DNA of 64,000 nucleotides from contig JASGKE010000002.1 in assembly GCA_047600885.1 (NCBI GenBank), positions 47,233 through 111,232 on the forward strand, read 5' to 3'. Source of the stretch: Pseudoxanthomonas sp. (GTDB lineage Bacteria; Pseudomonadota; Gammaproteobacteria; Xanthomonadales; Xanthomonadaceae). How positions within the stretch are numbered: the stretch's first letter is position 1; every line of letters starts with the position of its first letter. The position numbers and the translations under genes are program-made. Shown here one piece after another: positions 1 through 64,000 of this stretch. The notes under the pieces were generated by a model. That model was not told where the DNA came from and searched no databases. It worked only from the letters and a program-made list of their open reading frames with translations.

Positions 1-1216
1 GCTGGCGCTGCAGTGGGCCGGTGCCGCGCTGATAGGCGCGCGGGAGCGCTTTCTGTTCCGGATCCGTCGGTGCCGGATAGTCGGCCAGGTAGCGGGCGAC
101 ATAACCGGCCGAACCGTGCAGTCCCTGTTCTTCGCCACCCCACAGGCCCAGCCGGATCGTGCGGCGCGGCTTCACGCCGATCGCCTTGAGGATGCGCATG
201 GCCTCCATCATCACGACCACGCCGGCACCGTTGTCGCTGGCGCCGGTGCCGGTGTGCCACGAGTCGAGGTGCGCGCCGATCATCACCACCTCGCCCGCCT
301 TGCCGCCCGTGCCCGGGATCTCGGCGAAGGTGTTGGTGGCCGGCAGGTCCTGCTCACTGGTGAACCGGGAGTCGACGTCGATACGCAGGCGCACCGGCTG
401 TTTGCCCTGCACCGCGCGCACCAGCGGGTTGTAGTGCTCGGTGGGCAGGACCAGCTCGGTCACGCCGACCGGCTCGTCCGCCTTGCGCGCGCCGCCGCCG
501 GTGGCGCGGATGATGCCGTTGTCCCATGAGCTCAGCGACAGCGTCGCCAGCACGCCTTCTTCGGCGAGGAAGGTATTCAGCGCCTTGTTCAGGGCCTGGC
601 GCTTGCGGTACTCGTCCAGACGCTTCTCCTGCGCATCGGGCGCGGCGTCCGCGGCGATCGGGAAGGTCTGCAGTTCGCCCAGGTCGGATTCGCTGTAGCG
701 GCGGAAGTCGGCCTTGTCGGCGGGCTTGTACGCGCGCGCCTCGTCCACCAGGACGATCTTGCCGCGCAGCTTGCCGCGCTGCTTTTCAATGTCGGCGAGG
801 GTCTTGAATGAGGCCAGGACCACCTCGCCTTCCACCGGGCCATCCGTGCCCCGCGTCCATGCCTTCGGCAGCGCGTGCACGGGCGCCTGTCGCGGCGAGA
901 CCATCTCCACGCGCGAGGATTCGAACGCCCAACCCCGACCGAAGGCCGGATCGAAGACCTCCTCGTGCACATCGGACAGGCCCCAGCCGGACAGCTTGCC
1001 GCGCGCCCAGGCGCTGGCGCGCGTGTAATTGGGCGAACTCGTCAGGCGCGGGCCGACGGTTTCGGTGAGCTCCTTCAGGTTGGCCGCGGCCTGCGAGCGG
1101 TTGAACGCCTCGTGCCGGATCTTCGCGACCACGTCCAGGTCCACCGGCTCGGTGGCCACTGCTTCGCCCGCCATCACACACATCGCCACGCAGGCGACGA
1201 CCATCAGCCGCTTCAT
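1..1216 (-). CDS. M28 family metallo-aminopeptidase, probably secreted; C-terminal part lies left of the window
   Basis: My own minus-strand translation from the ATG at 1216 gives MKRLMVVACVAMCVMAGEAVATEP... (signal-like N-terminus), then ...GAHLDSWHTGTGASDNGAGVVVMMEAMRIL... and ...LWGGEEQGLHGS..., which are typical M28 zinc-ligand motifs. The frame stays open to position 1, which explains why it is missing from the ORF track. Confidence 0.8.
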   Translation of the reverse strand, partial: MKRLMVVACVAMCVMAGEAVATEPVDLDVVAKIRHEAFNRSQAAANLKELTETVGPRLTSSPNYTRASAWARGKLSGWGLSDVHEEVFDPAFGRGWAFESSRVEMVSPRQAPVHALPKAWTRGTDGPVEGEVVLASFKTLADIEKQRGKLRGKIVLVDEARAYKPADKADFRRYSESDLGELQTFPIAADAAPDAQEKRLDEYRKRQALNKALNTFLAEEGVLATLSLSSWDNGIIRATGGGARKADEPVGVTELVLPTEHYNPLVRAVQGKQPVRLRIDVDSRFTSEQDLPATNTFAEIPGTGGKAGEVVMIGAHLDSWHTGTGASDNGAGVVVMMEAMRILKAIGVKPRRTIRLGLWGGEEQGLHGSAGYVARYLADYPAPTDPEQKALPRAYQRGTGPLQRQ

Positions 1217-1335
1217 CCAACCCCCTGATTGATAAGGATCCCCATCCCTGTGGTTCCGGGCATGCGCCAGGGACCGCCCCGCAGTGTCCCTGCTGGGCCA
1301 CGCGAGGACCCCTGCCAATGGTCATGGTCGGCCGG

Positions 1336-1375
1336 CCGGAAACGCGAAGGCCCGGGATGCGATCCCGGGCCTTCG
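1336..1375 (-). terminator. Stem-loop terminator candidate downstream of the porin gene
   Basis: Perfect 12-bp inverted repeat cgaaggcccggg / cccgggccttcg (1345-1356 / 1364-1375) with a 7-nt loop. On the minus strand it is followed by CGUUUCC, which is a short U tract. Confidence 0.5.
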
Positions 1376-1408
1376 TGCGGCGCGAACGGCGCGGATGCGC
1401 CGCGCGGC

Positions 1409-2707
1409 TTACCAGGCGAACTGCGTGCGCAGCGCGTACTGGGCGGTCTCGTCGCCGGTGACTTCGTTGTCGCCCTGCGTGTAGTTGAACATGAAGCGCA
1501 GGTTCGGATTGACGTAGTAGTTCACGCCGAGGATCCAGCTGGTGACTTCGCGGTTCAGCGTTTCGTTCTCGACATAGTCGTAACGGCCGGTCAGCTCCCA
1601 CAGGCCCTTGTCGGCGACCTTCGGCGAACCGAACACGCCGGTGGCGCCCTTGTACGGCTTGTGGCCGCCGTTGAGCATGAAGCTGCCTTGCACGTAGTAC
1701 GTGGTCACGTCCTGGTCGCGGCCCAGCGGCTGGCCGAAGGTCGCATCGGCGTACTCGGCCTGGAAGAAGGCCGGGCCGAACGAACCGGCGGCTTCCACCG
1801 CCATCACGTCGACGGTGTTGCGGCTGGCGCCGGTGGTGGTGGCGATGACCTGCGACGGACCGCGGCGGCCGGCGTAGTTCGACGTGGCGACCAGGTCGGC
1901 CGAACCCAGGTTCTGGTCTTCGAAGCTGTACCAGGCACCGAAGTGCAGCGTGCTGTTGTCGTTGTTGATCGGCGCGTAGGTCACGCGACCGGCAGCGCCG
2001 ACGCCTTCGTTACGCGTGCCGGCGGCACCGCGCAGGTTGAACACGCTCAGGCCCGCGGTGTAGTTCTCGCCGGCGCGCAGGTAGCCCACGCCCTGCTGGA
2101 ACTGGCGGCCGTTGAACAGGCCGGTCGCGGAGGCGAACGGACGCTCCATGGTCAGCAGTTCGTTGGAGCTGGTCAGCTCTTCCATCGCGCGGTAGGGCTT
2201 GAAGTGACCGATGGTGAACTTGCCGCCCAGCGCCGACTTGGCGATGTAGACGTCGCGGAAGCCGTCCAGGCCGCCACCGGCGCCGAAATCGTTCTCCATC
2301 TTGTATTCCCAGCCGTAGGCCTTGCCCTGCAGGGTCAGGCGCGCGCGGCGGAATTCGGTGGTGCCGGTGGTGCTGGCCAGGTCGCGATCGAACGCGTAGG
2401 TGTCGAACTGGATGCGGCCGCCGACGCTGGCTTCGAACTTGCCGTCGGCCGAGGTGATCTTCAGGCCGCCCTTGGTATCGACCTTCGGCGAACCGGTGTT
2501 GAGCTTGTCCAGCTGGGAGGCGGTGTCGATGTTGACGTCGGACTGCGCGTCGCTGCGCTCTTCCAGCTCGGCCACCTTGGCCGACAGCGCTTCCAGCTGC
2601 GCCTTCAGTTCGGCGATCGTCTGATCGCGGGAGTCGGCGGCGGACGCCGAGAAGCTGGTGCTGCCCATGGCGACGGCGAGCGCGGCGGCCAGGAGGGAAT
2701 AACGCAT
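1409..2707 (-). CDS. oprP: Phosphate-selective porin, OprO/OprP family
   Basis: ORF 1409..2791. I prefer the internal start MRYSLLAAALAVAMGSTSFSASA (signal peptide). It is followed by a coiled-coil-like segment (TIAELKAQLEALSAKVAELEE) and a beta-barrel ending ...ALRTQFAW. The gene is divergent from the pst operon and has a Pho-box-like repeat upstream. Confidence 0.85.
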   Translation of the reverse strand: MRYSLLAAALAVAMGSTSFSASAADSRDQTIAELKAQLEALSAKVAELEERSDAQSDVNIDTASQLDKLNTGSPKVDTKGGLKITSADGKFEASVGGRIQFDTYAFDRDLASTTGTTEFRRARLTLQGKAYGWEYKMENDFGAGGGLDGFRDVYIAKSALGGKFTIGHFKPYRAMEELTSSNELLTMERPFASATGLFNGRQFQQGVGYLRAGENYTAGLSVFNLRGAAGTRNEGVGAAGRVTYAPINNDNSTLHFGAWYSFEDQNLGSADLVATSNYAGRRGPSQVIATTTGASRNTVDVMAVEAAGSFGPAFFQAEYADATFGQPLGRDQDVTTYYVQGSFMLNGGHKPYKGATGVFGSPKVADKGLWELTGRYDYVENETLNREVTSWILGVNYYVNPNLRFMFNYTQGDNEVTGDETAQYALRTQFAW

Positions 2708-2843
2708 GGTGACTCTCCGAGTGGAAGTAGAAGTAAGAGCGCAGGCTTCGTGGGCGCCGGCTTCACTTCCGAGATCACCTTCGGAAATCATTAAGCGCCC
2801 GTCAAAGATGCGCTAAAGGATGGGAGTGAAATCTTGCAGTCAC

Positions 2844-2873
2844 ATGTGCGTTTCGTGACCGGAATGTGACAAG
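2844..2873 (-). promoter_or_regulatory. Pho-box-like 11-bp-phased repeats upstream of the porin gene
   Basis: The minus strand reads TTGTCACattccGGTCACgaaacGCACAT. The hexamers TGTCAC, GGTCAC and GCACAT are spaced 11 bp apart and resemble the PhoB CTGTCAT direct-repeat logic. Confidence 0.5.
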
Positions 2874-3034
2874 CGCGCATCGCGACCCTCCGCCCGCCGC
2901 TCTTGGTGGCGCACGCCTCTATAGATAGGTATGCGGTCGCTCGGACATGCGTCCTGGTCCACCGCGCACGTAATGGACGGCGTTTCTGAGCTGACGGGAG
3001 CGAGGCCTGCATCGGATCGCCCATCGTCACGGGA

Positions 3035-3074
3035 CTGTCTTAATCACGACACCGGGCTGTCACACAAACGTCGT
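3035..3074 (+). promoter_or_regulatory. Pho-box-like repeats upstream of the first pstS
   Basis: CTGTCTTaatc ACGACACcggg CTGTCACacaa ACGTCGT: four 7-mers with 11-bp phasing. The best half-sites are CTGTCTT (3035) and CTGTCAC (3057). The region lies about 60-100 bp upstream of the GTG start at 3136. Confidence 0.55.
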
Positions 3075-3135
3075 GGAATGGCCACCCAACGGGCACGCCC
3101 GTGCCTTCCACCCTGCCTTCTCCCAGGAGACTTCC

Positions 3136-4149
3136 GTGTTGAACTCGATCAAATCCCGCGTGGCGCTGCTGGCGCTGGCGTCCGCCTTCTCCGCGCAGGC
3201 GTTCGCGGCCGACGTGACCGGCGCCGGTGCGTCGTTCGTGTATCCGGTGATGACCAAGTGGTCGGCCGACTACGCCAAGGCCACCAACAACCGCGTGAAC
3301 TACCAGTCGATCGGTTCGGGCGGCGGTATCGCGCAGATCAAGGCCGGCACGGTGGACTTCGGCTCGTCCGACGCCCCGCTGAAGCCGGAAGAGCTGGCCA
3401 AGTACGGCCTGGCGCAGTTCCCGTCGGTGATCGGCGGCGTGGTGCCGGTGCTGAACGTGGCCGGCCTGAAGCCGGGCCAGCTGAAGCTGGACGGCCCGAC
3501 CCTGGCCAACATCTTCCTGGGCACCATCAAGACGTGGAACGACCCGGCCATCGCCGCCCTGAACCCGGGCGTGACCCTGCCGGCGCAGCGCATCACCGTC
3601 GTCCGTCGTTCGGACGGTTCGGGCACCACCTTCAACTTCGTCAACTACCTGTCCAAGGTCAGCCCGGAGTGGAAGAGCAAGGTCGGTGAAGGCACCACCG
3701 TGCAGTGGCCGACCGGCGTGGGCGGCAAGGGCAACGAAGGCGTGGCCGCTTACGTGAAGCAGATCAAGGGCGGCATCGGCTACGTCGAGCTGTCGTACGC
3801 GCTGCAGAACAAGATGGCCTACGCCAGCCTGAAGAACGCCTCGGGCAACTTTGTGCAGCCCAGCGACGAGTCCTTCGCCGCCGCGGCCGCCAGCGCCGAA
3901 TGGGCCAAGTCCAAGGACTTCTACCTGGTCATGACCAATGCCCCGGGCGCGAACTCCTGGCCGATCACCGCCACCAACTTCATCCTGATGTACAAGGCGC
4001 CGAAGAAGGGCAACAAGGACGCCCGCGACTTCTTCCGCTGGGTCTACGCCAATGGCGACGCCCAGGCCAAGTCGCTCGACTACGTGCCGCTGCCGCCGGC
4101 GCTGGTGCAGCAGATCGAGACGTACTGGAAGGCGAACCTGAAGTACTGA
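3136..4149 (+). CDS. pstS: Phosphate ABC transporter substrate-binding protein PstS (soluble periplasmic form)
   Basis: ORF 3073..4149. I prefer the GTG at 3136, which is preceded by AGGAGA. The product starts VLNSIKSRVALLALASAFSAQAFA|ADVTGAGASF (Sec signal), and the PstS motifs YQSIGSGGGI and RSDGSGTT are present. Confidence 0.9.
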   Translation: MLNSIKSRVALLALASAFSAQAFAADVTGAGASFVYPVMTKWSADYAKATNNRVNYQSIGSGGGIAQIKAGTVDFGSSDAPLKPEELAKYGLAQFPSVIGGVVPVLNVAGLKPGQLKLDGPTLANIFLGTIKTWNDPAIAALNPGVTLPAQRITVVRRSDGSGTTFNFVNYLSKVSPEWKSKVGEGTTVQWPTGVGGKGNEGVAAYVKQIKGGIGYVELSYALQNKMAYASLKNASGNFVQPSDESFAAAAASAEWAKSKDFYLVMTNAPGANSWPITATNFILMYKAPKKGNKDARDFFRWVYANGDAQAKSLDYVPLPPALVQQIETYWKANLKY

Positions 4150-4159
4150 TCGCAGAACC

Positions 4160-4250
4160 GCCGGCACGGTCTCTCCCCCGTGCCGGCACCGGGGTCGCGC
4201 TCCCTCCCGCGCAACCTCATCCGGCGGGCCTTCGGGCCCGCTTTCTTTTT
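4160..4250 (+). terminator. Two stem-loops after pstS-1; the second is a rho-independent terminator
   Basis: First hairpin: gccggcacgg / ccgtgccggc (4160-4169 / 4178-4187). Second hairpin: gcgggcc-ttcg-ggcccgc (4224-4241), followed by tttcttttt (4242-4250). Confidence 0.7.
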
Positions 4251-4295
4251 GTCCGGCACCTACCCGCGACGGTCGCATGACAGCCTGAGATCACG

Positions 4296-4324
4296 GTGTC
4301 ATCACGATGTAACAAAAACATCAT
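4296..4324 (+). promoter_or_regulatory. Pho-box-like repeats upstream of the second pstS
   Basis: GTGTCATcacg ATGTAACaaaa ACATCAT with 11-bp phasing, inside a locally AT-rich stretch about 40 bp upstream of the ATG at 4364. Confidence 0.55.
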
Positions 4325-4363
4325 TTCATAGCGTGGATCACAAACGACCCGTCTGGAGAGCCC

Positions 4364-5458
4364 ATGCACGTCCGTAACGCCCGCCTGGCCACGCTGGCCC
4401 TGGCCACCGCCTTCTTCGCTGCTGCCTGTGGCGGAAAGACCGATGCCCCGGCTGCGACCGCGGGCGCCGAAGGCGCCGCCGCCCCCGCCGACGGCGCGCA
4501 GGAGATCTCGGCCGAGATCACCGGCGCCGGCGCGTCCTTCATCTACCCGCTGATGGCCCGCTGGTCCACGGACTACAACAAGGCCACCGGCGCGAAGATC
4601 AACTACCAGTCGATCGGTTCCGGCGGCGGCATCGCGCAGATCAAGGCCGCGACCGTCGACTTCGGTTCCTCCGACAAGCCGCTGTCGCCGGAAGAACTGG
4701 CGCAGGCCGGCTTGGGCCAGTTCCCGTCGGTGATCGGCGGCGTGGTTCCTGTCATCAACGTGGAAGGCCTGCAGCCGGGCCAGTTGAAGCTCAACGGCAC
4801 CGTGCTGGCGGACATCTTCCTGCACAAGATCACCACCTGGAACGACCCGGCCATCGCCGCGCTGAACCCGGGCGTGACCCTGCCGACCGGCAAGATCAAC
4901 ACCGTGCACCGCTCCGACGGGTCGGGCACCACCTTCAACTTCGTCAACTACCTGTCCAAGGTCAGCCCGGAGTGGAAGGACAAGGTCGGCGAAGGCACCA
5001 GCGTCAACTGGCCGGGTGGCGTCGGCGGCAAGGGCAACGAAGGCGTGGCCGCCTACGTGCGCCAGCTGAAGGGTTCGATCGGTTATGTCGAACTCGCCTA
5101 CGCCGAGCAGAACAAGATGTCGTACGCCTCGTTGCAGAACGCGGCCGGCCAGTTCGTGCTGCCCACCGCCGAGAGCTTCGCCGCCGCCGCGGCCAGCGCC
5201 GACTGGGCCAACGCGAAGGACTTCAACCTGGTCATCACCAACGCGCCGGGCGAGCAGGCGTGGCCGATCACCGCCACCAACTTCATCCTGGTCTACAAGC
5301 AGCCCAAGGATGCGGCGAAGGCCAAGCACACGCTGGAATTCTTCAAGTGGGCCTACGCGCAGGGCCAGGCCCAGGCGAACGAACTGGACTACGTGCCGCT
5401 GCCGCCGGAACTGGTCGGCCAGATCGAGCAGTACTGGAGCACCGAGATCAAGCTCTGA
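4364..5458 (+). CDS. pstS: Phosphate-binding protein PstS paralogue, probable lipoprotein with an Ala/Gly-rich linker
   Basis: 364-aa ORF. The N-terminus MHVRNARLATLALATAFFAAAC|GGKTDAPAATAGAEGAAAPADG is lipobox-like. The remainder is collinear with, and highly similar to, the upstream PstS (YQSIGSGGGIAQIKA, RSDGSGTTFNFVNYLSKVSPEWK). Confidence 0.9.
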   Translation: MHVRNARLATLALATAFFAAACGGKTDAPAATAGAEGAAAPADGAQEISAEITGAGASFIYPLMARWSTDYNKATGAKINYQSIGSGGGIAQIKAATVDFGSSDKPLSPEELAQAGLGQFPSVIGGVVPVINVEGLQPGQLKLNGTVLADIFLHKITTWNDPAIAALNPGVTLPTGKINTVHRSDGSGTTFNFVNYLSKVSPEWKDKVGEGTSVNWPGGVGGKGNEGVAAYVRQLKGSIGYVELAYAEQNKMSYASLQNAAGQFVLPTAESFAAAAASADWANAKDFNLVITNAPGEQAWPITATNFILVYKQPKDAAKAKHTLEFFKWAYAQGQAQANELDYVPLPPELVGQIEQYWSTEIKL

Positions 5459-5466
5459 GTCATCCG

Positions 5467-5496
5467 CACCGGGCCGCCGTGATGGGCGGCCCGGTG
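5467..5496 (+). terminator. Intercistronic 12-bp stem-loop between pstS-2 and pstC (attenuator or mRNA-stability element)
   Basis: Perfect inverted repeat caccgggccgcc / ggcggcccggtg with the loop gtgatg. No U tract follows, so it is more likely a processing or stability element or a partial terminator than a full stop. Confidence 0.55.
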
Positions 5497-5511
5497 TCAT
5501 CACGCGGTAAC
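5494..5511 (+). promoter_or_regulatory. Third Pho-box-like element immediately upstream of pstC
   Basis: GTGTCATCACGCGGTAAC is nearly identical to GTGTCATCACGATGTAAC upstream of pstS-2 (4296-4313). It overlaps the 3' arm of the preceding hairpin. Confidence 0.4.
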
Positions 5512-5568
5512 GACGTACCCGTGCACTAGCCAGACCGCCATACCGTCCTCCCCCACCCTTCGGGTTGC

Positions 5569-6540
5569 ATGAACGCCACTGCCCTCCCCACTTCCCTGAC
5601 GGACGTGCGCACTGCGAAAGACGCGCGCGCCGACACGCTGTTCCGGCTCACGCTGACCGGTGCCGGCCTGTTCGTCCTGATCTCGCTGATCGCCGCCGCC
5701 CTGTCGATGCTGTGGGGTGGCCGCGAAGCCCTGCAGACCTTCGGCCTGGGTTTCTTCACCAGCACCGAGTGGAACGTCGGCACGCGCGAGTTCGGCGCAC
5801 TGGTGCCGATCTTCGGCACGCTGGTCAGCGCCGGCATCGCCATGCTGATCGCCGTGCCGGTGAGCTTCGGCATCGCGGTGTTCCTCACCGAAGTCGCACC
5901 GGCCTGGCTGCGCGGCCCGGTGGGCATGGCCATCGAACTGCTGGCCGGCATCCCCTCGATCATCTACGGCATGTGGGGCCTGTTCGTGCTGGCACCGCAG
6001 CTGAGCGAACACGTTTATCCCTGGATCAACGACAACCTCGGCCAGATCCCGCTGGTCGGCGTGCTGCTGTCCGGCCCGCCGCTGGGCATCGGCATGATGA
6101 CCGCCGGCCTGGTGCTGGCGATCATGGTGATCCCCTTCATTTCCTCGGTGATGCGCGAAGTCTTCCTGACCGTGCCGGGCCGCCTGAAGGAATCGGCCTA
6201 CGCGCTGGGTTCGACGAAGTGGGAAGTGGTCTGGGACATCGTCCTGCCCTACACCCGCTCGGCGGTGATCGGCGGCGTGTTCCTCGGCCTGGGCCGCGCG
6301 CTCGGCGAAACGATGGCGGTCACCTTCGTCATCGGCAACGCCTACGCGATCAGCCTGGCGCTGCTGGAACCGGGCACCTCGATCGCCGCGACGATCGCCA
6401 ATGAATTCGCCGAAGCCACCGACCCGCTGCACAAGGGCTCGCTGTTGCTGCTGGGCTTCACCTTGTTCGTGCTGACCTTCATCGTGCTGGCGATCGCCCG
6501 CCTGATGCTGCGCCAGCTGGCCAAGCGGGAGGGCAACTGA
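5569..6540 (+). CDS. pstC: Phosphate ABC transporter permease PstC
   Basis: 323-aa polytopic membrane ORF with an EAA-type loop (ESAYALGSTKWEV). It sits between pstS and pstA. Confidence 0.92.
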   Translation: MNATALPTSLTDVRTAKDARADTLFRLTLTGAGLFVLISLIAAALSMLWGGREALQTFGLGFFTSTEWNVGTREFGALVPIFGTLVSAGIAMLIAVPVSFGIAVFLTEVAPAWLRGPVGMAIELLAGIPSIIYGMWGLFVLAPQLSEHVYPWINDNLGQIPLVGVLLSGPPLGIGMMTAGLVLAIMVIPFISSVMREVFLTVPGRLKESAYALGSTKWEVVWDIVLPYTRSAVIGGVFLGLGRALGETMAVTFVIGNAYAISLALLEPGTSIAATIANEFAEATDPLHKGSLLLLGFTLFVLTFIVLAIARLMLRQLAKREGN

Positions 6541-7391
6541 TGTCTACGTCCCTCTACACCTGGCGCAAGGTCAAGAACGGCGTCGCCCTGACGCTGTCCA
6601 TCGCCGCCGCCCTGTTCGGCCTGATGTGGCTGGTCTGGATCCTCTGGACCACGATCACCAAGGGCATGGGCAGCCTGAACCTGGACCTGTTCACCCAGAT
6701 GACGCCGCCGCCGAACGAACCCGGCGGCCTGGCGAACGCGTTGTTCGGCAGCGTGGTGATCAGTCTGCTGGCCATCGTGCTGGGCACGCCGATCGGCATC
6801 GCCGCCGGCACCTACCTGGCCGAGTACGCCAACAAGCACTGGCTGGGCGAGACCGTCCGCTTCGTCAACGACATCCTGCTGTCGGCGCCGTCCATCGTGC
6901 TGGGCCTCTTCATCTACACCGTGATGGTGGCGCAGATGGGTCACTACTCGGCATGGGCCGGTGCGGTGGCGCTGGCGTTCATCGCCCTGCCGGTCATCGT
7001 GCGCACCACCGACGAAATGCTCCGCCTGGTGCCGCAGCAGATGCGCGAGGCCGCGCTGTCGCTGGGCGTGCCGCAGTGGAAGGTCACCACCCAGGTGCTG
7101 ATGCGTTCGGCGCTGCCGGGCATCGTCACCGGCATCCTGCTGGCGCTGGCGCGCATCAGCGGCGAGACCGCGCCGCTGCTGTTCACCGCCTTCAACAACC
7201 AGTTCTGGAGCACGGACCTCAACCAGTCGATGGCCAACCTGCCGATGGTCATCTTCCAGTACGCGATGAGCCCGTACGACTCCTGGAACTCGCTGGCCTG
7301 GGCCGGCGCCTTCCTCGTGACCGCCCTGGTGCTGATCCTCAGCCTGGTGGCCCGCACCATCCTTCTTCGAAACAAGGTGACCCATGAATGA
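6540..7391 (+). CDS. pstA: Phosphate ABC transporter permease PstA
   Basis: 283-aa membrane ORF with the motif [14 protein letters not shown]. Its start overlaps the pstC stop (ATGA-type coupling at 6540). Confidence 0.92.
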
Positions 7392-8202
7392 CGCCGCCCG
7401 CATTGCCGTGGTGACGCCGCAGCGCCACGACGAACACGCCGCGCCCGCCAGCGTGAAGCTGGCCGCCAAGGGCCTGGACTTCTATTACGGCGATTTCCAC
7501 GCGCTGAAGAACATCAACCTGGAGATTCCGGAAAAGCGCGTCACCGCGCTGATCGGTCCCTCCGGCTGCGGCAAGTCCACCCTGCTGCGCGTCTTCAACC
7601 GCATCTACTCGCTGTACCCGAAGCTGCACGCCAAGGGCGAGGTGCTGCTGGATGGCGACAACATCCTGGACACCAAGTACCCGATGAACCGCCTGCGCAG
7701 CAAGGTGGGCATGGTGTTCCAGAAGCCGGTGCCGTTCCCGATGACGATCTTCGAGAACGTGGCCTATGGCATCCGCCACCACGAGCGCCTGAACAAGGCC
7801 GACATGGAGGTGCGCGTCGAGCAGGCGTTGCGCCAGGCGGCCCTGTGGGACGAGGCCAAGGACAAACTGAAGCAGAGTGCCCTGGGCCTGTCCGGCGGCC
7901 AGCAGCAGCGCCTGTGCATCGCGCGCGCCGTCGCGCTGCGCCCGGACGTGATCCTGCTGGACGAGCCGACCTCCGCGCTCGACCCCATCTCGACCAGCAA
8001 GATCGAGCAGCTGATCGAAGAACTGAAGCACCAGTACACCATCGCCATCGTGACGCACAACATGCAGCAGGCGGCGCGCGTGTCGGACTACACGGCCTTC
8101 ATGTACCTGGGCGAGCTGGTCGAACACGACGCCACGTCGACGATCTTCTCCAACCCCGGCAAGCAGCAGACCGAAGACTACATCACCGGACGTTTCGGCT
8201 GA
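7384..8202 (+). CDS. pstB: Phosphate ABC transporter ATP-binding protein PstB
   Basis: Walker [10 protein letters not shown], signature LSGGQQQRL and Walker [12 protein letters not shown]. It overlaps the end of pstA by 8 nt. Confidence 0.95.
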
Positions 8203-8210
8203 GGACGCCC

Positions 8211-8921
8211 ATGAATACCCAACCCAACGACCATATCGTGAAGAGCTACGACGAAGAACAGCGCCGCATCGTGGCGGAGATCGTCCGCATGGGCGAAACC
8301 GCCGTCGCCCAGCTGGAGGCCGCGCTGGACGTGGTCGAACGCCGCGACGACAAGGCCGCCCAGCGCATCATCGCCAACGACGAAGCCATCGATGCCATCG
8401 AGCACCAGGTGGCCCATGACGTGATGCACCTGGCCCTGCGCGGCCCGATGGCCCGCGACCTGCGCGAGATCCTCGCCGGGCTGCGCATCCCGGCCGACAT
8501 CGAGCGCATCGGCGATTACGCGGCGAACGTCGCCAAGCGTTCCATCGCCCTGAACGTTTCGCCGCCGATGCCGCAGATCACCGGTCTGCGCGCGCTCGGC
8601 AAGCTGGCCGCCCGCCAGGTCCGCGACGCGATCAGCGCCTACCAGAGCGGCGATGCCGAGTCCGCCGTGCAGGTGCGCGAACGCGACGCCGAGCTGGACG
8701 CGCATTACACCGCGCTGTTCCGCGAACTGCTGACCTACATGATGGAAGACCCGCGCAACATCACGCCGTGCACGCACCTGCTGTTCATGGCGAAGAACCT
8801 GGAGCGCATCGGCGACCACGCGACGAACATCGCCGAGAACGTCTGGTTCCTGGTGCATGGCGAACAGCCGCTGCCGCCGCGGGCCAAGCGCGACGACACC
8901 AGCACCACCGGCGCCGTCTGA
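8211..8921 (+). CDS. phoU: Phosphate signalling regulator PhoU
   Basis: Internal ATG at 8211 within ORF 7845..8921. The product MNTQPNDHIVKSYDEEQ... contains two PhoU repeats with ERIGDYAANVAK and ERIGDHATNIAE. Confidence 0.92.
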   Translation: MNTQPNDHIVKSYDEEQRRIVAEIVRMGETAVAQLEAALDVVERRDDKAAQRIIANDEAIDAIEHQVAHDVMHLALRGPMARDLREILAGLRIPADIERIGDYAANVAKRSIALNVSPPMPQITGLRALGKLAARQVRDAISAYQSGDAESAVQVRERDAELDAHYTALFRELLTYMMEDPRNITPCTHLLFMAKNLERIGDHATNIAENVWFLVHGEQPLPPRAKRDDTSTTGAV

Positions 8922-8950
8922 TCCACACGCCGCACTGCAACACGCGACAG

Positions 8951-8976
8951 GCCCCGCTCCGGCGGGGCTTGTCCGT
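8951..8976 (+). terminator. Terminator-like hairpin after phoU
   Basis: gccccgc-tccg-gcggggc (8951-8968), followed by ttgtccgtt. Confidence 0.5.
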
Positions 8977-9015
8977 TCAGGGCCCCGCGCAAACGGCGCG
9001 CTAACGTCGCGCGGC

Positions 9016-9021
9016 TACAAT
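9016..9021 (+). promoter_or_regulatory. Possible -10 element (TACAAT) for the RiPP precursor gene
   Basis: TACAAT lies 48 bp upstream of the ATG at 9069, and a GGGAGAG Shine-Dalgarno sits just before the start. The -35 region is weak. Confidence 0.3.
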
Positions 9022-9068
9022 CGCGCCACGCTGGTGCGGATCCCCCGCACGCCCTGGGAGAGAACACG

Positions 9069-9479
9069 ATGTCCAAGACCACCAAACCCGCCGCCGTCGC
9101 CGTCGCGCTGGCCGGCGGCATCCTGCTGGCCGGCTCGAGCTTCGCGATGGAACCGCTGGCGCAGGGTTACCTGCTGGCCGCACCCGAAGCCGCGAAGGCG
9201 GGCGAAGGCAAGTGCGGTGAGGGCAAATGCGGTGAAGGCAAGTGCGGCATGGCCAAGGCCGACACCGACAAGGACGGCAAGGTCTCGCAGACCGAGTTCG
9301 CCGCCGCCCATCCGGACAAGGCGGCCGACTTCGCCGGCATCGACACCAACAAGGACGGCTTCATCGACGCGGCCGAACACAAGGCCCATGCCGGCGCCAA
9401 GGGTGCCGAGGGCAAGTGCGGTGAAGGCAAGTGCGGCGAGGGCAAGTGCGGCGGCGACAAGAAGACCGGCGACAAGTAA
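9069..9479 (+). CDS. hvfA: Secreted EGKCG-repeat / EF-hand precursor protein (HvfA-like RiPP metallophore precursor)
   Basis: 136-aa ORF with a Sec signal (AVALAGGILLAGSSFA|MEP). Residues 46-60 form three consecutive EGKCG units, and residues 114-128 form three more. Two canonical 12-residue EF-hand loops are present, DTDKDGKVSQTE (65-76) and DTNKDGFIDAAE (92-103). The tail is Lys-rich. The gene lies immediately upstream of the DUF692 and DUF2063 genes. Confidence 0.85.
   Translation: MSKTTKPAAVAVALAGGILLAGSSFAMEPLAQGYLLAAPEAAKAGEGKCGEGKCGEGKCGMAKADTDKDGKVSQTEFAAAHPDKAADFAGIDTNKDGFIDAAEHKAHAGAKGAEGKCGEGKCGEGKCGGDKKTGDK
9204..9248 (+). repeat. Coding tandem repeat, 3 x 15 bp (EGKCG block 1)
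   Basis: gaaggcaagtgcggt gagggcaaatgcggt gaaggcaagtgcggc. The units differ only at wobble positions. Confidence 0.95.
9408..9452 (+). repeat. Coding tandem repeat, 3 x 15 bp (EGKCG block 2)
   Basis: gagggcaagtgcggt gaaggcaagtgcggc gagggcaagtgcggc. This is a near-identical direct repeat of block 1, 204 bp away. Confidence 0.95.
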
Positions 9480-9493
9480 GCCCATGGCCTCGG

Positions 9494-9512
9494 GCCCCGG
9501 CTGAGCCGGGGC
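9494..9512 (+). terminator. Intercistronic stem-loop between the precursor and the modification genes
   Basis: gccccggc-tga-gccggggc, a perfect 8-bp GC stem, followed by only tt. It sits 15 nt after the precursor stop and 17 nt before the DUF692 start. Confidence 0.5.
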
Positions 9513-9528
9513 TTGCGGCATCCACCGG

Positions 9529-10380
9529 ATGACCACACCCCTCCCCACCGCATCGGCCGGCCTTGGCCTGCGCCGCGCGCTGCTCGACGATCTGTTGGCG
9601 GCGCCTGCGGGCGCGTTCGATTTCCTCGAATGCGCGCCCGACAACTGGATCGGCGTGGGTGGTCGCTATGGCGACGCGCTGCGCGCGCTCTCGGTGCGGC
9701 ATCCGATCACCTGTCACGGCCTGTCGCTGTCGCTGGGCGGCATGGCGCCGCTGGACGACACCTTCCTCGCACGCACACGCCGGTTCCTCGACCAGTACGA
9801 CGTCGCGTTGTACAGCGAGCACCTCAGCTACTGCGCGGACGACGGCCATCTGTACGACCTGATGCCGATCCCGTTCACCGAGGAAGCGGTCCACCACGTC
9901 GCCGCACGTATCCGCCAGGCGCAGGACGCGCTGGGCCGGCGCATCGCGGTGGAGAACGTCTCCTACTACGCCGCGCCCTACCAGGCGATGGCGGAGGCCG
10001 ATTTCATCGGCGCGGTCCTCGACGAGGCCGACTGCGACCTGTTGCTCGACGTCAACAACATCTTCGTCAACGCCATTAACCACGGTTACGACGCGCGCGC
10101 GTTCCTGGCCCGCATGCCGTCGGCGCGGATCGCCTCGTACCACGTCGCCGGGCACTACGACGAAGCCGACGACCTGAAGGTCGATACGCACGGCGCGCCG
10201 GTGAAGGACGACGTGTGGTCGCTGCTGTCGCTGGCCTACGCCACCCATGGCGTACGGCCGACCCTGCTCGAGCGCGACTTCAACTTCCCGCCGTTGGCCG
10301 AACTGGCCGCGGAAGTGCAGCGCATCCGCGACCTGCAAGCGCCGCATGCCGGCGCGACCGCGCGCGCCACCCATGGCTGA
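9529..10380 (+). CDS. hvfB: DUF692-family multinuclear non-haem iron oxidase (MNIO; MbnB/HvfB/BufB-like)
   Basis: 283-aa ORF with landmarks I recognise from the DUF692 TIM-barrel family: GLGLRRAL near the N-terminus, [39 protein letters not shown] and YHVAGH. Confidence 0.85.
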
Positions 10381-11134
10381 GCGCCTGCACGACCAGCAGT
10401 TCGCGTTGTCGCGGCACCTGCGCGATCCGTCGGCGAATCCGCCGCCGCCCGGCATCGAGGAACGGCGGCTGGCGATCTATCGCGACCTGTTCTTCAACAA
10501 CATCGAGGGCTTGCTGGCCGGCAATTTCCCGGTGATCCGCAAGACCCTGGGCGACGATGCATGGCGTCGGCTCGTGCGCGACTTCTACGCGAACCACCGC
10601 AGCCACACGCCGCTGTTTCCGGAAGTGGCACGCGAGTTCATCCGCTTCCTCGAGGGTCGCGCGCCCGACCCCGATACGCCGTGGCTGCGCGAGCTCGCGC
10701 ACTACGAATGGGTGGAACTCGCCCTGCAGATCGCCGACGACGCCACACCGGCGCACGACGCCGAGGGCGACCTGCTCGCCGGCATCCCGGTGGTCTCGCC
10801 GTTCGCCTGGGCGCTCGCGTATCAATGGCCCGTGCACCGCATCGGGCCGGACTACCACCCCGACTCTCCGCCGAACGCACCGACCTGCCTGCTGGTACGG
10901 CGTGGCGACGACCAGCAGGTCCACTTCTCCGCCCTCTCGCCCCTCGTCTACCGCTTGATCGAGCTGCTCGGCGAAGGACGGCACACCGGTGCGGACGCGC
11001 TCCGCCAGCTGGCCGACGAAGCGGGCGTCGACGACGCCCCCGCCTTCATCGAACAGGGCACCGCGATGCTGGCGCGCATGCGGCAGGAAGGCACGCTGTT
11101 GGGTACCGACCCAGCAGCACCTCAGAAGCGCTGA
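10373..11134 (+). CDS. hvfC: DUF2063-family partner protein (HvfC/BufC/MbnC-like substrate-recruiting subunit)
   Basis: Internal ATG at 10373 of ORF 10247..11134, overlapping the DUF692 stop by 8 nt (ATGGCTGA). The product [19 protein letters not shown]...[24 protein letters not shown]...[19 protein letters not shown] matches the DUF2063 N-terminal pattern. Confidence 0.8.
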
Positions 11135-11164
11135 CTCGCGGTTGGGTTTCCAGCAAAGGAAGCA

Positions 11165-12178
11165 GTGCCGACCTCTGCTACCCTTCCGCGCATGGAAAAC
11201 ACCGCCGAAACCGCCCCCACCACGCCCATGGCCCGCCGCTTCCGCGGTTACCTGCCCGTGGTGGTCGACGTGGAGACCGGTGGCTTCGACTGGAACCGCC
11301 ACGCCCTGCTCGAACTGGCCGCCGTGCCGCTCGACCTGGACGAGAACGGCTTGCTCGTGCCCGGCACCACGTCCAGCGTGCACCTGCATCCGGCGCCCGG
11401 CCTGGAGATCGATCCCAAGTCGCTGGAAGTCACCGGTATCGACCTGGACCATCCGTTCCGTTTCGCCAAGCACGAGAAGGAGGCGCTGGACCACGTGTTC
11501 GCGCCGGTGCGCGCGGCCGTGAAGAAGCACGGCTGCCAGCGCGCGATCCTGGTGGGCCACAACGCGCACTTCGACCTCAACTTCCTCAATGCCGCGGTGG
11601 CCCGCGTCGGCCACAAACGCAACCCGTTCCATCCTTTCAGCGTGTTCGACACGGTGACGCTGGCGGGCGTGGCCTATGGCCAGACCGTGTTGGCCCGCGC
11701 CGTGGCTGCCGCGGGCTTCAACTGGAATGCGGAAGACGCCCACTCCGCCGTCTACGACGCGGAGCAGACCGCGCGCCTGTTCTGCACGATCGCCAACGCG
11801 TGGCCGCGGCCTGCGGCGACGTCATCGGAGCGTGCCGACGACACTGTCACGCTATACCGCCCCACCGGACCGGAAGAGCTCCAGCTCCTGGTGCAGAGTG
11901 ATTTCAAGCGCTGGCCTCCGCGCTTGCCGGAGCAACCGATCTTCTACCCGGTGACCAACGAGCAGTACGCCGTCGACATCGCGACACAATGGAACATCAA
12001 GGACAGCGGCGTGGGGTACGTCACACGTTTCCAGGTCCGTAAGAGTTTCATGGCGAAGTACCCCATCCAGAAGGTCGGCGGCGACCACCACACCGAATGG
12101 TGGGTGCCGGCGGAAGACCTCGAAGCGCTGAACGACAACATCGTCGGGCCGATCGAAGTGATCGGCGAGTACCGCTAG
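11165..12178 (+). CDS. rnt: Ribonuclease T (DEDDh exonuclease) fused to a ~110-aa C-terminal domain of unknown function
   Basis: The N-terminal ~215 aa contain [27 protein letters not shown] and [14 protein letters not shown] (DEDDh motifs, collinear with E. coli RNase T). The C-terminal segment [109 protein letters not shown] is in the same frame with no stop. The start is uncertain: GTG 11165, ATG 11192 or ATG 11228. Confidence 0.8.
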
Positions 12179-12195
12179 AGCGAGGAACGGCGATA

Positions 12196-12774
12196 GTGGA
12201 ACGCGCGCTCGGCATCGCCCACCACGCCACCTGGCTCTTCTTCGTCGGCTACTGGATCTGGAGCGCACGCGGCATCAAGACGCCGGTGCGCACGCAATCG
12301 CCGTGGCTCCGCCTGTTCGCCTACTGGTTGCCGTTGGTGCTGGCCGTCGCGCTGCTGGGACCGGGTGAGTGGTTCGGCGACAGCGTGCTGCAGGAGCGCT
12401 TCGTACCCAAGCACGTGACGGTGAAAGCGATGGGGTTGGCGTTGACCGTGGCCGGCATCGCATTCGCCTGCTGGGCGCGCCACCTGCTGGGGCGCAACTG
12501 GAGCAGCGAGGTGCAGATCAAGCAGGACCACCAGCTAATCCAGGCGGGCCCTTACCGGTGGGTGCGCCACCCGATCTACACCGGCTTGTTGCTGGCTTTC
12601 TTCGGCACCGCCCTGAAAGTCGGCGATTGGCGCGGCCTGCTGGCGGTCGCCATCGTCGCAGCGTCATTCTGGTTCAAGCTGCGGCAGGAGGAGCGCTGGC
12701 TGCTCGAACGCTTCGGCGCGCCGTATGCCGACTACATGCGCCGGACGCGCGCACTGCTACCGGGCGTGCTCTGA
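12196..12774 (+). CDS. Isoprenylcysteine carboxyl methyltransferase (ICMT/PEMT) family membrane protein
   Basis: GTG at 12196 within ORF 12097..12774. The product has several TM helices and the family motif GPYRWVRHPIYTGLLLAFFG...EERWLLERFGAPYADY. Confidence 0.75.
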   Translation: MERALGIAHHATWLFFVGYWIWSARGIKTPVRTQSPWLRLFAYWLPLVLAVALLGPGEWFGDSVLQERFVPKHVTVKAMGLALTVAGIAFACWARHLLGRNWSSEVQIKQDHQLIQAGPYRWVRHPIYTGLLLAFFGTALKVGDWRGLLAVAIVAASFWFKLRQEERWLLERFGAPYADYMRRTRALLPGVL

Positions 12775-12789
12775 CGCGCGCGTACGTCC

Positions 12790-13290
12790 ATGACGATCAC
12801 CGCCATCCTCGCCGACATCACCACCCTGGACGTCGACGCCATCGTCAACGCGGCGAACTCCTCGCTGCTCGGCGGCGGTGGCGTCGATGGCGCGATCCAT
12901 CGTGCCGCAGGCCCCGATCTCGTGCACGAATGCCGGCTGCTCGGCGGCTGCAAGACCGGTGAGGCGAAGATCACCAAGGGATATCGCCTACCGGCGCGCC
13001 ATGTGATCCACACCGTCGGCCCGGTATGGCGTGGCGGCGACCAGGGTGAGCCGGATCTGCTCGTCGCGTGTTACCGCAACAGCCTGGCGCTGGCGGAGAA
13101 GCACGGCCTGCGCAGCATCGCCTTTCCCTGCATCAGCACCGGCATCTTCAGCTATCCCGCGGAGGCGGCCGCGCGCGCCGCGGTCGATACGGTCCGCGAC
13201 GTGCTGTCTGGATCGGCGGCGCCGCCCGACGTGGTGTTCTGCTGCTTCTCTTCGGACGACCTGGCCCACTACCGCGCCTTGCTCGCCTGA
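12790..13290 (+). CDS. Macro-domain protein (O-acetyl-ADP-ribose deacetylase / ADP-ribose hydrolase, YmdB-like)
   Basis: [34 protein letters not shown] ... [14 protein letters not shown] are classic macrodomain motifs. Confidence 0.9.
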
Positions 13291-13291
13291 G

Positions 13292-14182
13292 CTACGCCTC
13301 GCCGTTGGCCGCGGTCTGCACCGGGGAACGCGAGGTCATCGCCGCACCACCGGACGCGACGATGATCGCGGCGATCGCGAGCCACTGCAGCACCGACAGG
13401 CGCTCGTGCAGGAACAGCAAACCGCACAGCGCGCCGATCGCCGGTTCCAGACTCATCAGCATGCCGAACGTGCGCGTCGGCAGTTTCGTCAGCGCCACCA
13501 TCTCCAGGCTGTAGGGCAGCGCGGTCGACAGCAAAGCCACGCCGAATGCGATCGGCAGCAGTGCGGGCGAGAGCAAGGCGGTGCCCGCATGCACCACACC
13601 GAACGGCACCGCGACCGCGGCGGCGATGCAGCTACCGAGCGCGACGGTCTGCGGCCCATGGTCGCTGCCGGCTTTCTGCCCGAACACGATGTACAGCGCC
13701 CAACAGGCGCCTGCACCGAGCGCGTAGGCCACGCCGACGGGATCCAGCGCCTGCGTGCCCTGCTCCGGCACCAGCAGCACCAGGCCCAGCACGGCCAGCG
13801 CGACCCAGACCACGTCACGCAGGTGGCGGGAACCGAACAGCGCGACGGCCAGCGGACCGGTGAACTCCAGTGCGATAGCGATGCCCAGCGGCACGGTTTC
13901 CAGCGCCTTGTAGAACATCAGGTTCATCAGGCCCAGCGAGACGCCGTACGCGAGCAACGCGGGCCACTGGTGGCGCTCCACGCGCATGCGCCACGGCCGG
14001 AACACCGCCACCAACATCAGCGTCGCCAGCGCGAGACGCAACGCGGTGGCCCCGGACGCACCGACGGCCGGGAACAAATGCTTGGCCAGCGCGGCGCCGG
14101 ACTGGATGGACACCATCGCCACCAGCAGCAGGGCGATGGGCTGCCACGGCGAGGCGGCATGGGAACGGGACAGGGCTTGCAT
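13292..14182 (-). CDS. rhtA: EamA/DMT-family threonine/homoserine exporter RhtA-like
   Basis: 296-aa protein with 10 TM segments. SIQSGAALAKHLFPAVGASGATALRLALATLML and TVPLGIAIALEFTGPLAVALF closely parallel E. coli RhtA. Confidence 0.8.
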   Translation of the reverse strand: MQALSRSHAASPWQPIALLLVAMVSIQSGAALAKHLFPAVGASGATALRLALATLMLVAVFRPWRMRVERHQWPALLAYGVSLGLMNLMFYKALETVPLGIAIALEFTGPLAVALFGSRHLRDVVWVALAVLGLVLLVPEQGTQALDPVGVAYALGAGACWALYIVFGQKAGSDHGPQTVALGSCIAAAVAVPFGVVHAGTALLSPALLPIAFGVALLSTALPYSLEMVALTKLPTRTFGMLMSLEPAIGALCGLLFLHERLSVLQWLAIAAIIVASGGAAMTSRSPVQTAANGEA

Positions 14183-14230
14183 GACGGAACACCTGCACGG
14201 CGGGGGCGTGCGCTTGTGGGATGAGGGCTT

Positions 14231-14282
14231 TGCGCACTATATTGCGCAACCGAAGCTTAGCTTATGCGCAATATATTGCGCA
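14231..14282. promoter_or_regulatory. Two 18-bp palindromic operator candidates in the rhtA / XRE-cupin divergent region
   Basis: TGCGCACTATATTGCGCA (14231-14248, one mismatch from symmetry) and the perfect palindrome TGCGCAATATATTGCGCA (14265-14282). They are 34 bp apart centre to centre, and both are followed by AAC. The second ends 9 bp before the regulator ATG at 14292. Confidence 0.65.
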
Positions 14283-14291
14283 ACCCCTACG

Positions 14292-14828
14292 ATGAGCGTA
14301 CTTGAACACGTGGCCGAGAACGTCCGCCGCCTGCGGACCGCCGCCGGCCTCAGCCAGCAGGCCCTGGCCGAGGCGGCCGACGTCAGTCGGCGGATGCTGG
14401 TGGGTATCGAGTCCGGCGACGCCAATGTCAGCCTGAACACGCTGGACCGGATCGCCGAAGCCTTGCAGGTGAGCTTCGCCGACCTGGTGAAGGCGCCCGC
14501 CAACGACTTGCGGCGCATCGAAGCCCTCGCTTGGCAGGGGCGCACGCCCGGATCGCGGGCGGTGCTGCTCGCCACCGCGCCCGCGTCGCACGATGTCGAA
14601 CTGTGGGCATGGACGCTGATGCCGGGCGACCGCTACACCTGCGGCGCGGATCCGGCCGGCTGGCACGAGATGTTTTTCGTCATCGAAGGGCAACTGGTGG
14701 TGGAGCTGCCCGAGGGCGAACAGACCGTCGATGCCGGCGACTTCTTCGTCTTCCCCAGCGACCGCGACTACGCCTACCGCAACGGCGGCGACACGCCGCT
14801 GCGCTTCATCCGCAACGTCGTGCACTAA
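14292..14828 (+). CDS. XRE-family HTH transcriptional regulator with a C-terminal cupin domain
   Basis: Internal ATG at 14292 of ORF 13986..14828. The HTH reads NVRRLRTAAGLSQQALAEAADVSRRMLVGIESGDANVSLNTLDRIAEAL, and the cupin region reads GWHEMFFVIEGQLVVEL...GDFFVFPSDRDYAYRN. Confidence 0.85.
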   Translation: MSVLEHVAENVRRLRTAAGLSQQALAEAADVSRRMLVGIESGDANVSLNTLDRIAEALQVSFADLVKAPANDLRRIEALAWQGRTPGSRAVLLATAPASHDVELWAWTLMPGDRYTCGADPAGWHEMFFVIEGQLVVELPEGEQTVDAGDFFVFPSDRDYAYRNGGDTPLRFIRNVVH

Positions 14829-14840
14829 ATCTTTTGCGGC

Positions 14841-16031
14841 CTACTTCGCCGGCGGCGTGATGCCGTGGCGACGCAAGACGGCGCGCACGCGATCCAGCGG
14901 GATCGCCTCGACGGTCTGGCCGTTCCCGCTCACGGTGGTGGCCATGAACAGCGCGTTGTAGATCGCCTCTTCCACCGCGTCCACGCTAGCCTGGAAGACC
15001 GCGCTGGTCTGTTCGTTCGCCAATTCAGTCGTCTCCAGGCGCGGCGCGTCGAAGGCCCGCCGTACGGATTCCGCCGTGGAGAACGCGACGATGTAGTCGC
15101 CGCTGCCGTTGGACGCCGCGCTGCCGGTACGGCCCAATCCCATCATGCCGCGCGAGGCCAGGCGGCGCAGGTTGCGATCGCTCAGCGGCGCATCGGTGGC
15201 GATGACGATGATGATGGAACCGTCGCCGCGATCGTCCGCCGGCCCACGCCCGGCATCGACCTGCGCGACGGCGTTCTGGAAGGCGTAGCGGTCCAGTTCG
15301 CGCCCGACCGGCGCGCCGGAGACCTGCAGCACGCCGCCGAAGTTGGCCTGCACCAGCACGCCCACCGTCCAGCCTCCCAACGCGTCGGGCAGTTTGCGTG
15401 AGGACGTGCCGATGCCGCCCTTCCAGCCGAACGCCACCGTGCCGGTGCCCGCGCCCACGCTGCCTTCGCGCACCGGACCGTCGCTCGCCGTCTCCAGCGC
15501 GCGTCGCACCGCTTCGGCGGTGACTGGCCGCGCGCGGATATCGTTGAGTCCACCGTCGTTGGTCTCGCCGACGACGACATTGAGCGAGCGCACCTGCTGC
15601 ATGTCGGGGCGCTCCAGCATCCACGCCGCCATCGCATCGGCCGCCTTCCACACGCACAGCGTGCAGGTCAGCACGATGGGGGTTTCCAGCTCGCCCAGTT
15701 CGTTCACCTGCGTGCTGCCGATGAACTTGCCGAAGCCGTTGCCGACATGCACCGCCGCGGGCACGCGCGAGCGGTACGCATTGCCCGGATGCGGCAGGAT
15801 GGCGGTGACGCCGGTGCGCACGGTATCGCCTTCCACTAGGGTCACCTGCCCCACGCGGACGCCGGCGACATCGGTGATGGCGTTGTGCGTGCCGGGGGCG
15901 AAGATACCCGGCGCCACACCGAGGTCACGCGCGCGTACGCGCGGTGCGTCCTGAGCGGCGGCGGTGACGGACACGACGGCCAGCAGCAGCGCCGCCAGCC
16001 GGTACAGGGAACGGTGCGGCGTGCCGGGCAT
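14841..16031 (-). CDS. DmpA/P1 (S58) family aminopeptidase, secreted
   Basis: Signal peptide followed by GPHNAITDVAGVRVGQ-type context (GTHNAITDVAGVRVGQVTL), GETNDGGLNDI and GAGTGTVAFGWKGGIGTSS, which are typical of the DmpA family. Confidence 0.8.
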   Translation of the reverse strand: MPGTPHRSLYRLAALLLAVVSVTAAAQDAPRVRARDLGVAPGIFAPGTHNAITDVAGVRVGQVTLVEGDTVRTGVTAILPHPGNAYRSRVPAAVHVGNGFGKFIGSTQVNELGELETPIVLTCTLCVWKAADAMAAWMLERPDMQQVRSLNVVVGETNDGGLNDIRARPVTAEAVRRALETASDGPVREGSVGAGTGTVAFGWKGGIGTSSRKLPDALGGWTVGVLVQANFGGVLQVSGAPVGRELDRYAFQNAVAQVDAGRGPADDRGDGSIIIVIATDAPLSDRNLRRLASRGMMGLGRTGSAASNGSGDYIVAFSTAESVRRAFDAPRLETTELANEQTSAVFQASVDAVEEAIYNALFMATTVSGNGQTVEAIPLDRVRAVLRRHGITPPAK

Positions 16032-16040
16032 GCGGAGTCC

Positions 16041-16784
16041 TTATTGGCGTTGGCGGACGGCTTCGAACAGGGTGACGCCGGCGGCGACCGACACGTTGAG
16101 GCTTTCGATCTCGCCCGGCATCGGAATCTTCACCAGGCCGTCGCAGTTCTCGCGCGTCAACCGGCGCAGGCCGTCGGCTTCGCCGCCCAGCACCAGTGCC
16201 ACATTGCCGCGCAGGTCGAGCGAGTACAGCGACGCTTCCGCTTCGCCGGCGAGGCCGTAGATCCACACGCCGAGTTGCTGCAAGTCGCGCAGACAGCGCG
16301 ACAGGTTGGTGACCTGCACCACCGGGATGGTGTCGGCGGCGCCGGCCGAGGTCTTGCGCACGGTGGCATTCACGCCCACCGACTTGTCCTTCGGGATCAC
16401 GACCGCGGTGACGCCGGCCGCTGCGGCGCTGCGCAGGCAGGCGCCAAGGTTGTGCGGGTCCTGCACGCCGTCCAGCACCAGCACCAGTGCCTTGCCTTCG
16501 GCGGCCTCGACCAGGCCCTGCAGCTCGCCTTCGTCCCAGGTCTTCGCCGCGGCATAGCGCGCCGCGACGCCCTGGTGGCGCAACGAACCGGCCACGCCGT
16601 CCAACGCCTGGCCGGTGACCCGGCGCACGTCGATGCCCTTGCGGCGCGCGTTCTCTTCGATCTCGGTCAGGCGCGCGTTCTTGCTGCCGCCTTCGACCAG
16701 CACCTCGCGCACGTTGTCGGCATCGTTCTCGATGGCCGAGGCCACCGCGTTGACGCCGACGATCCACTGGTTCTGCTTGCTCAT
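16041..16784 (-). CDS. rlmB: 23S rRNA (guanosine-2'-O)-methyltransferase RlmB (SpoU/TrmH family)
   Basis: 247-aa ORF containing VLDGVQDPHNLGACLRSA, LVLGGEADGLRRLTRENCD and IPMPGEIESLNVSVAAGV. It sits directly downstream of rnr, as in many proteobacteria. Confidence 0.9.
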   Translation of the reverse strand: MSKQNQWIVGVNAVASAIENDADNVREVLVEGGSKNARLTEIEENARRKGIDVRRVTGQALDGVAGSLRHQGVAARYAAAKTWDEGELQGLVEAAEGKALVLVLDGVQDPHNLGACLRSAAAAGVTAVVIPKDKSVGVNATVRKTSAGAADTIPVVQVTNLSRCLRDLQQLGVWIYGLAGEAEASLYSLDLRGNVALVLGGEADGLRRLTRENCDGLVKIPMPGEIESLNVSVAAGVTLFEAVRQRQ

Positions 16785-16835
16785 GCGCTGTACGGCCGCG
16801 TAGGAAAGGCCGGCATTATCGCACCGACCGGTCGC

Positions 16836-17309
16836 TCAGCGCGGCGGCCAGGCCGGCGTGTCGTGGTCCGGGTGCTGGAAGGACACCACCCCGGCGAGGA
16901 AGGCGGCCGCGGCTTCGTCCTCCTCGGTGCGCCGTTGCGGCAGCGCCGGCAGGCCGTCCACGTACGGCAGCTTGCCCTCCACGCCGTACTGCACCCACGG
17001 CGCCAACCCGGCCGGCGCGTCGAAGGCGCCCGCGGCGATCGCCACACCATCCGGTGCCTCGTAGGTCAGCGGCGTGCCGCAGTCGGCGCAGAAGCCACGG
17101 TGGACGACATTCGACGACTGGTAGCGCTTCGGCTCGCCGCGCGTCCATTCCAGCAATGCGCCGCGCGTCGATACCAGCGGTGCGTAGTACGCACCGAAGG
17201 CCTTCTGACACATCCGGCAATGACAAATGGACGCATCTTTCAGTTCGCCGGTGACGCGAAAACGGATCGCGCCGCACTGGCATCCGCCGGTGTGCACGTT
17301 ATCGGCCAC
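16836..17309 (-). CDS. GFA-family (glutathione-dependent formaldehyde-activating-like) zinc-binding protein
   Basis: Cysteine pattern GGCQCGAIRF...CHCRMCQK...FCADCGTPL. Confidence 0.75.
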   Translation of the reverse strand: MADNVHTGGCQCGAIRFRVTGELKDASICHCRMCQKAFGAYYAPLVSTRGALLEWTRGEPKRYQSSNVVHRGFCADCGTPLTYEAPDGVAIAAGAFDAPAGLAPWVQYGVEGKLPYVDGLPALPQRRTEEDEAAAAFLAGVVSFQHPDHDTPAWPPR

Positions 17310-17312
17310 GGC

Positions 17313-19784
17313 TCAGTACTTCTGTTTCTTGCGCTTGGCAGGCTGACCGCGCGGCGGGGGCGGCGGCAAGCCGCTGTCCTTGGTCTTATCCTCGACCAGG
17401 CGGAAGTCGATCTTGCGCTCTTCCAGGCTGGCCTTCAGCACGATGATGCGCACCCGGTCGCCGAGGCGGAACTGCAGGCCACGACGCTCGCCGGACAGCG
17501 TCTTTCGCACCGGATCGAAGTGGTAGTAGTCCTGCGGCAGCTGGGTCACGTGGACCAGGCCGTTGACCTTGGATTCGTCCAGCTCGACGAACAGGCCGAA
17601 GCTGGTGACGCCGCTGATGACGCCATCGAACTGGCCGCCGACGTGCTTCTCCATCCATGCGGCACGGAAGCGCTCGTCCACTTCGCGCTCGGCCTCGTCG
17701 GCACGGCGCTCGCGCTCGGAGCACTGCAGCGCCAACGCCGCCATGTCGCGGGCGGTGTACTGGAACGAGTCCGGCTTCTGCTTTGTCAGGCCGTGCTTGA
17801 TCGCCCGATGCACCAGCAGGTCCGGATAGCGGCGGATGGGCGAGGTGAAGTGCGCGTACGCCTCCAGCGCCAGGCCGAAGTGACCCACGTTGTCGGGCGA
17901 ATACACGGCCAGGCTCTGGCTGCGCAGCAGCACCGATTCCAGCAGCGCCGCATCCGGACGCTCGCGCACCTTCTTCAGCAGATTCGTGAAATCCTTGGGC
18001 TGCACCTTGCCCCACGACGGCATCGACAGCTTGAACTCCTTGAGGAATTCCAGCAGGTCCATGTACTTGGTTTCCGGCGGTTTCTCGTGGATGCGGTACG
18101 GCGCCGGAATGTGCGCCTTCAGCAGGAAGCGCGCGGCCTCGACATTCGCCGCGATCATGCATTCCTCGATCAGCTTGTGCGCATCGTTGCGCACCAGCAT
18201 GCCGGCCTGGGTCACTTCGCCGCGGTTGTCCAGCACGAAGCGGACTTCGGAGCTTTCGAATTCGATCGCACCGCGCTGCGTGCGCGCCTTCGCCAGCACA
18301 TGGTAGAGCTGGTACAGGCGCTCGACGTGCGGCAGCACCGGGGCGATCTGCGCGCGCACTTCTTCGTCGTTCTCGCCGACCGCCTTCCACACCTGCGTGT
18401 AGGTCAGGCGCGCGTGCGAGTTCATCACCGCTTCGTAGAATTTGGAGCTGGTGACCTCGCCTTCGCGGTTGACCTGCATGTCGCAGACAAAGGTCATCCG
18501 GTCGACCTTCGGATTCAGCGAGCAGATGCCGTTGGACAGCGTCTCCGGCAGCATCGGCACCACGTAGCCCGGGAAATAGACCGAGGTGGCGCGCTTTTGC
18601 GCCTCGTCGTCCAGCGGCGCGCCGGGACGCACGTAATGGGAGACGTCGGCGATGGCGACGATCAGGCGGAAGCCGTCGCGGGTGGGTTCGCAGTAGACGG
18701 CATCGTCGAAATCCTTCGCGTCCTCGCCGTCGATCGTGACCAGCGGCGTGGACCGCAGATCGACGCGGTCGCCGATCATCGCCGGCTCGACCACCAGCGG
18801 TACCGCGGTGGCTTCGTTCAATACTTCCTGCGGGAACTCGTGCGGCAGGTTGTGGCCGTGGATGGCGGCCTCGACCACCAGCGACGGCGTAAGGCTGTCG
18901 CCGAGCACGGCGATCACCTTGCCGATGGGCGGGCGGCGCGCATCCGGCGCCTGGGTCAGTTCGACGACGACGAGCTGGCCGTCGCGCGCGCCGCCGGTCG
19001 CATCCTGCGGGATCTGCACGTTGCGCTGGATGCGCTTGTCGTCGGGCGCGACGTAGGCGATGCCGACCTCAAACCCGAAGCGGCCGATCAGGCGGGTGAC
19101 GCCGCGCTCGAGCACGCGCGCGATGCTGCCCTCGCGGCGGCCGCGACGGTCGATGCCGGTGACGTTGGCCAGGGCACGGTCGCCGTGCATCACCTTGCGC
19201 ATCTCGAACGGCGGCAGGAACAGGTCGTCGCCACCGCCCGTGTCGGGACGCAGGAAACCGAAGCCGTCCGGGTTGGCGATCACCGTGCCGGCGATCAGGT
19301 CGGTCTGCTGCACCGGGGCGAAGCCGCCGCGACGGTTCTGCACCAGTTGGCCGTCGCGGACCATCGCCCCGAGCCGCTTGGACAGGGCATCGAAGCGGTC
19401 GGGCGCGTCCAGGCCTAGCGGGCCGGCGATCTCTTCCGCCGTCTGCGGACCCTCGGCCGCTTCCAGGAAGCCCAGGATGGCTTCGCGGCTGGCGATGGGC
19501 TGATCGTAGCGTTGCGCTTCGCGCTGCGCGTGCGGGTCGACGAAGCGGCCGGGCGACGGCGCCCGCCGTGGCATCGGGGACGACGCGGGGGCCGGCTTGC
19601 GACCACCGCGCGGCGCGGACGGCAAGTCCGGCATCCACGGCGGCAGGCTCTTTTTGGCCGGTTTGCCCGGCTTGCCGGCGGGCTTGCCACCGGTCTTGGG
19701 GGCATTGCGGGACGCCGGCTTCGCGCCGGCCTTGGCGTTCGCGGTGGGCTTCTTGCCGCCGCCAGTGGTGTTCTTCTTGGTCAT
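17313..19784 (-). CDS. rnr: Ribonuclease R with Lys/Pro/Gly-rich N- and C-terminal extensions
   Basis: RNB catalytic region (TIDGEDAKDFDDAVYCE, HFGLALEAYAHFTSPIRRYPDLLVHR) and a C-terminal S1 domain. I chose the start MTKKNTTGGG at 19784 because the longer ORF (to 19904) overlaps the tRNA-Leu gene. Confidence 0.9.
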   Translation of the reverse strand: MTKKNTTGGGKKPTANAKAGAKPASRNAPKTGGKPAGKPGKPAKKSLPPWMPDLPSAPRGGRKPAPASSPMPRRAPSPGRFVDPHAQREAQRYDQPIASREAILGFLEAAEGPQTAEEIAGPLGLDAPDRFDALSKRLGAMVRDGQLVQNRRGGFAPVQQTDLIAGTVIANPDGFGFLRPDTGGGDDLFLPPFEMRKVMHGDRALANVTGIDRRGRREGSIARVLERGVTRLIGRFGFEVGIAYVAPDDKRIQRNVQIPQDATGGARDGQLVVVELTQAPDARRPPIGKVIAVLGDSLTPSLVVEAAIHGHNLPHEFPQEVLNEATAVPLVVEPAMIGDRVDLRSTPLVTIDGEDAKDFDDAVYCEPTRDGFRLIVAIADVSHYVRPGAPLDDEAQKRATSVYFPGYVVPMLPETLSNGICSLNPKVDRMTFVCDMQVNREGEVTSSKFYEAVMNSHARLTYTQVWKAVGENDEEVRAQIAPVLPHVERLYQLYHVLAKARTQRGAIEFESSEVRFVLDNRGEVTQAGMLVRNDAHKLIEECMIAANVEAARFLLKAHIPAPYRIHEKPPETKYMDLLEFLKEFKLSMPSWGKVQPKDFTNLLKKVRERPDAALLESVLLRSQSLAVYSPDNVGHFGLALEAYAHFTSPIRRYPDLLVHRAIKHGLTKQKPDSFQYTARDMAALALQCSERERRADEAEREVDERFRAAWMEKHVGGQFDGVISGVTSFGLFVELDESKVNGLVHVTQLPQDYYHFDPVRKTLSGERRGLQFRLGDRVRIIVLKASLEERKIDFRLVEDKTKDSGLPPPPPRGQPAKRKKQKY

Positions 19785-19876
19785 CGGACCATCGTACACC
19801 CCGCCTGAACACATCATGCGAAGACACCCGTTGACATTCCCCCGCCCTGTCCTCAAAATGCGCGCCTCGCTTACCT

Positions 19877-19961
<85 letters not shown>

Positions 19962-19973
19962 CGCATAACGAGA

Positions 19974-19996
19974 CCCTCGCGCAAGCGGGGGTTTTT
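19974..19996 (+). terminator. Rho-independent terminator after tRNA-Leu
   Basis: ccctcgc-gcaa-gcggggg followed by ttttt. Confidence 0.75.
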
Positions 19997-20089
19997 CGTT
20001 TCCGGGGTTTCATCGGCATCGCGGGCTCAAGCGCTGCGACGGCGACGGGTAGAATTGCGGCAGGACACTGCTGCAGAAAAACGCACCCG

Positions 20090-22333
20090 ATGAGCGACAC
20101 CATCCGCCCCACCTTCCACGGCTTCGAACAGATCCCGCTGCGCGAGTATGCCGAGCGCGCCTACCTCGACTATTCGATGTACGTCGTGCTCGACCGCGCC
20201 CTGCCCTTCATCGGCGACGGGTTGAAGCCGGTCCAGCGGCGCATCGTCTATTCGATGAGCGAGCTGGGCCTCAATGCCGGCGCGAAGCCGAAGAAATCCG
20301 CGCGCACCGTGGGCGACGTGATCGGCAAGTACCATCCGCACGGCGACAGCGCGTGCTACGAAGCGCTGGTGCTGATGGCGCAGCCGTTCTCGTACCGCTA
20401 TCCGCTGATCGAAGGCCAGGGCAACTTCGGTTCGCCGGACGACCCGAAGTCGTTCGCGGCGATGCGCTACACCGAATCCAAGCTGACTCCTATCGCCGAA
20501 GTGCTGCTGGGCGAACTCGGTCAGGGCACGGTGGACTGGGCGCCGAATTTCGACGGCACGCTGGAAGAACCCACGTGGCTGCCCGCGCGCCTGCCGCACC
20601 TGCTGCTCAACGGCACCACCGGCATCGCCGTGGGCATGGCCACCGACGTACCGCCGCACAACCTCAATGAGATCGTCAGCGCGTGCATCCGCCTGATCGA
20701 TGACCCCGATGCGACCGTCGCCGACCTGTGCGAACACGTGCGCGGCCCGGACTACCCGACCAAGGCGGAGATCATCACCGCGGCGTCGGACCTGCGCGCG
20801 ATGTACGAGAACGGCACCGGCAGCGTTCGCGCGCGCGCCGTGTGGCGCAAGGACAACGCCAACATCGTGATCGACGCGCTGCCCTACCAGGTCTCGCCGT
20901 CGAAGATCATCGAGCAGATCGCCACCCAGATGCGGGCGAAGAAGCTGCCGTGGCTGGAAGACATCCGCGACGAATCCGACCACGCCAATCCGGTGCGCGT
21001 CGTGCTGATCCCGCGCTCCAACCGCGTGGACGCCGAACAGCTGATGGGCCACCTGTTCGCCACCACCGACCTGGAGAAGAGCTTCCGGGTCAACCTCAAC
21101 ATCATCGGGCTCGACGGCCGTCCGCAGGTCAAGAACCTGAAGATGCTGCTGACCGAATGGCTGGCATTCCGCAGCGACACCGTGACGCGCCGCCTGAAGC
21201 ACCGGCTTGAGAAGGTCGAGCGTCGCCTGCACCTGTTGGAAGGCTTGCTGGTCGCGTTCCTCAACCTGGATGAGGTCATCCGCATCATCCGCACCGAGGA
21301 CGAACCGAAGGCCGCGTTGATCGCTCGCTTCAAGCTGAGCGAGGAACAGGCGGACTACATCCTCGACACCAAGCTGAAGCAGCTCGCCCGCCTCGAGGAA
21401 ATGAAGATCCGCGGCGAGCAGGACGAACTGCAGGCCGAGCGCGAGAAGATCGCCGGCATCCTGGAGTCGAAGGCCAAGCTGAAGAAGCTGATCAAGGACG
21501 AACTGACGGCCGACGCGAAGAAGTTCGGCGACGCCCGCCTGTCGCCGCTGGTGCAGCGCGATGCCGCCCAGGCCCTGGACGAGACCGAACTGGTCGCCAG
21601 CGAACCGATGACCGTCGTGCTGTCGGAGAAAGGCTGGATCCGCGCCGCCAAGGGCCACGAGGTGGACGCCGCCACGCTGTCCTACCGCGATGGCGACGGC
21701 CTGCTGGCCGCGGTGCGCTCGCGCAGCACGCAGCAGGTGGCGTTCCTCGATTCCGAAGGCCGCAGCTATTCCACCGCCGTGCACACGCTGCCCTCCGCGC
21801 GCGGCAACGGCGAACCGCTGACTGGCCGCTTCTCGCCGGCGGCGGGCGCGTCGTTCCAGGCCTTGGCCAGCGGCGACAACGACAGCCGCTTCGTGCTGGC
21901 GTCCTCGCATGGCTACGGCTTCGTCACCCGCTTCGAGAACCTCACCGGTCGCCAGAAGGCGGGCAAGGCGATGCTCAACCTGACCCCCGGCGCTGGCGTG
22001 CTGCAACCGGCGCAGGTGCCGAACGTGGATACCGACCGCATCGTCGCGGTGACCAGCGCCGGCCACCTGCTCGCGTTCCCGGTCAGCGAGCTGCCGGAGC
22101 TCGACAAGGGCAAGGGCAACAAGGTGATCGAGATCCCGAAGGCCAAGCTGGGCACCGAGCGCGTGGTCGCCATCGCGGCGGTGGCGCCCGGCAGCACGCT
22201 GCTGGTGAAGAGCGGCCAGCGCACGATGAGCCTGTCGTTCAAGGACCTGGACGAGTACGTCGGTGCACGCGCGACGCGCGGCGGGTTGTTGCCGCGGGGT
22301 TGGCAGAAGGTCGACGGACTCGAAGTCCAGTAG
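20090..22333 (+). CDS. parC: DNA topoisomerase IV subunit A
   Basis: 747-aa ORF containing [28 protein letters not shown] and the active-site region AAMRYTE. Confidence 0.93.
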
Positions 22334-22435
22334 TTCAGCGGACGGGCGCGCTGCGGCGTGCTCTTCATCGCCGCAGCCCGCAGCTTCAGGGGGCGCGGCA
22401 GAAGGTCGACGGACTGGACGTCCAGTCGTTCACCG
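22302..22435 (+). repeat. 39-bp imperfect direct repeat duplicating the 3' end of parC
   Basis: Copy 1, 22302-22340: ggcagaaggtcgacggactcgaagtccagtagttcagcg (includes the parC stop). Copy 2, 22397-22435: ggcagaaggtcgacggactggacgtccagtcgttcaccg. They match at 35/39 positions. A 9-bp-stem hairpin (22350-22377) lies between them. Confidence 0.9.
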
Positions 22436-22457
22436 CTCACCTCTGAAGGATTCGCCG

Positions 22458-23114
22458 ATGGATGCCGATTTCTGGTTGCAGCGCTGGCAGGAAGGCCAGA
22501 TCGGTTTCCATCGCAGCGACGTGATGCCGCTGCTGGAGAAGCATTGGCCGTCGCTGCAGCTGCCGTCGGAGGCGCGCGTGTTGGTGCCGCTGTGCGGCAA
22601 GTCGCTCGACATGCATTGGCTGGCCGCACAGGGCCATCGCGTGCTCGGCGTTGAACTCTCTCCGCTGGCGGTGACGCAGTTCTTCGAGGAAGCCGGCCTG
22701 GAGCCGGTGCGGACCACCAGCCGCTACGGCGAGCATTTCAGCGCGGGGCCGGTGGAGATTCTGCTGGGCGATGCCTTCGGCCTCGACCCGGCACTGCTGG
22801 CGGACGTGGCCGGCGTGTACGACCGTGCCGCCCTGATCGCGTTGCCGCCTGACCTGCGCCTGCGCTACCGCGACACGGTCTATGCGTCGCTGCCTGCCGG
22901 CTGCCAGGGGCTGCTGATCACGCTGGAGTATCCGCAGGCCGAGAAGGCCGGCCCGCCGTTTTCGGTGGAGCAGCCGGAAGTCGAGGCGCTGTTCGCCGCA
23001 CCGTGGCGGCATACGCTGCTGGAGCGGCGCGACATCCTGGACCAGGAGCCGCGCTTCCGCGAAGAAGGCCTGAGCGCGCTGGACACGGCGGTCTACCGCC
23101 TGCGCCGGGCCTGA
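22458..23114 (+). CDS. tpm: Thiopurine S-methyltransferase
   Basis: Internal ATG at 22458. The product reads [30 protein letters not shown]...[28 protein letters not shown], the characteristic TPMT N-terminus and SAM motif. Confidence 0.88.
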
Positions 23115-23123
23115 CGCCGCCGC

Positions 23124-23609
23124 TTATTCGGCGACGGCTTCGCCGTCCAGCTTGGAGGTCAGGTACAGCTGGATGCCCAGGCGCTTGATCAGGCCCAACT
23201 GCTGTTCCAGCCAGTGCGCGTGGTCTTCCTCGGTGTCCTGCAACTGGGTCAGCAGGATCTCGCGCGTCACGTAGTCGCCATGCTGTTCGCACAGCGCCAC
23301 GCCCTTGGCCAAATTGGCGCGCACCGCGTACTCGACCTCGAGGTCGCGCTGCAGCATCTCCTCGACGGTCGTGCCCGCGGTGAAGGCTTCCGGGCGCATG
23401 TCCGGGTCGCCTTCGAGGAACAGGATGCGGCGCAGCAGCGCGTCGGCGTGCTGGGTCTCTTCCTGCATCTCATGGTCGATGCGGTGGAACAGCGCCTTCA
23501 GGCCCTGGTCCTCGTAACGCCGCGAATGGATGAAGTACTGGTCGCGCGCGGCGAGCTCGCCACGCAGCAGGAACTTGAGGTAGTCGACGACGTCGGGGTG
23601 GCCTTTCAT
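23124..23609 (-). CDS. bfr: Bacterioferritin
   Basis: [37 protein letters not shown]...[10 protein letters not shown]...[12 protein letters not shown]. The ferroxidase ligand pattern and length (161 aa) fit Bfr. Confidence 0.9.
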
Positions 23610-23763
23610 GGGGGGCGGCTCCTGTAACGAGGCGCACAGGATGCCCGATCCCGCGGGCCGGCGACCGAATCGGAATCAGTCGCGTTCGTCGTCGCATCGG
23701 AGCGTCGACCGTCATCCTTCCGTGGAATAATCGCCCCGCCCGCCCCTACTCGCAGGACCCGCA

Positions 23764-26163
23764 ATGCTGAAGTGGACCCGGCGCATCGCGCTGCTGCTGT
23801 TGGCCCTGATCGTGGTCGTGGTGCTGGTCGCATGGTGGATGTTGCGGGGCAGCCTGGCACGGCTGGACGGCGAGACCGGCCTGGCCGGCCTGTCGGCGCC
23901 GGCCAGCGTGCAGCGCGACGCGCTGGGCGTGGTCACGATCGACGCGGCCAGCGAGGCCGACGCGGTCCGCGCGCTCGGCTACGTACACGCACAGGAACGC
24001 TATTTCGAGATGGACCTGATGCGCCGCAGCTCGTCCGGCGAACTGGCGGAGCTGTTCGGCCCCATCGCCGTCGACCTGGACAAGGAGCGCCGCGTGCACC
24101 GCATCCGTGCGCGCCTGGGCGAACACCTGGACGCCTTCGCTGGCAACCGCATGCCGCAGCTGCAGGCCTACGCCGACGGCGTGAATGCCGGCCTCGGCAA
24201 TCTGCGCGCACGCCCCTGGCCCTACCTGCTGCTGCGCCAGGAGCCGCGCGAATGGGAAGTGCTGGATTCGGCGCTGACCGGGTACGCGATGTACTTCGAT
24301 CTGCAGGATGCACAGAACGTGCGCGAGCTGGGCCTGTGGCAGATCCGCCAGCACGTGCCGCCGAGCCTGTACGCCCTGCTCGCCCACGATGGCACCGAAT
24401 GGGACGCCCCGCTGTTCGGCGAACCGCGCGGCAACGCGCCCCTGCCGGACGCCAGCCAGGTGGATCTGCGCACGCTGCCGATGCCGAAGACGGATTCGCA
24501 CCAGCGCCTCGCCGACAAGGGCACGCCCGGCAGCAACAACTGGGCCGTCGCCGGCGCGCTGACCGCTGATGGCCGCGCGATCGTCGCCGACGACATGCAC
24601 CTGGGCCTGCGCGCGCCCGGCATCTGGTTCCGCGTGCGGCTGCGCTATCCGGACCCGCATGCACCGGGCGGCAAGGTCGATGTGTCCGGCTTCAGCCTGC
24701 CGGGCCTGCCCGCGATCATCGTCGGCAGCAACGGGCGCGTCGCGTGGGGCTTCACCAACAGCTACGCGGACACCGCGGACTGGTATCCGGTGAATCCGTG
24801 CAAGGGCGCCGCGACGACGGGCTGCGACGCCGTCGAGCGCCATGCGGAGACCATCAAGGTGGCGGGCGGCGAAGACGTGGCGTTCGAAGTGCTCGACACC
24901 CGCCACGGCCCCATCGTGCATCCGGCGAAGGACGGGCGCCCCGCGCTGGCGTTGCGCTGGGTGGCGCAGCTGCCGGGCGCACTGAACTTCGGCCTGTCCG
25001 ACCTCGCGCGCGCGGACGACCTGTCCGCCGCGCTCGCGGTGGCCCAGCGCACGGCGACGCCCGCACAGAATCTGGTGGTCGCCGACCGCAACGGCCGCAT
25101 CGCCTGGCGCATCCTCGGCCCGCTGCCTTCGCGCGCGGGTGCGTGCGCGCATTCCCTCGACGGCGCCACGTCCGCGGCGCCCACCGACGATGCGGCCCCT
25201 CCCTGCAAACCATGGGATCTCTCCTTCCAACTCTCGCCAGTACTGACGTCGCCGGAAAACCATCGTCTCTGGACCGCCAACGCCCGCGTGCTGGATGGCG
25301 CCGCCCTCGCCCGCGTGGGTGATGGCGGGTATGCGCTGGGCGCACGCGCCAAGCAGATCCGCGACGGCCTGATGGCGAAGGATCGCTTCACCGAGAAAGA
25401 CCTGCTGGCGATCCAGCTCGACGATCGCGCACTGTTCCTGGAGCGCTGGTGGATGCTGCTGCAGGCCGAAGCGAAAAAGCGACCGGCGGACTCCCCGCTC
25501 AAGGCCCTCGCCGATGCCGGCAAGACGTGGGACGGCACCGCCAACATCGATTCGGTCAGCTACCGACTGGTTCGCGCCTGGCGCCTGGCGGTGCACGCAC
25601 GCATCGCCGACGGCCTCACCGCGCCCGCGCAGGCGGCGCTGGGCGACGCCTTCATCATGCCCGACCTGCCGCAGCTGGAAGGCGTGGTGTGGCCGCTGCT
25701 CGAACAGCGCCCCGCGCACCTGCTGTCGCGCCGCTACACCACCTGGGATGCGCTGCTGGAAGATGCCGCAAAGGAAGTGCGCGACGATCTCGCTGGCCAG
25801 GGACCGCTGGCCGAGCGGCGTTGGGGCGAACGCAACACGGCGAAGATCTGCCACCCGTTGGCCAACGCACTGCCCGCCTTCCTGAAGCCGCGCCTCTGCA
25901 TGCCGGGGGAACCGCTCGCCGGCGATGGCGCCATGCCGCGCGTGCAAGGTCCGTCCTTCGGCGCATCGGAACGCATGGTGGTATCGCCCGGCCATGAGGC
26001 CGACGGCATCATCCACATGCCAGGCGGCCAGAGCGGCCACCCGATGTCGCCGTTCTGGGGCGCCGGCCACGACGACTGGGTGCACGGTCGACCGACGCCG
26101 TTCCTGCCGGGCGAGGCCACGCACACGCTCACCTTGCGTCCCGCCAACGCTCAGCCCAGGTAG
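23764..26163 (+). CDS. Penicillin acylase (S45, Ntn-hydrolase) family protein; possible acyl-homoserine-lactone acylase
   Basis: 799-aa ORF with an N-terminal TM/signal segment, the conserved YVHAQERYFEMD region, and the nucleophile context GSNNWAVAG at the start of the beta subunit. Confidence 0.85.
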   Translation: MLKWTRRIALLLLALIVVVVLVAWWMLRGSLARLDGETGLAGLSAPASVQRDALGVVTIDAASEADAVRALGYVHAQERYFEMDLMRRSSSGELAELFGPIAVDLDKERRVHRIRARLGEHLDAFAGNRMPQLQAYADGVNAGLGNLRARPWPYLLLRQEPREWEVLDSALTGYAMYFDLQDAQNVRELGLWQIRQHVPPSLYALLAHDGTEWDAPLFGEPRGNAPLPDASQVDLRTLPMPKTDSHQRLADKGTPGSNNWAVAGALTADGRAIVADDMHLGLRAPGIWFRVRLRYPDPHAPGGKVDVSGFSLPGLPAIIVGSNGRVAWGFTNSYADTADWYPVNPCKGAATTGCDAVERHAETIKVAGGEDVAFEVLDTRHGPIVHPAKDGRPALALRWVAQLPGALNFGLSDLARADDLSAALAVAQRTATPAQNLVVADRNGRIAWRILGPLPSRAGACAHSLDGATSAAPTDDAAPPCKPWDLSFQLSPVLTSPENHRLWTANARVLDGAALARVGDGGYALGARAKQIRDGLMAKDRFTEKDLLAIQLDDRALFLERWWMLLQAEAKKRPADSPLKALADAGKTWDGTANIDSVSYRLVRAWRLAVHARIADGLTAPAQAALGDAFIMPDLPQLEGVVWPLLEQRPAHLLSRRYTTWDALLEDAAKEVRDDLAGQGPLAERRWGERNTAKICHPLANALPAFLKPRLCMPGEPLAGDGAMPRVQGPSFGASERMVVSPGHEADGIIHMPGGQSGHPMSPFWGAGHDDWVHGRPTPFLPGEATHTLTLRPANAQPR

Positions 26164-26519
26164 TGGTCCGGCACCGCCAGCCCCTGCTGGCGGAAGAAGC
26201 TGAGCTGGTCGAAGTAGCCGCGCTGAAACACGATGCGGCCGTCACGCACCTGGAAGAAGCCACACCCGCGCAGCCCCAGCGGATCGCGCCACGCGAGGAC
26301 GGCCCACTCGCCGTCCTCGAGGATCTGCTCCACCTCGCACACCATCGTGGCGCGCGCGAACTCGGTGCGGAACAGCGAGGTGATCGCATCGCGGCCGTGC
26401 AACGGATCGGTCACCACCTGGTGGTTGACCGCATCCTCCGCATACAGCGCCGCGAGCCCATCGACATCCGCGGCGTTGAAGCGGCGGACCCATTCCTTCA
26501 CCACGTCGGACGGCGTCAC
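26151..26519 (-). CDS. SnoaL-like / NTF2-fold protein
   Basis: GTG at 26519 overlapping the asnB stop (GTGA). The product reads VTPSDVVKEWVRRFNAADVDGLAALYAEDAVNHQ...WAVLAWRDPLGLRGCGFFQVRDGRIVFQRGYFD. The longer ORF version (to 27056) would run through asnB and was rejected. Confidence 0.7.
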   Translation of the reverse strand: MTPSDVVKEWVRRFNAADVDGLAALYAEDAVNHQVVTDPLHGRDAITSLFRTEFARATMVCEVEQILEDGEWAVLAWRDPLGLRGCGFFQVRDGRIVFQRGYFDQLSFFRQQGLAVPDHYLG

Positions 26520-28219
26520 GTCGCCGTGTCCTGCAACGCGGACGCGTGCACGCCGGCGACGGCACGGCCAGACGGATCGGCCATCTTCGCGAAGCTCGCA
26601 TCCCAGGCGATCGCCGCCGGCGACGAACAGGCGATCGACTTGCCGCCCGGCACCGTCTCGGCGCAGGCCTGCCCCGGATAGTGCTGCTCGAACAGCGTGC
26701 GGTAGAAGTAGGCCTCTTTGGTCTGCGGCGGATTGACCGGGAAACGCTTGTCGGCGGCAGCGAGTTCGCGATCGCTGACCTGCGCTTCGGCATGCGCTTT
26801 CAGGCCGTCGATCCAGCCGTAGCCGACGCCGTCGCTGAACTGCTCCTTCTGCCGCCACAGGATCGACTCCGGCAGGTAGCCGTCGAAGGCTTCGCGCAGC
26901 ACGCCCTTCTCCATCCGCTGCGCGCCGACGTGGGTCTTGTCGATCATCTTGTGCGCGGCATCCATCTTCATGGCGACGTCGAGGAACTCGACATCGAGGA
27001 ACGGCACGCGCGGCTCCACGCCCCAGGCCATCATCGACTTGTTGGCGCGCAGGCAATCGTAGTTGTGCAGCGCGTCCAGCTTGCGCACCAGTTCTTCGTG
27101 GAACTCGCGCGCGTTCGGCGCCTTGTGGAAGTAGAGATAGCCGCCGAAGATCTCGTCGCTGCCCTCGCCCGACAGCACCATCTTGACGCCCATGGCCTTG
27201 ATCCGCCGCGCGAGCAGGTACATCGGCGTGGACGCCCGGATGGTGGTGACGTCGTAGGTCTCGATGTGGCGGATCACCTCGGGGATCGCGTCAAGACCCT
27301 CCTGGAAGGTGTAGGTGAAGCCGTGGTGCACGGTGCCCAGCGCCTTCGCCGCGACCTCGGCCGCCGCCAAGTCCGGCGAGCCCTCAAGGCCGATGGCGAA
27401 GGAGTGCAGGCGCGGCCACCAGGCCTCCGTCTTGTCGTTGTCCTCGATGCGGTGGCGTGCATAGCGCGCGGCGACCGCGGCCACCAGCGAGGAATCCAGC
27501 CCGCCGGACAGCAGCACGCCATACGGCACGTCGGTCATCAGCTGGCGATGCACGGCGCGCTCGAACGCGTCGCGGAGTTCGTCTTTCGACACCGCCACGC
27601 CCTCTACGGCGCTGTAGTCGCGCCAGGGCTTCTCGTAGTACTTCACCAGCGCGCGCGTAGCGGTGTCGTAGTAGTGGCCCGGCGGGAACTGCGCCACGTC
27701 GGCGCAGATCGGCGCCAGCGCCTTCATTTCGGAGGCCACGCACAGGCGGCCTTCGCGGTCGTGCCCCCAGTATAGCGGACACACCCCGATCGGATCGCGC
27801 GCGATCAGTGCACGCCCGGCGGCCTTGTCCCACAGGGCGAAGGCGAAGATGCCGTTGAGGCGATTGAGGAACGACACCGGATCGTCTTCGCGGTACAGCG
27901 CGTTGATGACCTCGCAGTCCGAGCCTGTCTGGAAGGCGTAATCCTGCGCGAGTTCGCCTTTCAGTTCGCGATGGTTGTAGATCTCGCCATTGACGGCCAA
28001 GATCAGGTCGCCGTCGGCCGAACGCAATGGCTGCGAGCCGCCGGCGGGATCGACGATGGCCAGCCGCTCGTGCACCAGGATCGCGCCCTCGTCGTGGTAG
28101 ACGCCGCTCCAATCCGGGCCGCGGTGGCGCTGCTTCTGGGACAGCTCCAGCGATTGCCGTCGCAGGGCCGCAATGTCGTCGCCGGGCTGCAGCCCGAAGA
28201 TGCCGAAGATGGAACACAT
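26516..28219 (-). CDS. asnB: Asparagine synthase B (glutamine-hydrolysing)
   Basis: Start MCSIFGIFG (N-terminal nucleophile Cys2) at 28219, preceded by AGGAG. The PP-loop LLSGGLDSSLVAA is present and the C-terminal AsnB region is conserved. Confidence 0.93.
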   Translation of the reverse strand: MCSIFGIFGLQPGDDIAALRRQSLELSQKQRHRGPDWSGVYHDEGAILVHERLAIVDPAGGSQPLRSADGDLILAVNGEIYNHRELKGELAQDYAFQTGSDCEVINALYREDDPVSFLNRLNGIFAFALWDKAAGRALIARDPIGVCPLYWGHDREGRLCVASEMKALAPICADVAQFPPGHYYDTATRALVKYYEKPWRDYSAVEGVAVSKDELRDAFERAVHRQLMTDVPYGVLLSGGLDSSLVAAVAARYARHRIEDNDKTEAWWPRLHSFAIGLEGSPDLAAAEVAAKALGTVHHGFTYTFQEGLDAIPEVIRHIETYDVTTIRASTPMYLLARRIKAMGVKMVLSGEGSDEIFGGYLYFHKAPNAREFHEELVRKLDALHNYDCLRANKSMMAWGVEPRVPFLDVEFLDVAMKMDAAHKMIDKTHVGAQRMEKGVLREAFDGYLPESILWRQKEQFSDGVGYGWIDGLKAHAEAQVSDRELAAADKRFPVNPPQTKEAYFYRTLFEQHYPGQACAETVPGGKSIACSSPAAIAWDASFAKMADPSGRAVAGVHASALQDTAT

Positions 28220-28254
28220 GGGTGGAAACTCCTGGTGGGGTTCGGAATCAGGGG

Positions 28255-28293
28255 CCGGAAACGAAGAAACCCGCATCTTGCGATGCGGGTTTC
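28255..28293 (-). terminator. Rho-independent terminator/attenuator in the asnB leader
   Basis: The minus strand reads gaaacccgcatc-gcaa-gatgcgggtttc followed by ttcgtttcc. The element lies about 35-75 nt upstream of the asnB ATG and about 25 nt downstream of the leader-ORF stop. Confidence 0.7.
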
Positions 28294-28318
28294 TGGTATC
28301 CGGCAGATCTTTCTTTGC

Positions 28319-28447
28319 CTAGTCGCAGAGCCGCACCGCCCGCGTCCCGTTGTTCGGGCGCAGGTTGTTGCGGTTGTTATTGATGGCGGTGCGGCAGGGC
28401 ATGGGCCGACCGTAACCGGTCCGGGCCGGGGCGCGCAACTGTTTCAT
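28319..28447 (-). CDS. Candidate Asn-rich leader peptide of asnB (42 aa; an alternative internal start gives 27 aa)
   Basis: Minus-strand ORF MKQLRAPARTGYGRPMPCRTAINNNRNNLRPNNGTRAVRLCD*. Seven Asn codons fall within 11 codons (28349-28381), enclosed by the 11-bp inverted repeat GCCGCACCGCC / GGCGGUGCGGC (28385-28395 / 28330-28340). The Shine-Dalgarno is weak. Confidence 0.45.
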   Translation of the reverse strand: MKQLRAPARTGYGRPMPCRTAINNNRNNLRPNNGTRAVRLCD

Positions 28448-28473
28448 CCGTAAGGGAACGGCGGGGCCCACGG

Positions 28474-29616
28474 TCAGCCTGCAGGCTGGGTCAACATCAA
28501 GCGCTGCACCAGCGCCTGGTACAGGCCCGGTAGCGCCTCGAGGTCGGCGACGCGGATGTTCTCGTCGACCTTGTGGATGCTGGCATTGACCGGCCCGACC
28601 TCGATGCACTCCGCGCCCAAGGGGGCGATGAAGCGTGCATCGGAGGTGCCGCCTGCCGTGCTTTCTTCCGGCGGCGCACCCGCGAACTCGCCCAGCACCG
28701 CGCGCGCGGTGGCCCGCAGGTGCCCCTCCGGCGTGTAGAACGGCTCGCCACCGCGCAACCAGCGGATGCTGTAGTCCAGCCCATGCTTGCGGAAGATGCC
28801 TTCGATCTCCTGCTCCAAGCGCTCCGCCGTCCACGAGGGATTGAAGCGCAGGTTGAACACCACCTGCAGTTCGCCGGGAATGACGTTGCTCGCGCCCGTG
28901 CCGGCATGGATGTTGGAAATCTGCAAACTGGTCGGCGGGAAGGTTTCGTATCCGTCATCCCACTGGCGGGCGGCGAGTTCGTCCAGCGCCGGCAACGCCT
29001 TGTGGATCGGGTTGAGCGCCTTGTGCGGGTAAGCGACGTGGCCCTGCACGCCATGCACGTCCAGCGTGCCGGTCAGCGTGCCGCGACGGCCGACCCGCAG
29101 CAGGTCGCCCAGCGTTTCCTTCGACGATGGCTCACCGGTGATGCACCAGTCGATCCGCTGGCCGCGTTCGCGGAACAGCGCGGCGACCTTCTTCACGCCA
29201 TCGTGGGCGTCGCCTTCTTCATCCGAGGTCACCAGCAGCGCCACCGTCCCCGGATGGTCGGGATGCGCATCGACGAAGCGCTCCAGCGCGATCGTGCACG
29301 CGGCCACGCTGCACTTCATGTCCGCCGTGCCGCGTCCGTACAGCACGCCGTCGCGCACCGTGGGCACGAACGGATCGCTGGTCCACGCGGACAACGGGCC
29401 CGGCGGCACCACGTCGGTATGTCCCAGCAGCACCAGCACCGGCGCACCGCTGCCATGGGTCGCCCACAGGTTGTCGGTATCGCCGAAACGCAGGTGCTCG
29501 CAGTGGAAGCCCCACTGGCTCAGGCGCGTCGCCAGCACCTGCTGGCACCCGGCATCATCCGGCGTCACCGAGTGGCGACGGATCAGTTCGCTGGAGAGTT
29601 CGACGACATCGCTCAC
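28474..29616 (-). CDS. dapE: Succinyl-diaminopimelate desuccinylase
   Basis: 380-aa M20-family ORF containing [11 protein letters not shown] and [12 protein letters not shown], in a dap gene context. Confidence 0.9.
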
Positions 29617-29975
29617 TTTCCGGCTCCGAACAGCTTCTTGAAGCCATTGTCGCTGAAGCCCTGTGAAAAGCCCGCCACGTCATCGACTACCACCGGACGC
29701 CGGATCAGCTGCGGGTATTCCTTCAACAGCAGCTTCCATTCCGCGTCGGAACCGGGCGACTTGCGGTTCTCGGGCAGCTGGCGCCACGTGGTCGACGATT
29801 TGTTGATCAGCGCATCCCAGCCGCCCACCTTGTCCGCCCAATCCTTCAGCGTTTCCGGTGCCTGCCGGTTGTCGCGGTAATCGACGAACGTGTACGCCAC
29901 GCCGAAGCGGTCGAGCCACTTCGTTGCCTTCTTGCAGGTGTCGCAATTCTTGAGTCCGTAGAGCGTCGCCGTCAT
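29613..29975 (-). CDS. ArsC/Spx-family reductase-like protein (YffB type)
   Basis: [21 protein letters not shown]... (CxxC-like N-terminal motif), 120 aa. It overlaps the dapE start by 4 nt. Confidence 0.8.
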
Positions 29976-30048
29976 GATCCGATTGTTCGCAGTGTGCCGC
30001 CGACGATGTTACCGCAGAGCCACGACTGTCACCCGTAAGACGCACCGG

Positions 30049-30453
30049 TCAGTGCGGACACATGGCAGTGGTCGCGCCTTGCAGGCGACCAAGGTCGTCG
30101 AACTGGAGCCCGATGGCGCTAACGCGCTCCACGTCATCGCGCTCCATGCAGACCATCTTGAGACGCACTGCATTGGGGTTGTCGGCAGCGCGCCGGGCAG
30201 CATCGACGATGGACTCACGATCAGCGCCATCTACACCTGCCGCCTGCACCGCCGCTATCAGGGGTACCAACTGGCGACGGGAGATGTCCCAAGCCACTTG
30301 ATCGGGATAGCAGTCAGGATTGGACGAGGTTGCTGCATTCAACAAGCCCTCGCCCTCGATGACTTTTTGGTCCCGACCGGTGGCCCACCAATGCGCGTTG
30401 GTTCCGATCAGCAGGAACAGCAGCACGTATATGAGAACGTTGCGACTCGACAT
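30049..30453 (-). CDS. Hypothetical membrane-anchored or secreted protein (orphan, atypical composition)
   Basis: 134-aa ORF with the N-terminal hydrophobic segment NVLIYVLLFLLIGTNA and 4 Cys. I recognise no family. Local GC and GC3 are visibly lower than in the flanking genes. Confidence 0.55.
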   Translation of the reverse strand: MSSRNVLIYVLLFLLIGTNAHWWATGRDQKVIEGEGLLNAATSSNPDCYPDQVAWDISRRQLVPLIAAVQAAGVDGADRESIVDAARRAADNPNAVRLKMVCMERDDVERVSAIGLQFDDLGRLQGATTAMCPH

Positions 30454-30535
30454 TGGATTTGCCTCACGTCAATACCTATAGAACGATATTGGAATCGACC
30501 CCGCCCCACGCCAGACCACTGCGCCGCGACTGCGA

Positions 30536-31390
30536 TCAATCCGCCAGACCGCGCAGCAGTTCGTTGACGCTGGTCTTGCTGCGGGTCTTCTCGTCGACCT
30601 GCTTGACGATCACCGCGCAGTACAGCGAATGCGAACCGTCGGCCGCCGGCAGCGAGCCGGATACCACCACGCTGCCCGGCGGCACGTAGCCGTAGGTGAT
30701 CTCTTTCGTCGCACGGTTGTAGATGCGGGTGGACTGGCCGATGAACACGCCCATGCCGATGACGCTGTGGTGGCCGACCACCACGCCTTCGACGACTTCG
30801 GAGCGCGCACCGATGAAGCAGTGGTCCTCGATGATCGTCGGGCTGGCCTGCAGCGGTTCGAGCACGCCGCCGATGCCGGCGCCGCCGGACAGATGGCAGT
30901 GCTTGCCGATTTGGGCACACGAACCCACCGTCGCCCACGTATCGACCATCGTGCCTTCACCGACGTGGGCACCGATGTTGACGAAGCTCGGCATCAACAC
31001 CACGTCCTTGCCGAAATAGCTGCCGCGGCGGGCGATCGCGCCCGGCACGACGCGCACGCCGAGCTTGCGGAAGTCGTTCTCGTCGAAGGCGCCGAAACGC
31101 GCCTCGACTTTGTCCCAGAACGGCGCGGGATAGGCTTCGACCAGTTCCATCTCGTTGACGCGGAAGTACAGCAGCACCGCTTTCTTCAGCCACTCGTTGA
31201 CCTTCCAGCCGCCTTTGCCATCGGGCTCGGCCACGCGCAGCTTGCCCGCTTCCAGGCCTTCGATGGCCTGTTCGACGGCGGTGCGGGTGGAGCCTTCGAT
31301 CTCGGCCGGCGTCAGCTCGGCACGACGCTCGAACGCGCTCTCGATGGTGGACTTCAGTTCTTCGGTCTTGGTGGCTTTGCGGGTCATCAA
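30536..31390 (-). CDS. dapD: 2,3,4,5-tetrahydropyridine-2,6-dicarboxylate N-succinyltransferase
   Basis: 284-aa ORF with left-handed beta-helix hexapeptide repeats and a typical DapD N-terminal helical domain ([28 protein letters not shown]). Confidence 0.9.
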
Positions 31391-31410
31391 ACGTCCTGCT
31401 GGGTTCTTGC

Positions 31411-34026
31411 TCAGGTGGGGGTATCGAGCCCGGCGCGCAGCGCGTCGCGCAACGCATCCTGCTGGGCGGTATCGGTGAGGGGCTGATCGTGTTCGTCGGT
31501 GATCTGGAACACGTCCTCGGCGCGTTCGCCGAAGGTGGCGATGCGCGCGTCGTGCACGCGCAGGCGCTGGCGACGCAGCACCTGGGCGACGTCGGACAGC
31601 AGGCCGGGGCGGTCGGGCGCGACCAGGCCGAGGATCGTGCGACGGCCGTCCGGCGTGGCGCCGAACTCGATCCGCGGCGCGAACCGGAAATGCTTCAACT
31701 GCCGCGGGACCGCGCGTCGCGACGTGCGCACGCTGTCCAGCGGCCGCGCCAGCGCCTCGCCCAATCCCTGCTCGATGTCGGCCGGATCGCGTGGCGCATA
31801 AGCGTCGGCGGGCAGCACTTCAAAGGTATCGAAGATCGCGCCCTGCGGCCCGACCAGCACGCGCGCCTGGTGGATGGCGAAGCCCATCCGGTCCAGCGTG
31901 GCGAGGATGGCGGCGAACAGACCGTCGCGGTCCGGCGAATGGACGAAGACCTCCATCGCATCGGCGTCGTCCGCGATCCGGCGCGCCCGCACGCGTGTCT
32001 CGCCCAGCGTCGCACCGCGGATCGCATGCGCCTGCCAGGCCAGTTGTTCGGGACGGAAGCGCAGGAAGCTCTCCTCGGGCATCGTCGCGAACAATGCGTC
32101 GGCCTGCGCTGCGGTCATGCCCTGCACTTCCAGCAGCGCGCGTACGCTGCCGCGCGCTTCGAAGAGGCGTTCGTCCACCGCCACCGGATTCTCCAGCCCT
32201 TCGCGCAACACGCGGCGCGCCGCGAAGTAGAGATCGGCGAGTAGCCGATCCTTCCACGCGTTCCAGAGTTTCGGACTGGTGCCGGCGATGTCGGCGCAGG
32301 TGAGCAGGTAGAGATAGTCCAGCCGCTCGCGGTCCTTCACCAGCGCGGCGAAGGCGTGGATCACGTCCGGATCGGCGATGTCCTGCTTCTGTGCGGTGAC
32401 CGACATGCGCAGGTGCTGCTCGACCAGCCAGGCCACGAGTTCGGTGTCCGACTCGCTGAGCGCATGCGCGGCACAGAACTCGCGCGCATCGACGGCGCCG
32501 AGTTCGGAATGGTCGCCCCCGCGACCCTTGGCGATGTCGTGGAAGAGCCCCGCCAGCAACAGCAGTTCCGGCTTGCGCAGGCGCGGCCACACCTCGTGCG
32601 CGATCGAGAAGCGCTCGTCGGCGCGGCCGGCGGCGAAGGCGGCGATGTTCCGCAGCACCATCAAGGTGTGCTGGTCGACCGTATAAACGTGGAAGAGGTC
32701 GAACTGCATCCGCCCCGACACACGGGCGAACGCGGGGATCCACTGGCCGAGCACGCCCAGCCGGGCCATGCGGGTGAGCGTTTCCACCGCACGCGGCCCG
32801 CGCAGCAACGCCATGAAGGCATCGCGCTGCGCGCGCGTGGCGTCGGGATAGGCGAGCAGCTTCGGCAGCGCCTCGGCCAGCGCGCGCGCAGTGCGCGAGT
32901 GCAGCCCGCGAACCTGCGGGTTCGCGGCCCACGCCGCAAACAGGGCGAAAACCTGAGCCGCGTCGCCGGCCGGCCACGTCGCGTCGCGCGCGGCCAGATA
33001 GCCGCGGCGCAGGGCGAAGTGCGCGTCCAGCGGTTCGGCCAGCGCCTCGCCGTCGAACTGCTCTTCGAAGCGCTGCAGCAGGCGGTCGCTGATCCGGCGC
33101 ACGATGGCCGCGCTGCGATAGAAACCCTGCATCATCTTCTCGACGCCGAGGTTCTCCGCGTCGTCGGCGAAACCCAGGCGCTGGGCCAGGGTCTTCTGGT
33201 AGTCGAAGCGCAGGCGTTCTTCAGCACGCGCAGCGACCCGGTGCAGGCCGTAGCGCAACCGGCCCAGTGCGCGCCGCTCGCGCGCCAGCGCCGCGGCTTC
33301 GTCCTGGCCCAGGTGCCCCATGCCGACCAGCGGCTCGAGATCGCGCACGCCGAACGTGCGCAGCGCCATCCAGCCCAGCGTGTGCAGGTCGCGCAGGCCG
33401 CCGGGGCCGTCCTTGATGTTGGGTTCGAGGTTGTCGGAGGTGTCGCCGAAACGCGCGTGGCGGATGCGCAGTTCCTCGCGCTTGGCCACGAAGAAATCGC
33501 GCGGCGGCCAGACCCGCGCCGGACCGATCGCATCGATCAGCAGACCTTCGTCGACCGGCTCGCCGACGATCAGACGCTCTTCGATCAACGCGGTCAGCAC
33601 GGTCTGGTCGGCGGCCGCGGCGGCCGTGCATTCGGCCGCCGAGCGCACGCTGTGGCTGATCGGCAGGCCGGCATCCCACAGCGTCGCGAAGAAGCGCGCC
33701 ACCGCATCGTGGTGGGTCTGCTGGACCTCGCTGCCGGCCAGCACCAGCACGTCGACGTCCGATTGCGGGAACAGTTCGCCGCGTCCGTAGCCGCCCACGG
33801 CGAACAGCGCCATCGGCGCGTGTTCGGGAATGCAGCGTAACCAGGCGTCCTTCAGCAGATGATCGACGGCGCGTGCGCGCAAGGCCAGGATGCGGTCCAT
33901 GCCGTCGTCCTGGTCGAACCGCTTGTCCAGGCGGGCGTCCGTATGGCCCAGCGAGGCGCGTGGCCGCCGCCGACCAGGCAGCGTCATCGACGACGTCCGG
34001 GCCGATGTCCGGCAGCCGCGTCGCAT
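31411..34026 (-). CDS. glnD: Bifunctional [protein-PII] uridylyltransferase/uridylyl-removing enzyme
   Basis: 871-aa ORF with a nucleotidyltransferase motif ([21 protein letters not shown]), an HD domain ([19 protein letters not shown]) and two C-terminal ACT domains. The start is uncertain (34026 or 33987). Confidence 0.9.
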
Positions 34027-34050
34027 GTCCGTTCGCGGCTGCCGGGACGC

Positions 34051-34827
34051 TCACAGGTCGTTGTCGTCGCCCGGCACGCGGGTCAGGATCTCGACGCCGT
34101 CTTCGGTAACCGCCACGGTGTGCTCCCACTGTGCCGAAAGCTTGCGGTCCTTGGTCACCACGGTCCAGCCGTCGGGCAGCACCTTGGTGTGGCGGGCGCC
34201 CTCATTGATCATCGGCTCGATGGTGAAGGTCATGCCCGGCTTGAGCACGACGCCTTCGCCGGAACGGCCGTAATGCAGCACTTGCGGTTCGTCGTGGTAG
34301 ACCTTGCCGATGCCGTGCCCGCAGTACTCGCGTACCACGCTGAAGCGCTCGCCCTCGGCGTACTGCTGGATCGCGTGGCCGACATCGCCCAGGGTCGCGC
34401 CCGGCTTCACCGCGCGGATGCCGCGGAACATGGCCTCGCGGGTCACGTCCACCAGGCGCTTGGCCATCACCGACGGGGTGCCGACGATGTACATGCGGCT
34501 GGTGTCGCCGTGCCAGCCGTCCTTGATGACGGTGACGTCGATATTGAGGATGTCGCCGTCCTTGAGCACTTTCCCTTCGCTGGGGATGCCGTGGCAGATG
34601 ACATTGTTGACCGACGTGCAGACGGTCGCCGGGAAGCCCTTATAGCCCACGTTCGCGGGGATCGCCTGCTGCACGTTGACGATGTGATCGTGGCAGATGC
34701 GGTCCAGTTCGGCGGTGGTCACGCCCGGCTTCACGTGCGGGGCGACCACCTGGAGCACCTCGGCGGCCAGCCGGCCGGCGATGCGCATCTGGGCGAGGTC
34801 TTCGGGGGTTTTCAGCTGGATGGCCAT
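34051..34827 (-). CDS. map: Type I methionine aminopeptidase
   Basis: Internal ATG at 34827. The product reads MAIQLKTPEDLAQMRIAGRLAAEVL...VCHGIP...DGDILNIDVT...GHGIG...FTIEPM...WEHTV, the metal-ligand pattern of MetAP. Confidence 0.92.
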   Translation of the reverse strand: MAIQLKTPEDLAQMRIAGRLAAEVLQVVAPHVKPGVTTAELDRICHDHIVNVQQAIPANVGYKGFPATVCTSVNNVICHGIPSEGKVLKDGDILNIDVTVIKDGWHGDTSRMYIVGTPSVMAKRLVDVTREAMFRGIRAVKPGATLGDVGHAIQQYAEGERFSVVREYCGHGIGKVYHDEPQVLHYGRSGEGVVLKPGMTFTIEPMINEGARHTKVLPDGWTVVTKDRKLSAQWEHTVAVTEDGVEILTRVPGDDNDL

Positions 34828-34902
34828 TGGCCGATTATCCCCCATTTGGCCCGCCAGCTGAACGCCCCGGGCAGCTTCGCCCCGGCGACCCCTGCCCTCG
34901 GT

Positions 34903-34932
34903 TTGCGGCCGGGCGCTGGGGGCGGCTATAAT
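34903..34932 (+). promoter_or_regulatory. Candidate sigma-70 promoter of rpsB-tsf (perfect -10 TATAAT)
   Basis: TATAAT at 34927-34932, with TTGCGG at 34903-34908 (18-bp spacer). This predicts a 5' leader of about 205 nt before the rpsB ATG at 35145. Confidence 0.45.
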
Positions 34933-35144
34933 CCCGCGGCTTCGCGCTCGGGTTCGCCCGGCCGGACCGCCTACGTCGGGCGTCACCGACGAATCCACAC
35001 CTGTCGCCACCGCCCGTGCCGGGGTGCCCTTCTCCGGAAGGGTTCGGTCACGGAAGCGACAGGGAGGCCCAACCCCGGAACCCGGCCCTCGCGGGCACCG
35101 CCTTCCTTTTGCCTGGCGGCGGGTTCCTTATCAGGAGTAGAGCA

Positions 35145-35948
35145 ATGCCCCAAGTCACCATGCGCCAGATGCTGGAAGCCGGCGTCCATTTCGGCCACCA
35201 GACCCGCTACTGGAACCCCAAGATGGCGCCGTACATCTTCGGTGCCCGCGGCAAGATCCACATCATCAACCTCGAGAAGACCGTTCCGCTGTTCAACGAC
35301 GCGATGAACTTCATCTCGGGCGTCGCCCAGAAGCGCGGCACCATCCTGTTCCTGGGCACCAAGCGCAGCGCGCGCGAGGCCGTGAAGGAAGAGGCCGTGC
35401 GTTGCGGCATGCCGTACATGACCCAGCGCTGGCTGGGCGGCACGCTGACCAACTTCGCCACCGTGAAGAAGTCGGTCGCCCGCCTGAAGGAACTGGAAGC
35501 CGCCGAAACCGACGGCACCTTCGAGAAGCTGGTCAAGCACGAAGTGCTGGGCCTGCGCCGCGAGCGCGAGAAGCTGGAAGCCTCGCTGGGCGGTATCAAG
35601 GAGATGAACCGCCTGCCGGACGCCCTGTTCGTCATCGACATCGGCCATGAAGACATCGCCATCAAGGAAGCCAAGAAGCTCGGCATCCCGGTGATCGCGG
35701 TGGTCGACTCTAACTACGACCCGGCCCTGGTCGACTACGCCATCCCCGGCAACGACGACGCCATCCGCGCCGTGCAGCTGTACGCCCGCGCCGCCGCCGA
35801 CGCCGTGCTGGAAGGCAAGGCCGCCGCGCCGAACTCCGCCACCGTGCGCGAGGAAGAGTTCACCGAAGGCGGCGACGACAAGGGTGCCCGTCGCGCCCCG
35901 GCCAAGAAGGCCGCCGGCAAGAAGTCCGACGAAGCCGCTGCCGAGTAA
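35145..35948 (+). CDS. rpsB: 30S ribosomal protein S2
   Basis: [33 protein letters not shown]..., with an AGGAG Shine-Dalgarno upstream of the ATG at 35145. Confidence 0.95.
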
Positions 35949-36077
35949 TCCGGCTGCAACGCCGCCGCGCCATGCTGCGCGGCGGCTTTCTTCCCTGCCT
36001 GGCGCGCCCTGCGCCGGCCGGGATACGACACGACGGCCTCCGTGCCGTCCACCGAATTCGCTAACCGAGGTAATCCC

Positions 36078-36956
<879 letters not shown>

Positions 36957-36983
36957 GCCATCGCCTCACCTGTTGCACGCAGG

Positions 36984-37016
36984 AAAGCCGCGGGAAACCG
37001 CGGCTTTCTTGTTTCT
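36984..37016 (+). terminator. Rho-independent terminator after tsf
   Basis: aaagccgcgg-gaaa-ccgcggcttt followed by cttgtttct. Confidence 0.8.
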
Positions 37017-37153
37017 GGGGAACACGCTTTGCACGCCTCGCGACCGTTCGTCGCGCGCCACTCAAGTTTGTCCTTCCTGCGCCGAAACTGGTTACAAAGG
37101 TGACACTTCGTCACGCTTTGCTGGCATGCTGCCGCTAACCTCCTTTCAACGCA

Positions 37154-38659
37154 GTGCGCACCCGGATGCGTCCCGAACTCGAAGCCCAGCTCCTGAATTG
37201 CCGCAACCTGCCGAGCCCGCCGGGTGTGGCATTGCGCATCATCGAGCTCGCCCAGGACCCCGAGGTGGTGATGGCGACCGCGGCCGATGCGATCGGCCTG
37301 GATGCCGCCCTCAGCGCGCGCATGCTGCGCATCGCCAATTCGCCGCTGTACGCCAGCCGTCGCCGTGTGGAGAACCTGTCGCAGGCACTGACGGTGCTGG
37401 GCTTGAACGCCACCCTGACCCTGGCGCTGGGCTTCTCGCTGGCGCGCTGCGGCACCGGCAGTCATCCGGTCGCACAGGGCCGCGTCTGGCGCCGCAGCGT
37501 GATCGCCGCACTGGCCAGCCGTCTGCTTGGCCAGCATGCGAACGTCCGCAAGGCCGAGGAACTGATGCTGGCCGGCCTGTTGCAGGACATCGGCATGCTG
37601 GCCCTGCTGGAAGTGCTGGGCGAAGACTACGCGCGCCTGGTTGAGAGTGCCGAGGACAACGCCGCGCTGATCGCCGCTGAACGCGACTGGCTGGGTTGCG
37701 ACCACGCCACCGTAGGGGGCTGGCTGGCGCGTCAATGGAACCTGCCCGCATTGCTCCGCGAAGCGATCATCGAAAGCGAACACCCGGCCTCCGACACCGG
37801 CTTCAACGCCTGCGTCGCCGTGTCGGGCCACATCGCCGACATCTGGCTGGCGACCGGCGACGCCGACCGTACCGAGATCGCGCATCGCGATGCTGCCCTG
37901 CAGGCCGCCACGCGCCTGGGCCTGGACTACGCTGCGTTCCTGGCCCTGATCGAGGAAATGGTCGCCGCGTTGCCGGAAGTCTGTGCGATGTTCGACGTGC
38001 CGCCCGCCCCGCCCGCCCGCATCCAGACGCTGCTGGACCAGGCGCGCGAGCTGCTGGTGGTGCGCAACCTGCGCGAAATCCAGGAAGCCGCGCGTGCACG
38101 CAAGGAAGCCGACGAACACGAAGACCGCGCGCGCCGCCTCGCCGAGGAAGTGCGTCGCGATCCATTGACCGGTGCGTACAACCGCAGCCAGTTGGAAGAA
38201 GTGCTGGAAAAGGAATTCGACGCCGCCACCCGTCACGGCTGGCCGTTGTCGATCGCCTTCATCGACCTGGACGACTTCAAGCAGGTCAACGACCGCTGGG
38301 GCCACTTGGTCGGCGACGAGGTCCTGCGCAACTTCGCCAAGGCGCTGATGCGGCGCGTGCGCAGCAGCGACATCGTGGCCCGCTATGGCGGCGAGGAATT
38401 CCTCGTGGTCCTGCCGGGCATCGGCGAAGAAGCCGCGGCCCGTGTCGTGCGCCGCATCCTCTCGGAAGTCTCGGGCGCCGCGATGGCCGACGTCAGCGGG
38501 CAGCCGCTGCACGTGACCTTCTCCGCTGGCCTGGCCACGCAAGGCACGCTGGAGCAGTTCCGCCACGTCGACGACCTGCTGCGCGCGGCCGACGAAGCGC
38601 TCTACGGCGCCAAGCGCCAGGGTCGCAACCGCGTCTCGGTGGGTGCGGGCGGCTCCTGA
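37154..38659 (+). CDS. HDOD-domain / GGDEF-domain diguanylate cyclase
   Basis: The N-terminal HDOD region has LPSPPGVALRIIELAQDPEVVMATAADAIGLDAALSARMLRIANSPLY. The C-terminal domain has DPLTGAYNR...DLDDFKQVNDRWGHLVGDEVL...RYGGEEFLVVLPG. The start is either GTG 37154 or ATG 37166. Confidence 0.85.
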   Translation: MRTRMRPELEAQLLNCRNLPSPPGVALRIIELAQDPEVVMATAADAIGLDAALSARMLRIANSPLYASRRRVENLSQALTVLGLNATLTLALGFSLARCGTGSHPVAQGRVWRRSVIAALASRLLGQHANVRKAEELMLAGLLQDIGMLALLEVLGEDYARLVESAEDNAALIAAERDWLGCDHATVGGWLARQWNLPALLREAIIESEHPASDTGFNACVAVSGHIADIWLATGDADRTEIAHRDAALQAATRLGLDYAAFLALIEEMVAALPEVCAMFDVPPAPPARIQTLLDQARELLVVRNLREIQEAARARKEADEHEDRARRLAEEVRRDPLTGAYNRSQLEEVLEKEFDAATRHGWPLSIAFIDLDDFKQVNDRWGHLVGDEVLRNFAKALMRRVRSSDIVARYGGEEFLVVLPGIGEEAAARVVRRILSEVSGAAMADVSGQPLHVTFSAGLATQGTLEQFRHVDDLLRAADEALYGAKRQGRNRVSVGAGGS

Positions 38660-38708
38660 ATCCCGATCGTCGAACTCGCCCAACGACCTTCAGAGGGCAG
38701 GCAGTCGA

Positions 38709-40280
38709 TCAATCACTTCCGAGTCGCTCCCGCAGTGGGGCGAGGTACCGCTCGTAGGCAAGCCACTTCGGTGTGTCTCGAACGTGGATGCGATCGCGCA
38801 CCTGCACCGCACTAGCGGTGACGATGCCGCGCGTGCGGGATTGCATTCCCAGCATTCCAGGCTCGAATGCGATGCCGATGAACTCACACACCCGCCGGAT
38901 CGCCTGCTCCGGGTCGCGGGTGAGTTGCGCGTACTGAACGTCCAGTATCCGTCCCGGGTAGCGTGCGTGCCAATGCGCCATCAACGCACGGTAGTGGCGA
39001 TGGAAATCAGCCAGCTCGCGCTGGTCGTAACTGTAAGGATTGGCATCGGAGAACAGTTCGCGCAGATTCGAGAAGCAGGTCTCCATGGGGTCGCGCACCA
39101 TATGCAGGACCTTGGCCTGCGGCAACGCTTCGCAGATGAAACCCGCATTGAGAAAGTTCGACGGAAGCTTGTCGGTGAAGTAGCCCTCGCCGGAAAGCCG
39201 CCACGCCACGCCCTCCAGATAACGTTCCCCCACCGCCGCGAAGTCGACGGCCGCCGCGCGCCCGACGACCTCACCATCGATCACGCCAGCGCAATGGTGG
39301 TCGGTCCCGTAGCGCATCGCACTGGTGAAATCGTAGAGTTCGCCCAGACCGCGCACGTCGGTGTGCCCGTCCAGCAACTGCTCGATCAGGGTGGTGCCGG
39401 AGCGGTGCATGCCCACGATGAACACCGGTACGGCATGGGCATCAGATGGCTGCCGCGAGGTCGGGGTGCGCGGTTCGAAACGCCGCAGTCGCTCGAACAG
39501 GTCGTTCGACCGCGCCTCGTCGTAGCGTAGCGACGAGCGCTTGCTGGCGCACCCTTCCTGCAATGCACGCCAGGCCTCGTCATGCAGGCCGAGGTCGTCC
39601 AGTTCCTTGTGCAACGCAAAAGCGAGCAAAGCGCGATCCTGTGCGGTCCGCTGCGGGACTTGCAGTTGCGCCCTGATTTGCGCGAGATGGTTCTCACTGG
39701 CGTTCTGCCTACGAACCTGGGACTGCAGCCAGTAGGCCTGCGCGATCTGCGGCGCGCGCGCGAGGGCACGGGAGATGTCGTCACCCGCCTCGGCGAACCG
39801 CCCGAGGAACATCAGCACATGGGCGCGCGACAACAGCGTCGGCGGATAGTCGGGGTCCGCGTGCCGCGCCTCGTCCAGGAACGCGATCGCGTTCTGCGGC
39901 AATCCCGCGTAGGTGAGTTGCGCGGCGATCGCGATCAGCGAAGGGATCGGGATCCTGGACATCGGCAGCATGCGCTCGATGCACGCCAGCATGGCCGGGA
40001 CTTCATTGAAGGTACGCAGCCGTGCCAGCAGCTCCTTCAAGACGTCGGCACGCTGGGTCGGGAGCTTGCTGGCCTGCAATGCAAAGCCATGCGCGGCACG
40101 GTAATGTCCCGCGAGCGACTCCATGTAGGACAACTGCAGCAGGATGTCGGGGTCGCCGGGCGACAAGGCCGACGCCTGCCGATAGCACTCGATCGCCTTC
40201 CCGAAGTCCTTCGCAACGGCATGAGCCTGCGCCCGTGCCGTCAACGCAGCCACGCGGTCAGGAATCGACTCAGCCGCCAT
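38709..40280 (-). CDS. TPR-repeat + sulfotransferase-domain protein (paralogue 2)
   Basis: 523-aa ORF. The N-terminal ~270 aa are TPR-like helical repeats. The C-terminal domain has a PAPS 5'-phosphosulfate loop-like motif VFIVGMHRSGTTLIEQLL and conserved FTDKLPSNFLNAGFI and MVRDPMETCFSNL. Its start overlaps the stop of the upstream paralogue by 11 nt. Confidence 0.75.
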   Translation of the reverse strand: MAAESIPDRVAALTARAQAHAVAKDFGKAIECYRQASALSPGDPDILLQLSYMESLAGHYRAAHGFALQASKLPTQRADVLKELLARLRTFNEVPAMLACIERMLPMSRIPIPSLIAIAAQLTYAGLPQNAIAFLDEARHADPDYPPTLLSRAHVLMFLGRFAEAGDDISRALARAPQIAQAYWLQSQVRRQNASENHLAQIRAQLQVPQRTAQDRALLAFALHKELDDLGLHDEAWRALQEGCASKRSSLRYDEARSNDLFERLRRFEPRTPTSRQPSDAHAVPVFIVGMHRSGTTLIEQLLDGHTDVRGLGELYDFTSAMRYGTDHHCAGVIDGEVVGRAAAVDFAAVGERYLEGVAWRLSGEGYFTDKLPSNFLNAGFICEALPQAKVLHMVRDPMETCFSNLRELFSDANPYSYDQRELADFHRHYRALMAHWHARYPGRILDVQYAQLTRDPEQAIRRVCEFIGIAFEPGMLGMQSRTRGIVTASAVQVRDRIHVRDTPKWLAYERYLAPLRERLGSD

Positions 40281-41865
40281 GTGTCCGCCTTTGCGCTTCC
40301 AGCATCAAGCGCAGCGGCTCCAGCTGCGACGCATATCGTTTCCAGGCCTCGATGCCGCGCCCGTGCATGGGTGAACGGACCTGCGAACTGCTGGCCGTGG
40401 ACACAGGCGACGCGTTGGCGGTGATGTCGAGCATTCCTTCGGCCGGAGCCAGCCCGCAGAAGGCAAGCAGGCCACGCAGGGTCTCATCTCCACGTCGCAC
40501 CAGTGCCTCGTAATCCAGGACATGCACGGCGCTCCGTCCTGTCTCCTTCCAGTGTTCCATCAGCATCTCGACCCCACGATGGTGGGCGGCCACGTCCTCG
40601 AATGCATAGCTGTAAGGATACGCGCCGCCCTCGAACAGTTCCTTCAGGTTCGAGAAGCAGGCATCCATCGGATCGCGCCGGACGCAGATGATGCGCGCCT
40701 CAGGAAGCGCCCGCAGTATCATCCCGACGTTGAAGAAGTTCTGCGGATTCTTGTCGATGAAGTAGTCGCGGCCCGCGATCATAGGCGCCAGGCGTTCCAG
40801 ATAACGTGCGCCGACCTTAGCCGGATCCAACCCTTGCAGCTTCTCCCATCGCGACTCCTTCAATCCGCCCTTGTAGAAATGGTCGGACACTTCGCTTGTC
40901 GCCGCATCGAAGTCGTTGCGCTCGCCCAGTGACATGACCTGGGGATGATTGCCCAGTACGCGGTCCAGGAGCGTCGTACCCGTGCGTGGCATGCCGACGA
41001 TGAAGATCGGTATCGGCCCGGCCGATCCGGCGCCGACCGGAGACGACCTTCCCCACGGACTGGAATGCAGCAGTCGTTCGAAGCCCCGCGCCTCTTCGTC
41101 GCGATCGTGCCGCAGCGTGCGTCGAACCAGGGCGGCGCCCGCCTCCAATGCCGCCCAGGCGGACTCCCTCTGATCCGCCGCATCGAGCTCCTTGAACAGG
41201 GCATAGTGCAGTTGCGCCCTTTCGGGAGACCCGTCGACATGCTGCCGCAGCGCTGCCTCGACCCTCGGCACGCGAGTGCCCGGGGTTCTGGCGGCTTGAT
41301 GGTAGGCCAGGGTCCGATGCACGTACGCGTCGCTCGGATTCAGCCGCAATGCGTACTCGTAGTGCTCCGTGGCTTCGTCCAGTCTCCCTAGGGACCTGAG
41401 CACGTTGCCGCGGGTGTAGCAGAGGAGCGCATTGGGCTTCACGCGCGCGCCCGCGTGCGTCAGAAAGTCGAGTGCCAGTGCGTGCTGACCGACCAACCAG
41501 AGGTGTTGTGCGAGCACGGCCGCTTGTTGCAGGACCTCGCGATCGGACCAGTCCATCGAGCGGATCAGGCGGACGATCTCCGCATCTTCGGCAAAGGCGA
41601 GCAACCGCAGGCTTACGAAACCCACGCTTTTCGCATCCTGCGCGTCGGCGCATATCCGGCCGGCTTGCAGGGCATGGTTTCGGGCATCGATATAGCGATC
41701 GTCGATCTGCGCGAGCCGTGATAGGCGCAGGTGTGGCCCCACCATCCGGGGCGCTATCGCCAGCATCGCCTCATAGCAGGCGCGAGCCGCAGGCAGGTCC
41801 GCCGCGGCTTCGTGATGATTCGCGTCGTTCCAGTGGCGCTGCAACGCTGGGTTCATGGTCATCAT
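40270..41865 (-). CDS. TPR-repeat + sulfotransferase-domain protein (paralogue 1)
   Basis: 531-aa ORF with the same architecture: IFIVGMPRTGTTLLDRVLGNHPQV, FIDKNPQNFFNVGMI and VRRDPMDACFSNLKELF. It is collinear with 38709..40280. Confidence 0.75.
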   Translation of the reverse strand: MMTMNPALQRHWNDANHHEAAADLPAARACYEAMLAIAPRMVGPHLRLSRLAQIDDRYIDARNHALQAGRICADAQDAKSVGFVSLRLLAFAEDAEIVRLIRSMDWSDREVLQQAAVLAQHLWLVGQHALALDFLTHAGARVKPNALLCYTRGNVLRSLGRLDEATEHYEYALRLNPSDAYVHRTLAYHQAARTPGTRVPRVEAALRQHVDGSPERAQLHYALFKELDAADQRESAWAALEAGAALVRRTLRHDRDEEARGFERLLHSSPWGRSSPVGAGSAGPIPIFIVGMPRTGTTLLDRVLGNHPQVMSLGERNDFDAATSEVSDHFYKGGLKESRWEKLQGLDPAKVGARYLERLAPMIAGRDYFIDKNPQNFFNVGMILRALPEARIICVRRDPMDACFSNLKELFEGGAYPYSYAFEDVAAHHRGVEMLMEHWKETGRSAVHVLDYEALVRRGDETLRGLLAFCGLAPAEGMLDITANASPVSTASSSQVRSPMHGRGIEAWKRYASQLEPLRLMLEAQRRTHGG

Positions 41866-41921
41866 CAGGATGGAACTTGCCCAAGCATATCCGCACGGCG
41901 ATCGCCGTACCCGGGGCCCGC

Positions 41922-41947
41922 AAGAAAAAGGCCGCCCGAAGGCGGCC
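41922..41947 (-). terminator. Rho-independent terminator after the TonB-dependent receptor gene
   Basis: The minus strand reads ggccgcc-ttcg-ggcggcc followed by tttttctt. It lies about 40 nt after the receptor stop and about 57 nt before the first sulfotransferase start. Confidence 0.8.
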
Positions 41948-41986
41948 GAGAGAGCAATAGCTCGTTTTTCTTGTTGGAACGTCGGA

Positions 41987-44900
41987 TCAGAAGTCGTACT
42001 GGACCATGAAGCGGACCGACCGCGGCGCCTGGTAGGAGCGCGGCAGCAGGTAGGTGCTCAGGGGATTGCCCGTCGCCGAGTCCTCCGCTACTTCGCTGAC
42101 GGCCGTGACCTTCTGCGAATTGAACACGTTGAACACGTCCACCTTGAACTGCAGGCCCGGCGCGAACGATGGCCGGAAGGCCACGTTCAAGTCCAGGCTC
42201 GTGGTCGTCGGCAGGCGCCCAGCAGTACCGCGCGGCACCGCGCTCACGGTGGAATCGTCCGACGCGCCGTTCTCGGAGTTGCTGCAACGCATGAAGCCCG
42301 AGCCATAGGGGTGCGGCGCGTAGTTGGTTACGGGTCCCACCGGCTCGAGCGGGTTGGTATCCAGTACGCCCAGGCAGTTGATCGGGCGCCCCGTCTGGAC
42401 GATCAGGTTTGCACCCAGCGACCATTCTTCAGTGAAGTCGTAGTTGCCGAATACCTTCAGCGCGTGCCGACGATCGTTCGGCAGGTAGCCGTAGGTGTCA
42501 ACCGTCAGTTCCCGATAATCGAAATCCTGCGTGGTGTTGGTGTCGCCCTGGCCAATGTCGGACTTCACGCCACCCTCGGTATTGCCCTTGTTGTAGCCGA
42601 GTGTGTACGAAGCCTGGAAGAAGAACTTGTCCCAGCTACCATCAAGGAACAGTTCAAGCGCCTTGTACGAACGCTTGGCCGGCGGACTGAGGCGGTCGCC
42701 TTCCACCGTATAGGTGGTGTAGACGCCGTCGCCGTTCAGGTCGGTGACCAACACCGCATCTTCGCCCGGGTTGAACAGACGGCAATATGGGAAGCCGGGG
42801 TTCGGCACCGTGTAGTCGAGACCGTCGGCATCGGCTAGGTCGGTGATGGCGGTGTAATCGCAGTTGTCGTCGATGGCCGCCTTCAGTTTGCGGTAGATGC
42901 CGCGTGCACCGACATTGAGGTGGTCGGTCAGCGTGGTCTGGAAGCCGAGGATGAACTCGTCCTGGTACATCGGATCGAGGTTCTTGCTGGCGATCGTGTT
43001 CGGATCGTGTGCCTGGCCGTCTTCGCCGTTGATCAGATTCAGCGGATTCAGCGGATTGATCAGGATCGGAGCGCCGGTCACCGGGTCCACGCCCGAGAAA
43101 CGGTTGTTGTTGGAGCGCTGGTAGATCGAGGCGCTGGAACCGCGGACCGCGACGCTCGGCGTGAGCGGCAGCGCGTAGCGGCCGGCGTTGCCGTAGATCT
43201 TCAGCGAAGAGTCACCCTTGGCATCCCAGGAGAAGCCCAAGCGGGGACCGAACTGATTGTCGATCTTGACGAAGGCGCGGCCATCGGAACCCAGGTTCTC
43301 GAACGTATCCCAGCGGGCGCCGAGATACGCCAGGAAGTTGTCAGTGATCTTCCACGTATCCTCGAGATAGTAGGCGCGCTGCTTGACTTCGATGGTCGTG
43401 CCGCGAGCCGTGGTCTGGCGACGGACCACATCAAACTCATCCCCGGTGTTCGGGCGACCATCCGGGCCATTGTTCGTCGAGTACCGCCACAGCCAGCCAC
43501 CTACGTTGGCTTCGCCGGCCACCGATTCGTAATTGTCCACGTCCACACCGAAGCGCAACTGGTGCGGCCCGAGGATCCACTCCGCGTCGATGCGGTACTG
43601 GTCGCGAGTGTCCTTGTTGTTCGACGCCTGCAGCAACGCGCCGTCGGTGAGATGGCACAGGCTGCCGTAGGCGCCCGTGATCTCCTTGCGATAGCCGGGA
43701 CGCACGTCGATGATGGCCGGGCAGCCGCCCAGGGCGGTGGTCCCGTTGATGTCGGTCGTATAGGCCGTGGTGATATCGCCGTTGTAGCTGACCCTTGAGC
43801 CGTCGGGATTCTTCAAGTATTGGCTGCGCTTGAACTCGCCATGGCCGTAGAGCGCGGTGAGGGTGAAGGTGTCGGTGAGATAGCCGGTGTACTTCAGGAC
43901 GTAGTTGTTGCCACCCTGCTCATCGTGGACGGTGCCGACATAATTCGTGCGATCCACTTCGCCCGGCGTGTTGTTGTAGACCCGGGTCTCGGTTTCCTGC
44001 TTGTCGGAGAATGCCGTCAGCTCAAGCTTGTTGCTGTCGTTGATGTTCCAGTCGAACTTGGCCAACCAGGTCGGGTTCTTGATCGAACCGTTGCGGTTGG
44101 TGACCGCATCCATGTTGCCCCAGGTATCGGTGTCAGTCTTGCCATAGGACAACAGGCCGTACGCGAACAGCGTGTCCTTCACCAGCGCGCCACCGGCCCA
44201 CACAGCACCGATCAGCTCATCCTGGGTGTCCTTGCTGTTGTTCTCGGCCACGTTGCCGTAATCGCCCGGCACGAGTGGATTCGAAAACTTGTAGTCGTCC
44301 ACGTCAGAACGCAGGGATTTCGGCGACCAGAACACATTGGCGCCTGCCTTGAACTCGTTGGTGCCGCGCTTGGTGATCTGGTTGACCACGCCGCCGAGCG
44401 ACCGCCCGAACTCCGCGCCATAACCACCGGTCTTGATCTGCTGCTCGGCGATCGCTTCGAAAGGAACCTTGGAGAAGTTCAGGCTCCGGAACGAATTGGT
44501 GATGTTGAAACCGTTGATGTAGTACTGGTTCTCGGCGACGGACGAGCCGCCGAACGAGGCGAGGTTGCCGAAGGCGCCATCGCCACGCACCGTACCCGGG
44601 GCCAGCAGCGCCACCGACGTGGTGTCGCGAGGCACGGGGATCCGGGCAAGCTGCTCGGAGGTCAGGATGGTGGTGGACTCGACCGACGACACGTCGATCG
44701 GATTGACCAGTTGGGAGCCGGTGACGGTGACCGTGCCCAACGTGGTGGCGCCACTACTCGAGCTCTCTGCGGCGAAATTGACGGCGGTACCCGTACCGAC
44801 GTTGACCGACACTTCGCGCGTCGACGTCGTGCCGTCCGCGCGCTGCAGGGTCACGCGATACGTGCCGGGGGACAGCGCTGACACGCGGTAGGCGCCATCG

Positions 44901-45091
44901 GCACCGATCGCGACCTCGCGACTGAAGCCGGTCGCCGGATTCTGGACCAGGACTTTCTCACCTGCCGAGGCCTGGCCGAAGACCGCACCGGAGGTGTTGG
45001 ATTGGGCATAGATCGAAGAGTTAAAGCAGACGCCGAGCGCCACCGTAAGGGCGCTGCGTTTGAGTGTTCGATTGAACGTACGCTTGGACAC
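41987..45091 (-). CDS. Oar-like TonB-dependent receptor with an N-terminal carboxypeptidase-regulatory-like domain
   Basis: GTG at 45091, preceded by GGGAG. The signal peptide is VSKRTFNRTLKRSALTVALGVCFNSSIYAQ. The CarbopepD_reg-like segment reads VLVQNPATGFSREVAIGADGAYRVSALSPGTYRVTLQ. A plug region follows (TVTGSQLVNPIDVSSVESTTILTSEQLARIPV), then a long beta-barrel ending ...RSVRFMVQYDF. Confidence 0.88.
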   Translation of the reverse strand: MSKRTFNRTLKRSALTVALGVCFNSSIYAQSNTSGAVFGQASAGEKVLVQNPATGFSREVAIGADGAYRVSALSPGTYRVTLQRADGTTSTREVSVNVGTGTAVNFAAESSSSGATTLGTVTVTGSQLVNPIDVSSVESTTILTSEQLARIPVPRDTTSVALLAPGTVRGDGAFGNLASFGGSSVAENQYYINGFNITNSFRSLNFSKVPFEAIAEQQIKTGGYGAEFGRSLGGVVNQITKRGTNEFKAGANVFWSPKSLRSDVDDYKFSNPLVPGDYGNVAENNSKDTQDELIGAVWAGGALVKDTLFAYGLLSYGKTDTDTWGNMDAVTNRNGSIKNPTWLAKFDWNINDSNKLELTAFSDKQETETRVYNNTPGEVDRTNYVGTVHDEQGGNNYVLKYTGYLTDTFTLTALYGHGEFKRSQYLKNPDGSRVSYNGDITTAYTTDINGTTALGGCPAIIDVRPGYRKEITGAYGSLCHLTDGALLQASNNKDTRDQYRIDAEWILGPHQLRFGVDVDNYESVAGEANVGGWLWRYSTNNGPDGRPNTGDEFDVVRRQTTARGTTIEVKQRAYYLEDTWKITDNFLAYLGARWDTFENLGSDGRAFVKIDNQFGPRLGFSWDAKGDSSLKIYGNAGRYALPLTPSVAVRGSSASIYQRSNNNRFSGVDPVTGAPILINPLNPLNLINGEDGQAHDPNTIASKNLDPMYQDEFILGFQTTLTDHLNVGARGIYRKLKAAIDDNCDYTAITDLADADGLDYTVPNPGFPYCRLFNPGEDAVLVTDLNGDGVYTTYTVEGDRLSPPAKRSYKALELFLDGSWDKFFFQASYTLGYNKGNTEGGVKSDIGQGDTNTTQDFDYRELTVDTYGYLPNDRRHALKVFGNYDFTEEWSLGANLIVQTGRPINCLGVLDTNPLEPVGPVTNYAPHPYGSGFMRCSNSENGASDDSTVSAVPRGTAGRLPTTTSLDLNVAFRPSFAPGLQFKVDVFNVFNSQKVTAVSEVAEDSATGNPLSTYLLPRSYQAPRSVRFMVQYDF

Positions 45092-45568
45092 TGTGCGACT
45101 CCCTGCTGCAGGTTGATTCACATGAGCGTCCGGACGGGCCCGCCCTCCGACCATCGTGGCTTGAGTCTGACCACAAGCCACGCGCCTTAATAGCAGGTTA
45201 ATCAAATGTTGGAATTAGGTTACGCAACACTCAGGTAATATTGCCAAATCCGTCACAAAATGCCGTGTAGTTTTGCCCCCCCTGAGGGGTATTTTTCTGA
45301 CGCCTCCGAACGTAATAGCGGTAACAGAAGGCGCCCCCGCGCGGCTTCGATACGCCGTTACGGCTCGCGAGGGATGAGGGATGTCAGAGGTCCGCCTTGC
45401 CGGGCGCCGCTATTGACGCACGTGGCCGCGCGCCCGAGTCTGGAAAGCCTCGGCAGAGCGGCAGCGGACTGGTGGGCGTCGGCTGTGCAGGTGGTTTCCA
45501 CCACCACAATCGAAGTCGCCCCTCCCTGCACCGGCGGGCGCCCCCGGAACAGAGGGAAAGCCGGGCGC

Positions 45569-46264
45569 TTATTGCCTCGGCTGGTACACGACTTCTTCGT
45601 AGGGCTGCACCACCACCCAGCCGTCGCCCGCAAACCTGAGCTGCACGCTTTCCCCGGACCCCCGTCCCAGCAGCGTGCCCAGCGAGATGTCGGTGACGAT
45701 CTCGGGCGTCAGGCCGCCCGACCACGCCACGGTCGCGTTGGGGTCGGTAAACACCGGACCGGTCTGCGCATTCACCGGCAGTGTCAGCGGTTCGTAGTGC
45801 GAAGTGATCGCGACGATGCCGTGCCCGCTGAGGCGCACGTTGAACAAGCCGCCGGACAGCATGCCGGCCACCTTGCGCATCATGGTGATGCGGCTCTCGA
45901 TGCCCGATTCCACCGCCAGCACGTCGTTGCCGTTGACGAAGATCGACTCGCCCGCCAGCCGCAGCAGGGTGATCTTCTTGCCGGCATCGGCCAGATAGAC
46001 GCGGCCCTGGCCCTCGATCTTCATCAGCTGCATGCCTTCGCCGCTGACGGCCTTCTTCAGCAGGTTGCCCAGGCCCTGTTCCAGCATGCCCTGCCGGGTG
46101 AACTTCACCGCGCCCTTGCGCGCGACCATCGCGCCAGCCTTGGCCCAGACCAGCCCGTCCAGGCGGACCTCCAGCAGATGCGGGCTTTCCAGTTCGAAAG
46201 CTTCCGCGCTGGCGTCCTTTTCCTTTGAAGACGCGAGGAATTCCTGCAACGTGCGCACGCTCAT
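45569..46264 (-). CDS. AIM24 (DUF124) family protein
   Basis: Internal ATG at 46264. The product MSVRTLQEFLASSKEKDASAEAFELESPHLLEVRLDGLVWAKAGAMVARKGAVKF...GEGMQLMKIEGQGRVYLA...VAITSHYEPLTL fits the AIM24 pattern. Confidence 0.7.
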   Translation of the reverse strand: MSVRTLQEFLASSKEKDASAEAFELESPHLLEVRLDGLVWAKAGAMVARKGAVKFTRQGMLEQGLGNLLKKAVSGEGMQLMKIEGQGRVYLADAGKKITLLRLAGESIFVNGNDVLAVESGIESRITMMRKVAGMLSGGLFNVRLSGHGIVAITSHYEPLTLPVNAQTGPVFTDPNATVAWSGGLTPEIVTDISLGTLLGRGSGESVQLRFAGDGWVVVQPYEEVVYQPRQ

Positions 46265-46328
46265 GTCGATGCCTTGATGGTCGCCTGACGGGGACGCCAT
46301 CATAAGCCGCAACCCCGGAGGCCCCGCC

Positions 46329-46688
46329 ATGCCCCAGATCCTGCCCGTCCCCCATGCGCTGGACGACGTGCCGCGCGAACCCGTCGCCGCCGATCGACTG
46401 CTGTCCGGACAGCCGACGCAGGCGGTGGCCAACGCATTCTCGTCCCCGGACGCGCGCTTCCACTGCGGCGTGTGGGAGGCCGATGCCGGTGCGTGGCGCG
46501 TCCACTACACCGAGCATGAGTTCTGCCACCTGATCGCCGGCCGCCTGCGGCTGCGCGGCGATGACGGTGAAGAGAGCGTCTGGGAGGCCGGCCAAAGCTT
46601 CGTGGTGCCCGCCGGCTTCAGCGGTACGTGGGAGGTCCTCGCACCGGCACGCAAGCTGTACGCGATCTACGAGCCGCCCGGCGACTGA
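46329..46688 (+). CDS. Small cupin protein (DUF861/cupin_3-like)
   Basis: 119-aa ORF containing GVWEADAGAWRVHYTEHEFCHLIAGRLRLRGDDGEESVWEAGQSFVVPAGFSGTWEV. Confidence 0.7.
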   Translation: MPQILPVPHALDDVPREPVAADRLLSGQPTQAVANAFSSPDARFHCGVWEADAGAWRVHYTEHEFCHLIAGRLRLRGDDGEESVWEAGQSFVVPAGFSGTWEVLAPARKLYAIYEPPGD

Positions 46689-46744
46689 CGCGTTCCGTGG
46701 CGCTCGGATAGAATTACGCTGTTTGCCCTCACGCCGAGATCCCC

Positions 46745-47470
46745 ATGACCGCACCACTCGCCTATCGCCGCATCCTGCTCAAACTGTCCGGCGAAGCGCT
46801 GATGGGGGCCGAGGACTACGGCATCGATCCGGCCGTGATCACCCGGATCGCCAAGGAAATCATCGAGGCGCGCGACGCCGGTGCCGAAATCGGTCTGGTG
46901 ATCGGCGGCGGCAACATCTTCCGCGGCGCCGGCTTGGCCGCCGGCGGCATGGACCGGGTCACCGGCGACCAGATGGGCATGCTGGCCACGGTGATCAACG
47001 CGCTGGCCATGCAGGACGCGCTGGAGAAGCTCGGCGCCAAGTGCCGCGTGATGAGCGCCATCAAGATCAACGACGTGTGCGAGGACTACATCCGCCGCCG
47101 CGCCATCCGCCACCTGGAAAAGGGCCGCATCGCGATCTTCGCCGCCGGCACCGGCAATCCGTTCTTCACCACGGACTCCGGCGCCGCGCTGCGCGCGATC
47201 GAGATCGGCGCGGATCTGCTGCTGAAGGCCACCAAGGTCGATGGCGTGTACGACAAGGACCCCAGCAAGCACAAGGACGCGACGCGCTTCGACCAGCTGA
47301 CCTACGACGACGTCATCGTCCGCGACCTGCAGGTGATGGATACGGCCGCGTTCGCGCTGTGCCGCGACAGCGACGTGCCGCTGCGCATCTACGACCTGTC
47401 GGTGCCGGGCAACCTGATGCGCATCCTGCGCGGCGAGCCGATCGGCACCCTGGTCAAGGGCCGCAACTAA
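46745..47470 (+). CDS. pyrH: UMP kinase
   Basis: [15 protein letters not shown]...[10 protein letters not shown]...[19 protein letters not shown]...[12 protein letters not shown]. Confidence 0.95.
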
Positions 47471-47521
47471 GGCGCCAGCGCTGTAATAGTGTCCGTGCCG
47501 GTCCGCCGGCACCCTAGCCGC

Positions 47522-48445
47522 ATGGGACACGGACATGGACACGGCGCGCACGCGCACCCTCACGGCTCGGCCACGCGCGCCTTCGCGCTGGTCACGCTGA
47601 TCAACCTCGCCTATACCGCCCTCGAAGCGGGATACGGCTTCTACACCAATTCGCTGGCCCTGCTGTCCGACGCCGTGCACAACCTCGGCGACGTGCTGGG
47701 GCTGGCGTTGGCGTGGAGCGCGGCGGCCATCGCGCGACGACCGCCGCGGGGCCGCCACACCTACGGCTGGCGACGCGCCACGCTGCTGTCCCCGCTGGCG
47801 AACGCGCTGCTGCTGGTGGTGTTCTCCGGCGCGCTGGGCTGGGAGGCCGTGCGCCGCTTCAGCGCTCCCCCCGAGATTCCCGCCACGCCCGTGATCGTGG
47901 TCGCTGCGTTGGGCATCCTGGTCAATCTGGGCGCCGCGTGGCTGCTGCGCGACGGGCATGCGCACGACTTGAACAAGCGGGGGGCCTTCCTGCACCTGAT
48001 CGCCGATGCCGCGGTGTCGCTGGCCGCAGTGCTCGCCGGCGTGGGCATGGCGACGCTGGGCTGGGCCTGGCTAGACCCCGCCACCGCCCTGTTGATCGCG
48101 CTGGTCGTCGCCGTCGGGTCGTGGGGGCTGCTACGGGACAGCTTCGATGCGGCCATGGATGCCGTACCGGGCAGCGTGAACCCCGATGAAGTGGGCGCCT
48201 TCCTGCGCGAACAGCCCGGCGTATCGGCCGTCCACCACCTGCACATCTGGTCGCTGGGTGCCAACGAAATTGCCCTGACGGCGCACCTGGTCCGGGCCCG
48301 CGACGACGACCACGACGCCTTCATCGACGCCACGGTGCACGCGCTGGACCACCGGTTCGGCATCAACCACGCGACCCTGCAGATCGAACGCGGTGCCGGC
48401 TGCGGCCACGACCTGCACGATGCGGCGCCGCATCATTCCCACTGA
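47522..48445 (+). CDS. Cation diffusion facilitator (CzcD/ZitB-like) divalent-metal efflux protein with a His-rich N-terminus
   Basis: MGHGHGHGAHAHPHG..., followed by six TM helices with the CDF motifs SLALLSDAVHNLGDV and FLHLIADAAVSL and a C-terminal cytoplasmic domain (HHLHIWSL). An alternative start at 47489 is possible. Confidence 0.85.
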   Translation: MGHGHGHGAHAHPHGSATRAFALVTLINLAYTALEAGYGFYTNSLALLSDAVHNLGDVLGLALAWSAAAIARRPPRGRHTYGWRRATLLSPLANALLLVVFSGALGWEAVRRFSAPPEIPATPVIVVAALGILVNLGAAWLLRDGHAHDLNKRGAFLHLIADAAVSLAAVLAGVGMATLGWAWLDPATALLIALVVAVGSWGLLRDSFDAAMDAVPGSVNPDEVGAFLREQPGVSAVHHLHIWSLGANEIALTAHLVRARDDDHDAFIDATVHALDHRFGINHATLQIERGAGCGHDLHDAAPHHSH

Positions 48446-48460
48446 GCCGGCCCCCGGCGG

Positions 48461-48489
48461 TCGGCAACGGCGCCGAATCGCCCTATAAT
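48461..48489 (+). promoter_or_regulatory. Candidate promoter of frr (perfect -10 TATAAT)
   Basis: TATAAT at 48484-48489, with TCGGCA 17 bp upstream (48461-48466). It lies 34 bp before the frr ATG. Confidence 0.4.
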
Positions 48490-48522
48490 CGGTCGTTTAC
48501 AGGCTTTGCAACGGAAAGGGCG

Positions 48523-49080
48523 ATGCTCAACGACATCAAGAAAGACGCGCAGGCGCGCATGACCAAGAGCATCGAGGCGCTCCGCCACACGCTGGTCAAG
48601 GTCCGCACCGGTCGCGCCTCCACGGCCCTGGTGGAGCACCTGAAGGTCAATTACTACGGCTCCGACGTGCCGCTGAGCCAGGTCGCCACGGTATCGGTGT
48701 CCGATTCGCGCTCGCTGACGATCACCCCGTGGGAAAAGCAGATCGTCGGCGCCGTGGAGAAGGCCATCCTGGCCTCCGACCTGGGCCTGACCCCGAACAC
48801 CGCCGGCACCACGATTCGCCTCAACCTGCCCGCCCTGACCGAAGAGCGCCGCAAGGAGCTGTCGAAAGTGGTCCATGGCGAAGGCGAAGACACCAAGGTC
48901 GCGATCCGCAACATCCGCCGCGATGCCAACCAGCAGGTCAAGGACCTGTTGAAGGACAAGCAGATCACCGAAGACGAAGAGCGTCGGACCGAAGACGAGA
49001 TCCAGAAGCTCACCGACAAGTCCATCAAGGACGTCGATGACGTCGTCAAGGCCAAGGAACAGGAACTGATGGCGGTCTGA
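48523..49080 (+). CDS. frr: Ribosome recycling factor
   Basis: MLNDIKKDAQARMTKSIEALRHTLVKVRTGRAS...LTEERRKELSKVV...IRNIRRDAN. Confidence 0.95.
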   Translation: MLNDIKKDAQARMTKSIEALRHTLVKVRTGRASTALVEHLKVNYYGSDVPLSQVATVSVSDSRSLTITPWEKQIVGAVEKAILASDLGLTPNTAGTTIRLNLPALTEERRKELSKVVHGEGEDTKVAIRNIRRDANQQVKDLLKDKQITEDEERRTEDEIQKLTDKSIKDVDDVVKAKEQELMAV

Positions 49081-49088
49081 GGACTGCC

Positions 49089-49847
49089 ATGTCCCCTGTC
49101 GATTCTCCGTCCGCGCCCCGCCACCTGGCCGTCATCATGGACGGCAACGGGCGCTGGGCCGAACGCCGCCGGCGCCCGCGGGTTATCGGCCACCGCGCCG
49201 GCGCCCGCGCGGTCAACGTCTGCATCGACTTCTGCCTGGAGCGCGGCATCGGTGCGCTGACGCTGTTCGCGTTCTCCAGCGAGAACTGGGGCCGGCCGGA
49301 AGAGGAAGTCGGCGCGCTGATGAAGCTGTTCCTCAATGCGCTGGACCGCGAAGTGGAGGAACTCCATCGCCGCCAGGTCCGCGTGCGCTTCATCGGCGAC
49401 CGCGCACGCTTCTCCGCCGATATCCGTGCGCGCATGGACGCGGCCGAGACGCTGACCCGGGGCAACACGCGCCTGCACCTGGTGATCGCCGCCAGCTACG
49501 GTGGACGCCAGGACATCGCGCACGCCGCACGCGCACTAGCCGAGGATGTTGCGGCAGGACGCCTGCAGCCGGAAGACATCGACGAGAGGGCCCTGGGCCG
49601 TTACGTGGCCCTGGCAGACCTGCCGGCGCCGGACCTCTTCATCCGCACCGGCGGCGACCACAGGATCAGCAACTTCCTCCTGTGGCAGCTGGCGTACACC
49701 GAACTATGGTTCACCGACGTGCTGTGGCCCGACCTGGATGCCGCGCTGCTGCAGCGCGCCCTGGACGACTTCGCGCGGCGTGAGCGCCGCTTCGGCCTGA
49801 CCAGCGCCCAAGTGGCCGATGGCGCCACCGAGGACACCTCCGCATGA
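49089..49847 (+). CDS. uppS: Undecaprenyl diphosphate synthase (cis-prenyltransferase)
   Basis: HLAVIMDGNGRWA...LTLFAFSSENWGRP...IRTGGDHRISNFLLWQLAYTELWF. Confidence 0.95.
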   Translation: MSPVDSPSAPRHLAVIMDGNGRWAERRRRPRVIGHRAGARAVNVCIDFCLERGIGALTLFAFSSENWGRPEEEVGALMKLFLNALDREVEELHRRQVRVRFIGDRARFSADIRARMDAAETLTRGNTRLHLVIAASYGGRQDIAHAARALAEDVAAGRLQPEDIDERALGRYVALADLPAPDLFIRTGGDHRISNFLLWQLAYTELWFTDVLWPDLDAALLQRALDDFARRERRFGLTSAQVADGATEDTSA

Positions 49848-50695
49848 GCGCCACCCGCACCCGCGTCATCGCCGCCCTCGTCATGGCGCCGTTCGCCATC
49901 GGCGCCATCCTGCTGCTGCCGACCTCGTGGCTGGTCATGCTCGCTGCGCTGGTCTTCCTGGTCGGCCTGTGGGAGTGGTTCAAGCTCGCCGAGATCGACG
50001 ACACCCTGCAGCGGACCGTGCTCCTGACCGCCAACCTGCTGCTGATGGTGTTGCTGGTGTGGGCCTCACGCGGATCGACCGACCTGGTCCCGCTACGCTT
50101 GATGGCGCTGGTGGGCGCGATCTGGTGGGTGCTGGCGTTGCTGTGGCTGCGCTTCTTCCATTTCGCCTCCGACCATGAGACCTGGGCGCGCGTGTTCAAG
50201 CTCGCCGCGGGTACCCTGGCGGTGGTGCCGGCGTGGTGCGCGCTGGGCCTGATCCACTCGTCAGAACCCAACGGCCACATCTGGCTGTTCATCGCGCTGG
50301 CGATCGTATGGGCCGCGGACAGCGGCGCCTATTTCGCAGGCCGCCATTTCGGCGGCCGTTGGTTCGCCGGCCGTAAGCTCGCGCCGCGCATCAGCCCCAA
50401 CAAGACGCTGGAAGGCCTGCTAGGCGGCCTGGCGGCGGGCCTGCTGGTCGCCGGTGTCGGTGCCTTCATTGCAGGGGCCGGCATGGCCCACCTGCCGGGC
50501 GTGCTGCTGGTCGCCATCTTCACCGTGCTGTTCTCGGTCGTCGGCGACCTGTTCGAAAGCCTGCTCAAGCGACATGTGGGCGCGAAGGATTCCGGCGACG
50601 TGATCCCCGGCCACGGCGGCGTGTTGGATCGCATCGACGGCGTGCTGGCCGCCCTGCCCATCTTCGTGCTCGGCAAGGAAGTCTTCGGATTCTGA
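49844..50695 (+). CDS. cdsA: Phosphatidate cytidylyltransferase
   Basis: Polytopic membrane ORF with [13 protein letters not shown]...SPNKTLEG and the C-terminal [25 protein letters not shown] signature. Confidence 0.93.
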
Positions 50696-50697
50696 GC

Positions 50698-51885
50698 ATG
50701 GTCGCGCACGCACCCCGCAATGTGGCGGTCCTGGGCGCGACGGGCTCGATCGGCGCCTCGGCGCTCGACGTCATCGCCCGCCATCCCGATCGCTACCGGG
50801 CCAGCGTGCTGGCGGCCGGCCACAATGTGGACGCGCTGGTCGCGCTCTGCCTCACCCATCGGCCCGACCATGCGGTCATCGCCGACACCGCGCTCTATGA
50901 GCGTTTGCGCGAGGGCCTCGCCGCGGCTGACCTGCCCACGCAGCCGCACGCGGGCGATACACCGCTCGATGCGCTCGTCGCCGATGCGGCCTGCGACACG
51001 GTCGTGGCGGCCATCGTCGGTGCGGCCGGCCTGTCTTCGACGCTGGCGGCCGCGCGCGCCGGCAAACGGCTGCTGCTCGCCAACAAGGAGTCGTTGGTCC
51101 TGGCCGGCGAGCTGATGACCGCCGCTGCGGACGCCGCGGGCGCGGAGATCATCCCGATCGACAGCGAGCACAATGCGATCTTCCAGTGCCTGCGTTCACG
51201 GCAGGCTCAGGGCGAGGTCAAGCGCATCGTGCTGACCGCGTCGGGCGGTCCGTTCCGCGGGCGCAGCCGGGACGACCTCGCGCAGGTCACGCGCGCGCAG
51301 GCGGTCGCCCACCCGAAATGGTCGATGGGACCCAAGATTTCGGTCGATTCGGCCACCTTGATGAACAAGGGCCTGGAGCTGATCGAAGCGCACCACCTGT
51401 TCGGTGTCGGACGTGAGCGCCTGGACGTGCTGGTGCACCCACAGAGCCTGGTGCACTCGCTGGTGGAATTCATCGACGGCTCCACGCTCGCGCAGCTCGG
51501 TTTGCCCGATATGCGCACCTCGCTCGCCGTCGGACTGGGCTGGCCCGAGCGCATCGCGTCGGGGGTGTCGGGCCTAGACCTGCTGCAGTACCCGCGCCTG
51601 GACTTCGAAGCGCCGGATACGGACGCATTCCCCTGCCTGCGGCTGGCCTGGGAGGCCATGGCCGCCGGCGGTACCGCGCCTGCCGTGCTGAATGCTGCGA
51701 ACGAAGTCGCGGTTTCAGCCTTTCTTCAGGGCCGGATCGGTTTCCTATCCATTCCCGCGCTGGTCGAGGACGCCCTCGCCGCGCTGCCCGCAACGCCGGC
51801 CGATTCGCTGGAGGCGTTGCTGGAAGCGGACGCGCAGGCCCGACGACTGACCGAACGCAACCTCGCAGGCCACCTCTCCCCATGA
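50698..51885 (+). CDS. dxr: 1-deoxy-D-xylulose 5-phosphate reductoisomerase
   Basis: [13 protein letters not shown]...LANKESLV...[13 protein letters not shown]...[23 protein letters not shown]. Confidence 0.95.
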
Positions 51886-51898
51886 GCGCCGAGATCCG

Positions 51899-53260
51899 AT
51901 GAGCGACCTGCTGGGCTCCATCTGGTGGATGATCGTGGCGCTGGGCGTCCTAGTGACGTTCCACGAGTTCGGCCATTACTGGGTGGCGCGCCGCTGCGGC
52001 GTGAAGGTGCTGCGCTTCTCCGTAGGCTTCGGCAAGCCGCTGTGGTCGCGACGCGATCGCCACGGCACCGAGTTCGCGATCGCCGCGATTCCGCTCGGCG
52101 GCTACGTCAAGATGCTGGACGAGGCCGAGGGCGAGGTTCCCGCCGCGCAGCGCGACCATGCGTTCAACCGCAAATCGGTCTGGCAGCGCATCGCGGTCGT
52201 CGCCGCGGGGCCCTTGGCCAACATCGTGCTGTGCGTCGCCCTGCTCTGGGCCATGTTCGTGCTGGGCAAGCAGGACTATTCCGCCACGCTGGGTGGGGTC
52301 ACCGGCATCGCTGAAGCGGCGGGGCTGCAACGCGGCGACCGCATCGTCCGCATCGGCGACCGCGCGATCGACACGTGGACGGATGCGTCCATGGTGCTGA
52401 CCAAGGCCGCCATCGACGGCGACGATGTGCCTGTCGAGGTCGAGACGCCCGCAGGCACGACCGTCACGCGTCAGCTCGCCCTGTCGCGGCTTCCGGTGGA
52501 TTTCGACCAGGAGAACGTCATCGGGCTGACCGGCCTGACGTGGCGGCACTGGGTCGTGCCGGCCACGATCGGCAAGGTCAGCCCGGGCGCCCCGGCCGAT
52601 GGGGTGCTGCAGCCCGGCGACGTGGTCACCGCCGTCGACGGCCAGCCCGTGCACGGCTTCGGCGACATCGCCACCCAGGTCGACGCGCTCGGCAAGCGCG
52701 GCGGCCTGGCGATGGTGGAAGTCGACCGCGCGGGTGAACGCCTGGCCTTCGAGCTGCAACCACGCCGGATGAAGCGCCCTGACAACGGGCAGGACTACTG
52801 GGGCCTGGGTCTGGCGCCGCCAGCTGCTGCGCAGATGCCGGGCTACGACGCGATGCTGCACTACGGCCCGCTGGCGGCCGTCCCCGCGGCGTTCCGCGAG
52901 GCCGGCAAGCTGACCGCCGATTCGCTGGGCATGATCCGTCGCATGCTGACCGGCGACGCATCGCTGAAGAACGTATCCGGGCCGATCACCATCGCCCAGG
53001 TGGCCAATGTCTCGGCCAAACGCGGGCCCGATTGGTTCCTGTGGTTCCTGGCGGCCATGTCCCTGAGCCTGGCCATCATCAACCTGCTGCCGATCCCTGT
53101 CTTGGACGGCGGGCACCTCCTGTATTACCTTATCGAGTTGGTCAAGGGCAGTCCCTTGAGCGAGCGCCACATGGTGGCTGGACAATACGTAGGCCTGGCC
53201 GCGCTGGCGGGCCTGATGGGATTGGCGTTCTACAACGACATCCTGCGTCTGGTGACCTGA
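51899..53260 (+). CDS. rseP: Site-2 (RIP) zinc metalloprotease RseP
   Basis: HEFGHYWVARRCGVKV (HExxH), PDZ region, and the C-terminal NLLPIPVLDGGHLLYY motif. Confidence 0.93.
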   Translation: MSDLLGSIWWMIVALGVLVTFHEFGHYWVARRCGVKVLRFSVGFGKPLWSRRDRHGTEFAIAAIPLGGYVKMLDEAEGEVPAAQRDHAFNRKSVWQRIAVVAAGPLANIVLCVALLWAMFVLGKQDYSATLGGVTGIAEAAGLQRGDRIVRIGDRAIDTWTDASMVLTKAAIDGDDVPVEVETPAGTTVTRQLALSRLPVDFDQENVIGLTGLTWRHWVVPATIGKVSPGAPADGVLQPGDVVTAVDGQPVHGFGDIATQVDALGKRGGLAMVEVDRAGERLAFELQPRRMKRPDNGQDYWGLGLAPPAAAQMPGYDAMLHYGPLAAVPAAFREAGKLTADSLGMIRRMLTGDASLKNVSGPITIAQVANVSAKRGPDWFLWFLAAMSLSLAIINLLPIPVLDGGHLLYYLIELVKGSPLSERHMVAGQYVGLAALAGLMGLAFYNDILRLVT

Positions 53261-53376
53261 TGCCCCTGAACTTTCTCGGGCCGGCCCGCTCCAAGGGTCG
53301 CCCCCAGCCGGCAAGCCCTGGGAACGCAGCCCTGCGTCCCACTCCTGCACTGCAGGAACTACCCCAATCGGAAGTG

Positions 53377-55863
53377 ATGATGACGCGACTGCCCTCCCGC
53401 CGCCTGCTTGCCCTCGCCCTGGCCTCGGCCATCGCCATGCCGGCACTGGCCCAGACGACGGAAACCGCCCCCGCACCCGCGGCGGCCGCACCGCTGAGCA
53501 GCGACACGTTCACCGCCACCGACATCCGCATCGACGGCCTGCAGCGTATTTCGGCCGGCACCGTGCTGACCTACCTGCCGATCGAGCGCGGCGAGCAGGT
53601 CACGCCGTCCGGCGTGTCCGAGTCCATCCGTGCCCTCTACAAGACCGGCTTCTTCGAAGACGTGAAGCTCGATCGTCAGGGCGACATCCTGGTCGTGACG
53701 GTGACCGAGCGCCCGGCCATCAACAAGCTGACGCTCACCGGCAACAAGGACATCAAGACCGACGACCTGATGTCGGGCCTGAAGGACATCGGCCTGGCCG
53801 AAGGCGAGACCTTCGACCGCCTGAGCCTGGATCGCGTCACGCAGGAACTGGTGCGCCAGTACAACAACCGCGGCAAGTACAACGTCGAGATCACGCCCAC
53901 CGTCAGCCCGCTGGACCGCAACCGCGTCGACGTGACGATCGCGGTCAAGGAAGGCAAAGCAGCCAAGATCAAGCACGTCAATGTCGTCGGCGCCGAAAAG
54001 TTCGAGACCGAAGACCTGCTGGAGAACTGGGAATCCAAGGAGTCCAGCTGGCTCTCCTGGTACCGCCGCGACGACCAGTACTCCAAGGAAAAGCTGTCGG
54101 GCGACATGGAGCGCCTGAACTCGTACTACCTGGACCGCGGCTATGTGGATTTCAGCATCGACTCCACCCAGGTGTCGATCAGTCCCGACAAGCGCGACAT
54201 GTTCATCACCGCCGGCATCACCGAAGGCGAGCAGTACAAGATCTCCGAGGTGAAGGTCACCGGCGACACGGTGCTGCCGAAAGAAGAGATCGAGAAGCTG
54301 GTGATCGTGAAGCCGGAGCAGACGTTCTCGCGCATCCTGCTCGAGATGACCTCCGACTCGATCACCGCGACGCTGGGCAACATCGGCCACGCGTTCGCGC
54401 AGGTCAACCCGATTCCGACGATCGACCGCGAGAACCGTACCGTCGCGATCAACCTGCAAGTGGTCCCCGGCCCGCGCGTCAACGTGCGCCGCGTCGTCTT
54501 CAAGGGCAACACCCGCACGTCCGACGAAGTGATGCGCCGCGAGATGCGCCAGTTCGAAGGCAGCTGGTTCTCCCAGGTCGCGATCGACCGCTCGCGCGTC
54601 CGCCTGCGTCGCCTGGGTTACTTCGAGACGGTCGATGTCGAAACCACGCCGGTACCGGGCACCACCGACCAGGTGGATGTCGTGTACACGGTGAAGGAAA
54701 CCACCTCCGGCAGCTTCGTGTTCGGCCTGGGCTATTCGCAGCTCTCCGGCCTGACCACGTCCATCCAGCTGTCGCAGAACAACTTCCTCGGTGGCGGCAA
54801 CCGCGTCGCGGTCGAGGCGCAGCGCAGCGACTACCTGCAGCGCTATTCGTTCTCGTACACGAATCCGTTCTTCACTGACGAAGGCATGTCGCTGGGCTAC
54901 AACCTGTGGTGGCGCGAGTTCGACTACTCGGACTTCAACACCGCACAGTACTCCACCACCAGCGCGGCCGCGCAGGGCGTGCTCGGCCTGCCGATCACCG
55001 AGAACGATACCGTCTCGCTGCTCTTCGGCGTCGACAGCAACGAGATCCTGACCTTCGGCGGCTCCACGCCGCAGTCGATCATCGACTACATCGATGCGGT
55101 CGGCCAGCGCACCTTCCACGCCTGGCGTACCGAAGTGGGCTGGGCGCGCGACACCCGCAACGACTACTTCATGCCCACCGGCGGCACCTACCAGCGCGTG
55201 TCGGCCGAGATCGCGCTGCCAGGCTCCACCGTCGAGTACTACAAGCTCAACTACGAATTCTCGAAGTACTGGTCGCTCAGCCCGTCGTTCGTGCTCAACA
55301 CCCGCGCGGAAGTCGGTTACGGCGACAGCTACGGCTCCGACATTTACCGGTACATCTGCCGCACGAACGGCTCCAACCCGCAGATTCCGGGCCAGTCGAA
55401 CACCACCACCGCACCTTCGGCGGACGGCACCTGCGCCGACGGCGGCACGCTGCACAGGACGCTGGTCGCCAGCGGCCTGCCGTTCTTCGAGAACTTCTAC
55501 GCGGGCGGCACGCGTTCGGTGCGCGGTTTCCGCGACAACACGCTGGGCCCGCGCTCGGAGGTCATCAGTGGTTACCGCGGGCAGCCGCTGGGTGGGTCGC
55601 TGAAGACGACCGGTTCGGTCGAGCTGATCTTCCCGAAGCTGTTCGACTCCAACGCGGCGCGCGTGTCGGCGTTCTTCGATTTCGGCAACGTGTTCGATGG
55701 CGTGGACAATTTCGATGCGGGCGAGATCCGCGCTTCGACCGGTATCGCGCTGTTGTGGCGCGCGCCGGTCGGTCCGATCTCGATCAGCTACGCGTTCCCG
55801 CTGAAGACGGAAGACGGCGACGAACTGGAGCGCCTGCAGTTCACCTTCGGCGGCGCGTTCTGA
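53377..55863 (+). CDS. bamA: Outer membrane protein assembly factor BamA
   Basis: Internal ATG at 53377 (MMTRLPSRRLLALALASAIAMPALA). POTRA repeats follow (IRIDGLQRISAGTVLTYLP...), then an Omp85 barrel ending ...LERLQFTFGGAF. Confidence 0.93.
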   Translation: MMTRLPSRRLLALALASAIAMPALAQTTETAPAPAAAAPLSSDTFTATDIRIDGLQRISAGTVLTYLPIERGEQVTPSGVSESIRALYKTGFFEDVKLDRQGDILVVTVTERPAINKLTLTGNKDIKTDDLMSGLKDIGLAEGETFDRLSLDRVTQELVRQYNNRGKYNVEITPTVSPLDRNRVDVTIAVKEGKAAKIKHVNVVGAEKFETEDLLENWESKESSWLSWYRRDDQYSKEKLSGDMERLNSYYLDRGYVDFSIDSTQVSISPDKRDMFITAGITEGEQYKISEVKVTGDTVLPKEEIEKLVIVKPEQTFSRILLEMTSDSITATLGNIGHAFAQVNPIPTIDRENRTVAINLQVVPGPRVNVRRVVFKGNTRTSDEVMRREMRQFEGSWFSQVAIDRSRVRLRRLGYFETVDVETTPVPGTTDQVDVVYTVKETTSGSFVFGLGYSQLSGLTTSIQLSQNNFLGGGNRVAVEAQRSDYLQRYSFSYTNPFFTDEGMSLGYNLWWREFDYSDFNTAQYSTTSAAAQGVLGLPITENDTVSLLFGVDSNEILTFGGSTPQSIIDYIDAVGQRTFHAWRTEVGWARDTRNDYFMPTGGTYQRVSAEIALPGSTVEYYKLNYEFSKYWSLSPSFVLNTRAEVGYGDSYGSDIYRYICRTNGSNPQIPGQSNTTTAPSADGTCADGGTLHRTLVASGLPFFENFYAGGTRSVRGFRDNTLGPRSEVISGYRGQPLGGSLKTTGSVELIFPKLFDSNAARVSAFFDFGNVFDGVDNFDAGEIRASTGIALLWRAPVGPISISYAFPLKTEDGDELERLQFTFGGAF

Positions 55864-55976
55864 CCACGATACGCAATTCGGCACCGAGGAAGGGGGGCGG
55901 AAGCCCCCCTTCTGCTGTCCACCATACGCCCCCGTGAAAGCGGTTTGGCGGCGGCTGGCGCTAAACTACGCGCCTT

Positions 55977-56996
55977 ATGACGCCGCCTACCCACACCGCC
56001 CGCGCGCTGGCCGACCGCTTCGGCCTCGAGCTCCGGGGCGATCCCGACCTGGCCATCGAAGGCGTCGCCACGCTGGCACGGGCCGAGCCTGGCCAATTGG
56101 CCTTCCTGGCCAACACCCGCTATCGCGGCCAGCTCGCTGACAGCCAGGCCAGTCTGGTCGTGCTGCGCGCCGAGGACGCAGAGGCCGCACCCGGCGCCGT
56201 CCTGATCGCGAAGGATCCGTACACGGCCTTCGCAAAGATGGCCGCCCTGTTCGACAGCAAGCCGGTACGCACGCCGGGCATCCATCCGAGCGCGGTGATC
56301 GACCCCAGCGCCCGCATCGCCGCAGGCGCCCACATCGGGCCCTTCGTCACCGTCGGCGCGCACAGCGTGATTGGCGATGGCTGCATCGTCGGCCCGGGTT
56401 GCGTGATCGGCGATGACTGCACGATCGGCGACGGCAGCGAACTGATCGCGCGCGTCACCCTGGTCACCCGCGTTCGCCTGGGCAAGCGCGTGCTGATCCA
56501 TCCCGGCGCCGTGATCGGCGCGGATGGATTCGGCCTGGCGATGGACAGCGGGCACTGGATCAAGGTGCCGCAGCTGGGTGGCGTGGTGGTGGGCGATGAT
56601 TGCGAGATCGGTGCAAACACCACGATCGACCGTGGCGCGCTGGACGACACCGTGCTGGAAGAGGACGTCCGCCTCGATAACCAGATCCAGATCGGCCATA
56701 ACGTCCGCATCGGCGCGCACACGGCGATGGCCGGCTGCAGCGCCGCGGCCGGCAGCGCGCGCATCGGCCGCTACTGCCTGATCGGTGGCGCCGCCGGCGT
56801 GCTGGGTCATCTCGAAATCTGCGACCGCGTCGTCGTCACGGCGATGTCGCTGGTGACCAGCTCGATCACCGAACCCGGCGAATATTCCAGCGGCACACCG
56901 CTCACCGACAACCGTACCTGGCGCAAGAACGCCGCCCGCTTCAAGCAACTGGACGCCTTGGCACGACGCGTGCTGGCGGCCGACAAGGAAAGCTGA
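55977..56996 (+). CDS. lpxD: UDP-3-O-(3-hydroxyacyl)glucosamine N-acyltransferase
   Basis: 339-aa ORF with hexapeptide-repeat LbH core and a conserved position after bamA and before fabZ. Confidence 0.92.
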   Translation: MTPPTHTARALADRFGLELRGDPDLAIEGVATLARAEPGQLAFLANTRYRGQLADSQASLVVLRAEDAEAAPGAVLIAKDPYTAFAKMAALFDSKPVRTPGIHPSAVIDPSARIAAGAHIGPFVTVGAHSVIGDGCIVGPGCVIGDDCTIGDGSELIARVTLVTRVRLGKRVLIHPGAVIGADGFGLAMDSGHWIKVPQLGGVVVGDDCEIGANTTIDRGALDDTVLEEDVRLDNQIQIGHNVRIGAHTAMAGCSAAAGSARIGRYCLIGGAAGVLGHLEICDRVVVTAMSLVTSSITEPGEYSSGTPLTDNRTWRKNAARFKQLDALARRVLAADKES

Positions 56997-57451
56997 TGAC
57001 CCTAGACCTGCAATTGCCGATCGATTCCACCACCATCCGCAAGCTCCTGCCGCATCGCTACCCGTTCCTGCTGGTCGACCGCGTGGTGGAGTTCGAGAAG
57101 GACAAGCGCGTGCTGGCCTACAAGAACATCACCCAGAACGAACCCTTCTTCACCGGCCACTTCCCGGACCGCCCGATCATGCCGGGCGTGCTGATCATCG
57201 AGGCGCTGGCGCAGGCCGGCGGCCTGCTGACCCAGCTTTCGCACCAGGGCGATACGGCGGGGCGCATGTTCTACATGGTGAAGGTGGAGAACGCGCGCTT
57301 CACTAAGATGGTGGTGCCGGGCGATCGGTTGGACCTGGACGTCACTCTGAAGCGGCTGATCCGCAACATGGCCTTCTACACCGGCGTCGCGTCGGTCAAT
57401 GGCGAACAGGTCGCTTGCGCCGACGTGCTGTGCGCCGAGGACACCCGCTGA
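56996..57451 (+). CDS. fabZ: 3-hydroxyacyl-ACP dehydratase FabZ
   Basis: [14 protein letters not shown]...[26 protein letters not shown]. Confidence 0.95.
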
Positions 57452-57452
57452 G

Positions 57453-58241
57453 ATGGGCGCCCCCACCGCCATCCATCCCAGCGCGGTCGTCGATCCCGGC
57501 GCATCACTGGGTGAAGGCGTGCGTATCGGGCCGTTCGCGTATGTCGGCCCGGACGTCGAGATCGGCGATGGCACCGTCATCGGCCCGCACTGCACGGTCA
57601 CCGGCCCGACGCGCATCGGCCGCGACAACCACTTCGTCGGCCACGTGGCCGTCGGCGGCGATCCGCAGGACAAGAAGTTCAAGGGCGAACGCGTCGAACT
57701 GGTGATCGGCGACCGCAACCAGGTGCGCGAGTTCGTCACCCTGAACCGCGGCACCGTCACCGGTACCGGCATCACCCGGATCGGCAGCGACAACATGCTG
57801 CTGGCTTACACGCACGTCGCGCACGACTGCATCGTGGGCAACCACTGCGTGTTTTCGAACAACTCCACGCTGGCGGGCCACGTCACCGTAGAGGATTGGG
57901 TGATCATGAGCGGGTTCTCCGGCGTGCATCAGTTCTGCCGGATCGGCGCGCATGCCTTCATCGGCATGGGCGTGCTGCTCAGCGGCGACGTACCGCCGTT
58001 CACCATGGTGGCGGGAGAAGCCTCCGGCCGGCCACGCGGCATCAACAGCGAAGGCCTGAAGCGTCGCGGCTTCGATGCCGACCGCATCGCCGCCATCAAG
58101 CGCGCCTACCGCACGCTGTACGTCGCCGGCCTGCCGCTGGCGGAAGCCAAGCAACAGCTTGCCGAACAGGCGCAGGCCAGCGACGACGTAAAGGCCCTGC
58201 TGCACTTCATCGACAGCGGCGAACGGCCGTTGCAGCGCTGA
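57453..58241 (+). CDS. lpxA: Acyl-ACP--UDP-N-acetylglucosamine O-acyltransferase
   Basis: Internal ATG at 57453. The product [32 protein letters not shown]... has hexapeptide repeats and a C-terminal helical domain ([11 protein letters not shown]...[10 protein letters not shown]). Confidence 0.93.
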
Positions 58242-59419
58242 TGGACGCGATACCCGCGGCCCGGCCGCTCCGCATCGCGCTGTGCGCGGGCGAAGCGTCC
58301 GGCGACGGGTTAGGCGCGGGGCTGGTCGAGGCATTGAAGAAACGCTTTCCCGATGCCGAATTCGCCGGCATCGGCGGCGACGCCATGCGCGCGGCCGGCT
58401 GCGATACCTGGTTCGACGCGGGCGAACTCGCCGTGATGGGCCTGGCCGAGGTACTCCGTCACCTGCCGCGCCTGCTGCGGCTGCGCATGGCGTTCCGCCA
58501 GCGCATGCTGGCGTGGCAGCCCGATGTCTTCGTCGGCATCGATGCACCCGACTTCAACCTGGGCGTGGAAGCCTGGCTCAAGCAGCGCGGCGTGCGCACC
58601 GTCCACTACGTCAGCCCGTCGGTCTGGGCCTGGCGCGAGAAACGCGCGGAGAAGATCGGCCGCAGCGCGGACCGCGTGCTGTGCCTGTTCCCGATGGAAC
58701 CGCCGATCTACGTGCGTCACGGCGTGGATGCGCGCTTCGTCGGGCACCCGATGGCCGACGAGATCCCGCTGCAGCCCGATCACGAGGCCGCCCGTGCCGC
58801 ATTGGGCCTGCCCGCGGGCGCGCCGGTGCTGGCCGTGTTGCCCGGCAGCCGGCTCGGCGAGATCCAGCGCCTGGCACCGGCGTTCTTCGACGCCGCCCGA
58901 CGCGTGGCCGCAGAGATTCCAGGCCTGCAGGTGGTCGTACCCGCCGCGAATGCCGCCTGTCGGCAGGCACTGGAAGCGCAGCTGTCCGCGCACGGTGCCG
59001 ATGCCGCCTGGCACCTGCTCGATGGCCAGGCACGCACGGCGATGATCGCCAGTGACGTGGTCCTGCTGGCTTCCGGCACCGCCACGCTGGAAGCGATGCT
59101 CTGCAAGCGCCCGATGGTGGTCGGCTACCGGATCGCGCCGCTGACCTATCGGATCGTCAAAGGCCTGGGCCTGCTGAAGGTCGAGCGTTACGCGCTGCCC
59201 AACGTGCTCGCCGGTGCCGACATCGCGCCGGAACGCATGCAGGACGACTGCACGCCCGAGCATCTGGCCGCCGATGTGCTCCACTGGTTCCGCTCGCCCG
59301 ACGCGGTGGCCGCGCTGCAACCGACCTACCAGCGTCTGCACGCACAGCTGAAGCAGGATGCCTCGGCGAGCGCGGCCGATGCGGTCGCTAGTGTGCTCGA
59401 CGGGGCGCGGCGCGGATGA
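58241..59419 (+). CDS. lpxB: Lipid-A-disaccharide synthase
   Basis: ATG at 58241 overlapping the lpxA stop (TGATG). The product reads [46 protein letters not shown]...[10 protein letters not shown]...LPGSR. Confidence 0.93.
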
Positions 59420-60021
59420 GCCTGGGCGGCCTCTTCGCGATGCCCACGGCGCGCCTGGTCGCCGGCGTGGACGAAGCCGGGCGCGGACCGCTCGCGGGCC
59501 CCGTCGCCGTCGCCGCCGTGATCCTGGACGATGCGCGCGCGATTCCCGGGCTCAATGATTCCAAACAGCTCAGCGAGGCCAAGCGCGAAGCACTGTTTCC
59601 GCTGATCCAGGAACGTGCACTCGCATGGCGGGTGGAATTCGTCGAGCCGGACGAGATCGACCGCCTCAACATCCTGCAGGCCACGCTGGAAGGCATGCGC
59701 CGCGCGGTGATGGCGCTGCAACCGTTTCCCGACCTGGTGCGCATCGACGGCAACCGGGCGCCTAAGGGCCTGAACTGCATGGCCGAAACGCTGGTCGGCG
59801 GCGACGCCATCGAGCCAGCGATCATGGCGGCGTCGATCCTGGCGAAGGTGTCGCGGGACCGCCTGATGGTGCAGCTGCACGCGACGTTCCCGCAGTACGG
59901 TTTCGACGTGCACAAGGGGTATCCCACGCCGGCGCATCTGTCGGCGTTGGCACAGCACGGCCCCTGCACGCACCACCGACGCAGTTTCGCCCCGGTACGC
60001 GAGGCGTTGCGGGCGTCGTGA
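59416..60021 (+). CDS. rnhB: Ribonuclease HII
   Basis: [16 protein letters not shown]...DSKQLS...[10 protein letters not shown]...GYPT. The start overlaps the lpxB stop by 4 nt. Confidence 0.93.
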
Positions 60022-60158
60022 ATCCCATGACCATCGGCACCGTGCCCATGGTCAGGATGGCTTCTTGCAGGCGCGTCACGCGGCACCACACGGCAGCATG
60101 ACGGTCATGCCCGTTCCCTCCCCCTGGATCGCGGGTTCCCCTCCCCCACGAGGCCTGC

Positions 60159-60476
60159 ATGACCCTGGTGCATTCCGACGTCGCTCCCGCGACGCCACGC
60201 CGTAACCCCCACACCGACGACGAGCGGCTCGCTCTGCTGCGCTGCCTGCTGGCCGACCGCAGCTGGACCCAGGACGCCGCCCAGCGCGCCCTCCTGCTGC
60301 ACGTGCTGGCCGCCCTGCGTGCGCCCGGCGGCATGCCGCTGGATGAGGCCCAGTGGACGCTGCTGGCCGACGAGACCGCCCGCTACCTGGAATTCCGCCG
60401 CCAACAGAGCCTGGAGCGCCAGCTGTGCGGCCTGCACGGAACCCCCGTCGCCCATCCCGCCCCACGCTTGCACTGA
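60159..60476 (+). CDS. Hypothetical protein (105 aa)
   Basis: ORF with host-like high GC3 codon usage, followed by its own rho-independent terminator. I recognise no family. Confidence 0.5.
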   Translation: MTLVHSDVAPATPRRNPHTDDERLALLRCLLADRSWTQDAAQRALLLHVLAALRAPGGMPLDEAQWTLLADETARYLEFRRQQSLERQLCGLHGTPVAHPAPRLH

Positions 60477-60520
60477 CCCCGACGACGCCGCTCGAGACGG
60501 CGCGCCCTCCACTTCCCCCT

Positions 60521-60546
60521 GCCGCTCCCCTGGGCGGCTTTTTTTT
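60521..60546 (+). terminator. Rho-independent terminator upstream of dnaE
   Basis: gccgc-tcccctgg-gcggc followed by tttttttt (60539-60546). Confidence 0.75.
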
Positions 60547-60638
60547 GCGGGGTGGAGCCGGCCGGCGACGCCGGAATGTCAAGCCTTGCCCCACCCCACC
60601 CCCACCGTTACGCTGGCCCGACAGTACCCCGAGCCGGC

Positions 60639-63600
60639 ATGTCCTCCCGTTTCGTCCACCTCCACCTGCACACCGAATTTTCGTTGGCGGATTCGATCAT
60701 CCGCGTGCCCGAGAAGCCGGATCAGGCCGACCCGAAGAAGGCCAAGCAGGCGAACCTGCTGAGCCGCGCGGTGGAACTGGGCATGCCTGCGCTGGCGGTC
60801 ACCGACCGCAACAACCTGTTCGCGCTGGTGAAGTTCTACAAAGCGGCCGAAGGCGTGGGCCTGAAGCCCATCGCGGGTGCGGATCTGCTGGTCGCCGAAG
60901 GCAACGAGGCCCCGTGGACGGTCACGCTGCTCTGCCGCGACCGCGACGGCTACCTGTCGCTGTCGCGCCTGCTGACGCGCGCCTGGATGGAAGGCCACCG
61001 CACCGATGGCGTGGCGATCGATCCGGAGTGGTTGCGCCAGGACCATGCGGGCCTGTTCGCACTGATGGGACGGCAGAGCCTGGCGGGCCGGATGGCGCTC
61101 GGCGGCCGCCACGATCTGGCCGAACAACACCTCGCCGACTGGCAGCGCAGCTTCGGCGAGGACCTGCACCTGGAACTGACGCGCACGCAGCGCGATGGCG
61201 AAGAGGCCTTCAACGCGTTCGCCCTGCACGCAGCGGGCACGCGCAGCCTGCCGGTGATCGCCAGCAACGACGTGCGCTTCCTCTCGCCCGACGATTTCGA
61301 CGCGCACGAAGCGCGCGTGTGCATCGCCTCGGGCCGCGTGCTCGACGATCCCAAGCGTCCGCGCGACTACAGCCCCGAGCAGTACATGAAGTCGGCCGCG
61401 CAGATGGCCGAGCTGTTCGCCGACGTGCCCGACGCGATCGACAACACGATGGCGCTGGCCCAGCGCTGCAATATCGAGATGCGGTTGGGCACGTACTTCC
61501 TGCCCGCGTACCCGGTGCCGGACGACGAAACGCTGGACAGCTGGATCCGCAGCCTGTCGCACGAAGGCCTGAAGACGCGCCTGGAGAAGAACCCGCTCGC
61601 ACCCGGCCACACGCGCGAGGACTACGAGCAACGGCTGGATTTCGAGCTGGACACCATCTGCAAGATGGGCTTCCCCGGCTACTTCCTGATCGTGGCCGAC
61701 TTCATCCAGTGGGGAAAGAACCACGGCATCCCGATCGGACCGGGCCGCGGCTCGGGCGCGGGCTCGCTGGTGGCGTGGGCGCTGCAGATCACCGATCTCG
61801 ACCCGTTGCCGTACGGCCTGCTGTTCGAACGCTTCCTCAATCCGGAACGCGTGTCGATGCCCGACTTCGACATCGACTTCTGCATGGATCGCCGCGATGA
61901 GGTGATCGACTACGTCGCACGCAAGTACGGTCGCGACCGGGTCAGCCAGATCATCACCTACGGCACCATGGCCGCGAAGGCCGTGGTGCGCGACGCGGGC
62001 CGCGTGTTGGGCTTCCCGTACGGCCTGGTCGATGGCGTCGCCAAGCTGATCCCGAACATCCTGGGCGTGACGCTGAAGGATGCGATGGGCGAAGGCAGCA
62101 GCGAGATGGCCTCGCAGGAGCTGATCGAGCGCTACCGCGACGAAGACGACGTCCGCGACCTGATCGATCTCGCTCGCCAGCTGGAAGACCTGACCCGCAA
62201 CGCCGGCAAGCACGCCGGCGGCGTGGTGATCGCGCCGACGCCACTGTCGGACTTCTGCCCGCTGTTCGCCGAACACGACGAAGGCGGACGCGGCAGGAAC
62301 CCGGTCACCCAGTTCGACAAGGACGACGTGGAAGCCGTCGGCCTGGTGAAGTTCGACTTCCTCGGCCTGCGCACGCTGACGATCATCGATTGGGCGGTGA
62401 AGGCGGTGAACGCGCGCCGCGCGCACCTCGGTGTGGTGCCGATCGACATCGCCACGATCCCGCTCGACGACGCCAGCGTGTACCGCGACGTGTTCGCCAA
62501 CGGCAATACGGGTTCGGTGTTCCAGTTCGAATCCTCAGGCATGCGCCGCGCCCTGAAGGAAGCCAAGCCCGACCGGTTCGAGGACCTGATCGCGCTGAAC
62601 GCGCTGTACCGCCCCGGCCCGATGGACATGATCCCGTCCTTCGTCGAGCGCAAGCACGGGCGCGAGGAGTTCGACTACCCCGACCCTCGCACCAAGACCA
62701 TGCTGGAAGAGACCTACGGCATCATGGTCTACCAGGAGCAGGTCATGCAGATGGCGCAGATCGTCGGCGGTTACTCGCTGGGCGGCGCCGACCTGCTGCG
62801 CCGCGCGATGGGCAAGAAAGTGCCGGCCGAAATGGCCAAGCAGCGCGAGATCTTCCGCGAAGGCGCGGCCAAAGGCGGCGTCGACGAGCGCAAGGCTGAC
62901 GAGATCTTCGACCTGATGGAGAAGTTCGCCGGCTACGGCTTCAACAAGTCGCATGCCGCCGCGTACTCGCTGGTCGCCTATCAGACCGCGTGGCTGAAGA
63001 AGCACTACCCGGCCGAGTTCATGGCCGCCACGCTGTCGTCGGACATGGACAAGACCGACAAGGTGGTCGGCTTCCTCGACGAAGCGCGCGGCCTCGGCCT
63101 GAACGTGCTGCCACCCGATGTGAACCACTCGGACTTCATGTTCGTCGCCACCGACGCCAACACCGTGCGCTACGGCCTGGGCGCGGTGAAGGGCGTGGGC
63201 CAGGGCGTGTGCGAGAGCATCGTCGAGGCCCGTGGCGATATCGGACCGTTCCGCGACCTGCTGGATTTCTGCAAGCGCGTCGATTCGTCCAAGCTCAACA
63301 AGCGTGCGCTGGAAGCGTTGATCAACGCCGGTGCGCTGGATGCCCTCGGCCGCAACCGCGCCTCGTTGGCGCTGCAGTTGCCGGAAGTGCTGAAGGCGAT
63401 CGACCAGATCAGCAAGAACCGCAACGCGGGCATCGTCGACATGTTCGGCGCCAGCAGTGGTGGCGACGACATCCACGTCGAGCTGCCGGTGACGGACGAA
63501 TGGCCGCTCACGCAGAAGCTGCATGGCGAGCGCGAGACGCTGGGGCACTACCTCAGCGGCCATCCGATGGATCCGTATCGCGACGATCTGCGCACGTTGG

Positions 63601-64000
63601 TGGGCAGCGACCTGAGCGAGCTGGACCGCCTCTGGTCGAGCGGTTCCAGCGGCGAGAAGAAAGGCTGGCGCCCCGAGGTCAACGCGATCGTCGCCGGCCA
63701 GGTGGTCGGCGTGCGCCGCAAGGGCGACAGCCAGGTCTTCGTACAGTTGGAAGACGGCCGTGGCCGCATCGAATGCAGCGCGTTCTCCGATGCGTTGAAC
63801 GAATTCGGCGCGCTGATGACGCGCGACCGTGTGCTGGTCATCAAGGGCGGCCTGCGCGAAGACGAGTTCAGCGGCGGCTACAGCCTGCGCATCCGCCAGG
63901 TCTGGGACTACACCGCGCTATGCCAGCAACATGCGCAACGCCTCCAGCTACGCCTGGACCTACGCGTGCCGGGCCTGTGGGAACGCGTCGACGCATTGCT
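60639..64000 (+). CDS. dnaE: DNA polymerase III alpha subunit (C-terminal end lies right of the window)
   Basis: My own translation from the ATG at 60639 gives MSSRFVHLHLHTEFSLADSIIRV... (PHP domain), later ...GFPGYFLIVADFIQWGKNHGIPIGPGRGSGAGSLVAWALQITDLDPL... and FDFLGLRTLTII. The frame is open to the window edge, which explains why it is not in the ORF track. Confidence 0.95.
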   Translation, partial: MSSRFVHLHLHTEFSLADSIIRVPEKPDQADPKKAKQANLLSRAVELGMPALAVTDRNNLFALVKFYKAAEGVGLKPIAGADLLVAEGNEAPWTVTLLCRDRDGYLSLSRLLTRAWMEGHRTDGVAIDPEWLRQDHAGLFALMGRQSLAGRMALGGRHDLAEQHLADWQRSFGEDLHLELTRTQRDGEEAFNAFALHAAGTRSLPVIASNDVRFLSPDDFDAHEARVCIASGRVLDDPKRPRDYSPEQYMKSAAQMAELFADVPDAIDNTMALAQRCNIEMRLGTYFLPAYPVPDDETLDSWIRSLSHEGLKTRLEKNPLAPGHTREDYEQRLDFELDTICKMGFPGYFLIVADFIQWGKNHGIPIGPGRGSGAGSLVAWALQITDLDPLPYGLLFERFLNPERVSMPDFDIDFCMDRRDEVIDYVARKYGRDRVSQIITYGTMAAKAVVRDAGRVLGFPYGLVDGVAKLIPNILGVTLKDAMGEGSSEMASQELIERYRDEDDVRDLIDLARQLEDLTRNAGKHAGGVVIAPTPLSDFCPLFAEHDEGGRGRNPVTQFDKDDVEAVGLVKFDFLGLRTLTIIDWAVKAVNARRAHLGVVPIDIATIPLDDASVYRDVFANGNTGSVFQFESSGMRRALKEAKPDRFEDLIALNALYRPGPMDMIPSFVERKHGREEFDYPDPRTKTMLEETYGIMVYQEQVMQMAQIVGGYSLGGADLLRRAMGKKVPAEMAKQREIFREGAAKGGVDERKADEIFDLMEKFAGYGFNKSHAAAYSLVAYQTAWLKKHYPAEFMAATLSSDMDKTDKVVGFLDEARGLGLNVLPPDVNHSDFMFVATDANTVRYGLGAVKGVGQGVCESIVEARGDIGPFRDLLDFCKRVDSSKLNKRALEALINAGALDALGRNRASLALQLPEVLKAIDQISKNRNAGIVDMFGASSGGDDIHVELPVTDEWPLTQKLHGERETLGHYLSGHPMDPYRDDLRTLVGSDLSELDRLWSSGSSGEKKGWRPEVNAIVAGQVVGVRRKGDSQVFVQLEDGRGRIECSAFSDALNEFGALMTRDRVLVIKGGLREDEFSGGYSLRIRQVWDYTALCQQHAQRLQLRLDLRVPGLWERVDAL

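Follow-up and report, generated by a model that had tools for sequence, protein, structure and literature searches.

Few RiPP classes are as numerous as the captophorins, for which RefSeq has over 20,000 clusters (PMC13097082), and published surveys have found the core genes "in various combinations". In the EGKCG precursors HvfA, FonA, and NgoA, 5-thiooxazoles are present and copper is bound; EGKCG is, as an earlier note on this DNA rightly stated, the motif modified in HvfA of Haemophilus influenzae (PMC11252979), and the modification of this subfamily has been reassigned to 5-thiooxazole by two laboratories (PMC13097082; 10.64898/2026.06.05.730506). FonB of Fontimonas thermophila has been biochemically reconstituted: FonBC is a stable heterodimer with 3 Fe that forms 5-thiooxazoles on EGKCG repeats in vitro, provided that at least two repeats stand in tandem, and a single-site alanine scan of FonA revealed no individually essential leader residue. 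EGKCG/EF-hand chimaeras, e.g., EfhP of Pseudomonas aeruginosa, were already catalogued in 2025 (PMC12452194); EfhP reportedly binds Ca2+ in a specific manner, and its gene stands beside DUF692 and DUF2063 genes, and no modification of any EF-hand-containing precursor, EfhP included, has been reported.

We analyzed a 64-kb stretch of Pseudoxanthomonas DNA (the window), in which three co-oriented plus-strand genes, A, B, and C, lie between phoU and rnt (Table 1). This arrangement and the six EGKCG motifs of the 136-aa A had been described in the earlier note and were confirmed from the sequence and its six-frame translation; the cluster start that it placed at 9016, in contrast, is the first base of TACAAT and not of a gene. 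The profile searches that it proposed bore out both downstream assignments: B matches PF05114 (MbnB_TglH_ChrH; 340 bits) and NF003818 (HvfB family MNIO maturase; 430 bits, cut-off 360), and C matches PF09836 (DUF2063; 90.9 bits), PF22106 (NGO1945_C; 97.9 bits), and NF050145 (HvfC family; 308 bits, cut-off 142). The claimed 8-nt overlap of C with the end of the oxidase gene is likewise real (C ATG at 10373, B TGA at 10378..10380; sequence ATGGCTGA), and because the HvfC profile starts at residue 8 from this ATG and no Shine-Dalgarno sequence precedes C, translational coupling of B and C is consistent with the data. We thus consider it likely that this is a captophorin (HvfABC/FonABC-type; MNIO-PME1) RiPP operon with a type 1 partner protein and a precursor of the Lys-Cys (EGKCG) group, and with a proposed route to Cu-binding thiooxazoles. 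The gene calls and interpretation of the earlier note are thereby supported, although it overlooked an EF-hand pair in A and although the interpretation was already known, in that homologues have been named HvfA-family metallophores by NCBI.

Table 1. Features of the operon and its flanks; all coordinates are positions within the 64-kb Pseudoxanthomonas window, forward strand.
Feature	Position	Strand	Basis
phoU, upstream of precursor gene	8208..8921		TIGR02135, 207 bits
Terminator-like hairpin after phoU; 12-bp stem (one G·U), 4-nt loop, no clear U tract	8946..8973	+	read from sequence
TACAAT, candidate -10, 53 nt upstream of precursor ATG	9016..9021	+	weak
GGGAGAG, Shine-Dalgarno-like, ending 6 nt before ATG 9069	9056..9062	+	read from sequence
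Precursor gene A, HvfA-family EGKCG/EF-hand chimaera, 136 aa	9069..9479	+	ORF and profile matches
Predicted Sec signal peptide, aa 1-26, cleavage between SFA and M	9069..9146	+	n/h/c-region shape read from sequence
PLAQGY motif right after signal peptide; candidate HvfC recognition (RRE) domain contact	9153..9170	+	conservation
Repeat block 1, (EGKCG)x3 with Cys49, Cys54, Cys59	9204..9248	+	15-nt tandem repeat, 2.9 copies, 86% matches
EF-hand pair, aa 61-111	9249..9401	+	Pfam matches, canonical loops, AlphaFold2
Predicted Ca-binding loop 1, aa 65-76, DTDKDGKVSQTE	9261..9296	+	canonical ligands
Predicted Ca-binding loop 2, aa 92-103, DTNKDGFIDAAE	9342..9377	+	canonical ligands
Repeat block 2, (EGKCG)x3 with Cys117, Cys122, Cys127	9408..9452	+	15-nt tandem repeat, 3.1 copies, 87% matches
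G+C-rich stem-loop in 49-nt A–B spacer; 3-nt loop on an 11-bp core stem, U tract absent	9487..9519	+	folding
HvfB/FonB-type MNIO (DUF692) maturase B, 283 aa	9529..10380	+	profile matches, iron ligands
HvfC/FonC-type partner C, 253 aa	10373..11134	+	DUF2063 N-terminal and NGO1945_C/RRE domains
rnt, downstream of HvfC-type gene	from 11165		TIGR01298, 328 bits

FonABC (captophorin class, PMC13097082) is likewise a three-gene A-B-C cluster without DoxX, and FonA resembles A in its signal-peptide-like N-terminus, D-L-x-x-G-Y motif, and tandem EGKCG repeats; by analogy, a FonABC-like product with multiple Cu-binding 5-thiooxazoles would be expected here. FonA differs in having seven Cys in three repeat groups with short Lys/Ala-rich linkers and no EF-hand, whereas A has 3 + 3 Cys flanking a predicted folded Ca-binding module, and the hosts belong to different orders (Fontimonas to Nevskiales, Pseudoxanthomonas to Lysobacterales). 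DoxX and sigma/anti-sigma genes are indeed absent from the A-B-C cluster, but the lack of DoxX, to which the earlier note drew attention, is not unusual, because the characterized fon cluster consists of A-B-C only and core genes vary in combination. The oxazolin operon HvfXABC of nontypeable H. influenzae (PMC11252979; reassigned in 10.64898/2026.06.05.730506), with six modified Cys in EGKCG, shares with the window an MNIO, a DUF2063/RRE partner, and a Sec signal peptide (predicted here), and Cu(I) binding, known for HvfA, would be expected for A. However, HvfB is only 47% identical to B and HvfC 30% identical to C, the latter over the N-terminal domain alone; HvfA carries AEGKCGEGKCG three times at its C-terminus only, together with an N-terminal disulfide, and has neither a GY motif nor an EF-hand, and hvfX, a DoxX gene, is part of the H. 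influenzae operon but not of the window's. A is not an orthologue of oxazolin (HvfA proper, NF050188 equivalog): it reaches 21.4 bits where the cut-off is 95, and its tie to the HvfA family is through the domain only.

Proteins of the EfhP type (PMC12452194; PMC4053335) share with A an N-terminal hydrophobic segment, EGKCG repeats, and two EF loops 15 residues apart, and their genes immediately precede those for DUF692 and DUF2063 proteins. The order that marks such chimaeras, an EGKCG domain and then two EF-hand_5 motifs, with MNIO and DUF2063 genes downstream, is found in A. Of the characterized EF-hand proteins, EfhP stands nearest to A, which is 49% identical to the P. paraeruginosa EfhP orthologue (the MNIO is 74% identical), but the EF-hands of A do not lie at the C-terminal end as they do in that type. 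In the EfhP type (17 loci), a helical tail of ∼25 residues follows the second EF-hand, and Cys repeats are missing from the C-terminus; A instead carries a second (EGKCG)3 block there, and the EfhP-type MNIOs form a separate clade, away from the phoU–rnt locus. More distant systems were also compared. The bufferins BufABC (PMC11626156) share the enzyme superfamily and the partner type and, by analogy, would share a Sec-exported precursor, 5-thiooxazole chemistry, and a role in copper stress, but their precursors are of the DUF2282 (Buf1) or Buf_6/12Cys (Buf2) type; A has no DUF2282 match, B scores 268 bits on the BufB model NF050167 (below the cut-off of 310), and there are no sigma/anti-sigma or DoxX genes. 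MbnABC shares the MNIO fold, the iron ligands, and, presumably, the four-electron oxidation of Cys to a Cu-binding heterocycle; it differs in that MbnC is not a DUF2063/RRE partner, that its short leader-core precursor lacks a signal peptide, and that it yields oxazolone/thioamide pairs serving copper acquisition rather than detoxification, and B reaches only 53.3 bits on the MbnB model TIGR04159 (cut-off 325). Lanmodulin was rejected as well (NF053806, 25.3 bits against a cut-off of 135; position 2 of both EF loops is Thr, not Pro).

All nine iron ligands are kept in B (H63, H98, E142, D174, N177, H205, D219, H221, and E248). Eight of these were aligned to MbnB H90, E133, D163, N166, H192, D208, H210, and E239, and H63 was placed through the HGLSLS motif that B shares with 3BWW because the MbnB alignment begins after it; 3BWW is also the best solved structure for B (E = 1.4e-71). 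B further contains GLGLR, SEHLSYC (aa 96), VENVSYY (aa 141), DVNNIFVNA (aa 174), and YHVAGH (aa 204). C is 46% identical to FonC and matches 3DEE (NGO1945) with E = 2e-7. The statement that the lineage has no characterized member is correct for the order Lysobacterales in the searchable literature, but B is 63% identical to FonB, from the neighboring Nevskiales, and 47% identical to HvfB. The chemistry proposed here is extrapolated from proteins 47–63% identical, and the thiooxazoles, copper binding, and Sec export after modification would follow the pattern of these relatives.

The precursor matches NF050137 (KCGExKCG_twice, HvfA family) in four stretches (34.1 bits, cut-off 19.5). Six-frame translation of the whole 64-kb window located EGKCG at 9204, 9219, 9234, 9408, 9423, and 9438, all on the plus strand, and nowhere else in the window, as compared to a mean of 0.02 matches in 50 shuffled windows. 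Each block has three tandem repeats, against the minimum of two for FonBC; block 1 has two or three copies in close relatives, and in block 2 positions E119 to G125, C127, and G128 are invariant among 50 homologues. At the N-terminus, a basic n-region (MSKTTK) leads into a hydrophobic core of 16 residues and a putative cleavage site that fits the -3/-1 rule, around which F25 is invariant and A26 nearly so in the same 50 homologues; B and C have no signal peptide. On these heuristic grounds A is predicted to be secreted, its mature form having 110 aa, 10,974 Da, and a pI of 5.6. For H. influenzae HvfA, cleavage by signal peptidase I takes place when it is made in E. coli (PMC11252979), predictors disagreed on the N-terminus of EfhP, and a transmembrane helix has been described for EF-hand chimaeras in the 2025 survey, so that a cleaved signal peptide and a membrane anchor both stand as readings of this segment. 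Directly behind it, G33 and Y34 of PLAQGY are invariant (50 homologues), and [LMIV]xxGY occurs in 71 of 77 precursors spanning all three architectures; a GY-type motif is present in FonA (DLGAGY) and absent from H. influenzae HvfA. PLAQGY is a candidate for contact with the RRE domain of the HvfC-type partner.

The one unusual trait of this operon, as far as its sequence tells, is the EF-hand pair that separates the first (EGKCG)3 block from the second and for which Ca2+ binding is predicted. A exceeds the Pfam cut-offs for EF-hand_5 (34.7 bits, two stretches), EF-hand_1 (33.6), and EF-hand_6 (26.9), and both loops have canonical ligands at positions 1, 3, 5, and 12, while position 6 is occupied by Gly and position 8 by a hydrophobic residue. 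AlphaFold2 folds aa 59-111 only (block pLDDT 76-88), as helix-loop-strand twice, and leaves the repeats disordered; the top Foldseek matches are all EF-hand pairs, e.g., polcalcin Phl p 7 (target-normalized TM 0.67), but with E ≥ 0.14. Cys flank the EF-hands on both sides in 120 of the 120 best homologues, and we found no explicit description of this repeat–EF–EF–repeat "sandwich" in the literature examined. One could envision A as an EfhP-like periplasmic Ca2+ sensor or buffer acting in Ca2+ homeostasis or signaling, with the thiooxazole arms as accessories (e.g., redox or metal inputs). A Ca2+ role for EGKCG/EF-hand chimaeras has been suggested by Leprevost et al., and the loop residues D65, D67, D69, G70, E76, D92, D96, G97, and E103 are invariant in the 50 homologues, as strictly conserved as the terminal repeats. 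However, the EF module of A has neither an output domain nor the C-terminal helix of EfhP, and Stenotrophomonas, Xanthomonas, Lysobacter, and Arenimonas have EF-hand-free precursors with the same maturases at the same syntenic locus, so the conserved function of the locus needs no Ca2+ binding. We regard this reading as unlikely, and it is compatible with the captophorin explanation.

Homologues of A number 1937 at E ≤ 1e-3; those with names, from Pseudoxanthomonas and Luteimonas, are labeled as HvfA-family metallophores or as EF-hand proteins, the NCBI label on Pseudoxanthomonas homologues being "HvfA family ... RiPP metallophore". A-B-C order is kept in 80 loci, and at the phoU–rnt locus of Lysobacterales, repeat-only and EF-hand precursors alternate. 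GC3 is 0.86-0.89 in A, B, and C, the coding pattern of a 67% G+C genome, and only 0.44-0.72 in the long antisense and alternative ORFs, which lack that pattern. Judged by the conserved order phoU-A-B-C-rnt and by GC3 values that agree with those of neighboring genes, the operon is native, i.e., chromosomal and vertically inherited. The order pstB-phoU-A-B-C-rnt, conserved in many Lysobacterales genera, together with a hairpin after phoU that lacks a U tract, could also place the operon in the phosphate (Pho) regulon, reached by read-through from pstSCAB-phoU and with a part in phosphate or Ca-phosphate chemistry. This is improbable, because the same operon type has unrelated surroundings in Pseudomonas, Steroidobacter, and Cystobacter and is present as a second copy in S. 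maltophilia, because inspection by eye of 8922..9068 revealed no Pho-box-like direct repeat, and because phoU and A are kept apart by a strong hairpin, which may act as a terminator (the fold of 8922..9068 has -74.2 kcal/mol, z = -3.1 versus shuffles), and by a -10-like element. A consensus terminator scan did not call the hairpin. TACAAT is identical in the closest relative, and of 71 related loci, 24 have TAnnnT 40-70 nt before the start of the precursor gene, compared to 9.7 ± 3.1 (maximum 20) in shuffles; no matching -35 accompanies it, a sigma-70 consensus scan found nothing there, and the suggestion of a promoter is a weak one. No metal-responsive operator or regulator was found.

As to the chemistry, of the heterocycles named in the earlier note the thiooxazole stands, now assigned as 5-thiooxazole (the "captophorin" class), and the oxazolone/thioamide does not. 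A methanobactin-like oxazolone/thioamide pair would be isomeric with 5-thiooxazole, each with a 4-Da loss; oxazolin was first assigned in this way (PMC11252979), and the wording persists in NCBIfam product names. Nevertheless, the Mitchell laboratory revised oxazolin and used alkylation-assisted HMBC to establish 5-thiooxazoles for fontiphorin and gonophorin, oxazolin has been reassigned by its original authors as well, and B falls far short on the MbnB model, which makes such a pair very unlikely in A. Resistance of Cys to alkylation, proposed earlier as a read-out, is unsuitable, because thiooxazoles react readily with iodoacetamide (PMC13097082; 10.64898/2026.06.05.730506) and the hypothesis would thus be wrongly refuted. 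That the Cys remain free thiols, A being a secreted metallothionein-like thiolate chelator or forming disulfides and B and C being inactive or serving another substrate, is hardly credible: unmodified HvfA too binds several Cu(I) ions (PMC11252979), but B keeps all iron ligands and exceeds the HvfB cut-off, genes B and C follow A directly, with apparent translational coupling and in an order kept throughout the 80 loci, and the window codes for EGKCG nowhere else.

Under the captophorin reading, the precursor would be synthesized in the cytoplasm, where, by analogy with the characterized relatives, its six Cys would most likely become Cu-binding thiooxazole rings, with a loss of 4 Da per modified site and 24 Da altogether. 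Sec would export the modified, still unfolded protein, and the signal peptide would be removed after Ala26; in the periplasm, we infer, the central EF-hand pair would bind Ca2+ and then fold, and the two flexible thiooxazole arms would bind Cu(I) and so buffer copper or oxidative stress. Fully Cu-loaded EGKCG peptides are known to aggregate. The A–B stem-loop (spacer fold energy -29.1 kcal/mol, z = -2.1) may act in attenuation or transcript stability, and probably holds precursor transcripts in excess over enzyme transcripts. Of the 27 spacers in relatives that measure 45 nt or more, 24 hold a stem that runs unbroken for 8 bp or longer, and 22 have z < -1.5; 50 further loci have short spacers without such a stem.

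More speculatively, the sandwich precursor might be a calcium-switched copper chelator whose Cu affinity or stoichiometry is set by Ca2+, a proposal we consider rather doubtful. The low Ca2+ of the cytoplasm would leave the EF core unfolded, allowing HvfBC to reach both Cys blocks and Sec to export the product, and the Ca2+-rich periplasm would fold the core and join two thiooxazole triads in a defined multi-copper site; copper loading might in turn affect Ca2+ binding. If true, this would be a RiPP metal site assembled by a second metal, and a syntenic locus at which the EF module has repeatedly been lost or gained would point to a tunable design.

An additional captophorin in a soil Pseudoxanthomonas leaves the overall picture unchanged, the operon being of an ordinary, already catalogued type. 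The phoU–rnt locus does, however, provide a natural series in which the same maturases are paired with precursors with and without an EF-hand core between the repeat blocks, and it is therefore convenient for asking what the EF-hand contributes. The finding also bears on EfhP of P. aeruginosa, in which studies have looked at Ca2+ sensing alone despite its EGKCG motifs and the same maturase genes next to its own.

The three genes that an earlier note had read, from sequence alone, as an HvfABC/bufferin-type metallophore cluster are present between phoU and rnt on the forward strand: A, encoding the EGKCG precursor, B, the MNIO (DUF692) maturase, and C, its DUF2063 partner. We counted exactly six EGKCG motifs in A, a pentapeptide that six-frame translation of the whole window confines to this gene and that occurs 0.02 times on average in shuffled windows; the motifs quoted for B were all found, and the overlap of B with C, ATGGCTGA, is indeed 8 nt. 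Translational coupling of C to B, as proposed, fits the lack of a Shine-Dalgarno-like sequence before C (that of A is GGGAGAG, that of B poor). The codon-position G+C of all three frames (GC3 0.86–0.89, GC2 about 0.45–0.52) indicates that they are coding and leads us to reject the long ORFs on the opposite strand and in other frames of the cluster, such as any sequence of 67% G+C produces.

Genes and non-coding features of the locus (window coordinates)
Feature	Position	Strand	Remarks
phoU	8208..8921		upstream flank of A-B-C
Hairpin after phoU	8946..8973	+	12-bp, G+C-rich
TACAAT, candidate -10	9016..9021	+	53 nt upstream of A start
A	9069..9479	+	136 aa
A–B spacer stem-loop	9487..9519	+	11-bp G+C stem, no U tract, -29.1 kcal/mol, z = -2.1
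B	9529..10380	+	283 aa
C	10373..11134	+	253 aa
rnt	from 11165		downstream flank of A-B-C

The family assignments are borne out by the profile searches. B matches Pfam PF05114 at 340 bits and passes the cut-off of the curated NCBI HvfB-family model (430 vs 360), and is below those for BufB (268 vs 310), MbnB (53 vs 325), ApyH and ChrH; C carries DUF2063 and NGO1945_C domains and passes the HvfC cut-off (308 vs 142). Precursor A passes the HvfA-family domain model KCGExKCG_twice in four stretches (34.1 vs a cut-off of 19.5), falls far short of the equivalog model of H. influenzae HvfA (21.4 vs 95), and is above cut-off for three Pfam EF-hand models. The best solved structures are 3BWW, a Histophilus somni DUF692 protein, for B (E = 1.4e-71) and 3DEE, N. 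gonorrhoeae NGO1945, for C. When B is aligned to MbnB (7TCR), with the ligand list taken from the crystal structure (PMC9060507), every iron ligand is kept (H63, H98, E142, D174, N177, H205, D219, H221, and E248), the position of H63 having been set via the HGLSLS motif common to B and 3BWW, as the MbnB alignment begins after this residue.

By BLASTP against the fon and hvf protein sequences (from the supplement of PMC13097082), B is 63% identical to FonB and 47% to HvfB, and C is 46% identical to FonC and 30% to HvfC, the last in the N-terminal domain only. The absence of DoxX from the cluster, which the earlier note had taken for a departure, is real; the characterised fon cluster of Fontimonas thermophila likewise consists of FonA, FonB and FonC alone, and the hvf and ngo clusters have a DoxX gene. 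FonBC is a stable heterodimer with which three Fe co-purify, and it acts on a minimal substrate only if this holds two tandem EGKCG repeats; position 4 must be Cys, position 5 must be small, and Pro is not tolerated (PMC13097082). Read as sequence, both repeat blocks of A satisfy these rules. 5-Thiooxazoles have been shown in fontiphorin, oxazolin and gonophorin, the oxazolone/thioamide of oxazolin having been reassigned by its original authors, and RefSeq holds, by estimate, more than 20,000 clusters of the class, now named captophorins. Because iodoacetamide alkylates 5-thiooxazoles, resistance of Cys to alkylation, suggested earlier as a sign of modification, would falsely refute it.

What had been overlooked in A is the stretch of 53 residues between its two (EGKCG)3 blocks, which holds two EF-hand loops of 12 residues each, both canonical: DTDKDGKVSQTE and DTNKDGFIDAAE. 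In an alignment of 50 homologues that share 61–99% identity with the query, both loops have invariant Ca ligands and structural residues (D65, D67, D69, G70, E76, D92, D96, G97, and E103); the same holds for the final two EGKCG units and for G33-Y34, directly behind the predicted signal peptide. AlphaFold2, run with the same alignment, is confident only at residues 59–111 (block pLDDT 76–88), where it predicts helix, loop and short strand twice over, the topology of an EF-hand pair; in the predicted signal peptide and in each repeat block, pLDDT stays below 50. A Foldseek search of the PDB with this model returned no match at E <= 0.001, owing to the shortness of the folded part (about 50 residues); we regard the top ranks, which are all EF-hand pairs (among them polcalcin Phl p 7, calmodulin lobes and calcineurin B), as only supporting evidence. 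Lanmodulin and XopAW (NCBIfam) matched A through generic EF-hand similarity, far under their cut-offs, and neither loop has Pro at position 2, as is typical in lanmodulin.

Fusion of EGKCG repeats to EF-hands is already known as a class. About 2,000 "Buf_EGKCG/oxazolin" precursors of two types have been surveyed, the second of which has two EF-hand_5 domains C-terminal to a short, unstructured EGKCG domain and has been tied to P. aeruginosa EfhP, with a proposed role in Ca2+ homeostasis or signalling besides copper (Leprevost et al., Microb Genom 2025, PMC12452194). The position of EfhP (PA4107) upstream of DUF692 (PA4106) and DUF2063 (PA4105) genes was noted in 2014, and its loss disturbs Ca2+ homeostasis and stress responses (PMC4053335). 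In the literature searched we found no description of the layout of A, in which the EF pair is sandwiched between repeats. Cys repeats flank the pair on both sides in 120 of the 120 best database homologues, most commonly as 2+3 or 2+4. In place of the second block, the 17 Pseudomonas-type loci (EfhP-type: repeats N-terminal, then the EF pair) have a tail of roughly 25 residues with no further Cys. The inter-loop spacing is 15 residues in both types and A shares 49% identity with the EfhP orthologue of P. paraeruginosa, which indicates that the EF modules are homologous. The N-terminal block (window 9204..9248) has two or three EGKCG units among proteins 90–96% identical to A (homologues P0003, P0005, P0009 and others), and the units of A are encoded by imperfect 15-nt tandem repeats (86–87% matches); this pattern suggests that whole units have recently been gained or lost.

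An exact-match search with the MNIO sequence returned no record. The nearest genome is that of Pseudoxanthomonas sp. Root630 (98% for A, 92% for B and 79% for C), and homologues of A in several Pseudoxanthomonas and Luteimonas species are already labelled "HvfA family oxazolone/thioamide-modified RiPP metallophore". Genes are arranged as pstB–phoU–A–B–C–rnt in Pseudoxanthomonas, Luteimonas, Vulcaniibacterium, Thermomonas, Lysobacter, Stenotrophomonas, Xanthomonas and further genera, and the GC3 of A, B and C equals that of neighbouring genes, from which we conclude that the operon is native and old in Lysobacterales; the same GC3 and the synteny across the order led us to reject its horizontal acquisition. 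At this one locus, sandwich precursors are found in Pseudoxanthomonas, Luteimonas, Thermomonas and Vulcaniibacterium, and precursors with repeats only, devoid of EF-hands, in Lysobacter, Stenotrophomonas, Xanthomonas and Arenimonas. In a rough neighbour-joining tree of 81 HvfB sequences, built with no bootstrap, the maturases of these two types are interleaved and those of the EfhP type form one separate, non-syntenic clade. Two Stenotrophomonas sp. loci (L012 and L028) have repeat-only precursors with two blocks and a low-complexity linker at the EF-hand position. Many repeat-only loci have a DoxX gene after C and before rnt (Pfam, 72–78 bits); none was found in the Pseudoxanthomonas, Luteimonas and Thermomonas loci or within the 64-kb window (best tblastn E = 0.22).

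Genomes of Stenotrophomonas maltophilia have two hvf-type loci on a single contig (L032 and L070 on NZ_KB907498.1; L054 and L071 on NZ_NEQV01000001.1): the one at the phoU–rnt site has a repeat-only precursor and DoxX, and the one elsewhere has an EfhP-type precursor and a DoxX-like gene upstream. A sandwich locus with DoxX (L078), whose MNIO is 64% identical to B, lies on a 163-kb contig (CAVYIJ010000003.1) of a MAG labelled "uncultured Halobacteria archaeon", and a Pseudomonas-like EfhP-type locus (L035, NZ_VWXI01000014.1) lies in a genome labelled Pantoea sp. Cy-639; both could reflect binning or labelling errors or horizontal transfer. In the EfhP-type locus of the myxobacterium Cystobacter fuscus, DoxX is replaced after hvfC by a ferric-reductase-like transmembrane protein (L041:6572-7096; PF01794, 26 bits, just below cut-off), which agrees with minor cluster variants of Leprevost et al. 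(PMC12452194).

A sigma-70 consensus scan of 8800..11400 found no promoter, no -35 or operator was recognisable upstream of A, and no Pho box was seen there by eye; a terminator scan of the same interval gave one terminator-like site, inside B, no more than chance. A TAnnnT motif is enriched 40–70 nt upstream of the precursor, where it occurs in 24 of 71 related loci (9.7 ± 3.1 in shuffles), and across relatives the only other shared element is a loose "TAAC", present in some genera about 10 nt upstream; neither makes a convincing site for a metal regulator. Directly upstream of TACAAT, an 11-nt direct repeat in 2.5 copies (CGCGCAAACGG / CGCGCTAACGT / CGCGC; 8986..9012) is near-identical in Root630 and not recognisable in other genera; it may be bound by a regulator, or it may have arisen by chance in DNA so rich in G+C. 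The A–B spacer is 49 nt long; of the 27 spacers of relatives that measure 45 nt or more, 24 hold an unbroken stem of 8 bp or longer in unrelated sequence, that of L048 being a textbook terminator with T8, and 50 loci have short spacers with no hairpin. The spacer hairpin may act as a facultative attenuator or stabiliser that keeps precursor transcripts above enzyme transcripts, a ratio favoured in many RiPP operons. An Rfam scan of 8850..9600 matched no family, a sub-threshold mir-638 match being spurious, on GC-rich repeat DNA.

Downstream, the rnt ORF (11165..12178, 337 aa) joins RNase T (TIGR01298, aa 22-216) to an in-frame C-terminal module of ~120 aa (11813..12178) that is absent in 80 of 80 related loci, where rnt is ~210–225 aa. 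DNA similarity to the closest relative ends at 11811, and the extension has a GC3 of 0.40 (about 0.9 in neighbouring genes), belongs to no Pfam or NCBIfam family, and is 55–65% identical to stand-alone hypothetical proteins of ~110 aa from Streptomyces, Eleftheria, Rhizobium and Deinococcus plasmids; the extension resembles foreign DNA that was joined to RNase T where synteny breaks. Next comes a PEMT/ICMT-family methyltransferase ORF (12097..12774), with a Pfam match over residues 111-207. Taken from its longest-ORF start, it shares 82 nt with the end of the extended rnt; the ~30 codons at that start are rich in Arg and have a non-coding look, and the true start is probably further downstream.

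Extrapolating from FonABC, HvfABC and the bufferins, we propose that A, once translated, is docked by HvfC, possibly via a conserved [LM]xxGY segment that 71 of 77 precursors share with FonA and that H. influenzae HvfA lacks. Cytoplasmic HvfB would then oxidise Cys49, 54, 59, 117, 122 and 127 to 5-thiooxazoles, and the chain would be exported by Sec and cleaved by signal peptidase I after SFA26. Judging from its canonical, invariant loops and from the need of Sec substrates to remain unfolded until exported, the EF-hand core would take up Ca2+ and fold in the periplasm. The two flexible arms would chelate Cu(I). The least certain part of this model is the physiological role, most likely copper or oxidative-stress buffering, perhaps with a link to Ca2+; the role is least certain even for characterised captophorins (PMC13097082, PMC11252979).

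The earlier reading was thus right in kind, and in the literature searched we found, as it had supposed, no functional work on a member from Lysobacterales. The operon is an ordinary member of its class, which has been defined biochemically, surveyed bioinformatically and built into NCBI annotation models. That the sandwich precursor is a calcium-switched copper chelator strikes us as improbable. The sole point of some interest is the sandwich precursor with its EF-hands, which at one syntenic locus alternates with precursors that lack them.

What the first reader, a model, noticed from the sequence alone, without database searches (positions are those of the whole stretch)
9204..9452. Hybrid precursor architecture: two EGKCG triplets flanking a canonical EF-hand pair
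Between the two EGKCG x3 blocks lie two textbook 12-residue EF-hand loops, DTDKDGKVSQTE and DTNKDGFIDAAE, with D1, D/N3, D5, G6, a hydrophobic residue at position 8 and E12. The 15-residue spacing is typical of a paired EF-hand. One small exported protein therefore combines six predicted post-translationally generated soft-metal (Cu) sites with two hard-metal (Ca2+) sites. I am not aware of any description of an EF-hand module embedded in an MNIO substrate. It could provide Ca-dependent folding or recognition, act as the leader-like docking element for the DUF2063 partner, or couple Ca and Cu binding in the periplasm.
Basis: partly seen in the sequence, partly recalled or inferred. Interest (0 to 1): 0.75.

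Follow-up and report, generated by a model that had tools for sequence, protein, structure and literature searches.

The report
EF-hand-containing HvfA copper-peptide precursor
A small exported protein of a Pseudoxanthomonas-like bacterium carries a calcium-binding EF-hand pair between two blocks of EGKCG repeats that the neighbouring enzymes probably convert into copper-binding groups; this protein class has been published since 2025 and includes the studied calcium sensor EfhP, so only the two-sided layout is a new detail.

Summary
ORF 9069-9479 (136 aa) encodes a Sec-type signal, EGKCG x3 (9204-9248), two canonical EF-hand loops (9261-9296, 9342-9377) and EGKCG x3 (9408-9452). HvfB (MNIO) and HvfC (DUF2063) genes follow directly.

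The novelty claim fails. [quoted passage not shown] EfhP binds Ca2+ with Kd 13.7 uM and is encoded next to DUF692/DUF2063 genes. The window protein is 49% identical to a P. paraeruginosa EfhP orthologue from the signal peptide through the EF-hand pair.

What I add:
- The family has two layouts. EfhP and the published description have repeats only N-terminal to the EF-hands. The window has repeats on both sides.
- The two-sided layout is common: 36 of 80 species loci, mostly Lysobacterales, in a conserved pstB-phoU-hvfABC-rnt context.
- The N-side junction is rigid: the last Cys lies exactly 6 residues before the first Ca ligand in 167 of 194 proteins.

- The chemistry is now assigned as 5-thiooxazole.
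- The model is about one Cu(I) per two modified Cys, so about three sites, not six.
- A 15-residue loop spacing is short, not typical.
- A docking role for the EF-hands is unlikely.

Verdict: new member of a known kind, modest interest.

The parts
8946..8973 (+). GC-rich 12-bp hairpin just after the phoU stop. It is the likely terminator that separates the pst-phoU operon from the hvf genes.
   Evidence: -37.1 kcal/mol, z = -3.7 against shuffles. Sequence.
8990..9021 (+). Candidate promoter region. It holds the direct repeat CAAAC-N6-CTAAC (8990-9005, 11-bp period) followed by a -10-like TACAAT (9016-9021). It may be a response-regulator-dependent promoter.
   Evidence: The motif is unique in the window (1 match against 0.10 expected). 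It is conserved at the same place in 8 related loci. No sigma-70 consensus promoter was found. Its function is inferred only.
9069..9479 (+). hvfA-type precursor gene (136 aa plus stop), an EF-hand-containing HvfA / Buf_EGKCG|EF-hand chimaera.
   Evidence: The closest named relatives are Pseudoxanthomonas proteins annotated 'HvfA family ... RiPP metallophore' or 'EF-hand domain-containing protein'.
9069..9146 (+). Sec-type signal peptide (aa 1-26, MSKTTKPAAVAVALAGGILLAGSSFA), with a predicted signal peptidase I site after A-F-A.
   Evidence: Sequence features, with F25 invariant and A26 nearly invariant in alignment A1. HvfA is cleaved at the corresponding site in E. coli. SignalP 5.0 predicts a signal peptide for EfhP. 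No signal-peptide predictor was run here.
9153..9176 (+). Conserved post-signal motif PLAQGYLL (aa 29-36). Its role is unknown. It is also present in EF-less and EfhP-type relatives.
   Evidence: G33 and Y34 are invariant and Q32 nearly invariant in A1. Seen in Arenimonas, Pseudomonas and Steroidobacter sequences.
9204..9248 (+). N-terminal EGKCG x3 block (Cys49, Cys54, Cys59). These are the predicted HvfBC target sites (Cys to 5-thiooxazole).
   Evidence: AlphaFold2 pLDDT is below 50, so the block is predicted disordered.
9249..9407 (+). EF-hand pair domain (aa 61-113). Loop 1 is DTDKDGKVSQTE (nt 9261-9296) and loop 2 is DTNKDGFIDAAE (nt 9342-9377).
   Evidence: Pfam hits above their cut-offs. 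AlphaFold2 pLDDT is 76-89, with helix-loop-strand elements and paired strands 71-73 and 98-100. The best Foldseek matches are EF-hand pairs at rmsd 2.0-2.4 A over about 60 residues. Ligand positions are invariant.
9408..9452 (+). C-terminal EGKCG x3 block (Cys117, Cys122, Cys127). These are predicted HvfBC target sites. This second block distinguishes the window's two-sided layout from the EfhP type.
9487..9519 (+). GC-rich hairpin between the hvfA stop and the hvfB start, with no U tract. It may be a partial terminator or mRNA stabiliser that would give an excess of precursor over enzymes.
   Evidence: -30.3 kcal/mol, z = -2.2. Its function is inferred.
9529..10380 (+). hvfB: an MNIO (DUF692 / MbnB_TglH_ChrH family) maturase.
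   Evidence: Pfam PF05114 E = 9.5e-102. NCBIfam NF003818 HvfB family, 430 bits against a cut-off of 360.
10373..11134 (+). hvfC: the DUF2063 + NGO1945_C partner protein (RRE-containing). Its ATG overlaps the hvfB stop by 8 nt.
   Evidence: Pfam PF09836 and PF22106. NCBIfam NF050145, 307.5 bits against a cut-off of 142. Start codon read.

Best explanation
ORF 9069-9479 is the precursor gene of a three-gene hvfABC-type RiPP cluster. Its product belongs to the published class of EGKCG-repeat / EF-hand chimaeras, whose characterised member is P. aeruginosa EfhP.

Proposed mechanism, with shown and inferred steps marked:
1. In the cytoplasm, HvfB (a multinuclear non-haem iron oxidase) and its partner HvfC oxidise the six Cys of the two EGKCG x3 blocks to 5-thiooxazoles. 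This is inferred by homology and shown experimentally for HvfA, FonA and the N. gonorrhoeae homologue.
2. The largely disordered protein is exported by Sec and its signal peptide is cut after AFA (inferred).
3. In the periplasm, where Ca2+ follows external levels, the central 53-residue EF-hand pair binds Ca2+ and folds. This is inferred from canonical, invariant ligands and from EfhP (Kd 13.7 uM, structure stabilised by Ca2+).
4. The flanking thiooxazole blocks bind Cu(I), roughly one Cu per two heterocycles, which buffers or senses periplasmic copper. This is inferred from oxazolin, fontiphorin and the bufferins.

The EF-hand pair is thus a folded, Ca-responsive core inserted into a disordered metallophore. 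I think it most likely acts as a Ca-dependent structural or signalling module, not as a recognition element for the maturase.
For: Family scores and gene order:
- The precursor domain and both enzymes pass curated NCBIfam/Pfam cut-offs.
- The order precursor-MNIO-DUF2063 is the one conserved in this class.
- It holds in 32 of 36 two-sided loci and in the P. paraeruginosa efhP locus.

Homology to EfhP:
- 49% identity, E = 2e-32, over aa 3-107.
- Both proteins have the same 27-residue loop-to-loop offset.

Fold:
- AlphaFold2 is confident only for aa 59-111, as a helix-loop-helix pair with a short beta bridge. Both EGKCG blocks are predicted disordered.
- The best Foldseek matches are polcalcin and calmodulin lobes.

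Conservation:
- D1, D/N3, D5, G6 and E12 of both loops are essentially invariant in 194 distinct two-sided proteins. The loop-finding pattern allowed alternatives at these positions.
- All six EGKCG units are kept by synonymous-only variation.

Substrate rules:
- HvfBC modifies every Cys of AEGKCGEGKCG motifs and needs no leader.
- FonBC needs at least two repeats. Both blocks here have three.

Against: - Nothing was measured for this protein. Modification, export, Ca2+ binding and Cu binding all rest on homology.
- The strict HvfA equivalog model is not met (21.4 bits against a cut-off of 95). EfhP itself has never been shown to be modified.
- No DoxX/HvfX gene and no copper-resistance genes are adjacent. 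The neighbours are pst-phoU and RNase T.
- Published EfhP phenotypes concern Ca2+ signalling, iron uptake and virulence, not copper.
- Many P. fluorescens-group relatives lack adjacent hvfB/hvfC genes. The EF/EGKCG protein may therefore have a role that does not depend on modification.
- The entering helix of EF-hand 1 is only about 4 residues long in the model, so loop 1 may bind Ca2+ weakly. ITC on EfhP gave N of about 1.
Confidence: 0.75

Rival explanations
1. The protein is primarily a periplasmic Ca2+ sensor, like EfhP. In this view the EGKCG blocks, modified or not, are an auxiliary input (Cu or Fe sensing, or partner binding) and not a copper-sequestering metallophore. Ca2+ binding would expose hydrophobic surface and transmit a signal to partner proteins.
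For: EfhP shows Ca-dependent hydrophobic exposure and NMR shifts, and it controls pyocyanin, iron uptake and virulence. The EfhP authors propose dual Ca/metal sensing through the EGKCG Cys. There are no copper genes or DoxX nearby. Relatives without adjacent hvfBC exist. A possible response-regulator box lies upstream.
Against: The two-sided type lacks EfhP's conserved C-terminal helix (EAYxxLRxxYEANGK...), which may be the signalling surface, and carries a second repeat block in its place. Tight linkage to hvfB and hvfC in 32 of 36 two-sided loci argues that the modified Cys are central. EF-less precursors occupy the same locus in Arenimonas, which suggests the core function is that of the repeats.
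Confidence: 0.3
2. One reading: the EF-hand pair is the leader-like docking element that HvfC (the RRE protein) recognises, so it is required for modification of the flanking repeats.
For: HvfC, not HvfB, binds HvfA. An intact N-terminal region improves the completeness of modification in HvfA. The EF-hand pair is the only folded part of the precursor.
Against: HvfA truncated to its repeats is still modified. FonBC modifies a minimal two-repeat peptide in vitro. Arenimonas precursors in the orthologous hvfB-hvfC-rnt locus have no EF-hands at all. At cytoplasmic Ca2+ levels a site with Kd of about 14 uM would be mostly empty and the domain poorly folded (inference).
Confidence: 0.08
3. The compact EF-hand pair is a lanmodulin-like site tuned for lanthanides or another hard cation, not Ca2+.
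For: The closest solved structures by sequence are lanmodulins (6mi5, E = 1.1e-7; 8fns), which share the short inter-loop spacing. NCBIfam LanM gives a weak hit (E = 1.2e-5). Loop 2 has Asp at position 9, as LanM loops do.
Against: The LanM equivalog scores 25.3 bits against a cut-off of 135. There is no Pro at loop position 2 (a lanmodulin hallmark that I take from general knowledge), and there are two loops, not four. AlphaFold2 and Foldseek give a conventional paired EF-hand. EfhP was reported to be Ca2+-selective.
Confidence: 0.04

Closest known systems
[quoted passage not shown]
   Same: N-terminal hydrophobic segment, EGKCG motifs, two EF-hand_5 modules, and a gene directly upstream of MNIO and DUF2063 genes. 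The EGKCG part is predicted to be unstructured.
   Different: [quoted passage not shown] The window protein has a second EGKCG x3 block after the EF-hands. I found this two-sided layout in 36 of 80 species loci and in 31 of 52 cluster representatives under 260 aa that combine KCG repeats with EF-hand loops on one or both sides.
EfhP (PA4107) of Pseudomonas aeruginosa
   Same: 49% identity from the signal peptide through both EF-hands to the P. paraeruginosa orthologue. Same 27-residue loop offset, very similar loops (DTDHDGKVSRAE and DSDHDGFISEAE), EGKCG repeats, and the efhP-DUF692-DUF2063 gene order.
   Different: EfhP has four EGKCG repeats, all N-terminal, with 9 residues (not 6) between the last Cys and loop 1. 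It also has a Cys-free C-terminal helix (EAYEHLRKTYEANGKPMPAGLF) where the window has EGKCG x3. EfhP was studied only as an unmodified recombinant Ca sensor.
HvfA / oxazolin of non-typeable Haemophilus influenzae, with HvfB and HvfC
   Same: A Sec signal, AEGKCGEGKCG-type repeats totalling six modified Cys, and an HvfB/HvfC pair of the same NCBIfam families. The product binds Cu(I).
   Different: HvfA has no EF-hands, has an N-terminal disulphide region, carries its repeats as three spaced pairs, and its operon includes a DoxX-like HvfX gene. The window protein fails the HvfA equivalog model (21.4 bits against 95) and has no DoxX neighbour.
Fontiphorin (FonA/FonBC) and gonophorin, the 'captophorin' MNIO-PME1 products
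   Same: EGKCG repeats converted to 5-thiooxazoles by an MNIO plus a DUF2063 partner. At least two repeats are required. The products bind Cu.
   Different: No EF-hand module is reported in those precursors.
Lanmodulin (LanM)
   Same: Compact EF-hand loops with short inter-loop spacing. It is the best PDB match by sequence.
   Different: LanM has four loops and a lanthanide-selective fold, and (from general knowledge) Pro at loop position 2. The window protein fails the LanM equivalog cut-off, lacks Pro2 and has only two loops.

Membership tests
HvfA family RiPP metallophore precursors (NCBIfam NF050137 / NF050188) | Repeated KCGExKCG motif that passes the curated domain model | tested here: met
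   NF050137 scores 34.1 bits against a cut-off of 19.5, with 4 matched stretches. Six EGKCG units are present.
HvfA family RiPP metallophore precursors (NCBIfam NF050137 / NF050188) | Full-length equivalog match to H. influenzae-type HvfA | tested here: not met
   NF050188 scores 21.4 bits against a cut-off of 95. The protein is an HvfA-family member, not an HvfA equivalog.
HvfA family RiPP metallophore precursors (NCBIfam NF050137 / NF050188) | Gene immediately followed by HvfB (MNIO) and HvfC (DUF2063 partner) genes | tested here: met
   HvfB scores 430 bits against 360 and HvfC scores 307.5 bits against 142. Coordinates are 9529-10380 and 10373-11134.
HvfA family RiPP metallophore precursors (NCBIfam NF050137 / NF050188) | N-terminal Sec signal peptide with a signal peptidase I site | tested here: inconclusive
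   A basic n-region, a hydrophobic core and a conserved A-F-A site are present. No signal-peptide predictor or experiment was available.
HvfA family RiPP metallophore precursors (NCBIfam NF050137 / NF050188) | Cys residues converted to 5-thiooxazole (earlier assigned as oxazolone/thioamide) and Cu(I) binding | not testable with these tools
   This needs co-expression, mass spectrometry, UV, NMR and Cu competition assays.
[quoted passage not shown] | EGKCG motifs plus two EF-hand_5 domains in one MNIO-linked precursor | tested here: met
   Pfam EF-hand_5 scores 34.7 bits against 25.9, with two stretches. EGKCG x6 is present. MNIO adjacency is shown.
[quoted passage not shown] | Domain order as published: a short N-terminal Buf_EGKCG domain followed by C-terminal EF-hands | tested here: not met
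   A second EGKCG x3 block follows the EF-hands. The window belongs to a two-sided sub-layout.
EfhP orthologues | Sequence similarity across the signal peptide, the repeats and the EF-hand pair, with the same loop spacing | tested here: met
   49% identity, E = 2e-32, over aa 3-107 against the P. paraeruginosa protein from locus L029. The loop offset is 27 in both.
EfhP orthologues | Conserved Cys-free C-terminal helix (EAYxxLRxxYEANGKxMPxxLF) | tested here: not met
   The helix is absent and EGKCG x3 plus GDKKTGDK stands in its place.
EfhP orthologues | Micromolar, selective Ca2+ binding that depends on loop positions 1 and 12 | not testable with these tools
   The ligand residues are present and invariant. 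The measurements exist only for EfhP.
Canonical EF-hand pair (Pfam PF13202 / PF00036) | 12-residue loop with D1, D/N3, D/N5, G6, a hydrophobic residue at 8 and E12, above the Pfam gathering score | tested here: met
.
Canonical EF-hand pair (Pfam PF13202 / PF00036) | Two helix-loop-helix units packed as a pair with a short beta bridge between the loops | tested here: met
   The AlphaFold2 elements are H61-64, E71-73, H74-80, H82-91, E98-100 and H101-113 at pLDDT 76-89. Foldseek matches EF-hand lobes at rmsd 2.0-2.4 A, although its E-values are weak (0.08-0.3) for so short a domain.
Canonical EF-hand pair (Pfam PF13202 / PF00036) | Calmodulin-like spacing of about 24 residues between loops, with full-length entering and exiting helices | tested here: not met
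   There are 15 residues between the loops, and the entering helix of EF-hand 1 is about 4 residues long. This is a compact bacterial variant.
Lanmodulin | LanM equivalog score, four loops, and Pro at loop position 2 (the Pro2 hallmark is taken from general knowledge, not from a tool result) | tested here: not met
   NF053806 scores 25.3 bits against a cut-off of 135. There are two loops, with Thr at position 2.
Bufferins (BufA1 DUF2282 / BufB) | DUF2282 or Buf_6/12Cys precursor and a BufB equivalog maturase | tested here: not met
   The precursor has no DUF2282 hit. The MNIO scores 268.4 bits against BufB, below the cut-off of 310, and passes HvfB.

The most novel reading that the evidence does not exclude
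In the two-sided layout the EF-hand pair may act as a Ca2+-operated clamp. The N- and C-termini of an EF-hand pair emerge side by side, because helices I and IV pack antiparallel. Ca2+-driven folding in the periplasm would therefore bring the two thiooxazole blocks together and create inter-block Cu(I) sites. Copper chelation would then be gated by calcium, or calcium sensing modulated by copper.

The rigid junction is the hint: the last Cys lies exactly 6 residues before the first Ca ligand in 167 of 194 proteins. So is the replacement of EfhP's C-terminal helix by a second repeat block. Neither feature is described in the literature I could search.
Probability: 0.15. Interest if true: 0.7.

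Novelty: new member of a known kind. Interest (0 to 1): 0.3.

Why it matters
EGKCG/MNIO metallophores (oxazolin, fontiphorin, bufferins) are an active field, and EfhP is one of the few characterised bacterial Ca2+ sensors. Only one 2025 survey has connected the two literatures, and nobody has shown that an EF-hand-containing precursor is actually modified. The window gives a clean three-gene example of the commoner but undescribed two-sided layout, from an environmental Lysobacterales genome. Such a system could test whether calcium and copper binding are coupled in one periplasmic protein. As a discovery it is incremental, because the class, its likely chemistry and the Ca2+ binding of a homologue are all published.

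Tried and rejected
- My first EF-loop pattern had one position too many and found nothing. I corrected it.
- My first hvfC query was translated in the wrong frame and gave spurious results. I redid it from ATG 10373.
- I looked for P. aeruginosa EfhP itself among the 150 cluster representatives and with a second homology search seeded with the N-only protein P0209. The exact protein was not returned. The P. paraeruginosa orthologue came from the genome scan (L029). It matches the published loop 1 exactly and loop 2 at 11 of 12 positions.
- The profile search of representatives was dominated by generic multi-EF-hand proteins: 17444 hits with E<=1e-3 but only 42 with E<=1e-30. That count says little about the size of the family.
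- XopAW, lanmodulin and Dockerin hits are all far below their cut-offs, and I rejected them as memberships.
- The supplementary tables of PMC12452194 gave no further architecture detail.
- The sigma-70 promoter scan found nothing.
- No DoxX or copper-homeostasis gene was found within about 5 kb.
- I could not measure the distance between the termini in the AlphaFold2 model because coordinates are not exposed. The 'clamp' idea therefore rests on general EF-hand geometry.
- Literature searches for EF-hand plus MNIO and for EfhP plus copper found no experimental work on modification of an EF-hand-containing precursor.
Full report
**What is there**

The + strand ORF 9069-9479 encodes a 136-aa protein:

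MSKTTKPAAVAVALAGGILLAGSSFA|MEPLAQGYLLAAPEAAKAG-(EGKCG)3-MAKA-DTDKDGKVSQTE-FAAAHPDKAADFAGI-DTNKDGFIDAAE-HKAHAGAKGA-(EGKCG)3-GDKKTGDK

- The finding's coordinates 9204-9452 run exactly from the first Glu of the first repeat to the last Gly of the sixth.
- A six-frame scan of the whole window finds GKCG only at these six places.
- A canonical EF-loop pattern is found only at the two loops, 27 codons apart. Shuffled windows give 0.02 matches.
- Pfam EF-hand_5 and EF-hand_1 and the NCBIfam HvfA-family repeat model all pass their curated cut-offs.
- The six repeat units occur in five nucleotide versions that differ only at synonymous sites, so the peptide is what is conserved.

**Context**

- Upstream lie pstS-pstC-pstA-pstB-phoU, ending in a strong hairpin.
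- Directly downstream lie an MNIO gene that passes the HvfB equivalog model (430 bits against a cut-off of 360) and a DUF2063/NGO1945_C gene that passes the HvfC model (307.5 bits against 142). The hvfC start codon overlaps the hvfB stop.
- RNase T follows. No DoxX/HvfX gene or copper-resistance gene is nearby.
- The closest relatives are Pseudoxanthomonas proteins (96-99% identity). NCBI and UniRef name them 'HvfA family oxazolone/thioamide-modified RiPP metallophore' or 'EF-hand domain-containing protein'.

**Fold**

- With a 20-sequence alignment, AlphaFold2 is confident only for residues 59-111 (pLDDT 76-89).
- The confident region is a short helix, loop and strand, then two helices, loop and strand, then a long helix. 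The two strands are paired as in a classical EF-hand pair.
- The signal peptide and both EGKCG blocks score below 50, so they are predicted disordered.
- The best Foldseek matches in the PDB are EF-hand pairs (polcalcin Phl p 7, calmodulin lobes) at 2.0-2.4 A over about 60 residues. E-values are weak because the domain is short.
- By sequence, the nearest solved structures are lanmodulins. This reflects the unusually short gap between the loops.
- That gap is 15 residues. Calmodulin has 24. The loop-to-loop offset of 27 is identical to that of EfhP and is the mode in the family (160 of 194 proteins).
This is a compact bacterial EF-hand pair.

**What is already known**

- A full-text search for EGKCG led to Microbial Genomics 2025 (PMC12452194). 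That paper surveys MNIO substrates and defines a 'Buf_EGKCG/oxazolin' family of about 2,000 proteins.
[quoted passage not shown] - EfhP (PA4107) was noted in 2014 to be operonic with DUF692 and DUF2063 genes.
- EfhP binds Ca2+ selectively with Kd 13.7 uM. It loses binding when D1/E12 of the loops are mutated, and Ca2+ stabilises its structure.
- Its four EGKCG repeats were pointed out in 2024.
- The central novelty claim of the finding therefore does not hold.

**Chemistry and substrate rules**

- HvfB and HvfC modify all six Cys of the AEGKCGEGKCG motifs of H. influenzae HvfA. HvfC binds the precursor.
- Neither the signal peptide nor the N-terminal region is required. Fragments reduced to the repeats are still modified.
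- FonBC modifies a minimal peptide only if it contains two repeats. Both blocks in the window have three.
- The modification, first assigned as oxazolone/thioamide, has been reassigned to 5-thiooxazole for fontiphorin, oxazolin and the N. gonorrhoeae product.
- Copper binding fits about one Cu(I) per two modified residues. Six Cys predict roughly three sites, not six.
- Cu-loaded EGKCG peptides tend to aggregate. A soluble folded core might mitigate this (my inference).

**What I can add: two layouts**

I recovered the EfhP orthologue of P. paraeruginosa from a species-level genome scan (L029). It is 155 aa, loop 1 is identical to the published EfhP loop, and hvfB and hvfC lie downstream.

| Feature | EfhP type ('N-only') | Window type (two-sided) |
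|---|---|---|
| EGKCG repeats | Four, all N-terminal to the EF-hands | Three before and three after the EF-hands |
| After the EF-hands | Cys-free helix EAYEHLRKTYEANGKPMPAGLF | EGKCG x3 plus GDKKTGDK |
| Last Cys to loop-1 Asp1 | 9 residues | 6 residues |
| Seen in | Pseudomonas, Stenotrophomonas, Steroidobacter, Cupriavidus | Mostly Lysobacterales |
| Species loci (of 80) | 41; 18 have adjacent hvfB | 36; 32 have adjacent hvfB |
| 50%-identity cluster representatives | 13 | 31 |

- The N-only layout matches the published description. The window protein is 49% identical to the L029 protein up to the end of the EF-hand pair and then diverges.
- All 120 closest homologues have Cys on both sides of the EF-hands; by KCG-motif count, 116 are two-sided.
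- Eight further cluster representatives have repeats only C-terminal to the EF-hands.
- The two-sided loci include Pseudoxanthomonas, Luteimonas, Lysobacter, Thermomonas, Vulcaniibacterium, Chiayiivirga and Tahibacter.
- They share a conserved pstB-phoU-hvfA-hvfB-hvfC-rnt arrangement.
- In Arenimonas, the hvfB-hvfC-rnt locus carries a precursor with the same signal and LAQGY motif and 8-10 KCG units, but no EF-hands. The EF module has therefore been gained or lost within an orthologous locus and is not needed by the maturase.
- Repeat copy number varies even among near-identical strains, for example 2+3 against 3+3.
- The N-side junction is rigid: the last Cys lies exactly 6 residues before loop-1 Asp1 in 167 of 194 distinct two-sided proteins. 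The C-side distance varies, with 9 and 14 residues most common.

**Mechanism**

The best-supported reading has four steps.
1. Cytoplasmic HvfBC converts the six Cys to thiooxazoles (by homology).
2. The mostly disordered protein is exported by Sec and cleaved after AFA (by sequence features and by analogy with HvfA and EfhP).
3. The EF-hand pair binds Ca2+ and folds only in the periplasm. A site with Kd of about 14 uM would be largely empty at cytoplasmic Ca2+ levels (inference).
4. The flanking blocks bind Cu(I).

What the EF-hand pair contributes remains open. Options are a solubilising, Ca-dependent structural core, a signalling surface as in EfhP, or true Ca/Cu coupling. The docking hypothesis is the least likely, for the reasons given above. 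A lanmodulin-like lanthanide role is improbable: the equivalog cut-off is missed by a wide margin, there is no Pro at loop position 2, and there are only two loops.

**Novelty and score**

The class, the gene neighbourhood, the likely chemistry and the Ca2+ binding of a homologue are all published. NCBI already annotates the protein as an HvfA-family member. The two-sided layout and its rigid junction are details I did not find described. No one has shown modification of any EF-hand-containing precursor. I rate the finding a new member of a known kind, with interest 0.3.

The most novel reading not excluded is a Ca2+-operated clamp that brings the two thiooxazole blocks together. I give it a probability of about 0.15, with interest of about 0.7 if true.

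Noticed in passing
window 8990-9021: The direct repeat CAAAC-N6-CTAAC (11-bp period) lies 10 nt upstream of a TACAAT -10-like hexamer, about 50 nt before the hvfA start. It is unique in the window (1 match against 0.10 expected). The same C[AT][AT]AC-N6-[CA]TAAC motif sits at the equivalent place in 8 of 80 related loci, mostly Pseudoxanthomonas. It looks like an OmpR/PhoB-type response-regulator box. efhP in P. aeruginosa is Ca-induced, partly through CarR.
   Followed up: partly
window 9487-9519: An 11-bp GC-rich hairpin without a U tract lies between the hvfA stop and the hvfB start (-30.3 kcal/mol, z = -2.2). It may be a partial terminator or mRNA-stabilising element that gives an excess of precursor over maturase.
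   Followed up: partly
window 11165-12178: The RNase T ORF is 337 aa. The RNase T equivalog covers aa 22-216. A 121-aa C-terminal extension (nt 11813-12175) follows with no Pfam hit even at E<=10. It has no tblastn match in any of the 80 related loci, including Pseudoxanthomonas loci whose precursor is 98-99% identical. It may be a strain-specific in-frame fusion or insertion next to an ICMT-like gene and a Macro-domain gene.
   Followed up: partly
L058 (4992-5369) and L078 (4992-5411), Arenimonas terrae and A. malthae: In the same hvfB-hvfC-rnt locus the precursor has the same signal and LAQGY motif and 8-10 KCG units, but no EF-hands. The EF module was gained or lost within an orthologous locus.
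   Followed up: partly
L014, L019-L028, L030, L033, L034 and others (Pseudomonas fluorescens group): N-only EF-hand/EGKCG proteins with 2-3 repeats have no hvfB or hvfC within 5 kb. This agrees with the 2014 observation for Pf0-1. Whether these proteins are modified in trans or act unmodified is unknown.
   Followed up: no
window 9153-9176 (aa 29-36, PLAQGYLL): A motif directly after the predicted signal cleavage site is conserved across the two-sided, N-only and EF-less precursors, with invariant Gly and Tyr. Its function is unknown. It could be a recognition or sorting element.
   Followed up: no
window 9249-9407 versus PDB 6mi5 and 8fns: By sequence, the closest solved structures to the EF-hand pair are lanmodulins (E = 1e-7), because of the short inter-loop spacing. 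Loop 2 carries Asp at position 9, as lanmodulin loops do, but there is no Pro at position 2.
   Followed up: partly
window 9069-9479 versus P0003, P0005, P0009 and others: The EGKCG copy number is polymorphic among 90-98% identical Pseudoxanthomonas proteins: two or three units in the N-terminal block, with extra spaced pairs in the C-terminal block. This is consistent with slippage of the 15-nt units.
   Followed up: partly

What the first reader, a model, noticed from the sequence alone, without database searches (positions are those of the whole stretch)
28255..28447. Candidate asparagine-sensing leader-peptide attenuator upstream of asnB
The 254-bp gap between dapE and asnB (minus strand) contains three relevant elements. 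First, a short ORF, MKQLRAPARTGYGRPMPCRTAINNNRNNLRPNNGTRAVRLCD, has 7 Asn codons within 11 codons. Second, an 11-bp perfect inverted repeat (GCCGCACCGCC ... GGCGGUGCGGC) brackets those Asn codons. Third, about 25 nt after the leader stop there is a strong hairpin, GAAACCCGCAUC-GCAA-GAUGCGGGUUUC, followed by UUCGUUU, which ends about 35 nt before the asnB ATG. The segment GACGCGGG just upstream of the 3' arm of the first stem can pair with CCCGCAUC in the 5' arm of the terminator at 7 of 8 positions, giving a plausible antiterminator. This matches the architecture of the classical trp, his, leu, thr, phe and ilv attenuators, but the regulatory codons encode the product of the downstream enzyme, asparagine. 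To my knowledge Asn is not among the well-described leader-peptide attenuation systems.
Basis: partly seen in the sequence, partly recalled or inferred. Interest (0 to 1): 0.7.

Follow-up and report, generated by a model that had tools for sequence, protein, structure and literature searches.

The report
Asparagine-sensing attenuator upstream of asnB
A tiny asparagine-rich gene followed by a switchable RNA stop signal sits in front of the asparagine synthetase gene in 77 of the 78 asnB loci sampled with enough upstream sequence; it most likely switches the enzyme on only when asparagine is scarce, a textbook mechanism I could not find described for this amino acid.

Summary
Between dapE and asnB (minus strand) lie a short Asn-rich ORF, an 11-bp stem and a strong intrinsic terminator. 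This is the only place in the 64-kb window, in six frames, with at least 5 Asn codons per 12.

Comparative data support the attenuator reading. In 77 of 78 related asnB loci with enough upstream sequence, all labelled Lysobacteraceae or Lysobacterales, a 20-44 codon ORF with 3-9 Asn codons precedes asnB. A terminator follows 16-34 nt after its stop. The terminator's 5' arm can instead pair with the end of the ORF.

Three details need correction.
- The conserved start is the second ATG (28402; 27 aa), not 28447.
- A conserved -35/-10 pair places that ATG at the predicted transcription start, so the leader is probably leaderless.
- The conserved antiterminator is GCGGUGCGGcUCUG (28339..28326) pairing with CAGAaaCCCGCAUCGC, not GACGCGGG.

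The 11-bp stem is clade-specific. The element travels with asnB, not dapE. Rfam, Pfam, NCBIfam and full-text searches gave no prior description. No experiment exists, and neither the transcription start nor the asparagine response has been measured.

Verdict: a new amino-acid specificity and a new variant of classical ribosome-mediated attenuation. Confidence about 0.8; interest 0.6.

The parts
28433..28438 (-). Predicted -35 hexamer TTGCGC of the leader/asnB promoter
   Evidence: TTGxxx sits 17-18 nt upstream of the -10-like hexamer in 76 of 77 loci. Coordinates verified. Inferred promoter; the transcription start is not mapped.
28409..28414 (-). Predicted -10 hexamer TACGGT, followed by 6 nt (CGGCCC) and then the leader ATG
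   Evidence: An nAnnnT hexamer lies 6-8 nt before the in-frame ATG in 76 of 77 loci (50 loci at 6 nt, 22 at 7, 4 at 8). This places the predicted +1 at or next to the A of the ATG.
28319..28402 (-). Conserved leader ORF, 27 codons plus TAG: MPCRTAINNNRNNLRPNNGTRAVRLCD
   Evidence: The start is ATG in every locus, and no Shine-Dalgarno sequence is apparent by eye in the sequences printed (not scored). Orthologous ORFs of 20-44 codons occur in 77 loci.
28349..28381 (-). Regulatory Asn codons: 7 AAY codons within 11 codons (first bases at 28381, 28378, 28375, 28369, 28366, 28354, 28351)
   Evidence: Across the family there are 486 in-frame AAY codons against 3 AAR. Asn is 21% of leader codons against 1.8% in asnB.
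28385..28395 (-). Segment 1 (window clade): GCCGCACCGCC, 5' arm of the 11-bp anti-antiterminator stem
   Evidence: The 1:2 duplex is -26.8 kcal/mol (z = -4.8). It is strong only in this clade and a few others.
28369..28373 (-). Alternative, widely conserved segment 1: CCGCA inside the N-R-N codons, able to pair with UGCGG of segment 2
   Evidence: Alignment columns 99-103 with 140-144 are 94% paired but show no compensatory change.
28341..28362 (-). Hairpin P1 (UGCGCCCG-AACAA-CGGGaCGCG); the last two Asn codons lie in its loop region
   Evidence: The equivalent hairpin CUGCGCGCG-AAYAAU-CGUGCGCGG is present in most loci, with 76% of cells paired and 4 pairs showing compensatory change.
28326..28340 (-). 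Segment 2: GGCGGUGCGGCUCUG. It is the 3' arm of the 1:2 stem (28340..28330) and the 5' strand of the antiterminator (28339..28326). It ends 4 nt before the stop codon.
   Evidence: In most relatives this segment (CGGCCGAUGCGGGUC) duplicates the loop and 3' arm of the terminator.
28280..28295 (-). Segment 3: CAGAAACCCGCAUCGC. It is the 5' arm of the terminator and the 3' strand of the antiterminator.
   Evidence: The 2:3 duplex is -19.4 kcal/mol in the window. The core helix is 93% paired across 77 loci. Own-locus duplexes average -22.2 kcal/mol against -12.5 for control windows in the coding sequence.
28265..28294 (-). Intrinsic terminator hairpin (13-bp stem, GCAA loop), -22.7 kcal/mol
   Evidence: It is present in all 77 loci, 16-34 nt after the leader stop, with 96% of cells paired and 8 of 14 pairs showing compensatory change.
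28257..28264 (-). U-rich tail (UCGUUUCC; together with the stem end it reads UUUCUUCGUUU)
   Evidence: Relatives mostly carry UUUUUUU(C)GU.
26516..28233 (-). Regulated gene asnB: Shine-Dalgarno AGGAG at 28233..28229, ATG at 28219, stop ending at 26516
   Evidence: NCBIfam NF006949, asparagine synthase B, 877 bits against a cut-off of 499. Named asparagine synthase B by its sources.
28474..29616 (-). Upstream neighbour dapE (context only, not part of the element)
   Evidence: TIGR01246, 535 bits against a cut-off of 362. dapE is not adjacent in many related loci.

Best explanation
This is a ribosome-mediated (leader-peptide) transcription attenuator that makes asnB transcription depend on the supply of charged tRNA-Asn.

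Proposed mechanism:
1. A conserved sigma-70-type promoter (-35 at 28438..28433, -10 at 28414..28409) starts the transcript at or next to the AUG of a 27-codon leader ORF (28402..28319). The ORF is therefore probably translated as a leaderless mRNA.
2. When asparagine is plentiful, the ribosome runs through the seven Asn codons to the end of the ORF and sits on or just past segment 2 (28340..28326). Alternatively, segment 2 re-pairs with segment 1 behind the ribosome. Segment 3 then pairs with segment 4, the terminator (28294..28265) forms, and transcription stops about 45 nt before asnB.
3. When Asn-tRNA is scarce, the ribosome stalls on the Asn codons, which lie within or next to segment 1 and in the loop of hairpin P1. 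Segment 1 is masked and segment 2 is free. Segment 2 pairs with segment 3 as soon as segment 3 is made, giving the antiterminator. The terminator cannot form, and RNA polymerase reads into asnB.

Shown here: the sequence elements, their family-wide conservation, reading-frame-specific Asn codons, covariation in the terminator, mutually exclusive pairings, and linkage to asnB.

Inferred: the transcription start, translation of the leader, the response to asparagine, and the kinetic order of folding.
For: **Conservation**
- 77 of 78 related asnB loci with enough upstream sequence carry an Asn-rich short ORF (3-9 Asn, median 7) upstream of asnB. Their record titles name Pseudoxanthomonas, Xanthomonas, Stenotrophomonas, Thermomonas, Luteimonas, Lysobacter and Alterluteimonas, plus several MAGs labelled only Proteobacteria or Pseudomonadota.
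- The ORF is absent from two asnB loci labelled Sorangium and Rhodopseudomonas and from E. coli.

**Selection on the codon**
- In-frame AAN codons are 486 AAY against 3 AAR. Only 10 AAY codons fall in the other two frames.
- AAC and AAT interchange freely. AAT makes up 49% of leader Asn codons against 14% in asnB.
- Asn is 21% of leader codons against 1.8% of asnB codons.

**Terminator**
- It is present in all 77 loci, 16-34 nt after the stop codon. 96% of cells are paired and 8 of 14 pairs show compensatory change.

**Antiterminator**
- With segment 4 removed, the minimum-free-energy fold pairs the terminator 5' arm with the ORF end in 62 of 77 loci.
- The core helix is 93% paired.
- Own 2:3 duplexes average -22.2 kcal/mol against -12.5 for same-genome control windows (3% of controls as good). 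Mean z against shuffles is -3.9. A locus's own partner beats other terminator types in 68 of 77 loci.

**Ribosome-mask folding**
- A ribosome on the Asn codons allows the antiterminator at half or more of the Asn positions in 73 of 77 loci.
- A ribosome on the stop codon abolishes it in 49 of 77.
- In the window the energies are 1:2 = -26.8, 2:3 = -19.4 and 3:4 = -22.7 kcal/mol.

**Promoter**
- 76 of 77 loci have TTGxxx, a 17-18 nt spacer, nAnnnT, then 6-8 nt, then an ATG in frame with the Asn run. The start is always ATG.
- Eight loci have a divergent ABC1-kinase gene only 121-163 nt upstream, so the promoter must lie there.
- 14% of mRNAs in Xanthomonas campestris pv. vesicatoria are reported to be leaderless (PMC3300014).

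**Linkage**
- dapE is missing or more than 400 nt away in many loci that keep the leader.
Against: - No experiment exists. Neither the transcription start, nor translation of the leader, nor a response to asparagine has been measured.
- The anti-antiterminator (1:2) is not a family-wide feature. It is strong in the window (z = -4.8), but the mean z over the family is -0.7, and the conserved CCGCA:UGCGG helix shows no compensatory change.
- In 62 of 77 loci the ribosome-free truncated leader prefers the antiterminator thermodynamically. Termination without translation would then need kinetic trapping.
- In 28 of 77 loci, those with a longer C-terminal extension such as Stenotrophomonas ...PMRDCDQG*, a ribosome parked on the stop codon does not cover segment 2 in the simple mask model.
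- Covariation support for the antiterminator is modest, because segments 2 and 3 are nearly invariant. Four pairs have a few compensatory cells, and RNAalifold recovers only the terminator.
- I did not verify that these genomes encode asparaginyl-tRNA synthetase. Without it, tRNA-Asn charging cannot report free asparagine.
- asnB in Xanthomonas oryzae pv. oryzicola is reported to be controlled by DSF and Clp (Qian et al. 2013, as cited in PMC13054055). Other regulatory layers therefore exist.
Confidence: 0.8

Rival explanations
1. The attenuator is the same, but it is not leaderless. The transcript would start further upstream, from the dapE promoter or another one. The leader would then be translated from an internal AUG, either 28402 or the reader's 28447, without a Shine-Dalgarno sequence.
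For: In the window and about half of the loci dapE lies 39-90 nt upstream on the same strand, with no terminator predicted in between, so read-through transcripts must exist. Xanthomonads are reported to lack a clear Shine-Dalgarno consensus (PMC3300014). The transcription start was not measured.
Against: The ATG at 28447 is present only in the window's closest relatives, and it lies in the conserved -35 region. The -35/-10/ATG geometry is kept in 76 of 77 loci. The start codon is always ATG. Eight loci have a divergent upstream gene, so read-through is impossible there.
Confidence: 0.2
2. The region is an untranslated structured 5' leader, a riboswitch-like or protein/Hfq-bound RNA. The AAY repeats would be an (ARN)n-type binding motif rather than codons, and a factor would control the terminator.
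For: AAYAAY runs fit the A-R-N pattern bound by the distal face of Hfq (my own knowledge). The 3' half of the ORF is conserved at the nucleotide level, including synonymous sites.
Against: AAN triplets are 486 AAY against 3 AAR and are strictly in one frame. That frame is the one set by an ATG at a fixed distance from the promoter, although the N-terminal part of the ORF before the Asn run varies widely in length. An in-frame stop always falls between segments 2 and 3. There is no Rfam match.
Confidence: 0.06
3. The hairpin is simply the dapE terminator, and the Asn-rich ORF is a chance ORF in GC-rich DNA.
For: The hairpin is the first terminator downstream of dapE in the window. Long spurious ORFs are common at 67% G+C.
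Against: The leader and terminator stay with asnB where dapE is absent, displaced by 0.4-2.1 kb, or replaced by a divergent gene. No other place in the 64-kb window has such an Asn density. The Asn run is conserved family-wide.
Confidence: 0.02
4. The small ORF encodes a functional peptide, for example a lasso-peptide or other RiPP precursor processed by an AsnB-like enzyme, or a trans-acting regulatory peptide.
For: Lasso cyclases are AsnB homologues and sit next to short precursor genes (my own knowledge; model NF033535). The C-terminal motif RARPMRVCD is conserved.
Against: The enzyme is a housekeeping AsnB equivalog (877 bits). The lasso cyclase model scores 122 bits against a cut-off of 525. 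A terminator separates the two genes. The C-terminal conservation coincides with the RNA pairing segments, and the peptide varies there (P to A, M to V or L). The N-terminus is not conserved.
Confidence: 0.03

Closest known systems
Classical enterobacterial leader-peptide attenuators (trpL, hisL, leuL, thrL, pheL, ilvL/ivbL; Rfam Trp/His/Leu/Thr/Phe leader families)
   Same: A short ORF rich in codons for the pathway's end product. An intrinsic terminator before the first structural gene. Overlapping 1:2, 2:3 and 3:4 pairings, with a stop codon next to segment 2. Enrichment of the less-used synonymous codon (AAT) recalls the rare CUA codons of the leu leader (my own knowledge).
   Different: The regulatory amino acid is asparagine, and the regulated unit is the single gene asnB. 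There is no Shine-Dalgarno sequence or 5' UTR, because the ATG sits at the predicted +1. Segment 1 is poorly conserved. There is no sequence or structure similarity to the Rfam models; the best match is Thr_leader, terminator part only, at 20.7 bits against a gathering score of 55.
Leaderless short-ORF attenuators of Actinobacteria: mycobacterial polycysteine uORFs (bioRxiv 10.1101/834739, seen), and leaderless leader peptides of Corynebacterium glutamicum trp/leu/ilv attenuators (my own knowledge; compare PMC11857589)
   Same: The regulatory small ORF starts at the 5' end of the transcript, and cognate-amino-acid codons sense supply for a downstream biosynthetic gene.
   Different: A different phylum (Gammaproteobacteria, Lysobacteraceae) and a different amino acid. 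Here there is a canonical intrinsic terminator and antiterminator. The leaderless status is inferred only from promoter geometry.
Asn-specific T-box leaders of Firmicutes (asnS/asnA; my own knowledge)
   Same: Both couple Asn-related genes to tRNA-Asn charging through a terminator/antiterminator choice.
   Different: T-boxes bind uncharged tRNA directly and need no translation. No T-box match was found here.
E. coli asnB and asnA/AsnC regulation
   Same: The same enzyme (NF006949 equivalog).
   Different: The E. coli asnB upstream region shows no Asn-rich ORF with a terminator. E. coli uses the protein regulator AsnC for asnA (my own knowledge).

Membership tests
Ribosome-mediated (leader-peptide) transcription attenuators | A short ORF lies between the promoter and the first biosynthetic gene | tested here: met
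   A 27-codon ORF at 28402..28319. Orthologues of 20-44 codons occur in 77 loci.
Ribosome-mediated (leader-peptide) transcription attenuators | A cluster of codons for the end-product amino acid, conserved in orthologous leaders | tested here: met
   7 Asn in 11 codons in the window, and 3-9 (median 7) per leader across the family. 486 AAY against 3 AAR in frame. Unique within the 64-kb window.
Ribosome-mediated (leader-peptide) transcription attenuators | A Rho-independent terminator lies between the leader ORF and the structural gene | tested here: met
   A hairpin of -22.7 kcal/mol plus a U-tract. Present in 77 of 77 loci. 8 of 14 pairs show compensatory change.
Ribosome-mediated (leader-peptide) transcription attenuators | An antiterminator mutually exclusive with the terminator, whose upstream strand is occluded by a ribosome finishing the ORF | tested here: met
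   2:3 pairing is found in 62 of 77 truncated folds. The core helix is 93% paired. Own duplexes average -22.2 against -12.5 kcal/mol for controls. The antiterminator forms with a ribosome on Asn codons in 73 of 77 loci and is blocked by a ribosome at the stop codon in 49 of 77. Caveat: 28 loci are not blocked in the simple mask model.
Ribosome-mediated (leader-peptide) transcription attenuators | An anti-antiterminator or pause hairpin (1:2) that contains or adjoins the regulatory codons | tested here: inconclusive
   Strong in the window (11 bp, -26.8 kcal/mol, z = -4.8) and in some clades. The family mean z is -0.7. The conserved CCGCA:UGCGG helix is 94% paired but without covariation.
Ribosome-mediated (leader-peptide) transcription attenuators | Read-through responds to charging of the cognate tRNA and requires translation of the leader | not testable with these tools
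   Needs reporter fusions, Term-seq and toeprinting.
Rfam leader families (Thr_leader RF00506, Trp, His, Leu, Phe leaders) and T-box | A covariance-model score at or above the family's gathering threshold | tested here: not met
   The best match is Thr_leader at 20.7 bits against 55, covering the terminator only. Nothing reaches gathering score in six related loci.
Leaderless short-ORF attenuators | The primary transcription start coincides with the A of the leader AUG | not testable with these tools
   Only indirect evidence: the -10 hexamer ends 6-8 nt before the ATG in 76 of 77 loci, the start is always ATG, and no Shine-Dalgarno sequence is apparent. No transcription-start data were available; the supplements of PMC3300014 are not held.
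Lasso-peptide precursor plus AsnB-like cyclase | The adjacent enzyme matches the lasso cyclase model, and the precursor has leader/core features | tested here: not met
   NF033535 scores 122 bits against a cut-off of 525. NF006949 (AsnB) scores 877 bits against 499.

The most novel reading that the evidence does not exclude
This would be the first described asparagine-specific ribosome-mediated attenuator, and it would work on a leaderless transcript in a Gram-negative family. The promoter would be positioned so that the RNA begins with the leader AUG. The sensing ribosome would then load on the 5' end with no untranslated region. Sensitivity would be tuned by enrichment of the minor AAU codon. 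The same terminator would also end dapE transcripts wherever dapE lies upstream. A more speculative extension is that the conserved C-terminal R-A-R-P motif slows the ribosome on segment 2, as in RAGP/RAPP-type arrest peptides, to secure termination in species whose stop codon lies further downstream.
Probability: 0.5. Interest if true: 0.65.

Novelty: new variant of a known kind. Interest (0 to 1): 0.6.

Why it matters
Leader-peptide attenuation is a textbook mechanism with a short list of amino acids (Trp, His, Leu, Thr/Ile, Phe, Ile/Val/Leu, and more recently Cys). This finding would add asparagine to that list.

It would explain how asnB is matched to demand in a family that includes major plant pathogens (Xanthomonas) and an opportunistic human pathogen (Stenotrophomonas maltophilia). 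asnB has been linked to virulence in Xanthomonas (cited in PMC13054055).

It would also provide a compact natural sensor of tRNA-Asn charging, about 180 bp including its promoter, for reporter or synthetic-biology use. If the leaderless start is confirmed, it offers a clean system for studying coupling between 70S initiation at a 5' AUG and RNA polymerase in a proteobacterium.

In practice, the unannotated ORF and RNA element could be added to Rfam and to annotation pipelines. At present gene callers rarely report the ORF and no source names it.

Tried and rejected
**Database searches that found nothing**
- Rfam 15 on the window (E-value mode) and on six related loci (gathering mode) gave no family.
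- NCBIfam and Pfam on five leader peptides gave no family.
- Seven full-text searches for an Asn leader, attenuator or asnB leader, plus look-ups in PMC2965389, PMC4833913, PMC3300014, PMC13054055 and PMC3771888, gave no description of this element.
- An eighth search, for asnS/AsnRS in Xanthomonas, and the follow-up in PMC3021791 were not decisive on whether AsnRS is present.

**Sources that were unavailable**
- Supplements of the Xanthomonas transcription-start study are not held.
- Qian et al. 2013 is not held.
- A homology search with AsnB returned only close relatives, and the single genome scan kept only the best 80 loci. Distribution outside Lysobacteraceae, for example in Rhodanobacteraceae, was therefore not determined.

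**Readings considered and rejected**
- A sigma-54 reading of the TTGC motif was rejected by inspection of the sequences. The GG/GC spacing does not fit, and the downstream TAnnnT is conserved.
- The dapE-terminator reading was rejected.
- The lasso precursor reading was rejected.

**Other**
- RNAalifold on the whole alignment recovers only the terminator. The alternative helices had to be tested explicitly.
Full report
**1. Observation**

On the minus strand, dapE (TIGR01246, 535 bits) ends at 28474. asnB (NF006949, 877 bits) starts at 28219, leaving a 254-nt gap.

- the 42-aa ORF from ATG 28447, with 7 Asn in 11 codons;
- the perfect 11-bp inverted repeat GCCGCACCGCC / GGCGGTGCGGC (28395..28385 and 28340..28330);
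- a 13-bp hairpin with a GCAA loop and a U-rich tail (28294..28257), beginning 24 nt after the TAG.

The gap folds far better than shuffles (z = -5.6). The Asn density is unique. Among about 128,000 twelve-codon windows in six frames of the 64-kb window (67% G+C), only this spot has 5 or more Asn codons.

**2. Comparative evidence**

A genome scan with AsnB returned 80 loci, one genome per species. Of these, 78 had enough upstream sequence, and the other two were too short to judge. 77 of the 78 carry an Asn-rich short ORF upstream of asnB. Their record titles name Pseudoxanthomonas, Xanthomonas, Stenotrophomonas, Thermomonas, Luteimonas, Lysobacter and Alterluteimonas, plus several MAGs labelled only Proteobacteria or Pseudomonadota.

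The exceptions are informative. One full-length locus labelled Sorangium and one labelled Rhodopseudomonas carry a xanthomonad-like asnB but no leader. E. coli asnB has no leader either.

Leaders are 20-44 codons long (median 31) with 3-9 Asn (median 7). Asn is 21% of leader codons against 1.8% in asnB.

The triplets behave as codons, not as a nucleotide motif:
- In frame there are 486 AAY codons and only 3 AAR. The other two frames hold 10 AAY in all.
- AAC and AAT interchange freely.
- AAT, the minor codon (14% of Asn codons in asnB), makes up 49% of leader Asn codons.

**3. Start codon and promoter**

The start that is conserved everywhere is ATG 28402, giving MPCRTAINNNRNNLRPNNGTRAVRLCD.

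In 76 of 77 loci this ATG is in frame with the Asn run and is preceded by TTGxxx, a 17-18 nt spacer, nAnnnT, and only 6-8 nt. In the window these are TTGCGC at 28438..28433 and TACGGT at 28414..28409. The -10 hexamer therefore occupies -12..-7 relative to the A of the ATG. The start codon is always ATG, and no Shine-Dalgarno sequence is apparent.

I infer a leaderless leader mRNA. Two further points support this:
- Eight loci have a divergent ABC1-kinase gene starting 121-163 nt upstream, so the leader must have its own promoter in that interval.
- 14% of mRNAs in Xanthomonas campestris pv. vesicatoria are reported to be leaderless, mostly starting with AUG (PMC3300014).

The transcription start has not been measured.

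**4. Terminator**

Every one of the 77 loci has a strong hairpin plus U-tract (-14.7 to -27.9 kcal/mol), 16-34 nt after the leader stop. The distance from the terminator to the asnB ATG varies from 29 to 106 nt.

On alignment A1, 96% of cells are paired and 8 of 14 pairs show compensatory change. RNAalifold finds the terminator independently.

**5. Antiterminator**

In most relatives the codons R-P-M-R-V (CGGCCGAUGCGGGUC) duplicate the loop and 3' arm of the terminator. The end of the ORF therefore competes with segment 4 for segment 3.
- With segment 4 removed, the minimum-free-energy fold pairs segment 3 with the ORF end in 62 of 77 loci.
- The core helix is 93% paired, with a few compensatory cells.
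- Own 2:3 duplexes average -22.2 kcal/mol against -12.5 for 45-nt windows of asnB coding sequence from the same genome (3% as good). Mean z against shuffles is -3.9.
- A locus's own partner beats other terminator types in 68 of 77 loci.

In the window the conserved pairing is GCGGUGCGGcUCUG (28339..28326) with CAGAaaCCCGCAUCGC (28295..28280), at -19.4 kcal/mol.

**6. Segment 1**

The window's perfect 11-bp stem (1:2 duplex -26.8 kcal/mol, z = -4.8) overlaps segment 2. It therefore works as an anti-antiterminator.

It is clade-specific. Close relatives carry a mismatch in it. In Xanthomonas and Stenotrophomonas only a short CCGCA:UGCGG helix remains, in which the Arg codon inside N-R-N-N pairs with segment 2. 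That helix is 94% paired but shows no covariation.

**7. Mechanistic simulation**

I masked 28 nt around the A site to mimic a ribosome. A ribosome on the Asn codons lets the antiterminator form at half or more of the Asn positions in 73 of 77 loci. A ribosome on the stop codon prevents it in 49 of 77.

In the window the outcomes are:
- no ribosome: 1:2 plus terminator;
- stall at Asn codons 1-5: antiterminator;
- ribosome at the stop codon: no antiterminator.

Two weak points remain. In 28 loci with longer C-termini, the ribosome at the stop codon does not cover segment 2. In most loci the ribosome-free RNA prefers the antiterminator thermodynamically. Both would have to be resolved by folding kinetics or by 1:2 re-forming behind the ribosome.

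**8. Linkage**

dapE is immediately upstream in only about half of the loci. Elsewhere it is 0.4-2.1 kb away or absent from the 2.5 kb examined, yet the promoter, leader and terminator remain next to asnB.

The hairpin is therefore not merely the dapE terminator. In the window, however, dapE has no terminator of its own, so the attenuator probably ends dapE transcripts as well. That point is an inference.

**9. Comparison with known systems and novelty**

The architecture and logic match classical ribosome-mediated attenuation. The differences are the regulatory amino acid (Asn), the likely leaderless start (known for actinobacterial leader ORFs, for example bioRxiv 10.1101/834739), and a weakly conserved segment 1.

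I found no prior description:
- no Rfam family matches;
- no Pfam or NCBIfam model matches the peptide;
- the ORF is rarely called and never named in a 15-billion-protein collection;
- seven full-text searches found no description.

The searchable library lacks most subscription papers, so an older prediction cannot be excluded. asnB in Xanthomonas oryzae pv. oryzicola is reported to respond to DSF and Clp (cited in PMC13054055).

**10. Verdict**

I rate it a new variant of a known kind, with interest 0.6. Confidence in the attenuator mechanism is about 0.8, and in the leaderless start about 0.65.

Noticed in passing
window 28433..28460 (minus strand); related loci, e.g. L029, L060 and L057, at -65..-31 relative to the leader ATG: Just upstream of and overlapping the -35 there is a repeated GTTGC motif, GTTGC-N4-G(C/A/T)AAC-N2-GTTGC. 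28 of 76 loci have an exact TTGC-N3-7-GCAA palindrome; the window keeps only GAAACAGTTGC. It could be an operator for a protein regulator, or an UP-like element. It is absent from the Lysobacter and Thermomonas-type loci.
   Followed up: partly
L069 (Sorangium sp. So ce1000 chromosome) and L078 (Rhodopseudomonas telluris): Both records carry an asnB that is 85% and 81% identical in protein sequence to the window's, which suggests lateral transfer or contamination. Both lack the Asn leader. L069 instead has an AT-rich inverted repeat (AAATGAAA...TTTCATTT) before asnB.
   Followed up: partly
L020, L024, L029, L042, L044, L049, L053, L070 (about 480..2180, opposite strand): In eight species a 557-aa ABC1 atypical kinase-like gene (PF03109) is inserted divergently between dapE and the asnB leader. 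Other loci have different, unexamined insertions of 0.4-2 kb at the same place.
   Followed up: partly
window 28403..28476: dapE has no terminator of its own before the leader promoter. The attenuator hairpin is the first terminator downstream of dapE, so dapE transcripts probably end there or read into asnB.
   Followed up: no
Leader ORFs of all loci (alignment A1): Arg is the second most common residue in the leaders (18.8% against 7.4% in AsnB). Most Arg codons (CGC/CGG/CGU) lie in the paired segments, so this is probably a structural by-product. A conserved R-A-R-P near the C-terminus resembles RAGP/RAPP arrest motifs.
   Followed up: no
L081 2690..2740 (E. coli K-12, upstream of asnB): The E. 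coli asnB 5' region has a C/A-rich tract (AACAAGCAAACACAACAAGCAACAAAUACC) directly before the Shine-Dalgarno sequence. It has no Asn-rich ORF and no leader terminator of this kind.
   Followed up: no
window 26516..34026 (minus strand): The gene order is glnD - dapD - ArsC-family gene (PF03960) - dapE - leader - asnB. Only dapE, asnB and the ArsC-family gene were checked against family models; glnD and dapD are my reading of the translations. The order groups nitrogen-status sensing, lysine/diaminopimelate synthesis and asparagine synthesis. Whether they share regulation was not examined.
   Followed up: no
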